This document shows, one piece after another, positions 1-64,000 of a stretch of DNA of 64,000 nucleotides (the stretch's first letter is position 1; each line of letters opens with the position of its first letter). Position numbers and translations under genes: made by a program. Origin of the DNA: Phallusia mammillata (Eukaryota); the NCBI GenBank assembly GCA_965637545.1, contig OZ281500.1, forward strand, positions 22,320,001 to 22,384,000, read 5' to 3'. The notes under the pieces were generated by a model. It searched no databases and was not told the origin of the DNA. It saw only the letters and a program-made list of their open reading frames with translations.

Positions 1-296
1 ACTACTGTAGTTGGTTACTTAGTGCCTCTTTTTTGCACCAATGCGCATACTTAATATTTTTTTACACAAATCCAGTGGTTGACTATGTCAGGTTGTATAT
101 TTCGATATTTAACACTAGTAAAAAAAGCAGTGTCCGTCAACAAAAATAAAAAATATTTTTCTTCACCATGCCTAAGGGCTAAAAATTCCATTGAAAAACT
201 GCCAATCCAGCAAAATTCAAATGACTTATATACTTTACACTCTTTTAAAAAGGTAATAGCAATTGCACATAGCAAAGTAATTTCAATATTGCACAG

Positions 297-374
297 AATC
301 TAGAAAAGGCGATTGCACTTGATCCCAGTTTGGAGGCAGCAAAACAAGAACTTGTGGCAATGAGAAACAAGTGA
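297..374 (+). CDS. Terminal exon of a TPR-repeat protein whose gene starts upstream of the window; possibly TTC32-like
   Basis: Acceptor ttgcacAG at 295-296, then NLEKAIALDPSLEAAKQELVAMRNK*. The pattern A-x-x-L-D-P followed by a capping helix is typical of a final TPR. Only 25 codons are visible, so orthology is uncertain. Confidence 0.55.
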   Translation, partial: NLEKAIALDPSLEAAKQELVAMRNK

Positions 375-961
375 AATTCAGCAACAGAAGGCCCTGCACA
401 TTGCACACATCAAAGAGAAGCTGGGTTAAGCGATGAAACAAGAGTGGAAAAACATTGAACATGCATTGGTTACTCAAATGCGTAAAAAAATCATGTAAAA
501 ATGGCATGTGATGCTTATAGATAATTCTGTCAACAATCAGGATCTAGCTAAAGTTCTGTTTTAATTTTTGTTAAATCCACTTTTTGCAATTTCTGTGGTC
601 GATTGGATGTTTTGTTTCAACAGTGCCAGAATAATAAAATTTATGGATATTTTCCAATGTTTAAATTGCATTCAAATGTCATGAATGAAGTATATATATT
701 TATGAAAAAATGACCAACAATTAATATTAAACTAATCATGTATTCTTGTTTAAGAAAAAAAATATTTATTTTTGTAACTTTACTTTTGACAATAAATCAT
801 AATCATCAAGGCAATTATGCATTGGTGTACATACTTTCAATTGACGAATTACATCAAAAGTGATTTTCACAGTGACATAAAATTGCACGAATTCAAAACT
901 AACACTTGCATTAATTTATAAATCCTCGAACCCGAATAAAGATGTTATGTGTTGCTTTAGG

Positions 962-1690
962 TTATTTGTTGTCCCATTCCAATTGCATTTGATCATTTTC
1001 TGAAGTCATGTTTCCTACAACCAGATCAAATTCACGATTTAACTTTTCTTTTTCCTTTTCTGATTGTATTTTCATAACTTCAAGTTGTATGCGAAATGTG
1101 TGACTGTGTTGCATCTGCAATTGAAACATTATGAATATCAAAGATTTTTGCTATGAATTACAGAAATAAAAAAATCATAAAGCAAACTTACTTCATTTGT
1201 TTCTGCTTCTTCTGTCTCCAATATCTTTTCACACATTTGCAAGCAGACAAAAGCTAAAACAAAAGACATTGTTTTTTTGTGAGGTAATAAATTTGCTACT
1301 ACAATCATGTAATTTTCAGACACTTCGGTCCATCAGGTTTACACATTATAAGTTAATAATTGAAACATGAATTATGTACATCAGTAAATAATAATTTATA
1401 TTTTTGTTGTTGTCTTGGTGCATTCAGTACCACTGCCTCATAACCTGAAAGTAAAAGCATCATATACCATAAAGAAACTTTGTACCTTTCGCTTGAACCT
1501 GTACTAGATGGTCAGAGACAAGTTTTTCTGATGTTGGTAACGTTTGGAAAGCCAAATGTGTTGTACTTTTGGACATTGCGTTCAAAATTTCTTCATCTTT
1601 TTTTAGTCGTTTGTCAAACGAATTTATCATCAGGTTTACCTCCCCCGATACTACAGGTCTGTGGTTAAACAACCTTCCAACTATTTCCAT
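962..1690 (-). CDS. BLOC1S5: Biogenesis of lysosome-related organelles complex 1 subunit 5 (Muted), ~139 aa, 3 exons
   Basis: Exons 1690-1486, 1253-1192 and 1114-962, all GT-AG with compatible phases (1, 0). The N-terminus MEIVGRLFNHRPVVSGEVNLMINSFDKR resembles the recalled Muted motif EIHSRLLDHRPVIQGE..F...F..KR. The C-terminus is coiled-coil-like. Confidence 0.8.
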
Positions 1691-1788
1691 TGCTTATCAA
1701 TTACATAACTTATATTACAGAAATAGATTTAGCAAATAATTCGGTGTTAGCAAATTCTGTTTACAAATGCACGGTCTGGTGCTGCCAG

Positions 1789-1811
1789 GTCATGCGTGAC
1801 GAATCACGTGC
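1789..1811. promoter_or_regulatory. E-box/CLEAR-like motif pair in the BLOC1S5 proximal promoter
   Basis: GTCATGCGTGAC (1789-1800) and TCACGTG (1804-1810), about 100 bp upstream of the ATG at 1690. Confidence 0.35.
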
Positions 1812-3864
1812 TAAGAGTAATTTTTTTATCAAAACGACTGCATTTTGGCTGGTTCCCTTTTAGATAAAAAAAATCATTTCATTATTTTATTTCATCAAAC
1901 AGTTTCAGTGTTATTTTTATAGATATTTGCAGGGAGAAACTGCACAATTAAAATTAAATTTGGCCGCATTATGTCGCTATTGAGCTTCTAAACACATTGT
2001 TACCGCATAATGGAACAGGCCGTCAACAGTTTTGCTCGAAAAAGGTTCTGCTGTGATTGTGTACAGAGGTTTTGTCATAAGTACCGCGCGAAATTTGAGC
2101 AGTTGTGCGTTTACCTGTTACATTGCTGATAAATTAATATTAATCCTGGTGTAGACATGTAGAGAAAGATGAAAGATAAGTTGATTTGGAAAAAATCAAT
2201 GCAGTTTTAGGCTGACAAAACGATTTAACCTATTACTTTCGAATCTTAAGATAAGGACGGACTATGTTTGAGGTATTTAAAAAAAATGATAGTCAATAAG
2301 CAAATTAGTTCATGTTCAGCATGCTTGAGCAAAAAGGTTTATCGTTTAGCTAGTTCTGTACTTTTGTATGGGTCTGTTAAAGGACATCTACTCAATAGAT
2401 CTATTTCTGCCGCAATGTTAGTCTTCATTTCCCGCTGAGTACTTAACTGAACCTGGGGACTTCAAAGCGAAATATGGTTAAAATACTACGAAGTTATAAT
2501 TTTGACTTCCATATTTTAGTTTGTTATAACAATTTAGTAGTTTGGCCACAACAAAATGTGAACATATAACTATATGTTTACCTTTTAATGTATTACTGTG
2601 TAATGCTAATGTGCTTAGTAACTAAGTAACATGCGCGGAAATCTACAATAGTTGTTTATCTTGGTGCTTAAGTTGATTGGGAAGTCATGCTTTGCTGTCT
2701 AGAGACAAATCTTGTCCACAAACAGTTAATCAAGCAGAGGTACCTCACGTCGTAATTACTTTTTGTTCGATGCCGCGCTTACTACACTCCAGACGTATCC
2801 GCCTCTCGCCTGTATAAAACCAGAAACTGTGGCATGCACGGTTTTAAACTACTGGTCAAGTCTAGTAAGACTCACAACAGAACTAGTCCATTCATTTCAA
2901 TGTAGAGAATGGTATCAGAAAAACCTCATTATGAAGGCGTTTGTGCATGTTGTTTACATAACAATCGCCGGTTGTGACAAAACAATGCATGTTTGAGGAG
3001 TATAGTTGGTAATGAAATGGAACATTTGAACACCTTGTTGTATGTAGCAGATTGGTGACTTTTAGGACAAATTGATGTTTCTGGCGTGCTAATTTAGACT
3101 GTGCAAGTAGCTTCGAGGCGACAGGCCGTCCCAGAAGCATTGATTGTAGTTGCGACGTAAAATCAATTCAGCACCTTCGGTTAGCCTTGGTTAGCAGTCA
3201 ACATGCTTGGTCTTAAAAAGGTCACAGAAATAGGAAATGCCCCATTAAGGTCAATTTAACTTCTGCGCTTGAAAAGGTTGAGTTTGTAATCGATTTTTAT
3301 CAAAAAAAATTCCATTTTTTGCCACTTGGAAAAAGCACATTTTAACTGAAAGAACAACTGTTTTGTTGGAACAGTTTTTAAAAGTCTTGTTTAAACTAGA
3401 TGAGATGTTATATAAAGCTTATGTTCAAATTTATGAGTTAAAATAATAACCTGATATTAAACAAAAACAGTCTTCACTATTAAGTCTAAACATAAAAGCA
3501 TAGTTTTATACAACCCGATTTTTGTTTAGGAGCAAAATTTTTGTGTGTGTAGACTTTAATGAATGAGTGAAGTCTAACCAGATATGAATCGTTTATAAAA
3601 CACAATTTCCTCATTGAGTTTGTAACATAAGCCGACCGGCTGAAGCTCAAGTGTGCGATTTGACTAATTATATGTACCTCTTGTATCACATAATTAAAGG
3701 TTTAGGCGTATGTAAGCCGTTTTTGCTTGGAAGTGCAAAGCCATACCGCCGACTTTAAGCTTTTGTGATTCGGATTTGATTCCACTTGAAAGCTGTGAAA
3801 GACAGTCTGTAATGCTTCGTGGATAGCCCATCTTCATTGTCCACTGGTTACTACATCACAAGGC

Positions 3865-6800
3865 ATGAAGGGGTCCATTTCGACTGGTGCTGTTTGCGCC
3901 ACAGTTGCAGCACTGGTCTACAGTAATACCTTCAATGCGGAATTCGTATACGACGACAAGTAAGGATATTTCGTTTTGTTACATGTCCAAACTTACGTAT
4001 TGTAGTGTTTTAGATGCTGTCGGTTTGTTTAACTTAGGGTGGATTTACAGAAATTGTTTGATACATTACGTTTAGATCTTGCAGTACTTTATGTCTAATG
4101 TCGCCGATAAAACGTTTTATCACTCCATTATAGTTCATTTGTATGCTGTCAGTTTGCTTGCAATTGTATTAAACAGTAAAAACACAGAATCCAAAGGCTT
4201 TTCTTCGATACTTTCGGTAGTTTTTACATTTTTTTTGGAAAAGGAAATTTTAGGGCTGAATTTCGTTCAAAACTCAATACTTTTAATATAACAATATAAA
4301 ACGGTAAAACGATATTTAAGATTCTACCAAAATCATCAACACAAAATTACCATTCTCTCACACAAGATATGACGTAATAATTAGCAGTTGTCACGTGTCA
4401 AGCCGAGGTGCCAGATGGTGGTTGCATGGGACTTTTGGATAATGGGCACTTATAAAAGCGGATTAGTTCATTCCGAACACTTAATTGTTTTTTCTCATTC
4501 TTTGTCTTGTCTCTATAACTCAAGTCTAAAATTAAAGTGGTTATCCTAAAGGCATGTTTCGCATTTTGAAACTATCTATTTACGCCTCCTGCGGGTTGAG
4601 TTAACTTAAAATATTGCAAATATGCAAAGTCTAAAGTAAACCAACTTCGTCAAGCAGGTCGATGTGTAATAAGGATAAAATAATAAATGAAATGTTAAAC
4701 ATAGCGGCAAAAAAACTAGATGAAACCATGTTGATACTGAACCCATGCCATTCCCAAACAAACACTAACCTCAACCCCAAAGAATTTTTCAATTCAGTCG
4801 CATGTTGTTACTTTGTAGCATCAAAGTAGCTTGCGACACAAACCGTTTGCATTATCCATTTAGACACCTTTGATTTACTTCAGTGAAAGTTACGAATCTT
4901 TTTAATTGGGCGCCATTTATCCAGCAAAGTTCTAACGTCGCAAGGCGGACCTGTGGTGTCAAATGTCAGAGTTATAATGTTACAAGGACGAGAAAGATCC
5001 CTTGTCAAGCCGATACGCTCGTGTTGATGTGACTACTGGAGCGTATCATGTTACAGGCGGCAGTGTCCGTTACTATATCGGACTTTCTAGCGATTGTGAA
5101 TTTGCGAAATTACTGTAGCTGCCTATATTGATCCGGTCATATCACTATGAGGGATCATGTCCGCTAAGTCGATAGTTTCGTAACTTACAGCGCATTTCAT
5201 TTTTTCATGACAAACATTCCAAATCGTGGGAATTTTGCTTCGAGTAGATGCCGAAATGTGGTAAATGTTTCCTTCTTTGAATACATACGTATGGACAATT
5301 GAGGAAATACTAATACATGCTAAGCCTCAGATGTGACTTAAAAAAAATCGGGGCTACATGCTATGTTTAAAATAACATAATATCATGTCACATGTTAGTG
5401 CAGATTTGACATGAATAAATTTGAAGCAAATACAATGTGCAGATCTAAAATTACTTTATAGCCAATTTTAAAGAAGTCAGGCATATGAACTTGATGCCTA
5501 AAGGCAAAAAACACGCTTCAAAAGTACACGTCTATGTAACTGACAATTATCCATTTTGGCGCAAAAAAGACGTAAGAAACATTCTCTATGCAACCTAATT
5601 GCTCGTTGCTGTCAAGCCGCAACACGAAACACACGTAATTGCCTTGGTCCTGGCATATGCCCCCCTCTGCACTGTTACAGGTCATGTATCCAGGCTGTAG
5701 CAGTTCAAACCACGCGTATAGGCTGGGGTTATGAGTTCAAAACTCTCCGCAGACTAGATTTTCAGCGTGGGGCAGCCTTCATTGATTCAAAATTGTTTCT
5801 GACAGGTTCCAGACCCGCAAAAACGACCAGTGAGAGTTTTATGGTTGGATATAAACCCAAACCTCTTGAAGCAGACTAGACTTTTAGTGATTTTGTCTGC
5901 GGGGTGAACCTGTATCGCTTTTCTCTGACATTCACCAGGCCTCAGCGTTTCAAAATTGCGGTTCTGAGGTCTTTTTGGCCGGCCTGGCAAGTCACAGACA
6001 CTGCTTATTATACAACAATAAATACTGTATGTGTTTAGTTGTCTAACAACCCATATTCACAGCGAAAATGCGTCCGATGTTTTGCAAGAGTAACGGCTTT
6101 CGTTTATCCTTTCAAACGATAAAACCTCTGTAAAAAATGATTAAAATAACTACAAAATAGCATATTAATACCATTAAATTAATGTTTGTGTTACTAAAGT
6201 TGTTTAAAATGTTTTTAATTCTTTAGTTGTCTTATTCAAATAGAATCTAATTTGAAATAAATTACGTTTTTGACGGCCTACCAAAATTATCGATTTGCTT
6301 TTGCTTAGTTTTTTGGTCAACCGAATTACAACGGTTATCCCTTGAGATAACAATGCCAATATATCGTCACTATTCCTCTGGGCAAGACAATATTTGTGAC
6401 CAATATTCGCTTGGTGAATAGCCAATTGATCTTCTATCGAGTTGTTTCACTGTAACATGTTACGTGGGTATTGCGGTTAGCTTTGCGTCCCATGGGTGTT
6501 GTTTCTTTTTTTCCTTTGAGGATTGGTGAATATTCAGACTGCTTCTCATAATTGGTAGAAAACATTTGAAACCATGTTTCTCTCCCACTAGAACGCGAAA
6601 AATATTGTGTATTGCTGAGTTTTAAAAGCTTTGGTCGAAACTTTTATAAGTTTTAGGCCAGGGGTGGGCAACCTTTGTCGCTGTGGGGCCAAATACAATT
6701 GCTATGATTAGATCGCGGGCCGCACCTTTATAACACAAGGTGATTTTACTTCGTTGCATACCAAAAATGCCCTACTACAAGTAAAATTCGCATTTGTTTC

Positions 6801-9800
6801 TAGCAGCATATTGTCAGGTCGCCGAAAAATAGCACCGAACGCACTATAATCTGCTCAAAAAATATTATAATTGGACTCGTTTGCCGGGACATTTGAAATC
6901 CAAGCGTCTCTGCGGGCCGCACAACCTTTAATCAAGGGCCGCATATGACCCGCGGGCCGCAGGTTGCCCACCCCTGTTTTAGGCATATGTATTTTTTTCA
7001 GGAACTTTTTGCTTTGGGTAACTGTAACTGTGATGCTAACAGACCAGACTCAATTTCAAGTGGTATTCTATTAAACACCAACGCGATGTCATAAACCAAA
7101 ATAAAAACCGCGATAGAAAGAAGGTTTTTGGTGCCGTGAATTGTGTTCCAATGTTTCGCCATTTTGCAACTAGAAAGTTTTTGTCCACCTTTAGTAATTT
7201 ATCGTTTACAGTAAAATTTAAAAATTGGCCCTTGAGCAGCCTCTAAGTCCTCATATATACTGGTTTAGTCCTCTTGAATGAAATACGGTACTGATATTAA
7301 AACTAGTGATGCACCGAACCCGCCTAAAAAGGTTCGGGCCGAAACCGAATATTCGGCCATGAGGCCGAATAATTTCGGCCGAATCAGGCCGAACCTAAAA
7401 TCCCCGTTTTTTGGATGGTTTCAACTGAACCTTGTGTTGTTGATGCGAATGAACTCAATTTTGACAAACTAAAATCACTTTCACACTGGGTAAACTTTGC
7501 TAAACATCTAATATTTTGCAGACAACGTGGCTGGTATTTCATAGATACAACAAATAGATAATTTATCATGTTTCGTATGGGCGTAAATGAAATTAAAGGC
7601 CTTAATTCAATGCAATAAAAAAGTTCGGTTTCGGCCGAATTTTCAAAAAAGTTCGGGCCGAAACCGAAACATTGGAAAACAGCGGATTCGGCCGAAATGT
7701 TTCGGCCAACCGAAACTTCGGTGCATCACTAATTAAAACATAAGTATCGCATTAACTAATCCTCTCAAAATCGCCACATGTTTCTATATCCTATAATCTT
7801 TTCCAATGCGATTATCTTTTTTCACGATTTGTCCACATCTGCAAAGATCTACTTTTGCCGCTATACTTGATCTCAGTAAATTTGTGGACTTGATTTCATT
7901 CAAGTTTAGTGGTTTGGACAATAAAAAAGCAGAATTTTTTGAAATTGTTGTTTTGTCGATTTTTTGTTTAAAGCAATGAAAAATTTAAAATACGGTTCTG
8001 GACGTTTGCTATATTGTCTAATTTTGACTACCACGAAAACGACCATGCTATTGAATGCACTACATTTTCAAAAACCCTGTCGGATTTAATGTTCTAGATT
8101 AAACAAGTGTAATTTTGTTTCTTGTCTAAACTCTAATGGCTTTATTCCATGGCACTTTGGTCCGGCGCACCACAAAGCGCAACGTCATTTATTGCAGACC
8201 AGGGAGTAATTTAGGGAGCACGTTTAGCAGTGGAGTCATTAAAAATTCATGCCAAGTCAACTTAAAGCCACTCAATCTTAAACGAATTTTCGACTTCCGC
8301 AATCAATGCACAGATATGCATTGCGTGGTTCACAATCACAACGCATATTTTCTCAACCGTTATCTTTAAGCGCCATATATTGTGGTAAATATTAGGCCAA
8401 AAGTGTTATCTCTATATCAGAGACTTTGTATTGAAATTGGCTAACCCAGTTGAATAGTCCAATTTCTTTTTGAGGCCGATAATCTGGCAGCATTTTTTGC
8501 CCCTTCGTTGTTTTGGATATTTCACAATCGACAAATCAAAATTGAACAGTTTACAGTACTACAATACCCCCGTTGTGTAGTATGTTTAACAGGGCTTCTT
8601 TGAAAGCGTAAGCTACATTGGTGCAGTCGGTCAATTTGGGATGTGAAATTTAGGAAGGTTTGGTGTGTTTTGTAAAGGTTAATTAAGAGCTTCTAATCTC
8701 CAAAGTAAACCAAGTTGGTAGGGCATTGACATTTTCATTTTAAAAAAACAGTCATTAACATTTAGGGTTAGGTTTCTAATAGCTAATTTGGCATTTTCTT
8801 TGCCGCTCGGTGGTAGGAAAGTCTAGTAATAAGTTTGCATAACCTCCCATGCTCCTATAATAACACAGTCTTCCGAAATACTAGGTTATTTTAGTGCCGC
8901 TTAAATAGCTTGGATATTTGTGTAATGACGTTTTTTGGAACTTGTGCACCAGTACGTTTATTAAGCCAGCTATTTTGTTCGTATTTTACTTTCTTGTACA
9001 TGAAGTAAGTTAAAATTCTCGTTAAATATTTTGTGAAAATACCATCCTCGCCTATTATGTATTTGTTTTATAAATGAGGTAAATGGCTAGTGTGTATAAT
9101 TATAATACGTTGTTTGCCCCAAAAATTGCATTGTTTTATTTTTTTGCTGGTTAATGTTTAAAACATTGCCGTTTAATAGTCCACTGTGATTTAACGTGGG
9201 AAAGAGTTTTCACGTATATTTTTGGGCTTAAGGACGTGTATGACTTTTCTTTTAAGTTTAAAATTTAAATGAAATGAAACGTTTGTGTCTCAAACCGGAC
9301 ATTTAACAGTTCATTTGCGTCAAAGCGAATCCCTTGGGGGTGTGAGGAACATTTTTCAATGCGGGGAAAATCAATTGCCCCAATTTACCCATCCTGCGGG
9401 CATTGTGACGCCCAACAGGTCAATTGTAACGCAACAAGGCGTAACAGTGACGGAAACATCCCGTTATAACTAAAACCTTGTCACGGCAAAAATGTGAAAC
9501 GACCCCTTTGGCCCGCCATATTTTTATTCAATTTACTCTCTCTTGAATAGTGGGTAAATTGAATTTCTAAATCCGCTTGGTATTACATCAAGGGGTAGGG
9601 GGTAACAATTTTCCACGGTAGCTTTTATAGCTGCACTGTCGCCTTGAAATTGTGGGAATAATGAAGTAAAAACTGCCACAAATATGAGGACCCAAGCCTG
9701 CTGAACTGAAGCCACCAATTTCACTGAACCAACAGCCACGTTTGGCCATTTAAAGTCTTACCGGCTTTTTGATTTGACTTTAAAAGATTACAGTTGCAGT

Positions 9801-12800
9801 ATACTTTGCATCGTTTTGTAGCGGCAGTTTTGTGTACCATTGAAATTGTTAATGGAAATCTTTGATTTTGGAAAAGAAAACAAGATTAAAATTTCCTACA
9901 TGGGTTTAAAACACGATTGCAACAAGAATACATTTTACTTAAGTTTTAAACAAAGCGCTTTTCAACAGAGCCAGAGTTATAAGGGGTTGCCTAACCCTAA
10001 AGTATAAGTTTAAAACCCGGCCCGAACCCGATTTAAAAAAAAGTATAATCCGTATTAGGTTCAAACGTTAGACTTAAAAAGGTAAAGTTACGACACAGAC
10101 GTTGTCCAATGTGAAATCATACCCAAATCAGGCCCGTTTTAAGTCCGAACCCGACGCAAAAAGCCTTACAACTCTAAACAGAGCCATTTATTTTCTGCAC
10201 AAATGTATCATTTTTTCAGTCGTGACTTTTAATGGTTTTTTGGCATCGAAACCGAACAAAACAAACCATGGCCTTGTGGATGTCCCTTCAAAGTGTCGGT
10301 GTTGCAAATACTTGCGACCCGTGTCGTGTTTTACTTGTAACTCGCATCACTGAAGTGGTAGGGGTGTTGCTTTATGCCTCGCCTCACTCACGTAGCAAAA
10401 GCTTGTACATCAGCTCTCGCTGTTTCCTCACGTACAACTTAACCTTGTGTATACACTGCAGTGCACTTAAAAATTTTAAAATTTTAAAAGTAGGCCCTTC
10501 CCTATTTTACCCTAAGACGTGTTTTGCGTTTGCACAATTAGCAAATTTATCCTTAGCTTGTTGGCACTGGTTCTTTTGCCAGCTTAAAGTTGTTTAATGC
10601 AATATTTTATTGCTTGACATTATACTAAACATATAGGCTTAAGTAGTATTACACATGTACAAGCTTAGATTAATTATTGCACTTACACAATGTGGCCCCA
10701 TAGCCTCCCTTTTAAAGGGCGGGTTTGATTTTACTTGCCACAGTAAGCTGAACAACGCACCACCCCTTCCAACAACACCCCCTTACATTTTATTGGACTT
10801 AGTTGGTTAGAAATGAACAACTAATTGTGTTTCGATCTATAACACAGATGAGGCAAAAGGCCGTCGATTAATTAGATCAGCAGTTTCGCTCTGGTGGCTG
10901 AAATAATGGCGTATAGCATGTTGGGGAGAAAGTCTATGTTGTTGCCAAAATCGCTTTTCGAATGTGTATGTTACGATTCTCTTTCGTTTCCAAGGGTTTA
11001 GAACTGTTCTGTTTATGTGATTAACTACAGAAAGAGTGTCTCGCTTACCCTACTACTTATTAATACAAAGTTACATTTACTAATTAGGAATTGTATTTCT
11101 TCACACTGTCGCTAAAATGTTGTAAAGTAAAATTTCTGTGTTCAAATTGCCTACTGGAATCAAGAGTTTGATAATTTTGGCCATGACTCGCAAAAAACTC
11201 AAAAAAATAACAAAGACATGGCCAATGACAGTGTAAGTGATGCTTACGGCCGTTATCGCCAATTCCGGGCTCAAATAATAAACATTCAATCATCAATACA
11301 AAAGTTTATTTTTTTAACAAACGTTGGCATTCGGTCTAGCCAAACATAGTTAGTGATATTTAGTGCTGTTAGAAAGTCTACAAATCACTTCTCATCCATC
11401 TTATTCGACAAGTGTTCAGACCATTGTTTTCCCAGTTAATGCATTTAGCTTTAAATCCAGAAAAAAATTGTCAGTTGCCAAAAACCTCCCCAAATTCTTG
11501 CAGCTGTGCCCTAAAAGATAACGACACCCATAAATCACCCTTGATGGGTTTTCAACGAAACCCGTTAGCGCACAGACATTAGGGGGTCTCATAAAAGCCC
11601 ACTTTTACCCACGCGGCCCCACTGAAGCCCCACGACTTGGGGTTGTTTGTTTTGTCACGGCGAGCTCCCTTTACCAGTCGGGGTGGGTTACTGATAGTGT
11701 GCAACGATGCATGACCATCATTCGACGTCCAATTGAGCCACACATCCGTCAAATTGTGAAACTACTTGGCGATAATTGATGTCAATTTTTGCCTCTCAAT
11801 CAAAAAGGTGGTGCACACCCCAAAAGGTTTTTTGGGCCAGTTTTAGCCTTAACAAAGCAATAGCCCATGTATTGAATGAAATAGCATTTTTTCGAGGCTG
11901 TGAAAAAAACAGGAATTTGTGTGGGCATTTATAGTAAAATTGTGTCGAAAACTCGTTGGTATTTTGTTGTTTAGTGTATTGTCGACACCCTTTAAAACGT
12001 TTGACTAAAAATAAGGTCCCTAAAAGCATAAAGCATGTTCTTTTTTCAACTAAGGATGTTGGTTTTGTCTTGGATCAAAATGTTTTTCCTTCACATTCCA
12101 CAACCTAGATACCCAATTTCTTTTACATCGCTTTTTCAACCCTATTTCCAAACTTCTCAAGAACAGCAATCATATCTTTGTGCACTCAAGCCCCATTGGA
12201 AGACCACTCAGCTCGAAACGAGCACCACTCAGCCGCACGTAGGACCACTCACTCAACGCAATAAGGCACTCATATCATAACTCAAACCGTCTGAGTGTTT
12301 TTACAGGCTCCAAGCACAGTTCGTCTTTTTGGTGATTAAATCAACACGGCGCCACCAGCTCGATTCGCCCGATGAAAATGCTGTTGAAAACTATATCTAG
12401 GGCGTCTTGTGTGTACAAAGGCTTCTGGGGCATTCAAATAAACTTTGCGATAATTGTGCTGCATCCTATAGTTTCGCATTTTTCCAGCTTTATGTAATTA
12501 ATTTGTATCTAGAAAATCATTCATTTTGCAATAGCAATTTGCATCTTTAATAAACTATTCCATGTAGGGGACAAGTATTTGTAGGCATTTTTGCCGTATA
12601 ACGCGTTTTTGTTGCGTTGTTTTGTTGCAAAAAGTGGTTCAAACTTCTTAAAGTGGTTACTTAAGGTTGTGTATTGTAAAGCTTGACCCCGGCTGACTTT
12701 TTCCCAACCGGTTAAATTTTTAGTTTGTAAAGTTTGGCCCCGGGTGACTTTTTAGTTTGACCCCGGCAGCATTTTACCAACAGGTTGGCTATATTTTGTA

Positions 12801-15800
12801 ATGAATAATTTGTTTCGTATTGTCGTATTTTCAAAATCTTTGGCGAAGCTAGAAGTGCAATGTTGTTTTGACATGCAAAATGCAATTTAAATAATACTTT
12901 AACATAACTAGACGAAGTGAAAATTGACGCAGTCAACAACTTTTTTTATAGATCAGAAAAATCCCCACACAAAACGCTCAAGGTTACATACACAATCCCA
13001 TAATCATTTTCTTTAGCATCACCACATTAGTGAGATCCCATTGCTACTTGTTATACCGGACCAGCTTACACATGGTTTACCTACTCGCTTTCGGATAGGG
13101 TTTCTTTGATTTGTTTGCGTATGGGATTGTACCCAAGATAAGCACGACCGTGTTACACCAGTGTTCGGCCCCTTGGCGACATCAACTCAACTCTCTACGT
13201 GCCTTCTACCTGTTTACCTGCCTTTCAAAAGCTTATGCCAGCTGTTACAGCATGTCCCACTGTTTACTTGTTACTCTGCTAAATGGGCTACGTTGTGAAT
13301 GTATTGCGAATACAAGAGCTTCTTTGACGGGCGTTGAAGCACTCATGTTTATCAACCTGCTTTATGACTTACTTTTACAATGTTGAAACTTTTTTTCTGG
13401 GACTAATGAATTTATGTGTTGGTAGTTAACCTGCAGACCCTTTCATCATTATTTATTTTGGTGTGTAAAATGTGGCTTGAAAAGTGCATATTTTAATGTT
13501 TACTTAACAAAAACGTTGGTATTAAATCATCAAGCCAGTACATGATAAGTTAAAACGTTATTGTTTGCTAAGGTAACAAAATATTCCAAGGTTGCATGAA
13601 CGAAACTGGATTTTAAAATTTGCTACTTCCTTGAACTGCTAGTGACCACCCGAAAATACTTTTCGTTCGTTGACATTAAATCTCGGAAAATGCCGGTTTG
13701 ACACGACGTTTAGACGTCATGCAGACAAATCGGTCACGTGTTTATTGTTGCAAGAGATAAGAACGTCGTGGCTTGATCTTTTTTGGCGTCATGGCTGTCG
13801 CGAAAATGTATCCAATTGTTGTTTCTTCTGCCGACAAATGTTGAACACTTTCATGTGGTGCTGATGTTAGATTTTCCGAGGAGAATTTTAGCGCCATTAA
13901 CTCGCTATTGTTGCCCGATTCTGTTATGACAAGATCGCTTTATGCTTTTTACTTGGCGTTGTGTTGTGTCAGACATATCAAAGTGTGTTGATTTTGTCGT
14001 TGCTTTGTTGTATCTCTGTGGCCAAACATGGATCTAACATTTCACGTTGAAAAAGCAACAGTTCATGCCCACTTTCAAGCTAAGATCTGTTTGACAAAAC
14101 CTTCTACTTTTCATTAAATACTTCTTTCAAAACACAAATACACAGTTCAATAAACGATGTTGCCAATTCCTTATTCAAATAGAATACTAGAAAATGTAAA
14201 TTTGATTGCCAGAGGTACATAACCCTGTTTTAAAGCTAAAATAGTTTATTCTTGTAACTACAGAAGCTGACCAAACCATTGTTTAATTTTCAGTTAGTAA
14301 ATAACTTTTAGTAAACTTGGGTTATTTTTTTTCACAGCCGTGCGATCATAAGTAACCCGGATGTTGTTCAAACCACTCCGGTCTCCCACCTTTTCATCAA
14401 TGACTTTTGGGGAACTCCCCTCAGTCACAGCGGCAGTCATCACTCGTACAGACCTCTCACTGTGCTCACGTTTCGGTGAGTGTTATGGCTAGCTGTTGCA
14501 TATTTTGCTGTTGTAAGCGTGGAATATGTTTTATTGTCAAAACTCGTCAACATTTTTGCTGACATAAGCTAATAATTTGCATCACAAACTTGTAATTTGG
14601 TACAGTAAATACCGATCTGTGAGGATTCCAATTTAAAAAAGTGTAATATACTCATAATGGCATGCGTTTGCGCCAAAATCTGTAAAGTAAACAGTACAAC
14701 CGTTTTTTTACTCAGCATCTAAAGAAGTATTATTATTTTTCTAGTCTCACCCATGCACTGTTTGGACTCAACCCTTGCGCTTATCACGTGACCAACGTGT
14801 TTCTTCACGCTCTAACGACGTTCCTCCTGTGTCACGTGATCTCATCTGTCCTCCGCCTGTCGAATGCAAAAGTACTTCTAGCAGGTTTGTTTGTCCCTCT
14901 TTAAAAACTAAACCGGACACCAATTTATCGAATACTTCCATTTTTTCAAGAAACAATTTGTTGATTTTTGTTACTTCTCAAAATATTGTGGATTTTTTAG
15001 TTGTTTTTGAATTTTTGCAGAGCATTGTCTTGTATTTTAGGTTTAATCTTTGCCTTGCATCCGATTCACACTGAAGCTGTGGCTGGAATAGTTGGTAGAG
15101 CTGACGTCATGGCTACCTTGTTCTTCTTGGGAAGTAAGAGAAGCTGGTTAAATGAATTATGCTGCAAGAATATTTAGAATATTTTTACATAACTACATCT
15201 TAGTCAAAGTTGAACAGTCGGATGCAAAAACATTTTAAAATGCCTTGTTGCTTAGGGTGATTACAAGGTTAAGGTTTTAATCCTTATCAACAAATTCTAC
15301 ACGAATTACAATAAATGTCTTTACGTTTTGGAAAAAAAGATTAACCAATATTCCACTTTGTTATTTCAGCACTTCTTTGCTATCACAAAGCAACTGGAGA
15401 AACGTCACATGCTGGGGGAATACCCTTACCCGCAACTGGGTCTTTGCTTCCGAGGTCAAAAGTTCAGACACTGACGCATCGGAACAAGACGCTGAAAGGG
15501 AAGCGGAAACGGAAGTCCGGTAAACGCAACAATAGACAAATTTGGAGGGAGTGCACGATAGGGGAGCGAAGTCACACAGCGATATCGAGTAGTCTGCAAA
15601 TGGAATATTACAAAACCGACCTTGAACCTTTTAAGGTAAGAAGATTAGCTTAAAGAATTTACATATTTTTTATTTTGTCCGTAAAACGTTTTTTTACGAA
15701 CTTGTGTGTGTTCAAGAAAATTCCCATCATATTCTATTCGAATAAGAAACTGACCATGTCATTTCAAGGTGAAATCTATATCCCCAAGTTGGTTACATCA

Positions 15801-18800
15801 ACTGATTTTGTTTCTTAAAAATATGTTTCAAAATCAAGTTAATATATAAAAAATGAATAATAATAATTTTTTTTAAGTCTTCAGTTAACCAGATTTAGTC
15901 ATTCAAGATGTGCAGTGTATAGTTTACCAAATTTATACGCGTCTATAATATCTGATTTAAAATCTATTGTGTTAGGTAAACAGAGTTGATAAGTTGATTC
16001 TGAACTGTATATTGAACTGCTAGTTTCATTTTAAGCATTTTTTGAAATAATGGTTTGACAATTTCTTAGTTTTTATTAGTATTGCAAATTTTCAGCCTTC
16101 AAATTCGTATAAGTTGACACTGCAGCTTGTGGTCTTTCATGTACTGCACATTTCAAATAGATTTCATGGACATTTTTAGGTTGAAAAAGCCACAGAATCA
16201 GACGATTCTCATACGACAGCTGATACTTACGACAGCATAAGTTCTTCGTCCAGCATCATTAGTGAAGAAGACGCAACTGCTTCCCTCTTCAGCGAAATCA
16301 AACCACCAAATTCTGAACTAAAACGTCGCCAGTGCATGGACAACGCAAACAATAACGTATCCACAGAAGGCTGCACCCAAGGTTTTTCAACAGAGGTGGA
16401 TTTTTCTGGAAGGGAAGTTTTGTTTTTGGCTCTTTCGTTCGTCTTAGCCACTGCGTCTCTACTGTCGAAGGAACCTGGTTATTGCGCTTTACCAGTATGT
16501 GTCGTATACGATTTATGGATTCGTCATCGGTTGGGCATCTTTGGAGCTTTGAAGGCGATATTAAGCAAGGTTGGTGAAATAATATTATGTGTGTTTGTGC
16601 AATTACATTAGAGAAATAATAATATACCACGGGGAAATTTAACTTTAACATGCAAGTTTCATAAATGAAACCTGTCTACAAACTTGGTTAGTGAAAATAT
16701 GTCCCTTGTCTGTCAGACCTAGAAGCCGCTTAACAATGATTCAAGTCCAGTTAAACAAAAATTTGGGTTGAGCAACAATAGCAATATTTCGAAATTTGGA
16801 TGAACATATGTATATATATATATTTATTACTGGGATCAGTCCTGAAGCGTTCATGCAGACCAGCGATCACGACACACTCATATATAAATCATAGTACACC
16901 AGGTCTATTGAAGGCGTTATACCGAACGCCAAAATGAACACTTTAAGCATTTTGAAACGTCAGGTTATGACTTCATGTCGCAAAACAAATAACAGAAGTA
17001 GTTTCTCCATGTGAGCAACGGAAGAACATTGCTACTATAACCTAAACTATGCCATTGGTTCCTCCCGAACAATCTATTGTAATTGAATTTCGTAAAGCCC
17101 AGTGCGCCGAACAGTTGTGCGTGGGTTACGGGCGCCACCACTTAATATATTTTCACAGCGGGAGAGAAATTTATAATCACCGTGTCTGGTGGTCGTTACT
17201 TCTACTGACAATAGAACGAGGTTACGGGGTTTGCAGAACTTATAAGTCAATTTAGTTTTGTGGTCACATATGTTGCAAGGGCAATTTTTTGAAAAGCGCA
17301 ACTTACTAGCCCAAAAAAACGCCGCTACAAACTGTATCAAAAACAAGCCAAATTTTACTGTAAACTTATAAACTGCAACAATAAATTAATTGACAACCCG
17401 CCCAACTAGATGTCAGAAACCAGCCTAATGGGGCGAGAAAACCGCAACCCTGACAATCGCGGCCGCCCTTTAACAAAGTTGTAAAACTTTGATTCAACTT
17501 AAAAACCTTTAGCTTGTTTTTTTTTCGAACGGAGGCTCCCTGGGAATTATGTTAGCATTTAATCTCAAAACGTATACGTCCCGGTAACATGGTTGTCGAC
17601 CCCTGGTCTAGATGTCTTAAAAACAAAAAAACGGTGCATTCAATGGCTTTGGGCGCAGGACAGTGCCTAACGTTAAATTTCTTACATTTGAGTGGATGTT
17701 TGCATCATATTTTTACAAACGGGAGCATCTTTTCGAGTGTTTACTGACCTTTGACTGTGACGGAACGGTTCTCCACGCAGCGGGTGTCAAATGTAACGCT
17801 TGTTAATTTATTTAATCTCACGTGGCGCTTATCAAGTGTGATAATGTAAACATTCTACCACAATGACAGCTGCTATATATATATATATAGTTCCCTATAG
17901 GGAACTGTTTTTTTATTGTTGACCTTTATGGCCATAAAAGTTCTATTTTAAGCTCCCTTGTTTCACCACAAAGCCTTAAATGTGGAAGTATGTTTGATAA
18001 TTTTCATCAAAAGCTAAAAGAATTGTCAGCTAGAAAATTTCTTGCATTAACATAGCATGAGTTACTACAATTTTGTCGCGACGCTTATACGGTTTATTTT
18101 CAAGTATAGGCTTTAAAACAAAACACATACAGATATAGAAGCATACGTTATAGCATTAATTTAAGGTAATTGTAAGTGCCGGGCTTTCTTTTTTTGCTAT
18201 ATCCCCAATTTTTTTCTTTATAAATACTATTTAGGCAGAGAGTGAAAAATGAACTGAGGGGTGGTTTACAGAGAAATATAGCGGGCGATTTTTTCCGTGA
18301 CCTTCAATTACCGGGCCAGTTTGACCTTGAAATCAGCGCATCGACCTCTAGGGTACCATGAAGTTTACATTCAAAACTTTTTCCGCAGGCGAAACTGTCA
18401 CAAAAAGCGTTGACTGGCCCGCTGTTGGTTAACATATGAACCATAAAATAATGGCTAGTGTTATTTAATAACATCTGAAGATAATTTCTTCAATGTTGTA
18501 TTGCCTGCTTACATAAACGGCGCCAGTTCAATTCAACGGTTTTTAAACTGCTATGAAATTTAAAAAAATATGAATCTACTAATTATTGGGTGAATTTACA
18601 GTTAAATTTTTATCGTTGTGTCATAATTGTGGATATTTAGACCTAAGTGACCCCATATGCCTTTGTTTCATTTTGTCTGTTTTCACAAATTCCTTTTACG
18701 TTTTAGATTGTAATGTTTTAGTTTAAAGGAAAACAGTCTCAAATATCGCGTTAGTCATACAGTAAGCGCCTATATACCTACGTTAACCCTTATTTCCTAT

Positions 18801-21800
18801 TTTAAACAAACCTAAAATGCTTCCAATTGTTCAAACCAAATAGTCTGAAATCAGACCGTTCTCTGCAAGGCTCATTAGACAAGTGGCGACAAATCACGCC
18901 TTATTTATAAGCACAAACAAACTGGGCCACGAAATGACTCAGATCTCGCCATCCCCAAAATGGCATCCACCTGTCAGTCGGTAAAGAGTGATGGATGAGC
19001 TGTGGACGTATCGTTACCTGACGCAGCAGGACAGTGAAAAACGTCTGCCCCACACTATGTCTAGCTGTACATTTTAAAGCGGGTTTTTAAACTAGGTGCG
19101 GTGCATAATAAGTAGTATTTGTTTTTTGTTAAAAATCTTATTGTGGCGGAACAGAATAAATGTTTTCCTCACGAAGTGAAAAGGCACACATTAAATTTCG
19201 TTTAACAATACGATTGTATATCAGTTTGTTTCGAAAAACGTGTGACTTGTCTCAGCGTTTTTTTGACACGCTTTTACCATTTTAATGCCAAAGCTATTTT
19301 TTTTAAGAAATTTCAAATTTAGGAAGAAGCGACCCTAAATGAACACAAAATAACGACAAAAACACCAATAAAGCAACAATCACACGGAAACAGCAAAATA
19401 AACAAAACTGTTTTATGTTAAACTAAGCACTCATCATATACTTGCTATTTTTTTAAATAAAGTTTTAACAGGTTGTTAATAAAACTGCGAAATGAATAGT
19501 TTGCAGGCGCCGCTGAAAAACACTAACTTGGTGGCCCACTATAATTGTCATCAATTTGTGTCAGAAAGGTTACTGACACGAAAACCATTTGCCAGTGTCA
19601 CATCAGTTCTTTGCACCTGCTTCTGCCATTGCTTGTTGTTTTTCCAAGTAAGCCTCAAGGCTGTTGTCTGCTTGGTTGTGTTTTTTCCCCGGAGGTTTTG
19701 ATTAAGTGCGGTGATGTTACTGTGCATCAATACGAGACAAATCCTTGGCACCGCTTGTCACAATGTTTTTCTTGCAATTCTGAAAAATCTGTTAGTGTGT
19801 TGTATTTTGGTGAAGCTATTTTTCTTTCAAACGTAACAAATCGGTTTTGCTTAAATTTAAAATCAGTTCTTTTTTACCAAAATACCGTCATCTTTATCAA
19901 ACAATTTGTTCGGGCAGTTAACTAGTTGCTTACACCATAATCACAATGGTTGTCCTGCACCCAACGCTTGTATCACACTTAAAATCAGAACACATTGAAT
20001 CGCCAATCCTTATTCAAATAGAATCAAATTTATCTTGTGCGTGTGCTTTGGGACTATTTCGGTACGTTCACACTATTCAATCTGTTTTTAAGTTTAATGT
20101 AACCAAGTTTTCTTTTGTATTTTTAGGATCCAAAATGGAGAGCTCTTCGCATCCGCATCTTTTCATCACTTTTCTTCACAACATTCCTCATAACAATGCG
20201 TATCATGCTTCCGATCATCTTATCAGAAGGAAAAAGTCGCGTCCCCGGCTTTTCGCCATCGGATAACCCGGCGGCGGCGTGTGAAAATTTCCCAAGTCGC
20301 GCTTCAACATTCACTTACCTGCTCGCCGTAAACGCCGCCATGTTGGTTTTTCCAATCAGGCAAAGTTTTGACTGGAGTATGGGATCGGTCCCTATAGTGG
20401 AAAACTTTTCAGATCCAAGAAACTCTTGTACTCTTGCGTTTTTTGCAACATTTTTATGGCTTGTTAAAGTTGTTTGGGATCACTTGAGAAAGTTGGATGT
20501 CGGTGATGATGTAAGAATTGATGATGATCACAACAATCTGAGACGTTATAGTTCCGCTAGTAGCTGTGATGAAGAACATTCCATGGAACAGAAAAAAAGC
20601 AAAGATCTGTTTCCAGTAGTAGAGGTCAAAGTTCACCACTTGACACATTCAGGTGAGCTATTTTTATGCAAATTCTTTTTTCAAATGGGATTTGTTCTGT
20701 TTTTTCCTGATTTTTCCCAATTTATTATGTTTGTTTTTTTAATTGCATGCTTTGCTTTTTCTAAATGTTAGTCTGTTTGCAAATTTAGGGCATTTTCCAC
20801 AACATTAAGTCAAACAAAATGATTTTTTGCAATAATAAATCAGGATTTAAAAAATTATTCAACATTTAGACCAGATTTTTCAATTTGTTTTCTTTTGATG
20901 TAAAATGGCTTTAAACCAAGGAGAGTTAACATTTTCCATTAAAATTACAAAAAAAAATTAGACTCCCTCTCATCAGCAGCCAGCATCACAATCCTCATTT
21001 TCTCTCTCATCACCATGCTCTTCTCCTTCCTCCCTGCCTCTAACCTCTTCTTCTACGTGGGATTTGTCATCGCTGAACGAGTCCTCTATCTTCCCAGTAT
21101 CGGGTCAACCCTCCTTATCACCCAAGCGATTTTCCTGACTCGAGATTACATGCGTAGGAGATATCCCAACCTTGGGTAAGTTTGACTGTGTTTAGTTTTG
21201 TTATCATAAAAATATGTTTTATTTTTGAGTTTTAATTCATTTCCATGATGAGAACACTTATGGTTTTTGTCAGTATTCTGTAGGCCAGCAGTTCTCAAAC
21301 TGTGCGTCTCGACGCCCTGGTGCGTCGTTTGAATTTTCCAAGGGCGGCGCAGAATAGTTCCCTTTCGTGGCTTTTTGTTGTTGTATCAATAAACACAAAG
21401 TTTCCGCATTAACTTTTATTTGCTGGTGCGTCGCAAGTCCAGAAAACTTTTCCAGGGGCGTCGCAACAAAAAAAAGCTGTAGGTCAGTGGTTTCCAACCC
21501 CTTTTTTGACGCGACCCAAATACTTCCCAAAATTTTGTTTTGAGGTCTCTCGCGACCCATGGACATACCTTCTTACTATTTTGGTTGTATTTTTGTCTCT
21601 AAATCACGAAAGTTTTTGAAAAATTACTACGCCAGTTTTGAAAATTAAATTATCAAACAAATAATAATCGTTTTATCGACCAAACATTTCCATTTAGCCC
21701 GAACTTGAGAACTGGTTCAAAGCATTATCAGCCAGACAACGCTCAACAGTGATCTAACACATATTTTATGACGTCACAAACAGAATTACCTATTATCACA

Positions 21801-24800
21801 TCGTGTTGTCACAAAATTATTATTTGGCAACAATTTAAAGTCTTGGGAAATAAAATAATAACACTACGAAACAAAGTTAAATAGTAGATGTTTTTGTTAA
21901 AAAAAACAGGCGACCCATAGGTTGGGAAACACTGCTGTAGGTCACTATTTTATACCCACGTTTTGGCCCACAGAAGTGTGTTCAAAATTAAGCATTGTAC
22001 GTATGTACTGTAACGTTTTAAGCCATTAATTTCCCCGCGGATCTCTAAAACTTAAGTTTTTTATTTTGTGTTATTTCTAAAATTGTCTTGTGTTTTGCAG
22101 GTCTCATCATTTCGTATTCAAATCCGTTCTTTTCTGCGCTTTAGCTTGTCTTGCATCGCGAACTTGGACACGAAATTACGCCTGGAAAAATGAATTGAGT
22201 TTATACAGGTGTGTTGATATACCTCACATTATAAATTAATTAAGCTTTACTGTTTCGAATATCTACTTCCATTTTTATTAATGCAAACAGAACAACAAAT
22301 ACTTTTGATTGTCATCAAAAAACATTAGATTATGATGATATTATTAAGGCAATATTATTGGTATTAAGGCAAACACCATGGCCGCTTATGTACAAATATA
22401 AGCTTACGTCTTAATAAAAAAACAACCTAAATGTACTTTTTCCGACTTATAACTCAACTGCGATTGCGTGTTGTGCAGTAACCTCGCCACACATGCATTT
22501 CCCACAAATGTTAATGCAATCATTCACTTGTCAGTTAAGCCTTTGTCTGTCACACCTGGCTTTAAGGTAATGGCTTCGTTCTATCGGCCCACCCGTGTTG
22601 CTGTAAGTCTTCGTCTTGATGGATTCTTCCAACCAAGCCCCGCTAATATTTTGACTAAAGTTAAAGTTTTATGATGTGTAGAAATGTATGCGTAACTGAT
22701 TATCTAATCCGTTAAGTTTTTGGTTAAGGGCAATTTATCAATTATGAGATTGGGAATTTAGGCAATGAGGTGTAAATAATCCAGCCTAATACAAGTAAAT
22801 TATCTGAACTTATGTTTTTAACCAAATAAGTTGGCATTTTTAGCTGAAACTTTTTTGGCGTTTTTTAGGTATTTTGATATTCTTAAAAAACTGTTGTAAT
22901 ATTTAGAACGATATTATCTTTGAATGGTGTTGTAAAAAATAGTGTAACCAAGACCAATGCTGAAAAAAGTGTCAAAACTTATTAAATATATTTTCGGCTA
23001 GAATGCTTATATGTGTGTATTTTGTTTTCAGTTCGGGAATTGATGTGAACCCAGCTAAGGCGTGGGCCAACTTGGGGAACGTCTACCGCTCTCAAGAATT
23101 ACGTCACAAAGCAGAGGAGGCCTACGTCGCAGCGCTACGTCATCGACCAAATATGGCGGACGTTCATTACAACCTGTAAGTTAAAGCAGTTTTTACGTCG
23201 TTTAAAATTTTGAACGAATTGTTATGTATTGTATTTTTCGGATTGTCTTCTGATGACAGCAAGAGTTTAAAACCCTGTTGCGCAGTATTTTGTCCTAATT
23301 CTGGGACCGTTATGTAGTTTTTGGCCTAAAATTTGTCAGCCGAAATCCATGTTTTTAAACATTCAACCAACATTGCTATAAAAAATTGGTGTAATCTTTG
23401 AGTGTTTGATCAGTTTTCTAGATTTTAGCAAAATATTTTACCACAATCTTAGCAAAAACTGGAACTAGTTTGCATTTTAAAGAAGTAAATCTTTCTCCGA
23501 CTAATGAATTATTGTGAAAGCGGTGATTTAAATATGAGGGATGCGCAGGAAACAAAAACCGTGACCTTGAAGGTGACGAAAAATGTACGTGATATTATAA
23601 CCGAATTTGAGACCGAAAATATTATTCGTGGGATTAGAAAATATGTGCAGATGGATTTGCGATGGGGATGCGTGGTCTTTGGCCTTTTTCATGAATTTGC
23701 CTGGCCCAAATGAACACTATATTTCAGGAACTGTAACTTTTCCTAAAAACACACAGCGTTTAAAAGTGTATTTTTTGTGTTGTTATAGTTATTGAAAAGC
23801 TTCAACAATTTAGTTTATTGGGACAATTTAAAATCGTTAAGGTTTTTTTTTGAAGTTTGAAAAAAATAATATCGCTATGTTTAAAAGGAAATCACTGAAT
23901 ATGAAAGTATGTTTTAAAAAAATTATCAAAACTTATATATTTGTCTCAAAGGCATCGTCGGTTTATTATTCAAATAGAATCTATAGAAACCTAAAACAGA
24001 TAAAAAACAACAGAGTTTTAAATAAAAACGAATCAGAAACTTATTTAATTTTTTTGCAACCAAATATTATGTAAACAAATCGAGCCTACTTCAAACCAGT
24101 CATCAACACTTCACAAACAATAGTTTTGCCTGAAATCTGCCTCAAAAAGCACGGAGGCATTTCGGCTGAATCAGAACAAGATGTCAACCCAGCAGCAAAA
24201 ACCAATCGATCAGACCCTTCCCATGGATGCGTGTTAATGAGCCATGAGGCGTTTGTCGTTAGAATCGGGGTCGTTGGACGTAATTACGAGTTGCCTTATG
24301 TGAATGAGTCAATTTTTGTGTCGAATTTTTCAGTTTTTTTGCCTACGTTTTGTTTTGTTTTGTTGAAAATTTGTTGAACAACCTTTAGACAACTGTTTTT
24401 AAAACCAGTTTGTTTAAAACCCATTGCCATAGAGCTTGTACGTATTGATATAAATTTGATTACAACATCAGTTGTTGAAACATTAACAAAAATGTATTCT
24501 CTGTATAACAAGTTCTCAATTTGTTTTCAAATTTGTTGGCAATTTTGTTTTTTAATCAACCAACACACAGACATTGAACAACACCTGATTGCAAACATCC
24601 AAAGTTTCACCTCATAAAAACAATAAATATCGGTCTACGATTTTGTGGCGATATTTCGGCAATTTTAGCTGATGATATAACCCGGCTAATATTCCGTGCT
24701 TGTGTATTTGGTTAGAATCAAAGATATAGATATCGTCGAAGTTTGTGCAGTCAAGTACTCCTAAGTTGAAAATATTGCATATTTTAACGCAGTTGTGACA

Positions 24801-27800
24801 CCTGGCGGCCATTTTGTTTTGTTGCTCACAGCGATTGGGTAAAAGTTAGCCAGAACACAAAATTTTGAAAACCTTTGCCAGGTTGATTGAAATAAAATAA
24901 GTAAAAATGATCTTCACAATTTTTCACAAAAGAAATAATAAAACATTACATTAGGCTTTCAACTAACTTTAACACATGATCTTACAAACACTGTGGACAC
25001 TTTATCACGCATTTGCAAAATCACATTCAAAACTTGCGTAGTTTTGCTTTTAACTTTTCGTACAGGGATCTTTTATGACCCGAGCAGCCACAAACAATCC
25101 ATTCTTTGACGCCACGACAACAGAACCCTAATTACTTGCCTTTTATGTGAAAACAGAGGGCCAAAGCACTCAACTATAAACTGTGGGAACGCGTAGGCTT
25201 ATGTTGACAAGCGAAATACCCGCAATTCTTTTCGTATGTACGTTCACAACCGTGCGTCCATTCTTTCGCCATTGTAACCCTTCCGTCGTGTTTACATCAC
25301 TGCTCGCGCGCAACCTCTATGACGTCATAGGTCAGTTGTTCTGTCACGTGTCGTTTTCGCTCCAGCGAGTCCGGATCGGGTTTCCTCTTGCCGCGCGGTG
25401 GCGTGCTTGTTTAGTAAACTTCGCGCTGTTGTTTTTGCCGGGTGCTGACGCTGCGCTGATGGGATAAGGCGAGGATTAGCTACGAGATGATTGGAGTTGT
25501 GCAGTTTGTTGTTTGACCAAATTTGTTTGATTTGGCCGCGTTTTAAGGGGCCTCGTAGCTTACAACAGGCTTGTTGGACTTAAGTTTCGACTTGATTGGA
25601 TAAGAACAAAAACTGGTTAGTATTGATTTAACTTCTAGCTCACAAGTCACAACACTTCACATCACTTTGCCACAATGTAAAAAAATCCTAACTTCGGTTT
25701 AAAAACGTTTAAAAGCCCCTTTACTTCAGTGTATGTTTTAAAGGCCTTTCTTCACTATAAACTATAAGCATGTGCTCAAATACAAAGCAATGTGAGCTGT
25801 TACTTGTACAATAGCTGCATGGTTAGGAACATTGGATAAACCTTAAATTCTCAGAAGTTTCGTTGTTTTACATATAACAATTGTCCATTCTTGATGTCAT
25901 TTTAAAGTCTTTGTGTCTTTCATACATTTGTTTTTGTTTTCTTGCAGAGGTGTTCTTTACCAAGAAGAGAAACGATATCGGGAAGCCGAACAACGATATA
26001 TTGACGCGATAAAGTATCGCCCCAAACTTGTCCTGGCTCATCTCAACTTAGGCGTCACACTGAGCGAACAGGGACGAAAGCAGGAAGCCAAAAAGGTAGG
26101 AACTTTTATAATATTTTGCGGAAATTTTACAACCTTTGACTTTAGGTTTCTTAAAATTTTATCGAACCTAACACAATTTTACTGAGGTACGTTTAAGAAG
26201 ATCGCAATTTATTGACAAATACAAACTCTTGTAGTCTTGAATATTAGTAAGTTCAAATATTGCTGACATTTGATTAAGTAAAATCAAGCTTGTTTGGCTT
26301 GAATGCATACGAGAAACTTCAACTAATGCTGGATTTGTGCTCAATTAGGCTTTAGTATTATATGCGATGTCTTGGAAAAGCTCATTGTCTGTTATACCAC
26401 GGAAAAAGTTTTTGTAGTAAGGAGGCTGAAAAAAGAAAAATGTTAAACTTTGTTCAGTGAGATGGTGTATTGAAAACCTTTAACGTTGTCTTTGGATATT
26501 ATAACTTGATAATCTCCTCGTATCTAGAAATGTCAAGCAGTGTGACAAGTGTAAAGTGAACAAACATTTTTTAATTGTTTTAGTTTCTTAAGCGGGCTTA
26601 ACAGATTTATTGTGTACAATTGAACTTTTGTTTTAACTGAATGAAGTAGAAGCAAAAACTGGTTGATTGAAAATAATTCATTTTTCTATAAAGTACATTT
26701 TTCAGTCCACTTAGCACACAGACTCACAATTTGACTGTGTGTTTTGGCAAACCATTTTTTTACACAGCAACAAGCTATTGTTAATCTCGACTGAAAATTG
26801 TCTACTTTTTGGCTGGATGTTTTTTACATTTTTTCATATGACTCTATCTTCTGACACACAAAGCGAGTTGTTTCTTGTCATATTATCAACACTGTGGCAA
26901 ACTTGTAACAAAAACAAACAAACATATCAGAAAAGCTCATTGCAAAAAAAATGCGACGGTTGATCGAAATGATGAAAAACGGAACGTAAGGTAAGGGGAC
27001 GCGAAAACTGCATTGGAATAAAATGAAGAGAAAAAGGTTTTGAAGAACAAAAATGTAAATTTCAAAATGGCGGCGCATGCTTGACAAGATTTCATCTTAA
27101 AAAATTGGAACGTTTTGCATCATAATATTTCAAAACGGAAACCTTGCAACATGATATGTTCACTAAAAATTCACCATAAGCAAATTGCTTTGTATTTTGA
27201 ACCCTACCAAACAAACCAACAAAATTAAAACGCAAAATGCTGTTTGTTTAGTCAATTCTGAAAACCCCAAAACAAATTTGATTTGATCTAAAACTGCAAA
27301 TTTTTTGACTTACTTCCACACCAGTGAATGCTCACAATAAGCCACCCTATCTTTCCATATTGCTTTAGCCAGCATTTGGACACCATGGCTACCAACAACC
27401 TACAAAGGGTAAAGAAAAGCAATCAAAGTCTTTGCGGAATTGCACTCGGTCGTCTGGCACTTTCCCACCAAGACGATGGATTCCACGATCTACTGTTTCT
27501 TATCCCGCTAGTAATGCTCATCTGTGAGCCCGCGGTGTCCATATGCCCCCTAGAGCAGCAGCCTAATCTCCAGCAATACTTCAAGTCGTGAAGCATTCGC
27601 CTGAACTCCAATCGGTACTTCGGGTTAAGAAAGCCGTAAAGAATAGGATTTACCACTGCATGGCACCAAGACAGCATTCCGGCAGCAAATTTTACTGTAG
27701 CTGTGATGCGGATCTTTAAAATCCCTGCAAGGACACTGATGACAGATGTAGGTAGGACACAAATAGCAAAAGCAGCGCATATAATCAGACCACTGTAAGC

Positions 27801-30800
27801 TAGATGCCTTTCAGCTTCCCGCCGTCTCTGTCTTCTCCTACTGTCGGTGGACGTGCTACTATGCAGGGAGGAGTTAAGAAACGATTTTCGACGCCAGTTA
27901 GTGTATATCGACTTATGTCGGTTTAGTTTAGTCTTCTTAACAGGGATTCCAATATCATTGTTGGTTCGCGACGGGTTTCTTTGATAATTGGTTCGCGTCG
28001 TTGTGTACTCGTAACCCGCACATGACAAAGAGTCCTGTCGGGAAGCGACACCGTCGTCGACACCGCCGATAGAGTAGCGATACAAGCGACTGCCGACCGA
28101 TCCCACCGACACCCGGCGATCTTCGCAATCACTAGTGGGTCCTGGGATGTCAACTGAAAGTGAAGAATTTTGATTCTTTAAAGATGAGGACTCTGCATCC
28201 AGCTCCGAGGTAGGATGCTTCACACTAGCGATGCTGAAGCTCCTATCTACACAATCTCGGATGTCATCCTGCTGTGCCCCGTTAAAGACGCTTTCTCGCT
28301 CCTCATCTTTAGCCGCATCCTGGTCGCTTCTTTCCTCTTTTGCGTCCGGAACCGAATTGCTCCTGTAGTTTTTCAGGATCTTCCGCATGAAATTCTGACA
28401 CCACCTGCACTCCTCTTGGGATTTCTCACGTGATTTGTACCTGTGAAAGAACATTCTAGAATGAAATCTTGAGTTTGATAACGACTATACATATGAAGCA
28501 AGGGCTCCAGCAGTTTTTATAATGGGTTGTTTCATCATATGATAGTCACATTGCTGTTATTTCATCACATGATAATTACCTCAATTTAAGCAGAAATTTT
28601 CAGCAGGTATTGGTATATCATACATTACGATGTTTTTTTTTTCTATCTGACACTATGCTACCATGAAATTACTGCTTTGTAATAATGAAACCACCATTCG
28701 ACAAAACTACATTTAAAAACATAATGGTAATATAACTCACAAAATACTTTGAGATTACAACTCTTGGCCGAAAAAGCAACCTTCAAAATGGTACTAAAGA
28801 AAAAAAGAAATTCTCTAACCTTCTCATCCTGTCACTCCTCGCAAACGCAGCCACCAAAGATGAAGTGCTTTCCTCATCCCGATCCTGGAACTTGCAGTTG
28901 TCATGGTTACAGGTGTAGCTAGTGCGTGCGTCATCTGACGTCGCATGATCGATGACGATTTTTGGAGTCGAGTTCTTGGAGCTGGTCATCACCCTTTTAG
29001 GAAACTTGTTGATCCCGACTGATCTTGCTCTTTTCCGTGATCCCCTGCTCCTCTGGCTCCCTGATCTTGAGTCGTTTCTTCTTATCGGAATGGTAAAACT
29101 CCTCTTCTTCATAAACTCTTGGACTTGCTCTTTTCCCACATCGCAATCTGGGCAATTTCCCCCCTCACAGTTTTCAACGGGTTTTTGAGCGTTTTCTCGG
29201 CTCCTGATGATACCCTCCTTGACTCCACCTATGCTCATGATTCTCTTTAGAGGTCTTAGCTGCCTCCTAGAGGATTCTTCATCCTTGAGATTAAGATTGT
29301 CCTCCAGGATAACAGTAGGAGATAAGTGTGATGAACTTTGAATTGACCCCTCTTCTATATTTTTCTCACATCCAAGTAGATTCGGCCGTTGGTGGTTCAC
29401 ACCATCCTCTGTGCCTAGTGACTGTGGTTCCCTGTCACCTGAAGTAAGAAGACTTGAACTTTTCATTGCGATCTTCTCATTGGCTGAGCTTAAAGGCGCC
29501 TCAACTACTGTGGCTCCCTCCTCTGTTCCAAAGTTGTCGTTGTGATCAACTGACATTGCTTTAGATGTTGGTTCCGAGTCGATTGTTGAGAGAATTGTAA
29601 CGTCTTGCATCCTTACCGTGGAGTTCAAAGTGTGCTCCGAACGCATTCGAAAGATTCCGTTCTTTAAGGAGGTGGTGTCGCTATTGTCTGGAATATTTAG
29701 AACTAATTAATAGATTCCACACAATCCAAAGTATAAATGTGACTTATAATGAGTGAAAAATCTGATGTATGTTTTTGAGACCCATTATGTTTAGGCCTAG
29801 CAATACCCATCAATTTGACGTTAACAACAACTTTATTCAAGTGTAGCTTAGTTGGTAGTGCGCGAGTCCCGGAACTCTCGTGTCGTGGGTTCGAATCCCT
29901 CCGCAGGCTAGATTTTTTAGCCTAAGCCTTGCCATTTGGGAATGCTTTGTGACCAGATGATTCGGTATAACGCCTTTAATTATGATTTAAATATAAGTGC
30001 GCTGTGATCGCTGGTCTGTATGAACGCTTCAGGGCTGATCCCAGTTATGAATTTATGTTCATATTTGCTGCATGAATCCTTGAGAATTTATACCAAGCGC
30101 AGAATTCAAGTAAATTTTACAGGAAACTGATAATCCAGTGTTTCAATGGTTATTAGTTTGTATCACTTACCTCCCCAACTTTTCCTTCTTGAAACATCTT
30201 GCTTGGTTCGACTCCCTCGGTTAAATGAATCTCGTTTTCCGCCTGAGATGAAAAGGTCTGGAGATGACATGGCTGTCAGATGTTTTCCATTTCGCTTTTC
30301 TGCGGAAACACACAAACATATTGTGAGAAGATGAAAGTACTGAGTTTTGTTGTGCAACGTTAAAACAAAATATGTTTTAAGTTGAGATTATAAATTCAAC
30401 TGAAAATTGTAACTGAAGTTGGCAAAAAAAAAGAAGTAATGATAAATGTCAACGTGTTTTTTTACTGTTATTTAAACATAAAAAGTTTTACTGCTACTGA
30501 AGCGTATAGCACCTCGAACAATGGAGAATAAAGCAAAAATGTATTGTAAATTTGGAAACAACTAAAAATTGTAAGGCCAAAAGTGTAACAAACGAAACAA
30601 TACCAAAAATTTGAGTAATTTTTATCAAAAGTGTGCCTGACCAAACACATCAGTATCACGTAGTCGGAAAATACTCACGTGCTTCTTTGGGTTCGGATTT
30701 TTTGTTTCCTCCCTTCGTCGGCGTTGCCATGGGAACCTGTAGATATGACATCGACCTTTTCTCTGGCGTGTTATTCGCGGTTTGTCCGCTCGCCGACTCA

Positions 30801-33800
30801 TTTGTGACTTTCTGTGGCGACGGCGGTCTGCTCGTACTCATGCGGCGCCCTCCAGTGACGCGAGATAACTCGTTTTGGTCACCGCCAGTGGGCGACACAG
30901 AGAACGGAGTGGGGTAGTGTTCAACCGATTTGCGACACTTCTTCACTTTGCGGAGGATTGCCCTTATAAAAGAGAAAAACCTTGTTAATGAAAATCCGAT
31001 AGCAACAAATACTCTCCTATTTAGTTTATAACCAGCTTTTTTGTCCATTAACATTTTACGTCGGCAGCGACATAAATCGATGATGTATTAAGCCAAACCA
31101 TGGTCGATATACTTTCAAGCCTCTTGTGTCAAGATAACAATCAAAAAGGTTTCATTAAAATCACCATGAAAAGGCAAATCGATGTATTGTGTCTAAGGTG
31201 TCATTCTTTTGAACTTTAATGACTTGTCATTCCTTTTTGCCCTTCAAACTTTATGCAAACTCAACTTTAATTTTTTTCCAATTATAAGTTTACAAAACTC
31301 GGGATTTCGTATGTTACGTTTTATATGACGAAAATAATTTTAACGTTAAAAATATTTTTACGCCTTATGTATATCAATAAACTTTTTGTGTAGTTTGCAA
31401 TGAATACCTTTTTATACTAACCCTGTTTAGAAAGTTAGAAAAGCAACTTATTTTTTCATTTTGAGGTAAAGTTAGACATTAACATTTTTCAAATCAAGTG
31501 TATATTTCTGTCCACACAACGACTTCAAGGAAAGTTAGTAAAAAGTGGACCAAACCTGACTTAAACCTGCTTAGAATAAAAGCAATCAGTCAAAAAAATG
31601 TTAAAACTAAAAACATAGACATAGAGCAGTTGCCAAACTTCGCAGTACATTTGAACTTGCAATGTAAAGTCGTTACCTGTACAGCACTATAAGGGCGATT
31701 GCTGGGATCAATTGCAGTAGAATGTTGACGGCAATTTGGTAAAATTTCAGTGGAGTCATTCCCAATTTGCTTGTCGACAGGGCGCATCGTAAACTTGACT
31801 CTCTCCATGAGAAAGCATCAACTATAAAACATTCACATTCTAAATGCGAAATCACAAATGGAAAACAAAATCACATATTGAGTACAAAGCACATATTAAA
31901 TACTGATGGTATACGTCTAAGGTTACTGTGAGTCTGTTTGAGTTTGTTTTTTGTTAATATCGGTCATTGCAGACATATAGCTGATGAAATATTCTCCGTT
32001 TTTCGTTTCTGTTTTTAGCTTGTGTGCACGTATTTGTGCAAAAAGTGACACAACAGCCCTTTCAGTGATGTAAATATGCCTTTAAATGTCTTCTGTTTTT
32101 GCATGAAAGTGCAGCAATGGGTTTTTGCAGCAATTTGAGTGTATGACTGCACGCATGCCACTTTTACTAACCATTTGTGCGCCAGGGTCTTTCTAAATGC
32201 ATTTGTGCGGAAAACTGTAGGATAGGAAAACGTGCCGTCATCAGTGCAAATGTGCAAGCAGTGACTCCACCAACACGCAAGTAATAGTGAACAACTTGTC
32301 AACGGTGCGCCGCACATGCCACTGTATCTTTTTCACATATGACACCGACAAATGTTACAATGTCAGGTAGGGAAGTATTCGTGAGAACTCAGGGTTGCTC
32401 AACGACCCTTGCCAGTCGCCAATATCCGCTCTTCAGCGCCAACTTCCGGCCGCCTCGTGGGACAAATTGACCGCAATAATTGACATATAAACCATTTGAC
32501 CTTGCAACCAGAAACCCATGCATTATTTCCAGCCTCCATTCGCCGCGGAAAAACGTGCGTTTGGTTTGTAGTTGATGCAAAAATACAATTCTCCGCACCA
32601 TTTTAGCTGCCAGTGACGTAGTGTGGGCAAGTTTCTGACGTTATTTGCGTGTATTTTGAATCTAGCATGCGGCTGTTTCATGCGCATGTCAATAAATGCT
32701 TTTTTTGCTGCCGAAATTGAGTTGTTTTTAAATTAAGCTAGCTTCCAAAACACCAAACAGACAAACAACTAGACTGTGAATTTACGTTAAGCCATGACTC
32801 ACATGCTTTACATAAGCTTCCCCCTTGCCAAAATGGGACGTTGTTAATTTGGCGTGACACATGTTGAAACAATATTTCTACTTTGTCTATGTATTATTGA
32901 TGAGGCTTATGTTTGTATTGGATAACATCGGCGCCACAGGACAACTGTTTTTTCACTGTTGAACCCCTGTTACGTAGGGTGTAGCATAAACGCTTGAGGT
33001 AAAAGTGTGTATTGTTTAGGCTGTTCGGTGCCAAAGTTTAAAATGCTGAACTTGCCCTTGCATATGTGTTTTAATGGAAAACGTTTTAATTGCTATTTGC
33101 TTGCAAATATTTGTGCTTATCTGTAGGTTTTGGCAACGCATAAAAGCATTGTTGCATGGTAAAAATATAAACAATGTCAGCTCATCAAGGCAGCTCAGCA
33201 GAAATACCGGAAAATTAATACATCATTTTCAAAGAACATGTTGGTCTATAAACTGAACTTTGAGATCAAAAACATAGCCAAGTTGTTTGTGAAATAGATT
33301 GTTCCTTTTCATTTTTATCCTCGTGGATTCAATAACGTCCAAAGCGTTACGCTCACAATAAATCCACCATCGAGCTGCTTGCCTTATCACAAGTCTAAAT
33401 TAGATTATGTTTTATTTGCTATTTGTGACCTGCATGCGATTTTAATATAGTTTAGCTCGTTGTGTTTTCTTAGGTAGCCTGGTTTTCGGTTACATTGGCC
33501 AGTGCTTGTGATCTGTTTATTAGCATTTCCAGTAGATTAAACTTCACATTTTTGTAAAAACTGACATTTGTATTGTTTGCAAAATATGCAGACGTATAGG
33601 ATTTGTTCTTGTAACGAACTGACAGATTGAATTTAAGTGCACCGTGAACGTTGATGGAAGTCGAAAAATTTGAAAAGGCGTTGAAAATAATGAAGGAAGT
33701 TGTCAAACGAGTTGGAGAATTTGCTGATTTAGTTATTTTACCTGACAAAAGGTTACAATGTTACTGATGTAACATGCAAAGCGGTTTGCCCTTTTGTCTA

Positions 33801-36800
33801 ATTGTGTGCCATAGTTAACAGGAATGCCCAATTTAAGATAAGCTTTTGACTAAGTTTCTTATTTAATTTTTTTTATTTTGCAAGCGGTTAAAACTTAACG
33901 CTGTTTTTTTGGAACTCACACAAGCTCCCTGTCAAATAAGAGCACCTTTCACTAACTGTTTTATATTGTCGAAACTTTTTTACCGTTAGATAATTTAATC
34001 ATAAAAGCATTTGTTATCAAACCAAATGCACAAGCCTAAAACTGAAACAAAAAATTGAAATTAGGCCCGAAAGTTGGTGAAGTTCTGGCACAAATGAAAT
34101 CGAATGTGAAGGTTCATATCAAACTTGTTTTATTCCAACTTAAGCACAAATTTGACTTGAAAAACTTGACTTACAGACTGCTTTAAACCTATATTTTTGT
34201 ATTTGAATAATTAGATGAATTCTGTCAAACCCGTTAATCTTTGTCGAAACCAAGATTAAAAATCATTGCGTTGCATTGATTCGTTTCGATTTTGTCATGA
34301 GCATTGGTAACGAGTATTGGGAAAAAATTGATAAGGGCTCTACTTACATATTAGGAAAGGCATGTAGAGAATTGGTGCTGAAATCCACACTGCCACTAAC
34401 CACCATTTTATTCGGTCCTTGGAAAAGATCTTGCGATATCTAAAAGACAAAAACTACTCCTTCAAAAAATACTCAAATTTTTGCCATACTTTAGTACACA
34501 CATAATGTGACCGACTGATTCGGTATGATGCCTTTATTAGATCTGGCGTATTATGATTTACATACGTTGAAAAACTCGGCGCATTTTGCGGTAGTCAGGT
34601 AAAATACCAAGGATAAATAACTTGTAATTTTTAGGTTTGAACTTTAAATATATTTTCGCAGATATACAATTTTATCATACTTTTGTGCACACGTTCACCT
34701 AAACACGCTTTAATATCTTGATGAATGGTATTCCAGGTACACAGTTTTAACCCTTTCACTTAAAGCCATTACTAGGGTGAATTATAGTTTTAATTCATTG
34801 ATCTATCGAACAAGCAGCGTTAAATACAAAGCGTGCAAGCCTTTTGTACACTTGTGAGATTTTAATAGCTAGTTATCGACTATATGTGACAGCTTAATCA
34901 AGCTCCATCATTTCTGTTCCCACAGATAGTTAGTTGACCTCCATTAATATTTCATGTACTGCGGACCAACCACTGAGGTTATGTAAGCCCCTGTACCAGG
35001 ACTTTGCTTTTAAGTGCAAATGTTTCATGTGTATAACTGCTACAGTGTATAGGAATGCATAAATTAAATAAAATGTGCTGAAAAAGTACCATCCAAAAAT
35101 CATCTTTTTTGATTTTTTTGTCTTACGGGAATTTTTTTGGTCACGAAATAGTTTTTTAAACTTTTTCAAATTGACTCATTTTATGGATATAAAAGTTGTT
35201 CACTAACAATTTTTTACCCCAAAATATTAGATTCCAGTTTTATGTAGCAAATTACAGTAATTAAAATGGACAGATATTTTTTACGTTCTTAAGGCGCTAA
35301 TACAAAGGAGTCAGAACTCTACAATGTTTCTCATGTATCGGTATTTGATACTGATTGCTTGAGATTCGAATCTATACGTTTTAAGCTTGGCATTGTACCC
35401 AGAGCGCCAAAGTCCTGCGGTTTGTTCCGCTATCTTGTACGATCTTAGCAAAGCTTTACTTTCACTTAGGTCTTCCTAATCTTACAAAACTATACCACCA
35501 GCTTATGTATAACTTCTATGTGTAAGAATTAGGTCAAAATATACAAGTAGACAATGCACGGTATGCTAATGAATTATTTCTGACCATAGAAGAGCTTATC
35601 TATGGGCCATTGTCTGAGATTAATTATGCCATAATGAATATGTCAAAAAATCGAAAGCATGATTCATAAATGCCAATGGCACTCTATGCTTGAAAAATTG
35701 CGTTTTCGTGTTATACTGATAACGTATGGGAAACTGGAAAAATTCCAGATGACGTCATTGTGATGACGTAGGAAACTTGATAAGAAAAGACTAGTTTGTA
35801 TTTTTGATAAAATGTTTGGAATCCAATTCCTCTATAACTATGCTATAGCAGTGCGAGTTGTATTAAACTTCAGCGTACTAAATCTATGCACAATTAGTTA
35901 CATTATTGTGTTTAATATGTTTATTAATACGACGTTTAATTTTTCTTGTTGGACAAAGAGTTAAAAACGTTGATACGTTTGAAATGGCTTGGCGCATTTT
36001 TTGACGTTTATTTTTGTTAAAGTAGTGCTTATTTCGAAATTGTAAGGTCTTGGTAGTAAATGTGGTTGTAATTTTGCCTTTTTCTTTATCTTACAAGCTA
36101 AAACTATCGATTCTTAATGCATCCATAAAATCACCCATCAGCTAGTGAAAAAATAAATACACCCATGTTGTCAGTTTGATTGTGATTGAACTGGAAAGCT
36201 AGAAAACGTTAAAAGCCCAAACTGCCGAGAATAGACTCAAAAGGCCAGCATCTATTCATAGGCCAACCCATGTCCCCTTTAAAACCACTAAAAGTGACTT
36301 GAATACAGCCACAAAGGTGATAGCGTGTCTTCGGCTATTTTTGCGCGATCGGTTTTACGTGGAAGAGTTCGCTATAAGCTGAAGATTGTCGTCCACCGAA
36401 ATTAACATGTGACTTCTTGCATAACCTTGCCACGCTTTACGGTCCAGCCGAACTGGCGATTAATAATTCATTGCGTGAATTTCCATTACGAATCGTAATA
36501 AATGCGTTGTAACTTTTTGTACTGCGCACGTCTTTTTGTTCGACAATGGCATCGAGTGAAGGGACGGTGACATAAAATAATTCCTTTTTTTCTTTACGTT
36601 AAGATTTGATTTATAAGATTCTGAGTATATTTCGCTTTTTTGGCGATTAACAACTATTTTTAAATGTACCCACAGCAATTTTATGTACATTGTCACCAAT
36701 TCAAATGTATAAAAAACCTCTATATTTTGAGCTGGATCTAGACTACGTTTTATCACATGTGTTTACCAAAGATTTAGTGTCTTAGATTTGGTTTGGGAAA

Positions 36801-39800
36801 AATTCAAAAAATAGTTTAGGCTTCCCAGTCTAAAAAAAGACAAATTGTTGCTGTCTGCGAAAACCCAAAGCACACAAAGGAATTTAACAACACCTATTTG
36901 CTGCCTAAAGTTATGAAATCTTCATAGTTTTACCACGTATAGTCGTATAGCCTATATATGACCACGATACTTTTACAAAGGCATTTTCTAGTGTTTAACT
37001 GACGTTAGGTTTTCATGCAAACATTTTTTCATGATGATTTTTGCCGGAACAATCTCGCTGAATACGATTTTTTGAACTTAACTTTTTGACTCCTCCAAGC
37101 TACTTACTTTGAAGAATGGACGATTCCAACGTATCGGTTGAACGCTATGAAAACCAAATTGATAACAGACGAAGATAATGTCCAGTAATACACAAATCCC
37201 AAAGCCGTACAAAGTTGACGTGGATAGAAATCGTCTCCTGTTGCTACGAGTGGTAAAATCATTGGCATCACCTGTGAAGGTACGCACAAATGTAATGTAC
37301 ATTCAACTTAAATTACCTAAAACCAGAAAGGTCAGTTTAAGACATTGAAAAGCGTCGTGGGTTCGAATCCCACCGTGTACCAAATCTTCTTGAAGATTGA
37401 AGTCATTGAAAACACAGTTTTGATGTGTGAACCCTTATGTACATTTTTACCAATTTTAAAAGTCTATTTTTTTAAGTCTCTAGCAATCACAAACCCCCCT
37501 TGGACCATTTTAGAGGCTTCTTGGGGTCTACGAACCCAGTTTGTGAACCCCTGTTTTAAATAAGACAACAATAATGCTATATGGTGTGTGGACCCTTACG
37601 GGCAGTTAACTGCATTTTTGAAAACTATGAAGTCATTAATTTTTTTTACAATAATGACCCCCTGTGACCGCATCAGGGGCATCTTGGGGATCCACGAATC
37701 CCAGTTTGGAAACCACTGCTTCGACAAAAAACATTTCTTCTCACCAATACTGAAAACACGAGATCCACGATGCACAGATTAGTGATTAGATGATTAAATG
37801 ATGTCTGAAGTTTTCGGTTGCGTCTGTAAGCTTCGATAGTGACACTGTTTCCAAAAATCCCAAGAACGGAGACGACCACGCCCACTGCCACGCCAGTTAA
37901 CGCCATCCAATCAGCAGGTGTTGTGTCTGTTACGTATTTAAATGCAAACATATGTCAAGTGGAAGTTTTGTTGATAAAATTGTGGGTCACTTGATTAAAG
38001 GAAAACTGTTGCTATTATTTTTGCTTGGCACATTTATTTCTCTTATTAAGTCTTCAGAAAGTTTTACGAAAAATATATATTGTCATAGCTAATCGCACAA
38101 TTCGTTATTGGACGCGCTTTAGACGTGTATTATTTCATTGTAGTGAACGAACCACCATGTAACATGCAGCATGGCTGATCTAATAATGGTTTTGTCTAGA
38201 CTTGCGATTGCTTTCAAAGTTTGCACTCTTTATAGGAAATCTTTATCTGTGGTAACAATTAGAGCGCAAATCTAAATAACCGACATTCAATTCAGACACC
38301 ACTTAAGAGTTCGCCATATTTTTCCTTTTCAAGCCCACTTGTAATGACAAAACCCCCTTGTTTTGTCACAATGCTTTATGACGTAGATACTACGTAACAG
38401 TAAGGCGTTGAAGAGCTTGATAGATTGTGTTGAAGTGCATTGCAAACTTCAGTAAGCGTCCTTGTCGTGTACGAAGTCACACTTTGAGAGCTTGTAAGCA
38501 CGTGTCGTATGCTGGCCCGGTTAAGATTTATGCCCCGATGACATCTTGGCGTTTAAACATGGGTTTTTAGGTTTTTTAACGTGACATTTGCGTTCAAACG
38601 TCGCGTTGGTTGTGCAAAACCTTCCTAATGCGCCGGTTCTACGAAACCTTGAAGGTGATATATTTGTTTTGTTTGATATGACTTTCAATTTTGCGAAGAT
38701 AAATCTGAGTTTTTTAATAAAATTTGAATTTTTTTCTTAGAATTAACGCGTCAATGCCATTTGATTTTGGGGCTAAACGCTTTGCAAACAATAAGTCAAA
38801 AGAAGCCAAACCAAATCACGAATTAGAAGGGTTTTTAACACATCAAACACTTTTTTTGCCAATTAGTCTCTTGACTGCATTGGAAAGTTAGACTCCTAAC
38901 TGTAAAATTAAACGTCTAATTCTTTCGACTTTTTCGGTGGTTTAACCCTGAAGCAGTAAGTTACGTTTCTGCAAACAAACCTCTTCGGTTTCATGTTTAA
39001 CAAGGTGAAAGTTGAATCACTAAACACGGGTGATATCAGCTCGTTGAACCCAACCCAACTCGTGTTTGCTTTCCATTCCCAGTTCAATAATCGCGCGCGT
39101 CCTGCTGTAACGTGGTGCCGGTTGTTTGCAGGTGTTGTATGTTTGTGATATTAACACAATTTATCACGTCAAGGTTTTGTTTCCTTGAGCAAGCGACCGA
39201 GACGCACTGGGTAAAATCGTATTTACAACTCACACAATAGTTGTACTTTCCGGTAGGGTTCAGGCTTCTGTTTTTATAACGCAGGTTTGGGCCTAACTTC
39301 ACATTTTGATTACTGTTACACAATTTTACCAACTTTTCGGTCTAATTCGGAAAAATCAGGTTTTGTACCGGGTTTTGGGGAGTTGTACTTTAGGTTTTAT
39401 ACCCGCTTGCTACCCTGTTTTTACACAATATCTTATCCAAAACAAAAATTTTAATTTATGTCTCCATTGGCAACTGACAGTCTGCAGGTGCACGATTTGA
39501 GCGGATGTTTTGATTTTTGCATCATCTTCTGCACTTGACGGGTTGTCAACTACAACGTGGTGTTATGTCTTTATATTACTTTTCCATTGTTTAAATACAG
39601 TACTGTTTAAGCTGGATGATAGCACCAACCCCGAATTTGTGCCGTTAGTTTGGCGACCAGCACTTCAGTCAAACAATATACATCAGGTTACGTTTAATGC
39701 TAAAAACCTTTCGATTTAAAATGAATGTGAGAAACCCTGGTCTAAGATTTATCACCCTTGTCACAAACAGCGCACCACGATTTCAACAAGTAGTCTTAAA

Positions 39801-42800
39801 TTTTTTCCCTCATGAAACTTTAATAGCTCGATGCTGCGATCCCATGCAAAACTCTTTTTTAGGATAAAGAAACTGTTTTGAAGTGAGGATGCGTTTGTTG
39901 CCATATACACACCGCAAATTAGCAAGACTTACACAACTTTTTTATTGTGCTCTAAGGTTAAATAGCACATTTAAAAAAAACTCTACCTGACGATGTCGAA
40001 TTCCATCCATTCCCGAATTCGCTTGCATTATAAAATCCAGTCTCGGGTATAATCCCCGCGGATGACGTCATCCTTGAAGCGTTTTTCACTTTTCAAATTC
40101 AGGGTCATTTGATTTTCAGTGACCTTTTTATGTTACACTATCACTTGCAACACAATAGCAACCATATATATGTATGTCTGATTCTTAACACTTAGACATA
40201 TATATATATGTACAATTTTAGAAAGAAAGTGCTTCAATTCGTGCTCAGCGAATTGTCTGATCAAAATAATGTGTGAACTTGAAAACGTTGCGTTGATCAA
40301 TAAACTACGAAATATGAAGAAGAAACATAACACAGTTGAACATTAGAAGATAGAACTCTAATTAAGCACCATCATCGCCTTTTCCATAGTGTTTCTGCTG
40401 AACAGGGGAAAAATACTATACGCAAATATTGTCCATGCAAAATCGTTCTAAAACCCAACAAAAGGCGATATTAAATATTATCTTCTTTAGATGAATAACA
40501 TTAACAAAAATCAACATCCACAGGACCTTACGATTTAAATAAGACAATATTAAGCCGTCCTTTGAACTGTAATTCCATATATTATCATAGATCAATACTC
40601 TGTTTTATCAAACGTCAAACCTATAAGCCATCTAAACATGAGTAGAGCATCCTTAAAAACAATTGTAAATCGCCAGAGATTAAATTCTAATCATCCCAAA
40701 ATCCTCAGCTGAAAGTCGGATAAGCCGAATGCCATTCCTCCGAGGTCGTGATAGCAAAAGAGTAAATTAATATGCTCTGCATCGATTTTGGTACGTCTCG
40801 GTGGAGGTTTGCTGTGCGGTTTTGGTAAACGCTTGTCAGTGCGATTTTAAACAGACGGTTGTGCTTTGACAGCGGACCAAAAACATCCATATCCAATTTG
40901 TGCAGCTCTCATTTACGTTGTGTTGCAGAAACCCTTACCTTAAAGCTCTGGCTATAATTCCTATTAATCCTTTTTTTGCTTTTTCTTAAGCTGCATTACG
41001 GTTTAAAGCCCACTATCGTTTATGCTGGATGCTAAAAGCCCACTTATTGTTTGAACTAAAAGCCCACTTATTGTTTGTGTACGCTTTTATCTTCTTGAGT
41101 CTTTTTCGCTTGTGGCTTAGAAAGAATGGTTTAATGTAATAAATACTCGTGATAAATAGCTACCCGAAGTTGACCTCTGTAAACTTTGACCCCGTATGAC
41201 CTATCAGTTATCACACAGGATAAGAAATACAAAAAATAATAATGATATAAATTTGCCTAGTTTTTATTGTATTCGGTCAAAACAAGATATATAGCTATTC
41301 TTTACCACAAACAGTCGCGTTTTGTACAAAATAGAACCATAGGTTCAAAAATGATTCATAAAATTTAATTAAAACACGCTCATTAAGTGTTTAATTCCTG
41401 CCTTAAAATCAGTTATTACAAGAAGTTCCCCAATTTTTCAACGAAAATACTTCAACAATGTCAAAATCGAGTGTTTATGGAGACTATAATATTCATAACA
41501 ATAAAGAATCAGTCTAAGAACCTGTTCCAGCTCCCAGCGAGAATACTTTTAAAACACACCAATACCTTGCACTAAACCTGGTCCCGTTCCAAACTTTTAC
41601 TCTATTTAACTCTCCCTCTAACTACCATGCGTTTTATTTTCTGCATTACTTTATCCATGCGTTTTATTTTCTGCATTTCGAAGCCAGACTTCCAACGTTT
41701 TGCGAGGAAAGCAACTGATCGCTCCCGTGCTTTTCGTTCAACTCTTTTACGTACAACGACTGAGGCGCCTTTTTTCTTTCAAGTCTGCCAGCGAGGCTGC
41801 GACAGTGGGGAATTCCCGTCAATGTAGCGTTATTTGGCGTTTGGACAGAGCGTGGTGCACGCAACGTTTGGCCTTTGCAAGCCTCTTGAAGCTGGGGGGG
41901 GGGGGGGCTGGGGTCGGCTATTGTCGCCAACTTGACTCACCCCGTCAAACCCATTAGCGGATCAGTTCTCCCCTCAACACCCACTTTCCCCCTTATCCCA
42001 TCTTTTCACATATTTAATTTGCGGATTTTTTCAGTTGCCACTACTCGACTTGTTCCGCTTTGCATTCTCTATGCTGGTTTACGAACTAGTGAAGTGAAAC
42101 AGACCGTGCAGTTTTTTTTACATAATACACTTGAATTTAAGAATCCCCTACACACTGATATAGAAAGTGTGTATTTATAAAGGTCTTCCGCAAACGAATG
42201 CAAACAAATCGTGCTACGTGGCGTAGACATACTGTCAACTCCTATTGAATTACTTGTTGTGGTTTGTCTCGATATATATTTGGGACTTTTTTACCCTTGG
42301 GTACTTTTTACCCAATGCTATGTATATATATGGGTACTTTTTACCCAGTGTCGTATATATTTGAGCAGGTTTTACACAATACAACCTAATAATTTAAATT
42401 TCTACAGTGATTTGGGCATATTTTGCCAAAACTAGATTCAAATTGTCAAGCGAACTTTGAAGGCTTTAATTATCACTTCTGAGCCAAAGCCACGACGTTT
42501 GCCCTTCACCAGTCACAATGCCCATTGTTACATCATAATCCGGAATTAACCACCCTTGAAAACCTATTTTACCAACCTGTTTTAAACCCATCTGAACCGG
42601 TCGCTTTCCGTGCATTGTGGCGTCATATTAGGGCTTTTGTTTGCAATGAATCGTGTCTGTGACGTAAAAGTGAGTGAAGAACGTAAAACTACAAGATAGG
42701 ATATAATATCGATATCACCGATATACATGGGTTGTTTGTAGAAATTACTATGTCAATAAAGTTTATGCGTAGCTGAAATAAGTCTGTCGCCTAGGTGCTT

Positions 42801-45800
42801 TCGCAATAACGTCTGTAATTTCGTTTCTGTGTGACGTCCACGTTTTACTAGTTTTTGAAAAAGTTTTGCCAAATATTTTTGACAGATGCAATATTAATGA
42901 TACAAAAAATCTGTTTACAGTATAATAAATAGAATCCTCAATATATGAACGGTTGTCAGTCCTGACTGAATATTAAAGTGAAATCACTTGGTGTTTAAAC
43001 TGTCAAATATGTTTCATAATTGATGCAGTTTATAGATTAATCTACAATCTTTCTCCTGCGAAAGCAATAAACCGTTTCAGATTTTTCACATAACGCCACC
43101 TTTAGCGTATAGAACACTGTTTCAAAACTCCATGCACTTCAATGCCAAAACAACTACATATTCCACGTTGTTAACCTTATTTTCCTATCCGTTTTTTGTT
43201 TGAAGTGCGTTTAAACCTGTCCATAATGGTAAACAAAACAGTTTTAACACAAAATAGCACAAACTGCTATGGAAATCATAAACTTGCTGACGTAACTTTA
43301 GCAATCAAAAACCGACTCAGGCGCAACCGTGCGAAGAGGATGACTCAGTGCGTCGATTTTCCAAAAAAACAACCTAACATTATCATCGGTTTTCAAATCT
43401 TCGCTATCTGGGTCAAAACGACTGCCCAGCAGTAACGTCGCATGCATGGAGTTTCACGTGAAACGACCTTTGCTTGCTCAAAGCGGCGTAAAATGTTCGG
43501 CTATAGATCAAAGCAAACTACTGGACCAAGTTTGGAACCGTTTCATTGTTGCTCTACTCTTACACAATGGTTTCCAACCCATTAACCTCAACGTCAACTT
43601 GATAAAATATTGTGGTAATTTATAATGTTTGGCCCACAATTTTTATTCATGAACGTTTGCGACAGTGTCACCAACGTTATGAGGCAAATTCTAATCTTCT
43701 CGGGGCAGATTTTTAAAGGCTGCCTTCTATTTCTTCTATCAAAAACTTTATCTTGTGAAACAAGAGAATTCACTTTACAACGCATAAGTTTTTACCACAT
43801 TACCTTTATAACGATTGAAACATGCCTCTAATTTATAATATCTGGCCCTGCAGAGGTTTTGCCCTGATACTGGGTTTGGTGTTTGCGGTAACAGAAGAAG
43901 AATCCGATTGGCTTTTGTTGCACGACATTCGGCAAATATCAATGCTACAGAAACTGGTAAGAAAAGGTTCACGGTTTAGGCGGCAAATATATCTGTGAAC
44001 AGTTTCTGAAACCACTACAAGTTAAACAAGAAGTTTGGAACGACAAAATTTTTTTTTATTTTTTTTTATTTTGTAAGCGACCTTCACATACACCTGTCGT
44101 TCATTTACTGTACACAGCAGCAAAATAACCCTCTCTTTATCTTTTAGACAAAAACTTTCAGTATCCCCAAACCTTGCGACCTATCATATTGGCCTAATCC
44201 TCAAACTATAACTTAGGTAGAAAGCCAAATGACAACGTAGGTTCAGAGTGCGTTCACTCTCTTTACGAACTGTCACCACAAATCTTAATTCATTTCATCA
44301 AAACCTTACATCCTCCAGCAAACAAGTCAAGCGTAATAAATCACCTGTTGCCTTCTTTCTTTTTTCTCTCGATTTTAAAAAATGGGCTGCTTTCGTAAGT
44401 GTGCACGATTTTCAGTAACTGTGACTGGAATATACTTGGTGACGTCATTTTACGAATAAAGCGGGTTTGGGAACGAGCTTTGTTAACCTAACCGAAACGA
44501 ACATTGCAAAGTTTGCCAAAAAATCAGCTAACTAAGATAAACAAGGTATAGATAATGCTGTTTTTGCGACGAATTGTATTCATATAATTTATGTAGCAGG
44601 AAAACATATAATTTACATAGAAAATTTATATAACAGTAAATGAACACAAATGTAGAAAATACATTTATTGCGAAGTTATTTTCCGACCTTGTAGATTTCT
44701 CTTTCATAGCACAATTCTAAATATCGTTGTGTGCAAAATATATGCCCGTGTTTAAACTGTTAACTCAGTATAAAAACGTTATTTTTTATTATTGTTCCGA
44801 CGAACCCCGTTCACCCCGTTATTGTCTGATCGCGAACAAAACAAAGCGAGTAAATTCAATTTTACTTGAACACAATGTTTTGAAGTCACCACCAGACTAG
44901 GGATCAACAAGGCGAAATCGAACTAAATAATACTTGACATTCTAATGCAGACAAAAATATCAAATTCGACTTTATCTAAATATACAGCTTTCTACACCCG
45001 GTTTAATACACCCAAAAGCAAGACTATTCCACTAAATATATATATATATATATTTCAGTCAAATAAATGCTCAAAAATGTCAAATCTATAACGCCTTAAA
45101 AATATATTTTCCATCAATATATATTCTCTACATCCGGTTTAATACACACACAGGCAAAAACAATCCTTTCTAAAATAAGTGGTTTCGTCAACCGATCGAA
45201 ACATTTTAATTTTTCCAAGATGAACTATGCATCTACATGCAGAATACAAAATTACATTTTAACCATAATTGCATAACTGACAGGTGTTTGGCTTTGACTT
45301 GTGCTATTTTTGTGCAAAAACCAATCAACAACCTGATTTGATGGTGTTTACAAACATTTATGTAACGTTTGATAAAGCCTTTTACATAAGAAACCTTTTC
45401 TGAATGCATTTCAGTCACTTTATCAATGCTAAATGATAAATGACTTGCCAAAGCCGCGGCAAGGACAATTATTTCCCTGTCCCTTCTCGACAAGATACTC
45501 AACCTCCCTATACTGTGTCGGCTTGCGAGTTGCTTTAGCTTAGGAGGGAAGCATTAATTATGCAGCAGGACTCTAAACACTCCCACTGCCTTCAAACTTT
45601 TAGCGTGTCAAAGTGGCGTTGCTTACCTTGGCAACCTCACAAAATATAGGGCTTGTGGCGATAGAGCCATTTGACTGCCTTGCTTGGGATGTAATTTGAT
45701 GATTTGATAAGTAACCAAAACGGGTTTAAAGATGCACTTTCTGGATGGAACAAAATATGGTTTGGTGAATTTAATTAAAAATGACATGCTATGCTGCTTA

Positions 45801-48800
45801 CGTGAGACCAATTCTGTTGTTAAAAAGTAACGTTTTGTAGTAAACTTAATCTGTAAAAAGAATTATATGGCTGACCGGCCACTGTGGAAAATTTGTTTCA
45901 GGTAGTACGTTTTCATTTCTTGACCCACGTTTGTTTGCAAGTAGAATCGCTTGCAAAGGCAAATGCCCACACTATTGTTGTTTGGTGGAACTTAAACTTC
46001 AAGATAGGCCAATTAGAACAAAATCAATCCTGATTGCGAAAGTTTATTGTTTGAAATATTTATATTCCGGGAAAAACTGAATTCCGGAAACACGGGTTGT
46101 ACCTTGGACTCGGGTCAATTCTCAATGCTGGCAATCAAAGGCAATGATGCAATGGAGACCTGGACTGGAATTGTTTGCGGTTTTTGATGGAGAAGTAAAC
46201 GACCGACCTAGTTTCCTAGCCAAAAATACAGTCCTGCCACAAGGCAATCCAATTCCTCAATTAAAAATGCCATCACCAAAACCAAAGCCCACAAACGAAT
46301 CATTAATTGCTAGAAGTAGTTGTTTTCTCGGACCAAAATGGCCTTATCTCGAGTCTACAATGTCAAGCTTGTAAGACAATGTACAGCTTCCACATTTAAG
46401 TGACCCTTTGTGACGTCATGAATCTTCATTGTGAAACAATCGATTGATTTGCATGACAAGTTAGTGGTGGCGTTTGCCTTTTTCTTTTTTCTCTCGCGTG
46501 AGACTGAAATGAGAGAGTATGGCAGAGAGTCGATAATTTTCTCCTTCTCACACGCGATGCACGCTATCGAGTGAAATAGGATAGGACGAATATTGGGGAT
46601 TGGGTTAAAAGCCGTGCGGGAGACGAAACAAAAACCTAACCCGGTGATATATGATGCCAGATATCGACATACTGTGGTTTGTAAAGGGAAAGAGGCCTGC
46701 AGCAATGAGCTTATGCACAACACGCTTTTTGTATGCACTGTTTTTGAACATACAAGAACATTTGCAACAAACTTTCTCGTTGTTTTCTTCCGTTTTCAAA
46801 TCACCGATGCCTGTCATTGTTTCTCGTACAGGGCATTTGACAATTATTGCGGAATTGGTCTTCCGAATTCCGAACAGTTGGTATCCCATTAAAATGTGTT
46901 ACAATTTTGTGAGGTCATTGGTTCAAATCTTAACTCACCTGGTTGTGCAAGTTTTTGACGAAAAGTCTTATCTGACCAGAAAATAAAGATGATCATAGAA
47001 AAACAATAAATTGTATAGTAGTTTACAAACTATTTGGTAGCTTTACCTACAATGATTTTTTTTTGCTGGAAACAATTAATTGGTAATGGACACAGTCTAA
47101 AAATATGCTTGGATAAAAACTGTTAATTATGCGTTTGTTGAAAACTTGCAAATGTGTAATCCATCATATGCTAGTTCTCTAGCAGTTGTGTTTCTTTTTT
47201 CTGTGCAGTGCAGTGCATGCCATTTGGCCAAGAAAGGGTGCTTTAAACTTTTTTTAGAGTTACAAACCTGACAATTAGTTACCAGAAGTAATTTCTCTTA
47301 AAGTTTGACCATGAGTGACCCAGCGGTTCACCCACCGCCCTTTAAACGTTTAGGATAACAATTGTATGCTGGTTTAATCATCAAGATTACTTGTATTACA
47401 GGTGTACAAGCAGGCTGCACTGATTGACGATGAAGATGTTCGTGACCCTCGTGCGCACTCTCGTGGACGAACATCGTCACTTTACAATCTTGGATGCTTA
47501 TTGGCTGACGAAGGACGTCACGTGGAAGCTGTTTCAGCCTATCAGAGAGCACTAAAGATGCGACCAATTGGATATCAAACTCATAGTCTTCTGAATATGT
47601 TGGGTGGGTTTGAAAATAATTATCCGGCGTCTTGACAATGTTGGAATATTTTTTTTCTTAATTACAATTTTACTATTTTAAACTCTGATCCGCTGATATT
47701 TCTGGAAAAAAATAACATAGAACAAAGCATGAATTTATGACGACACAAAAAATATACTTAAAAATATTGTTTCAATTTTATGAACACATTTAGTCATTCA
47801 TACTATGAATTTAAGACATATATGTATTTCACCTTCACAGCATCATCGGTATCGTATTCAAATAGAATAATTCTTAAAAATAAAACAGTTAAAATATGCG
47901 TATAAGCTTACTTCTTCCTCCTGTGTGAAAGTCTGTTTGCTTAATTTTAAAACATCTGCAATGTAATAACAGTTTTACTGAAAATTAAACAGTTTTTTGC
48001 TACGATTTTCGTAGGCCAATCTTTTTTCCACTTGGGCCGTTACGAAGAAGCCGAGCTCACTTTTGACCAATCACTGTCCGCTAAACCTGATCACGTGCTT
48101 ACACATCTGACGTACGCGCGACTTCTGAACCACGTGGGCCGTTTCGACCAATCAGAGCGTCTCTACAAGGCCGCATTAGATTTGGACCCTGATCATCTTT
48201 CGACGTATCAACATTACGGTGAGTTTTAACAAAAGTCTAGATCGAAAACGGTTGCTTGATTCGACCAGGTTATTGCAGTGACATTTGCGTGACAATTTAG
48301 GCATATTAAACATTGAAAAGGTATGAATTAAGACGTTAAAAGTTTTTTCGAGGAACAAGGTTAAGCCAGAAACTTAGCTAATAGAGTGGGATTCGAACCT
48401 ACGACCAGAACCTTACAGCAACGTTATGCGACATGCTTAAATCCCTGGCTTTTATCGCCAAAACGATTCCAGCAAGCCTGATTTACTCGGATTTGTTTAT
48501 GTTTGTGCCTTAACCGTTGTTTATCACCAGTTGATTAGTTTCCAGTGACAAAATTGCTTTCTCGTATAACTTAGTTGCCCAATTACATGCTTACGTTGAA
48601 AAGTTGGAATTAAGTACAATTTGTTGCGAACGACTACATAGGTTCTACCTAAAGAGACATTTCCACGCCTAATATGAAACTTTCTTCTTTTCATCAACGT
48701 ATGACGTCTAATACAACAACTAAGAATATCGCAAACACGACTATTAAATGTGTTTAATTATTGCAGGCAACTTTCTTACCGCGAGGGGTCGCCACGGAGA

Positions 48801-49547
48801 TGCAGCTAGATTGATGACGCAAGCGGTTGCCTCTTCTCATGGATCACGTGATTACGAAGTTGTGATGAACGCAGCCAACGCCTACAGACAAGCGAAGTCT
48901 TATTCCGAGGCAGAAAAGTATTACAGAATGGCAACACAGATTTCACCCCAGGTAAAAGATTATTTTTGTACTTGGCGAGTCACTGATGGCATCGATGATG
49001 GTACAAGGTTATTGTTGTTTGGCACGTTATTATTTTTTATATTGGGATATTAAGCAATTGCTGACTGTGGGTTTTTTTCACATTTTCATTAAGAGACAAA
49101 GAGATTTGGGGAGTTTCTTAATTCAATTAGTACACTAGTAGCTTGAGATACAACGCGACATAGGCCGAAACGATTTTTGTTGGTAAAATTGCAAAAAATC
49201 CTTAAAAGCTGGTATATTCTAGTTTAAAGCTACCATGGTGAAATACAGAAATAAATAAATTTCATTCTGCCGATTTGTCAATGGATAAAAAGCACTTTTC
49301 GATTTAACTTCATACCAAAATTGATTCCAACTTAGCCATATTAAAATGAATAAACATAACTTATTTGTCATTTTTTCAGTTTGCATCAGCTCACATGAAT
49401 CTCGGCGCGATTCTGCACTTGCGCGGTAAATATACGGAAGCCAAGTCGAGTTACGTCACGGCACTGTCAATCAAGCCCGATGACGTCATGATCAAGGAAA
49501 ATCTCGGAAAATTGGAGAAAATAATGAAAAATCAGGACAAACAATAA
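3865..49547 (+). CDS. TMTC2: Protein O-mannosyltransferase TMTC2 (GT-C membrane domain + DUF1736 + TPR repeats), 15 exons
   Basis: Exons: 3865-3959, 14338-14475, 14745-14884, 15041-15133, 15370-15635, 16180-16569, 20127-20652, 20962 (or 20977)-21175, 22101-22208, 23032-23175, 25948-26095, 47402-47603, 48015-48218, 48767-48951, 49380-49547. All are GT-AG and in frame. Family motifs: YDD-NRAI, DFWG..LSHSGSH.SYRPL, HPIHTEAVAGIVGRAD, DNPAA, SFDWSMG, SNLFFYVGFVIAERVLYLPS. The segments VNPAKAWANLGNV, RPNMADVHYNLG and MNLGAILHL match recalled TMTC2 better than other TMTCs. Confidence 0.92.
6659..6976. mobile_element. hAT-type MITE, 318 bp
   Basis: 16-bp TIR CAGGGGTGGGCAACCT / AGGTTGCCCACCCCTG; perfect 8-bp TSD TTTTAGGC (6651-6658, 6977-6984). 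Confidence 0.92.
7304..7731. mobile_element. hAT-type MITE, 428 bp, with CCGAA/TTCGG subterminal repeats
   Basis: 15-bp TIR TAGTGATGCACCGAA / TTCGGTGCATCACTA; perfect 8-bp TSD ATTAAAAC (7296-7303, 7732-7739). Confidence 0.92.
9972..10176. mobile_element. hAT-type MITE, 205 bp
   Basis: TIR CAGAGTTATAAGG / CCTTACAACTCTA (11/13 match); 8-bp TSD AACAGAGC (9964-9971, 10177-10184); internal CCGAACCCG repeats. Confidence 0.8.
16801..16926 (-). mobile_element. 3' fragment of the tRNA-containing dispersed repeat, with a (TA)n expansion in its tail
   Basis: The reverse complement aligns to 59045-59160 (TTCGGTATA.CGCCTTCAAT...GCTGGTCTGCAT...CTTCAGG.CTGATCCCAGT...TATGTTCA). Confidence 0.8.
21286..21476. 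mobile_element. Truncated hAT-type MITE (left end only)
   Basis: Starts CAGCAGTTCTCAAACTG, a hAT-MITE-like TIR, directly after CTGTAGGC. No matching right TIR before the next element. Confidence 0.55.
21485..21934. mobile_element. hAT-type MITE, 450 bp
   Basis: TIR CAGTGGTTTCCAACC / GGTTGGGAAACACTG; perfect 8-bp TSD CTGTAGGT (21477-21484, 21935-21942). Confidence 0.88.
27423..37951 (-). CDS. Class A (rhodopsin-like) GPCR, NRY-type (Tre1/Moody/GPR84/melatonin-receptor-like), ~968 aa, 8 exons, nested in TMTC2 intron 11
   Basis: Exons: 37951-37745 (TM1-2, GNSVTI...NLCIVDL), 37271-37108 (TM3, LC...IAFNRY), 34439-34348 (TM4, VWISAPILYMP), 31821-31677 (ECL2 Cys + TM5), 30962-30679, 30299-30171, 29687-28820 (ICL3), 28440-27423 (ICL3 end, TM6 FAICVLP, TM7 NPILY, helix 8). 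All are GT-AG with matching phases; total 2907 nt. Confidence 0.92.
29842..30062 (+). mobile_element. Near-full copy of the tRNA-containing (SINE-like) repeat
   Basis: A-box TAGCTTAGTTGG and B-box GGTTCGAATCC; the body aligns with 58921-59160 and ends at the same GCTGATCCCAGTTATGAATTTATGTTCA tail. Confidence 0.85.
34507..34566 (+). repeat. Internal fragment of the tRNA-containing repeat family
   Basis: GTGACCGACTGATTCGGTAT...TGGCGTA.T.TGATTTA aligns to 59035-59090. Confidence 0.6.
37495..37718. mobile_element. Two adjacent hAT-MITE right-end remnants
   Basis: Segments ending CCAGTTTGTGAACCCCTG (~37553) and CCAGTTTGGAAACCACTG (~37718) resemble the TIRs of the intact MITEs. No left ends or TSDs found. 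Confidence 0.4.
41032..41077. repeat. Tandem duplication, 24-bp unit
   Basis: CTAAAAGCCCACTTATTGTTTG occurs twice, 24 bp apart. Confidence 0.8.
41625..41677. repeat. Tandem duplication, 30-bp unit
   Basis: CCATGCGTTTTATTTTCTGCATT occurs twice, 30 bp apart. Confidence 0.8.
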
Positions 49548-50174
49548 AAAGAAATATTGTCGCTTTCTGCTTGTCAGATGGAAAAAGAAATTTGGTGAAC
49601 TTCTCGTGGTCGAGAGCCACGGTGGAAGAATCAAGCGATTCTTATGTGATTAATGGGGGAATGAAATAAGAAAAGTGTGATTTCTTGAGATTTGTGTCGA
49701 AACCAAACGTTTTGTTGCGAAAACTTGCTTCAAGAGACCAATAACAAAGAAAGATTATCAAAAATGGAATTGGCATAATGGAATTGGAACTCATATACTT
49801 CAAAATAACAGGCTTTCTCACATATTCTGTCAACCAACATATTATGATTCATTCAGCCTCTAAACTTCTAAGTTTTGCGTTAAAGGTTTTTCTTTGAGAA
49901 GCCCATTGTCACTGTTAAAAATGCAGTTCTATTTCTTCACTACATTGTTTTGATTTTTTGCGTATTTTGTTGTATTTTAAATTCCAATTAAATGTATTGT
50001 TTCGATTTTTTAAGATGTGCTTTATAATCTTTGCGTGAGTCTGTTTTGTTTTTGGCACGAATTATTACTGTGCAATAAATCATACGTACTGGACATACTT
50101 CCTCTGATATGAAGTCATTAAAAGCCTTTACGAAGTAACTGGAATCCTAAACAATTAAATAGGGTCGTTGTCAG

Positions 50175-50390
50175 CAGGGAGTCGAACCGCTTGTCATATG
50201 GGTTCAGGTTCGGTTCGGGTTCACTTGGTTTTGTTTTTAAGGGTTCCGGTTCCGGTTCGGGCCCAACACCAAACAAAATATGGGGTTCAACTCCGGTTCG
50301 GGTTTTTAGAAAATCGTAATTAGCGGTTCGGGTTTAAAGAAATTAACCGCTCAAATCGGTTCGCGGGTTCGGTTCCGGTTCAACACCCTG
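50175..50390. mobile_element. hAT-type MITE, 216 bp, rich in GGTTC subterminal repeats
   Basis: TIR CAGGGAGTCGAACCG / CGGTTCAACACCCTG (13/15); perfect 8-bp TSD GTTGTCAG (50167-50174, 50391-50398). Confidence 0.88.
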
Positions 50391-51448
50391 GTTGTCAGCG
50401 ACAAAAACCGTTTTTACAACTTACAAAATGAGCCGGTAATGCAGTTAGTTTGGGGCTTTTCGGGGGGGAATTCCCGGACTGACGAAAATCAAACCCTGGA
50501 TTTCAGACTTTTTCCAAAACCAAAAGTCCTTGCCTTCTACAAAATGCGCAGGAATATTTTTTTCCTGTCAAACTCGGTCCCAACCTATATCAACTGACGT
50601 GCATCGAGTGCGTTTGCAGTGCCACCAGAATTAAACGAGTTTTAGAAGGTACAGTAAAACTTCGGTTCATTTAATCAGTGTGCTTTTCTGTAAAAGTTTA
50701 ACAAAAAAGCAGTGTAAAAATTTTTGCCACATTTTACACAAATTAAAATCACTGAGGCAAATAACAGTACAGTAACAGTCTTCTGAACAAGTCATTATGG
50801 TTGAGTAAATAAAGATGAAAGAAAGCAGCCTTGTATTGGTGTCAAATCAGCTCTTCGTTTAACATGGTTTGGTGGTTTGAAATAAATAAAGTGTATTCTG
50901 CATCAGGGCATTTAACTTCTTACATGGCCTAGATTCATGTTTGACAGTTTTGCAAAATAAAGATTGATACTTTGCGGTTCATGTCCAGCTGTGAAATTGG
51001 GCAGATTTAGTGAGGCATAGTTTTTCAGGCTGTTAATCCCGACTGTAGTGGTATAATCTGGCTACACGAACTTTTGCATCCAATGTCTTGTTATCAGCTG
51101 CACTGATGAGTTCCTTTTTAAGCAGCCATCAAAACCTAGACATCATTTTCTATGGTCAAATATTATGTTTGTAGAGCATTGTAGAAAGTACCATAGATAA
51201 AAACACAAAACTTACAAAACTTTTTTTAGTGCTTGGGGCAAATGCGATGAGTAATATAGGTTTCTTCAAATCGTAACAAAGTAGTAATATTGTTTTTTTT
51301 TTCAAATTGCAACAAAGGTTTGCAATTGCTTTGCAAATTTTTTTATGTTTTTACAGTAAGATGAAGTGCTTTAATGTTTCCATTACATCTATACCTTTCT
51401 TTATTATTGATTACCCAATAACTGGTCGATGAATTGGTGGCCAATGCT

Positions 51449-51465
51449 TGACCTTTCATTGACCT
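51449..51465 (-). promoter_or_regulatory. Perfect DR5 nuclear-receptor element (RARE consensus)
   Basis: TGACCT-TTCAT-TGACCT, i.e. AGGTCA n5 AGGTCA on the minus strand, in non-coding DNA between the TMTC2 and UFM1 stop codons. Confidence 0.4.
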
Positions 51466-52273
51466 GTCACGCAACTAGACTCTTTTGTGTGTTGCTTCTC
51501 TTTCTTTTAAAAGTGTGATAAATAAATGATTGATTAATTTAATTAAAATTTTTAACCCCACCTTTGTATGTATTTGAGGGTAATGACAAACTTGTTTTTA
51601 ACCATTGTAATTGCTTTGTCAGCTAGAAGATATGATGCTCTATAAACGGAAGTCAATGGGAATTCATATTAAGCATATTATTTAAGTAACTCTTGTTTGG
51701 CAATGTGCACCATAGTGATAAAAGTGGAAGTTTGATGCTCACTGTAGCAGAGTCAACTAAATAACTGACATAAAAATTTACCAGACATAAAGTTTGGTCA
51801 ACGTTGTTTATTCATGTTCTGGTGCAACATCAAATACACACACCTAAGTCTCTGGATCCCCACACAGAAAATGCAACTATTAAGTCATTGTGGCAAAATT
51901 CAAATTCTGGGCATTTCCAACAAAGGCAAGTAAGCTAAAAGTAGTTTTTGTTTGTGCAGTAGAAATTCAAAAAAACATAGTTGTATCTGCACCAACACAA
52001 ACTCATGGATTTTGTATGATATCAAACAGCCAAAAATTTAGGCTGTATGTTTGCAACTTGCATGTCATTCTTAAATAAAGAGAAAAATATTTCAAAAACA
52101 TATTTCTTGCAATGTTTGAGTATTATTTGTGTGCTTATAGTGGTTTTAAAACATAAATACTTAAATAACTTTTACAACATTGAATTTTAATGAACCCAAT
52201 ATTGCACAAATTTGCCACAATAATAAAGCTTCACCAAAAACAAATAAAATACATAAAAATGATTTCACTAATA

Positions 52274-53319
52274 TCAAAGAAATCCAACCCTATCTCTAGG
52301 AATCAGTCGTAGTTCTGATCCATGTTTTAAGAAAACGTTGCCAGCGTTTTGTGCAGGGTTGATTCCAATACCATCTGAAACAGGAAAACAAAACTGCTAA
52401 ATTGTTTGTTTGTTTGTTTGTTGGTCCTTTATCTTAGCAACTAGATTGGAAAAATAAAAGTATGACTCCTAAGATAGTGGAGACAAAGTTTTTTTATTGC
52501 AGGCGAAAAGTTGACATATTTTTGGCGATTTAGATTTTGGGCCAATTTTTCAAAGGGTGGACAAAATACTTAATGAGTGGTGTCGAATTTTTTTTAACCA
52601 ACTCCACAACCATTCCTTAAACCTGTTTTGGTTGAAGATATGATACACTAAGTTTACAGTTAACACACTTAATGGCAACCAACCATTTGTTATGATGGCA
52701 CTTGTTGCTGGTGGAACCTGAAACTGCTCAGCAGCGAATTTTAAAACTGCTGTGAAGGGGGTTGTCTCAGGAACAGATAGTCTACAAATAAATTAGTATG
52801 TTATCAACCAAATGTTATGAATGTCATATCAAATTTTAAGTCTAAACTCTACATTTTTGCAATTTTAATTTTATTCAGTTATTGCTCTGAATCAAACAAA
52901 AATATTTCATTTTTACCCAAAACAACTTGTTAAAAATGGTTTAGTATATATTGGTTAACAAACAGCAGAAACAAAGCTTATATTTTAAGCAAATGTAATC
53001 CCTTGGGTTGAGTCAGTTCCTGAAATTTTGGTCTTGACCAATGTTAATCGACAAGGTACAATGCAGAATTTCTCCATCTTAGTTGACTAAAATACCCAAA
53101 CAGATATACTCACACTTTAAATGGCAACTTGGGATCTGACGTCAAAATGATTTTAAATGTGACCTTTGACCTGTAAAGCAACGAAACCTGGTTAGTTTGG
53201 ACTCCAGAGAAAGACCTAAAACCCAAAGTTTGAAAAATGTCCAAGTAATTTTGATCATTGTTGGTTAGTGTTCACAGTTTAAATAGTTTTCTAGAGACGA
53301 TTAAAAAGAATACTTACAT
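52274..53319 (-). CDS. UFM1: Ubiquitin-fold modifier 1, 85 aa, 4 coding exons
   Basis: Exons 53319-53318 (AT of the ATG), 53170-53114, 52781-52684 and 52374-52274 give [85 protein letters not shown], close to the recalled human UFM1 sequence. Confidence 0.97.
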
Positions 53320-53800
53320 GTTTACAGATTTCCAATAATCCTGTAGAAAAGCCTAAAAACTTTACAATTCATACACACTAGTTAACAAACAGCTGTTCGC
53401 TCAAGAAGTAGATAACTGTAAAATGTCGGGATGACGTCACCAACACAAACGCACGTTACAGCTTTAATCCAGACCAGTGTGGATGAAGAATTTCACCAAA
53501 TATTGTACGCGTTTGTTGTTTTTTGCTATCTTTAAAGGGTTGTATTTTAAAGTAGGTGTACTTGTAAACAATATCCTTACAAGGCAAGAAAATCAAATAT
53601 CTTGTCCTCAAACTGTGTTTTCTGTTGTGCAACAAAATTACAAAATAGGTCAGACTGGAACATTGAAACATTTAGGAAAAGACTTTCCGACTAAAAACTT
53701 TGCGATTGTCAGCCAAAATAAATGTGTATGTGTTTATTTTAATATGTTGGTTCGGATGTCTGGTTCCAAGCAGTTTTGCGAGAGAATGTCAAAAACGTTT
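53320..53800. promoter_or_regulatory. Probable bidirectional promoter for UFM1 and the WD40 gene
   Basis: Head-to-head gene arrangement; CRE palindrome TGACGTCA at 53432-53439; likely non-coding first exon of the WD gene ending at donor 53923/GTAAGT. Confidence 0.45.
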
Positions 53801-54505
53801 TCTGCCATCTACCGGTTATAACGCTGGAAACAAGAGACGCTACTTTGTTCAGGGAGTTTGTTTTCATCTCTCTCTCCTTCCTTCAAACGTAAACTGCGGC
53901 GTTTTGAATGCCAAAAAGCAAATGTAAGTAACAGGATGAGTATTAAAAAGTCTGATTGTAACCAGACTATTTTCAAAAATTCTATGTTTGTAGTATTTGA
54001 CTTGCTAACTACATAAAACTGTTTTGTTATATTTTGCAACATTAAACTGGTTTTAAAAAGTATTAGGCATTTTTTTAATAGGGTGTTAAACTATTGTGAT
54101 GTCATTTCGTAAGCTATAATTCATATGTTTTGTTACACTTTCTGACATTGGTTGTACTGTCACACTATAAGTAAAACAGCGGAAACAAAATAAGTGTTAA
54201 AAGTTTTTTATTATTAACGCAAACCCATTTGATGTGGTATTTTGCATGTGCATTCAATGCAGCAAAAAGCTTTACTTAAAAAACATGTGGTAAAGCCAGC
54301 AATGAGTTTCTTAAATGGATACCCATTTTATGTCAGTTGTGTGAGAGTAACAATAAAAAGTTTGTTAAATACAGTCACAAAATGTTTTCATATTCAAAGT
54401 TTTGCAATTGGTTGTTTTGACATTGTTTCTAAAATGTTTCTTTGACAGATGCCTGCAATTGCTCAATAGCACACAAAACTGACAAAGAAATCATTCATCG
54501 AAATC

Positions 54506-57500
54506 ATGATCCGTGCCACAACTGGACGCCCTCCTCGGATTTCAGGAAAAGATGGTGTAGGAATTATTCGTCCATCATCTGCTAATGCAAAATTGCAGTC
54601 CTATTCTTACTCCAGCCTCACCAATGAAAAACGTCCGGCCACTTCAGCAGTCACTCGAACTCCATCAGTGATTCCAGTTCAAACTAAAACCCCAGAAAAA
54701 GTAGCACCTCCTATACTTGGTAGGTTTTCTCTGTTTATGTTGGGTTCCTTGGCTTGAACTGTTTTTTCTTCCATATTTGGAGCATGTCTAAATACCCAAG
54801 TTTCATAGAAATAACATCTGAGCTAGACATATTTTTACACTATTGTTATAGAATTGAATACCTGTTATATATGTCTAACTTAGTAAAGTAACATGATAAA
54901 AAACTGAATAAAAAGATCAGTTATGGTGATTGCAATTCATAAAAATAAGGAGTAATGTTAGTATTTTTATAGATCGTCGATTAACATTGTGCACTGTCCA
55001 TGGAATTGGAGAAAATGCAAAAGTGCTTACAAGACTTAACACACCTGCTAGTTCTATGAAAAAAATTAAGGTAACATATTCTATGCATTTTTCCACAAAT
55101 TTTCAAAAAAAAGCTGTCCACTAATTACTGTTTTAAAACCCAAAAGATAGCATTCTTTTAATGCGTTTAATGAAAAAAGCAGACAAATTTACATTTTTGC
55201 TCTATTTAGACAATATTATGTGTGAAAATCTACAAATTTTTATTTGTCCTCTTGCAGTGCACTCACTCATGAATAAACCTTTTAATCACAGATTGAAGAA
55301 AGAATAACTCTAGACCAACTACACAAGATCAAAACAGCATTTGAAGTATAAATTTGCATAAAATTTTGCTTAAACTGTTAAACGCCATGCAACTTTTTCA
55401 TTTAGCTTTTTCGGCCACTGCTTTTCACCAACTGAATTAGAAACTGAACATAAAATCCTAAAGTCCTTGATGGCGTTTATGTGAAGTACCCATCATTAGT
55501 TGTTCAATGCCACTTAACATATTGATTGAAAGTACTGGCGAACTCAATTACGTATTGTAAAATCTCATTGTACAGCCCAGCCTGGAAAATGTACAGTTAG
55601 CAACATGTAAAAATGGCATCGATTAATTTATCAACCTTAATGAGTGCACTTGTTAAACTCCAGGAGGCAGATACGGATGGAAGTGGAACTTTGGACATTG
55701 ATGAGTTTAAAATTGTTGTCAAAACCTGTCTTGGTGTGAAAGGAAGGGTAAGGTTATTTGCACTGTTCTATTTCGATTACATGCATGTAAAAGTGAATTT
55801 GAATGTTCTAGAATGAAGAACAGATTGTCGCCTTGTTCATGAAAATTGATTCCTCATCTGATGGTGAAATCGATTGGGTAATATTAGTGTGCCTGTTTGT
55901 CATTTCAAGAAATGCTGCTTCTTGTGTCTAAAACGTATACAAATGTTTTAGTTCGCTGGAAAAGTTTGATTTGTTGAAACTACTTAGACATGTGCGTCTT
56001 AAAACTTGGGAAAATAGTTTTCTCAACTTGTAATTGTTTTTAAATTTGTGAAAGTTTTTGATTCCTTTTGGGTTTGTAGTTTAAATGATAAAAAAGTTTT
56101 TATTGGTTTTTCTGCCAATATCATCTCCAAATCTGATGTACCTTAAATAAATCTCTATCTAGGATGAATTTTGCACATACATGCAATTGGAATACGCTGA
56201 AAAAGAAGAAGCCATATTAAGATCGAAAAGAACTGGATTTATCCTTCCCGCTCTGTCCACCTCCACTCCCCATCACAAGGCTCCGGTACTGAGGATTATT
56301 TGCCTTCCAGATTCATCTTACATGTGTGCAGGCCAGGTATATCATATTTTATTTACCACAGTTAAATACGACTTCTAAATATTAGAATGTATCAATCACA
56401 ATTTTTAAAACTTTAGATTATGGTTGTGGCCCCAGAATTTTCAATGTTAGCACCAGCCACCAACCATATAGAAGGGCCAGTTAGAAAATTATTAAATAAT
56501 GTGGTTTATCAAAAGGCCTTTGCACTTTATTAAATTATAACCACTGGCTACAATTTGATGTAAAAACATCAGCATAATTTATAATGTATATCAACACATA
56601 TACATTAGTTTGCTCGTCCCAAAAACTTTTAAACTTATCATGCAGTATGTAAGTTGTGTAACTTATTTTTTTTTTAACATAAGAATCTCAAGTTTTTTTT
56701 TCAAATAAAGGTTGCATTTGCAATCTAGTTTCACCAGGTATACTTTGCCATGGTCTGCAGTAAAAAAAAATATTCAAAAAATTGTTATGTCACCCTCAGG
56801 GTTTATGAAGCAGCAAAATTTTATTTACCTCCTGAAAACGCCAAACAACATTTAAACTAATCAACGCAGCTTGCCAGAGGTCCCGCTTGGGTCAACTTGG
56901 CAACATCCAAGTAACAATGGATGACAATACTCGTGTATCCATCGTATTGTCTAGCGAAGCTATTTAACACTATTCAGTTACGTCGGTTTCCATGTTTCAA
57001 AGGTTTAAAGCGTCCATAAACAAAACCCGTTGGAACCCCGCGTTTTTGAATTGTCGTTTCTGCAAATGTGAGTGTTCGTTTTGCAGTTTTCATGCATACT
57101 TAATAAACAATCCCATTTTGTAAAATACCAAATATGGATTCGAAAAGTACCTTAAATATAGCCTAAATTGAGGGTGGTACACATTTAGGATTGGCAAGTA
57201 CATGCCGGTACTCTTTTGCATTGAAGAACTGACTTTGCTGTTCTGATTGAGTTCATGTTTTGAGGCCCTCACACAGCGCGAAAAAGTCCTTATTGCCTCA
57301 CAATAGACACATATTGACTTGCAATTTGATGAATAACGTCTCATTTAAAGTTATACCAACAGCAATCCCTTTGATAGCTGTATACAGAAAGCGTTTGTGG
57401 GAAGCACAAAGGCTACCGTCGGGAGCATGCTTCCAGCGTGACAGGATTAGGACCACTTAGGCCTAACCAGTGTCGGAGATTTATACTAAGTTTGGAAATA

Positions 57501-60500
57501 TAATATATTTACAACTTGAAGTTTTTCTTAGTGATATATTTCTTGTCAATTTCGCAACGTTTTGTTGAAAGAGTAATTTGAGATTGAAAATCTCCCCATT
57601 CGGTCAAAACAAGTTTGCATTGTTTCTGTATCTAATAGTTTTAAACTGAAAGGATTATAAGAAAAAATAACATTGCTTCTCATAAGCGGCTTAAATAATT
57701 CGTGTTCAAACACGGTTAACAAAGATATTGCTGATTTAAGTTGCTCAACCATTAATCCTCTGCTATCCAAACTTTTTCATCTTACGCAAATCATCACACT
57801 CTCAGCCACGTACAATAATATTATTCTAGTCCTATTTGACGAAGACATCCCAGACATTTATCCTTTATTCTTTGCCACAACAAAGCACGTCCCAATGTCA
57901 ACAGTATTAAAGCCTGTCTGTAGGCTTAAAAGGTCCAAAAAGTCCCATCAATGCCCCCCATTTAAAATATCGGTTGTCTTCGTACAAGATAAAATGACAG
58001 ACCTCTTAGAATGAGGAGGTAAAATACCTGTTCTTTTCGAAAAAAGTGACACGCCGGTTCTATTCCAATAAGGGAAAATGGCGATTTTTTTTCAAAGACC
58101 TTTGAATGCCAATTCTGTTTAAATGGGGCAAAATTCCGGTTTTCTTTGAAAAAGTTAAAATGCCGGTTCTGTTCGAATAAGTTAAAATACTGGTTCTATT
58201 CGAATCAGTTAAAATACTGGTTCTATTCGAATTAGTTCAAATACTGGTTCTATTCGAATTAGTTCAAATGCTGGTTCTATTCGAATTAGTTCAAATGCTG
58301 ATTCTATTCGAATAAGGTAAAATCCTGGTTCTATTCGAATAGGTTTACACATAAAATCTTTTCGCGAGCTTCTGCAAGAAACGATTTAATCTGGTATTAT
58401 GGTTTATCTGAACTAGGCGCTCCAATGAGGTATGATTGTACAAATTGCAACTCACGCAAAAGAACAAGAACCGCCATTCAGTAATGCAGTAATGTATATT
58501 TTGTGTTATTTTTCGTTTCAGGATGGCCTTCTTACATTTTGGTCGCCGAATCTCAAACTGAACCGTAGCAAGTCGATCTTAGAAAGTTTACCTGCAGAAC
58601 GACCAGCTTTTGTCAACAAACCATCAGTGGTGGGTTGCGTTAAAGTGTGAATCAAATTTTTTTTTATGTTTCGAAACTTTTTAAAGCATGACTTCGAATA
58701 ATGTTTGTGCATATTCAAGAAAAACTAAACTTTTTTTACAAAATTGTTGCTGCACTTGTAACTAAACTATAGGTTAGGCTGATCCCAGTTATGAATTTAT
58801 GTTCATCTTAACTGATACTGGTCAATCTGGCGATCCCCTACTACGAAGCTGACATGTGCCGCATACGAGGCAGGCAACGGTGCTTGTGATTCGACTTTCG
58901 GCGGATTCTCCACTGAGCCTGTGTTGCTCAGTTGGTAGAGCGCGAGTCCCGGAAAGACTCCTGTCGTGGGTTCGAATCCCACCGCAGGCTAGATTTTTCT
59001 AGCCTACGCCTTGCCATATGGTGGTGAATGCTTGGTGACCGGCTGATTCGGTATAGCGCCTTCAATGAACATGGCGTACTGTGATTTATATATGAGTTTG
59101 CCGTGACCGCTGGTCTGCATAGATGCTTCAGGGCTGATCCCAGTTATGAATTTATGTTCAACTTAACTAAACTATAGGTTATTCTACGCATTTGTTAACA
59201 GAAATGAAAGTGTTACCATGCAGTACATTTGCAACTACTGCTTGTGTTAAGGCACGACTGAACATTTACTGGAGTTGTAAATCGGGCCGGGGTTTACGGG
59301 TCAGACTAGCGCTTGAATTTGAATAAAACGGGCTTGGTTCTGACTTTGTCAAACACTCTGTCAACTTTTGTATTGTAATTTCACGTTGGTTAATCTGACG
59401 ATATGGTCTATAAGATTGAGTTCAGGCCTGGTTTGTGACTTGTACTTTCGGGTTCTGGCTACTGCAATAAAGTTCAACATATTTGAATACCGACTGCTTA
59501 ACTCGCACAATACATTAAATTTCTCAATACCTTTTCAGTGGGTTACCGACGCTGCCATGGTTACCGCGCACGGCAAACTGCTAGTGGGCACTGGAGAGCG
59601 CGAAATTCACTTCTATGACGTCATGACGTTCGAATTTTATTGTCAAATTATCGGGTTGGACGCGGTGCCTCTCAGGATCGACTTGTGCCAAATGGAGAAT
59701 GACGAATGTCTCATCGCATATGGAGATGACCAGGTGGGAAGGAGGTTTTGAATTGTATTCGTTCACATACGCTGTTGCACGAGGAAGTTAGAAAGACTGG
59801 GCATGTGGTACGCCAGGCCTATAGAAACCATGTGCAACGGATCTTCTGAGGTAAACTTTACCACGCGACAACGCCTGGGCTAAAAAGACTAGAAGCCTGC
59901 GATTGGATTCAAATCCGCGACTGGAACTTATCTGGGCCGATTTTTATTACATATAATATTAGCTATCGTTTAAAGATGAATAGATTTCGACCTTAACAGT
60001 ATAACTGAGCAATATTTGTAGGCGAAATTTCGTTTAATTCACATAATATAGAAAAAATAGGAAAAAAAAGAAAAATCATTCTATGGTTTTCTATGAAAAG
60101 GCCACTGTCTTTATTCTTTTGAAACTTTCTTAGACCCTGACAATTAATTTAAAAACGTAATGTAACTATTTTTCAACAATGAAACGAAAAAAGTGTTTTT
60201 GCGTAAAAGTCAAACGATGTACTTTTATTGCAAAAAGTTTTATATTGTGCATTTCTTAAAAATGCAAATGAAAAATTGTTCAGGGTTGCATCAGCATTCT
60301 TATGTTCACATCGATTGGTGATACCCTGCGCACCTGGAAGAAAGTTGCCAAAGTGAACGGGATTCCAACCGTGACGATGCATGACGTAGCAAACGGAAGT
60401 GGGACGTCATTTGTTAAATGGAAAGTTCACGAAGATTGGGTGACAGAGGTAGAAGAAATTTTGTGTTTTGTAGCTGTATATAAAGCTTTTGTTATTTAAT

Positions 60501-63338
60501 TGGCTTTTTTTGTAATTGAGCAACCTATACTATAGCTGCATAACTTTTATGAATACACCAAAACCCAACACATTTTCGTACGTCTGGTCCGCGAGAGACG
60601 CTATTCTGTGCCAAGTTAGTCCCCTAGGCATGCCCATGTTGTATAATGCGTTACCATGACAAAACTAGACTGTGGTGGGATTCGAACCCACGACAGGAGC
60701 CTATACAATTGCATTTCTCCCCTTCTCAAATGTGTTACAATTTAGAAAACAACTCAAGTTTACAAGTCTGTTTGTTAAACCAAGGTTAAGAATCACCAAA
60801 CTATATACGGCGTTAAATCTTCGGACGAGAAAGACATTACGTTGTTCGTTTAACATGGAAATAAACACGAAATTATTACACTCAAAATATGTTTTTACAG
60901 TTACGATATTATCACGAACTTCGCTCAGTGATTTCAGCATCCAACCATGCAGCAACTGCTCTTGTTCGAGGTAAGTACGTCACTTAATATTTTCATGTTG
61001 CTGCGCTTGCGCATGTAATGTGTTGGTTTATCTAGCATCGACAAGTTGCATTCAACAAGTTAATTTAAATAAAGTATATCTTGTTAAAAGATTAAACAGT
61101 CTTTTTTAGTACATTGCTCTATCTATAGTTTACCACGTCACTTAAAATGTCTTTCGGTTTGATTTAAAATTTTGTTCCCCACAAATTGTATTCAAATGAA
61201 AGGTTACTCTTCCACGTCTAACATACGACTTCTTCGTAGGTTGTACTTTAGCCAGCACAGCCCTGGACCGACCACGCCAGGGACCACTTGCTCCCAGCCA
61301 CTCGGTGACGCCCTCCCAGACCGGCCCTAAACCGACCCGACGTAATCACAGCATGGCGCCTCAGAGGCGCCAAAAGACCGACCAATCAGTTTTCTATGTT
61401 TACAAGGGAGTGAAGACCTTCGACTTTTGCAAGGAAAGCAACATAATGGCGTCGGGAGGTGAGACCATGTCACAGTTGTAACTTGTGACGTCAAAATGCG
61501 TAAGTTATGACGTCATAATGTTTCATCAACGTCATAAACAACGCATAGGAGAAGTGTAACGGCATTATTTTTCTTTTTGCGTATACACAATGACTCCATG
61601 AAAAAAAGAAAAATGCAGAAACGTGATTTTTATTTGAGTCGAAAATTTCGAATAAATAAGCAGACAATAATCCGTACTAAGTCATGTGTTTTTACTTTTG
61701 CTTTAAGAATTACGATTTTTGTAAAAATTAAAGAAAAACTATTTGTTTTGAAGGCATGGACCGAATTGTTCGATTGTGGAACCCGTACGTTCCGCAGAAA
61801 CCCACAGGTTTATTACGTGGTCACAATTCGCCTATTGTGTTTATCTCGATAGCTGGCGAAGATGGGAGGATTTTCAGTGTTTCTGCCGATAAATGCGTCA
61901 AGGTGAGAATTTTATTACTTAACAACTGTCTTGTAAAATTAAGTTTGCATTCTAAAAAAAAACACGAAACGGTTTAAAGTAGAATTGTCATATTGATTTT
62001 AAACGATTGCATGCAAAAAAAATTCCAACACTTGATTAGTTTGCAACATAATACTGTCACAGAAATAATCTATAGTTTAGATCACGCTATTTTTCAGGTC
62101 AAGCGTTTCTTGGGGTTTAAGAAACGAACTCTTTAAAGCAGTGTACTTGGTATTGTTGAATTTCCCGTTACTTAGCAAAAATCAAAAAGCGTACGCGTGT
62201 TTTAATTTAACAAGTTAAATTTTTAGGTAGATTTAAACCGCATATTAAACGTGTTAAGCTTTTTACGTGTATACCCTTTCAGGTCAAGCGTTTCTTGGAT
62301 TTTAAGAAACGAACTCTTTAAGCAGTGTACTTGGTATTGTTGAAAAAAGCGTACACGTATTTTAATTTAACAAGTTATATTTTTAGGTAGATTTAAACCG
62401 CATATTAAACGTGTTAAGCTTTTTACGTGTATACCCTTTCAGGTCAAGCGTTTCTTGGATTTTAAGAAACGAACTCTTTAAGCAGTGTACTTGGTATTGT
62501 TGAAAAAAGCGTACACGTATTTTAATTTAACAAGTTATATTTTTAGGTAGATTTAAACCGCATATTAAACGTGTTAAGCTTTTTACGTGTATACCCTTTC
62601 AGGTCAAGCGTTTCTTGGATTTTAAGAAACGAACTCTTTAAGCAGTGTACTTGGTATTGTTGAAAAAAAGCGTACACGTGTTTTAATTTAACAAGTTAAA
62701 TTTTTAGGTAGATTTATACCGCATATTAAACGTGTTAAGCTTTTTACGTGTATACCCTTTCAGGTCAAGCGTTTCTTGGATTTTAAGAAACGAACTCTTT
62801 AAGCAGTGTACTTGGTATTGTTGAAAAAAGCGTACACGTGTTTTAATTTAACAAGTTAAATTTTTAGGTAGATTTATACCGCATATTAAACGTGTTAAGC
62901 TTTTTACGTGTATACCCTGTCAGGTCAAGCGTTACTTGGATTTTAAGAAACGAACTCTTTAAGCAGTGTACTATGTATTGTTGAAAAAAAGCGTACACGT
63001 ATTTTAATTTAACAAGTTAAATTTTTAGGTAGATTTATACCGCATATCCAACGTGTTAAGCTTTTTACGCGTATAACCAAAGTTTAAAAAGTTTTCAAGG
63101 GATTCACAGCCCTCTTGCAATTAAATGGAATGTGTGATTAGTCGATATGCAATTACACAGAATCGTATATATTTCATTTTTTTCAGGTTTGGGATTTGAT
63201 GGAGCAAAATTGTTTGGTGACTGTAAACCCGAAACTTCACAAGATACGCGGAGAAATTCTCACATGCGCTTATGCCCACCACTGTAGAACTATCGCCATA
63301 TCCACAGACCAACTTGCATTGCTCCGAATAACGCAGAA
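54506..63338 (+). CDS. EF-hand + WD40-repeat protein of the WDR49/WDR64/WDY (cilia/flagella-associated) family, 5' portion; continues past the window
   Basis: Exons: 54506-54719, 54973-55070, 55292-55345, 55664-55747 (EF loop DTDGSGTLDIDEF), 55812-55877 (DSSSDGEIDW), 56163-56336, 58522-58629, 59539-59733, 60284-60448, 60901-60970, 61240-61458, 61754-61902 (GMDRIVRLWNPY...GHNSPI), 63187-63338. All are GT-AG and in frame. The paralogue cannot be assigned without a search. Confidence 0.87.
57600..57990 (-). mobile_element. Possible highly decayed non-LTR reverse-transcriptase fragment
   Basis: Frame-shifted translation gives FLDL...(A/G)FNTVD followed by LLWQRI..., resembling the LINE RT motif FxDLxKAFDxVxH. 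Many stops. Confidence 0.3.
58028..58342. repeat. 27-bp minisatellite: 7 well-conserved units plus ~4 diverged upstream units
   Basis: GGTTCTATTCGAAT(T/A)AGTT(C/A)AAAT(A/G)CT units start at 58165, 58192, 58219, 58246, 58273, 58300 and 58327. Confidence 0.92.
58776..59163 (+). mobile_element. Longer-than-unit copy of a 355-bp tRNA-containing repeat, flanked by a 17-bp TSD
   Basis: TSD TAACTAAACTATAGGTT (58759-58775, 59164-59180); terminal direct repeat 58777-58813 / 59132-59168; tRNA-like cloverleaf at 58917-58990. Confidence 0.88.
59875..59925 (-). repeat. Degenerate fragment of the tRNA-containing repeat; other B-box remnants lie near 37355 (+), 48385 (-) and 60672 (-)
   Basis: GGCTAAAAAGACTAGAAGCCTGCG.T.GGATTC.AA.CC.CGAC aligns to the reverse complement of 58964-59003. 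Confidence 0.5.
62092..63077. repeat. Intronic tandem repeat, 160-bp unit x6 (first unit 185 bp)
   Basis: Units start at 62092, 62277, 62437, 62597, 62758 and 62918 and are nearly identical. Confidence 0.96.
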
Positions 63339-64000
63339 GTAAGTTGAACGAACTTGGTTTTGTACATTAAGCAATTGTGTCCATGCGAAAGTGAACTTTA
63401 ATACAGTTGGGATAACTATTTTTCATTTTCTGGATTTATTCGATTACGACTTCAATGTTTTGAAAACTAGTTCATAGCAAATTTCGTAAATTTCATTTAA
63501 GGAAAGTATTCCGGGTAATCGCATAAGTTAAAATTAAAAAGAATTGTGTATGTACATAGTTATGTCTCAAACATAAATTACCACAGAAACACCCAGAAAT
63601 TGCCGCCATCGATGGCTTTACGCCTAAAACAGTAAGTTTGGTAAAACTTTGATACGAGCTTTGCAGTGAAATTCCGTTGAAGTTTTGCGTGGATGTTGGT
63701 TTGGTTTGAAACGTTTTTTCCGTGTTTGGTCAAACCGTTATGTGGCTTTGCTTCCACGAGTGCAATTTTTATTTTGTAACTTGCAGTCACATATGTTATC
63801 AAAACCTTTCACAGAAGTTGTGTTGGTGTGTTAGAAATTTGATATTCTTTGGTTAAAAAGTTTTCGTGTGTACCATTTGCTTATGAATTTCTTACGGTAA
63901 TGTTGTAAAAAGGTTGTTGTTTATCATTTTTGTGATGATTTGATGCTTTACATAAGTGTTTATTTCGTCTTAAAAGTGCAAACATTTCTTGTAAACGTTT

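What the first reader, a model, noticed from the sequence alone, without database searches (positions are those of the whole stretch)
58759..59180. Terminally redundant, longer-than-monomer tRNA-like insertion with a 17-bp TSD
Seen: a perfect 17-bp TSD flanks 388 bp made of one 355-bp unit plus a repeat of its own tail. The 37-bp direct repeats at 58777 and 59132 differ by one base. The order is tail, ~110-bp spacer, tRNA cloverleaf, body, tail. The 3' end CTTAACT shares TAACT microhomology with the target. The other copies (29842-30062, 16801-16926) end at the same ...TATGTTCA tail but lack the upstream spacer. Known: long TSDs with 3' microhomology are typical of target-primed reverse transcription, and longer-than-unit copies are characteristic of retrozymes and Penelope-type pLTRs. 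Inference: the template was a circular RNA or a read-through transcript of a head-to-tail array of tRNA-like genes. I found no hammerhead or HDV core, so this could be a distinct class of mobile tandem or circular RNA.
Basis: partly seen in the sequence, partly recalled or inferred. Interest (0 to 1): 0.7.

Follow-up and report, generated by a model that had tools for sequence, protein, structure and literature searches.

The report
Penelope-style retroposon carrying tRNA-like gene
This is one young copy of an abundant 355-base non-coding jumping element of an animal genome (a sea squirt, by earlier scan notes) that carries a tRNA-like gene, was pasted in as slightly more than one unit, and bears the insertion scars typical of Penelope-like retrotransposons; it is a ribozyme-free variant of a known kind, and a circular RNA template is possible but unproven.

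Summary
An 18-bp perfect target-site duplication (58759-58776 and 59164-59181) encloses one 355-bp unit plus a 37-bp repeat of its start, in the order tail, spacer, tRNA-like gene, body, tail.

- **Not a chance juxtaposition.** The genome holds thousands of copies, and the spacer always lies between tail and tRNA head.
- **Single retro-insertions.** Of 39 independent insertions, 21 have 9-20 bp duplications around the whole structure. Insertions span 0.8 to about 3.5 units with scattered 5' ends.
- **Two start sites.** The 3' ends fall at unit positions about 35 and about 309. About 40% of insertions carry an inverted 5' arm that usually starts at one of the same two sites.
- **Best fit.** This anatomy matches Penelope-like elements. 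Young intact ones, each with a minimal hammerhead core, are present in the genome.
- **No ribozyme.** The unit has no hammerhead core on either strand and no Rfam ribozyme match.
- **Template.** Units within one insertion are near-clonal and no array longer than about 4 units was found. This suggests multimers are made anew each round, by rolling on a circle or by template jumps. No RNA data could be obtained to decide.

The scan has already read this family the same way on other DNA of this genome. Verdict: a new variant of a known kind.

The parts
58759..58776 (.). Left copy of the target-site duplication (18 nt, TAACTAAACTATAGGTTA)
   Evidence: perfect direct repeat with 59164-59181. The flank is single-copy in the genome.
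58777..58813 (+). Upstream tail copy (unit positions 1-37). This is the 5' end of the insertion and the terminal redundancy.
   Evidence: 37-nt repeat, 36 of 37 identical to 59132-59168; the same segment lies inside every unit of multi-unit insertions.
58814..58915 (+). Spacer (unit positions 38-139), an integral part of the 355-nt unit
   Evidence: 1607 candidate loci, and the 40 scored are 99-100% identical; always contiguous with the tail upstream and the tRNA-like head downstream.
58916..58991 (+). tRNA-like gene (unit positions 140-215) with a perfect B box (GGTTCGAATCC) and a near-consensus A box. It has C at position 33 and no long variable arm, so it is not a working tRNA-Ser.
   Evidence: ARAGORN Ser-GGA. 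(Rfam tRNA 50.8 bits); 45.8-55.3 bits in other units.
58987..59004 (+). Hairpin GGCTAGA/TCTAGCC whose loop is a run of five T (58994-58998), 3 nt after the tRNA-like 3' end. It resembles a Pol III terminator.
   Evidence: Read directly. Kept in 38 of 39 insertions (only one unit of L033 lacks positions 217-221).
58992..59131 (+). Body (unit positions 216-355). It contains the family's alternative 3'-end and start site A at about 59080-59089 (...GTACTGTGATTT).
   Evidence: 21 of 38 independent insertions end at unit 304-322. The outer ends of many inverted arms fall at the same place.
59132..59168 (+). Downstream tail copy (unit positions 1-37). The 3' end of this insertion lies here at site B (...TTCAACTTAACT), overlapping the target by TAACT.
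   Evidence: 16 of 38 independent insertions end at unit 33-43.
59164..59181 (.). Right copy of the target-site duplication
29841..30065 (+). Old diverged relative (unit 145-355 plus 1-33) that starts inside the tRNA-like head and ends at site B
   Evidence: 79% and 97% identity; no relative closer than 85% in the genome.
16842..16926 (-). Old 5'-truncated fragment (unit 271-355) with a decayed, TA-expanded tail
   Evidence: 86% identity.

Best explanation
The stretch is one young copy of a non-autonomous retroposon whose RNA is periodic with a 355-nt unit (tail, spacer, tRNA-like gene, body). It was inserted by target-primed reverse transcription carried out in trans, most likely by a Penelope-like element (reverse transcriptase plus GIY-YIG nuclease).

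For this copy, a nicked target end finishing in TAACT annealed at the family's start site B in the tail. The enzyme copied one whole unit and ran on through the tail of the preceding repeat, stopping at unit position 1. A staggered second cut 13-18 bp away gave the duplication.

Shown: single-event insertion, a periodic template, two discrete start sites used on both target strands, inverted 5' arms, no ribozyme, and intact Penelope-like elements in the genome.

Inferred: the helper's identity, and that the multimer is generated anew from one monomer-level template at each round. That could happen by rolling on a circle or by jumping or realigning at the tail, rather than by reading off an old genomic array.

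The tRNA-like gene is the ancestral Pol III module. Its present role (promoter with leaky termination, processing signal, or passenger) is not settled.
For: - **Copy number and arrays.** One search finds more than 4600 candidate loci, and the unit occurs as head-to-tail runs at many of them.
- **Insertion anatomy.** Among 39 independent insertions, 21 have exact duplications of 9-20 bp that enclose the whole composite, inverted arm included. The 5' ends are scattered.
- **Two end classes.** The 3' ends fall at unit 33-43 (16 insertions) and unit 304-322 (21 insertions), each with 1-5 nt of microhomology to the target.
- **Inverted arms.** 15 insertions carry an inverted 5' arm, and in about 10 of them its outer end lies at one of the same two sites.
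- **One RNA population.**: both end classes carry both alleles of the common polymorphism and show the same divergence (about 1.4%).
- **Helper present.** One search finds 434 candidate GIY-YIG sites with open frames up to 973 aa. One search shows RVT_1 plus GIY-YIG in one frame. One search shows copies 99.6-99.8% identical, one with an inverted 77-nt arm.
- **Published footprint (PMC8557442).** Penelope-like insertions are 5'-truncated partial tandems, often with an adjacent inverted 5'-truncated copy and a 30-40 bp tail extension at one end. Non-autonomous derivatives give multicopy head-to-tail insertions.
- **Multimers made anew.**: with a 3-unit query, only one other locus matches all three units, and the longest run is about 4 units; 26 minor variants (8 private) are present in every unit and arm of their insertion. 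At the common A/G site, 14 of 15 multi-copy insertions are homogeneous.
Against: - **No helper identified.** None of 30 sampled Penelope-like loci shares sequence with the unit's ends. The one family whose 3' end I mapped ends differently.
- **No hammerhead.** The unit lacks the hammerhead that canonical Penelope pseudo-LTRs and animal retrozymes carry.
- **Twin priming is not specific.** LINE enzymes can also produce inverted arms by twin priming.
- **Weak spots in the clonality argument.** 23 within-insertion differences involve alleles also seen in other insertions, mostly at a few AT-rich sites. The sample is 38 of several thousand copies, chosen by best score.
- **Assembly caveat.** Assemblies can collapse long arrays.
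Confidence: 0.72

Rival explanations
1. Retrozyme-like life cycle. The 355-nt unit exists as a circular RNA, and the reverse transcriptase runs round it (rolling-circle copying). That would give insertions of any length from any of the internal start sites.
For: - Insertions reach about 3.5 units although no genomic array exceeds about 4 units.
- Units and inverted arms of one insertion share private variants.
- 5' ends are scattered, with no single pile-up that would mark a linear RNA's 5' end.
- Both start sites are used internally on both target strands.
- The tRNA-like promoter lies inside the unit. A transcript begun there from a single unit would lack the spacer, yet the spacer is transmitted faithfully.
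- Animal retrozymes of this size do form circles (PMC7229834).
Against: - No self-cleaving motif was found. Rfam at E up to 10 on a 3.3-unit array, both strands, gives only tRNA. No CUGANGA core exists on either strand, while the same motif test finds the core in this genome's Penelope-like elements.
- No known route circularises such an RNA without a ribozyme or a splicing motif.
- The circular fold is only mildly more stable than shuffles (z = -2.1) and is not rod-like.
- Coding Penelope-like elements make partial tandems without any need for circles.
- No RNA data are available.
Confidence: 0.17
2. Read-through of genomic head-to-tail arrays. Multi-unit RNAs are transcribed from existing arrays by Pol III from the tRNA-like promoter past the T5 run, or by Pol II from outside. 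They are then copied with 5' truncation.
For: - Arrays of 2-4 units are common.
- Each unit has A and B boxes.
- The inter-unit junctions seen in these insertions are seamless. Full units measure exactly 355 nt, except for two internal deletions away from the start sites.
Against: - Daughters could never be longer than their source, so arrays would erode. Yet insertions longer than one unit dominate, and no long master array was found.
- New variants would stay in one unit of the array. Instead, 26 minor variants, 8 of them private, are present in all units of their insertion, and 14 of 15 insertions are homogeneous at the common A/G site.
- A conserved T5 run 3 nt after the tRNA-like end should stop most Pol III transcripts.
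Confidence: 0.2
3. An ordinary tRNA-derived SINE mobilised by a LINE, with twin priming giving the inverted arms. On this reading the tandem form arose once from two neighbouring copies.
For: - tRNA-like module with Pol III boxes.
- A discrete 3' tail with a small hairpin a few nt before each end site.
- Long duplications with microhomology.
- In 8 of 14 inverted insertions, the direct arm starts 0-92 nt upstream of the inverted arm's start site, as in L1 twin priming (derived).
Against: - The tRNA-like part is internal, not at the 5' end, and 5' ends do not pile up at it.
- There is no poly(A) or simple-repeat tail.
- Multi-unit insertions and a roughly 40% inversion rate at two fixed start sites are not SINE/LINE features, but they are described for Penelope-like elements.
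- No LINE with this tail was found, though this was not searched exhaustively.
Confidence: 0.12
4. Chance juxtaposition of two independent insertions, or a local DNA duplication after insertion.
For: None beyond the possibility that the family's unit originally arose this way.
Against: - One perfect 18-bp duplication encloses the whole structure.
- The same tail-spacer-head order is found at every copy examined.
Confidence: 0.01

Closest known systems
Penelope-like elements and their non-autonomous derivatives, such as MRC1 of Chlamydomonas (Craig et al. 2021, PMC8557442)
   Same: Heavy 5' truncation, partial head-to-tail tandems (pseudo-LTRs), an adjacent inverted 5'-truncated copy, and a 30-40 bp tail extension at one end. 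Non-autonomous forms give multicopy head-to-tail insertions. Here these appear, with 37 nt of redundancy in the window copy and a 33-nt inverted tail in L051.
   Different: No hammerhead in the repeat. No sequence similarity to the 3' end of any sampled autonomous element. The unit carries a complete tRNA-like Pol III gene.
Metazoan non-LTR retrozymes (Cervera and de la Pena 2020, PMC7229834; Li et al. 2026 preprint, 10.64898/2026.07.22.740005)
   Same: Non-coding units of 150-450 bp found as monomers, dimers and short multimers, dispersed, with duplications longer than 4 bp. They are proposed to depend on Penelope-like elements.
   Different: Retrozymes are defined by a type I hammerhead in every unit and by circular RNAs. 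This unit has no hammerhead core, its GC content is 51% rather than below 45-50%, and circles are untested.
[quoted passage not shown] 1998, cited in PMC2770079 and PMC8490949)
   Same: A unit of about 335 bp with a tRNA-derived Pol III part, very high copy number, both dispersed and tandem (the tandem detail is from my own knowledge of the 1998 paper, which I could not open).
   Different: Sm-alpha carries an active hammerhead. Here nothing takes its place.
L1 twin priming (Ostertag and Kazazian 2001; from my own knowledge)
   Same: An inverted 5' arm and a direct 3' arm inside one duplication, with a small overlap or gap at the inversion point.
   Different: Here the second primer starts at the same two fixed sites as the first, and the direct arm is multi-unit.

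Membership tests
Penelope-like-element-type insertion (non-autonomous passenger) | Target-site duplications of variable length around the whole insertion | tested here: met
   18 bp in the window copy. 21 of 39 insertions have exact duplications of 9-20 bp.
Penelope-like-element-type insertion (non-autonomous passenger) | Frequent 5' truncation and partial head-to-tail tandems (pseudo-LTRs) | tested here: met
   direct arms of 0.8 to about 3.5 units with scattered 5' ends. The window copy is 1.1 units.
Penelope-like-element-type insertion (non-autonomous passenger) | Inverted 5'-truncated copy adjacent to the 5' end, inside the same duplication | tested here: met
   15 of 38 family insertions, for example L004, L013, L026, L028 and L055, each with a 13-15 bp duplication. 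The window copy itself has none.
Penelope-like-element-type insertion (non-autonomous passenger) | 30-40 bp tail extension at one end | tested here: inconclusive
   The window copy has 37 nt of terminal redundancy, and L051 has a 33-nt inverted tail. In a periodic element this cannot be told apart from a 5' end that happens to fall at unit position 1.
Penelope-like-element-type insertion (non-autonomous passenger) | Hammerhead motif in the terminal repeat (canonical clades) | tested here: not met
   Rfam; no CUGANGA on either strand. As a control, the core is found in this genome's Penelope-like loci by the same motif test, although Rfam misses it there. Naiad/Chlamys clades also lack it.
Penelope-like-element-type insertion (non-autonomous passenger) | 3'-end similarity to an autonomous element of the same genome | tested here: not met
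   no match in 30 of 434 candidate loci; the mapped 3' end of one young family is unrelated. The sampling is incomplete.
Penelope-like-element-type insertion (non-autonomous passenger) | Potentially active reverse transcriptase plus GIY-YIG helper in the genome | tested here: met
   open frames up to 973 aa, RVT_1 plus GIY-YIG, and copies 99.6-99.8% identical.
Metazoan non-LTR retrozyme | Type I hammerhead in each tandem unit | tested here: not met
Metazoan non-LTR retrozyme | Unit expressed as a circular RNA | not testable with these tools
Metazoan non-LTR retrozyme | Short non-coding tandem units (150-450 bp), from monomers to multimers, dispersed | tested here: met
Canonical tRNA-derived SINE (SINE2) | tRNA-derived head at the 5' end of the element, giving the transcript start | tested here: not met
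   The tRNA-like part occupies unit 140-215, with 139 nt of element upstream of it. 5' ends do not pile up at 140.
Canonical tRNA-derived SINE (SINE2) | Internal Pol III A and B boxes | tested here: met
   a perfect B box and a near-consensus A box. However, a T5 run follows 3 nt after the tRNA-like end.
Canonical tRNA-derived SINE (SINE2) | 3' tail shared with a partner LINE, or a poly(A) or simple-repeat end | tested here: inconclusive
   There is no poly(A) or simple repeat. A partner LINE was not searched for exhaustively.

The most novel reading that the evidence does not exclude
A ribozyme-free counterpart of retrozymes. On this reading the 355-nt unit circulates as a circular RNA that is cut and closed by host tRNA-processing enzymes acting on its tRNA-like module, in place of a hammerhead. 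It is then copied by rolling-circle reverse transcription from two internal start sites. That would be a new way for a mobile element to make a circular template.
Probability: 0.12. Interest if true: 0.85.

Novelty: new variant of a known kind. Interest (0 to 1): 0.5.

Why it matters
How Penelope-like elements build their tandem and inverted insertions is still an open mechanistic question (PMC8557442). This family offers thousands of young, short and easily aligned insertions to study it. It has two sharply defined start sites used on both target strands, and the units within one insertion are near-clonal.

It also shows that a passenger of this machinery can do without the hammerhead that defines animal retrozymes. 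This bears on what the ribozyme is for. If RNA work showed a circle, it would reveal a ribozyme-independent route to circular retroelement templates.

Tried and rejected
- **RNA evidence.** No test for circles, RNA ends or expression was possible, and read laying was not used.
- **More genomic copies.** All counts therefore rest on 39 independent insertions picked by best score, plus coordinate tables.
- **Helper by shared 3' end.** BLAST of the unit against 30 GIY-YIG loci gave nothing. The mapped 3' end of one young family is unrelated.
- **Known ribozymes.** Rfam at E up to 1 on the window copy and E up to 10 on a 3.3-unit array found only tRNA. Rfam also missed the minimal hammerhead cores of this genome's Penelope-like elements, so I added a direct core-motif test. 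I looked by eye for an HDV-like fold starting at either end site and found no P1 partner. That check is not rigorous.
- **Paralogous empty site.** The left flank is single-copy.
- **Separate older 'classical SINE' family without the spacer.** The 29841 copy has no close relatives, and the search could not show whether its kin have the spacer.
- **Selection on the tRNA-like part.** Template-borne variants fall in it 2 of 26 times against 26 of 115 for private ones (Fisher p = 0.11), which is inconclusive.
- **Two end classes as two subfamilies.** Rejected, because both classes share alleles and age.
- **Preferred 5' end at unit position 1.** Several apparent cases were BLAST not extending short 5' pieces. 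Real hot spots exist at positions 1, 10-11 and 300-347, all AT-rich, and probably reflect microhomology joining.
- **DNA transposon or Helitron carrying a satellite.** Rejected: no terminal inverted repeats, variable duplication length, and 5' truncation.
Full report
**Observation.** One search finds a perfect 18-nt direct repeat (TAACTAAACTATAGGTTA) at 58759-58776 and 59164-59181. It also finds a 37-nt direct repeat at 58777-58813 and 59132-59168 with one mismatch and 355-nt spacing. The first five bases of the duplication (TAACT) are also the last five of the element. The true duplication is therefore 13-18 bp and the insertion is 387-392 bp, one 355-bp unit plus its own first 32-37 bases. 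ARAGORN and Rfam (50.8 bits against a gathering score of 29) place a tRNA-like cloverleaf at 58916-58991. It has a perfect B box, but it has C at position 33 and no long variable arm, so it is not a working tRNA-Ser. Three bases after it, a hairpin carries a run of five T in its loop (58994-58998).

**The unit is real and the spacer belongs to it.** A search of the window's own genome (240 Mb) with the element gave more than 4600 candidate loci. A search with the spacer alone gave 1607, and the 40 scored were 99-100% identical. In all 60 loci fetched, the spacer is contiguous with the tail on one side and the tRNA-like head on the other. Many loci hold two to four head-to-tail units.

**Anatomy of the family.** I reduced the loci to 39 independent insertions and mapped each against the window's unit.
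- 21 insertions have exact duplications of 9-20 bp that enclose the whole structure, so each is one event.
- The 3' ends fall in two narrow classes. 16 end at unit 33-43 (...TTCATCTTAACT, site B, the window's class). 21 end at unit 304-322 (...GTACTGTGATTT, site A). Each shows 1-5 nt of microhomology to the target.
- The 5' ends are scattered, with hot spots in AT-rich stretches (positions 1, 10-11 and 300-347).
- 15 insertions carry an inverted partial copy at the 5' side, inside the same duplication. In about ten of these the outer end of the inverted arm lies at site A or B again. Both cut target strands therefore primed at the same two places.
- In 8 of 14 inverted insertions, the direct arm begins 0-92 nt upstream of the inverted arm's start, as in twin priming on one RNA.
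- Both end classes carry both alleles of the common A/G polymorphism and have the same mean divergence of about 1.4%. They are alternative start sites on one RNA population, not two subfamilies.

**Comparison with known systems.** This combination is the published footprint of Penelope-like elements: heavy 5' truncation, partial tandems, an adjacent inverted truncated copy, a 30-40 bp tail extension at one end, and variable duplications. Their non-autonomous derivatives give multicopy head-to-tail insertions (PMC8557442). Animal non-LTR retrozymes are short non-coding tandem units with a type I hammerhead, form circular RNAs, and are now argued to be passengers of these elements. Schistosome Sm-alpha combines a tRNA-derived part with a hammerhead. 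The genome here has the machinery:
- 434 candidate GIY-YIG sites with open frames up to 973 aa.
- One frame with RVT_1 plus GIY-YIG.
- Copies 99.6-99.8% identical, one with its own inverted 77-nt arm.

**Ribozyme test.** Rfam finds only tRNA in the window copy (E up to 1) and in a 3.3-unit array on both strands (E up to 10). Rfam also found nothing in three Penelope-like loci, so that negative is weak for minimal hammerheads. A direct motif test settles the point. The CUGANGA-helix-CGAAA core is present about 240 nt after the stop codon of these elements (26 matches in the 30 GIY-YIG loci). The unit has no CUGANGA on either strand. The circular fold of the unit is only mildly more stable than shuffles (z = -2.1).

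**What was the template?** Three sources of a periodic template are possible: read-through of genomic arrays, a circular RNA copied round and round, or enzyme jumps or realignment between tails.
- A 3-unit query found only one other locus matching all three units, and the longest run is about four units. So no long master array is visible, though assemblies may collapse arrays.
- Within insertions, 78 differences between units are private. In contrast, 26 minor variants, 8 of them private to their insertion, are present in every unit and arm of that insertion.
- At the common A/G site, 14 of 15 multi-copy insertions are homogeneous.
- New variants could not spread to all units by read-through and truncation alone. 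Multimers therefore seem to be made anew from a monomer-level template.
- The junctions between units are seamless.

These points disfavour read-through of old arrays but do not separate a circle from jumping. Coding Penelope-like elements make tandems too, so I rank an enzyme property above a circle.

**The tRNA-like module.** Because it lies inside the unit, a Pol III transcript started there from a single unit would lack the spacer. The conserved T5 run should also stop most such transcripts. Templates must therefore span a unit junction or come from outside promoters. Template-borne variants tend to avoid the tRNA-like part (2 of 26 against 26 of 115 private variants), but this is not significant (p = 0.11).

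**Limits.**
- The helper is inferred from anatomy only. No sampled element shares the unit's ends.
- The host being a sea squirt comes from earlier scan notes and was not checked here.
- Those notes had already read this family on other DNA of this genome as a Penelope-style retroposon with a tRNA-like gene. I reached the same reading before seeing them and tested it independently.

**Verdict.** It is a ribozyme-free, tRNA-like-bearing variant of a known kind. A circular RNA remains an open minority reading.

Noticed in passing
L030:921-1500 and L043:1640-2257 (minus strand): An unrelated non-coding repeat of about 560 bp has at least 2830 candidate loci, with full copies at 80-88% identity. 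It carries CCAAT and TGACGTCA motifs. In two independent old copies its 3' end (...CCCCTGG) is joined at the same point to unit position about 342 of a young insertion. This could be a target preference, a template jump onto that repeat's RNA, or coincidence.
   Followed up: partly
G000 contig C3, about 3.89-5.07 Mb (loci L008-L012, L015-L018, L024-L025, L027, L029): The same two-unit insertion with the same flanks recurs at least 10 times, in both orientations, at spacings of about 40-500 kb. One version has a 23-bp deletion in one unit. This looks like a large block of segmental duplications rather than separate insertions.
   Followed up: no
L069:34-2175 (also L070-L074, L080): A very young Penelope-like family: 99.6-99.8% identity, open frames up to 973 aa, and RVT_1 plus C-terminal GIY-YIG. 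It has a minimal hammerhead core (CTGATGA...CGAAA) about 240 nt after the stop codon. Rfam does not detect this core even at E up to 1.
   Followed up: partly
L033:1729-1860: One unit's body has a local expansion of an 11-nt motif (ATGCTTGGTGA) into a short tandem run. This is a minisatellite born inside the element.
   Followed up: no
window 60658-60702 (-), 37354-37375 (+), 34507-34564 (+): Short matches to parts of the unit: the T-arm plus hairpin, the T-arm alone, and the body. They are probably fragments of other tRNA-like repeats or true tRNA genes and were not examined.
   Followed up: no
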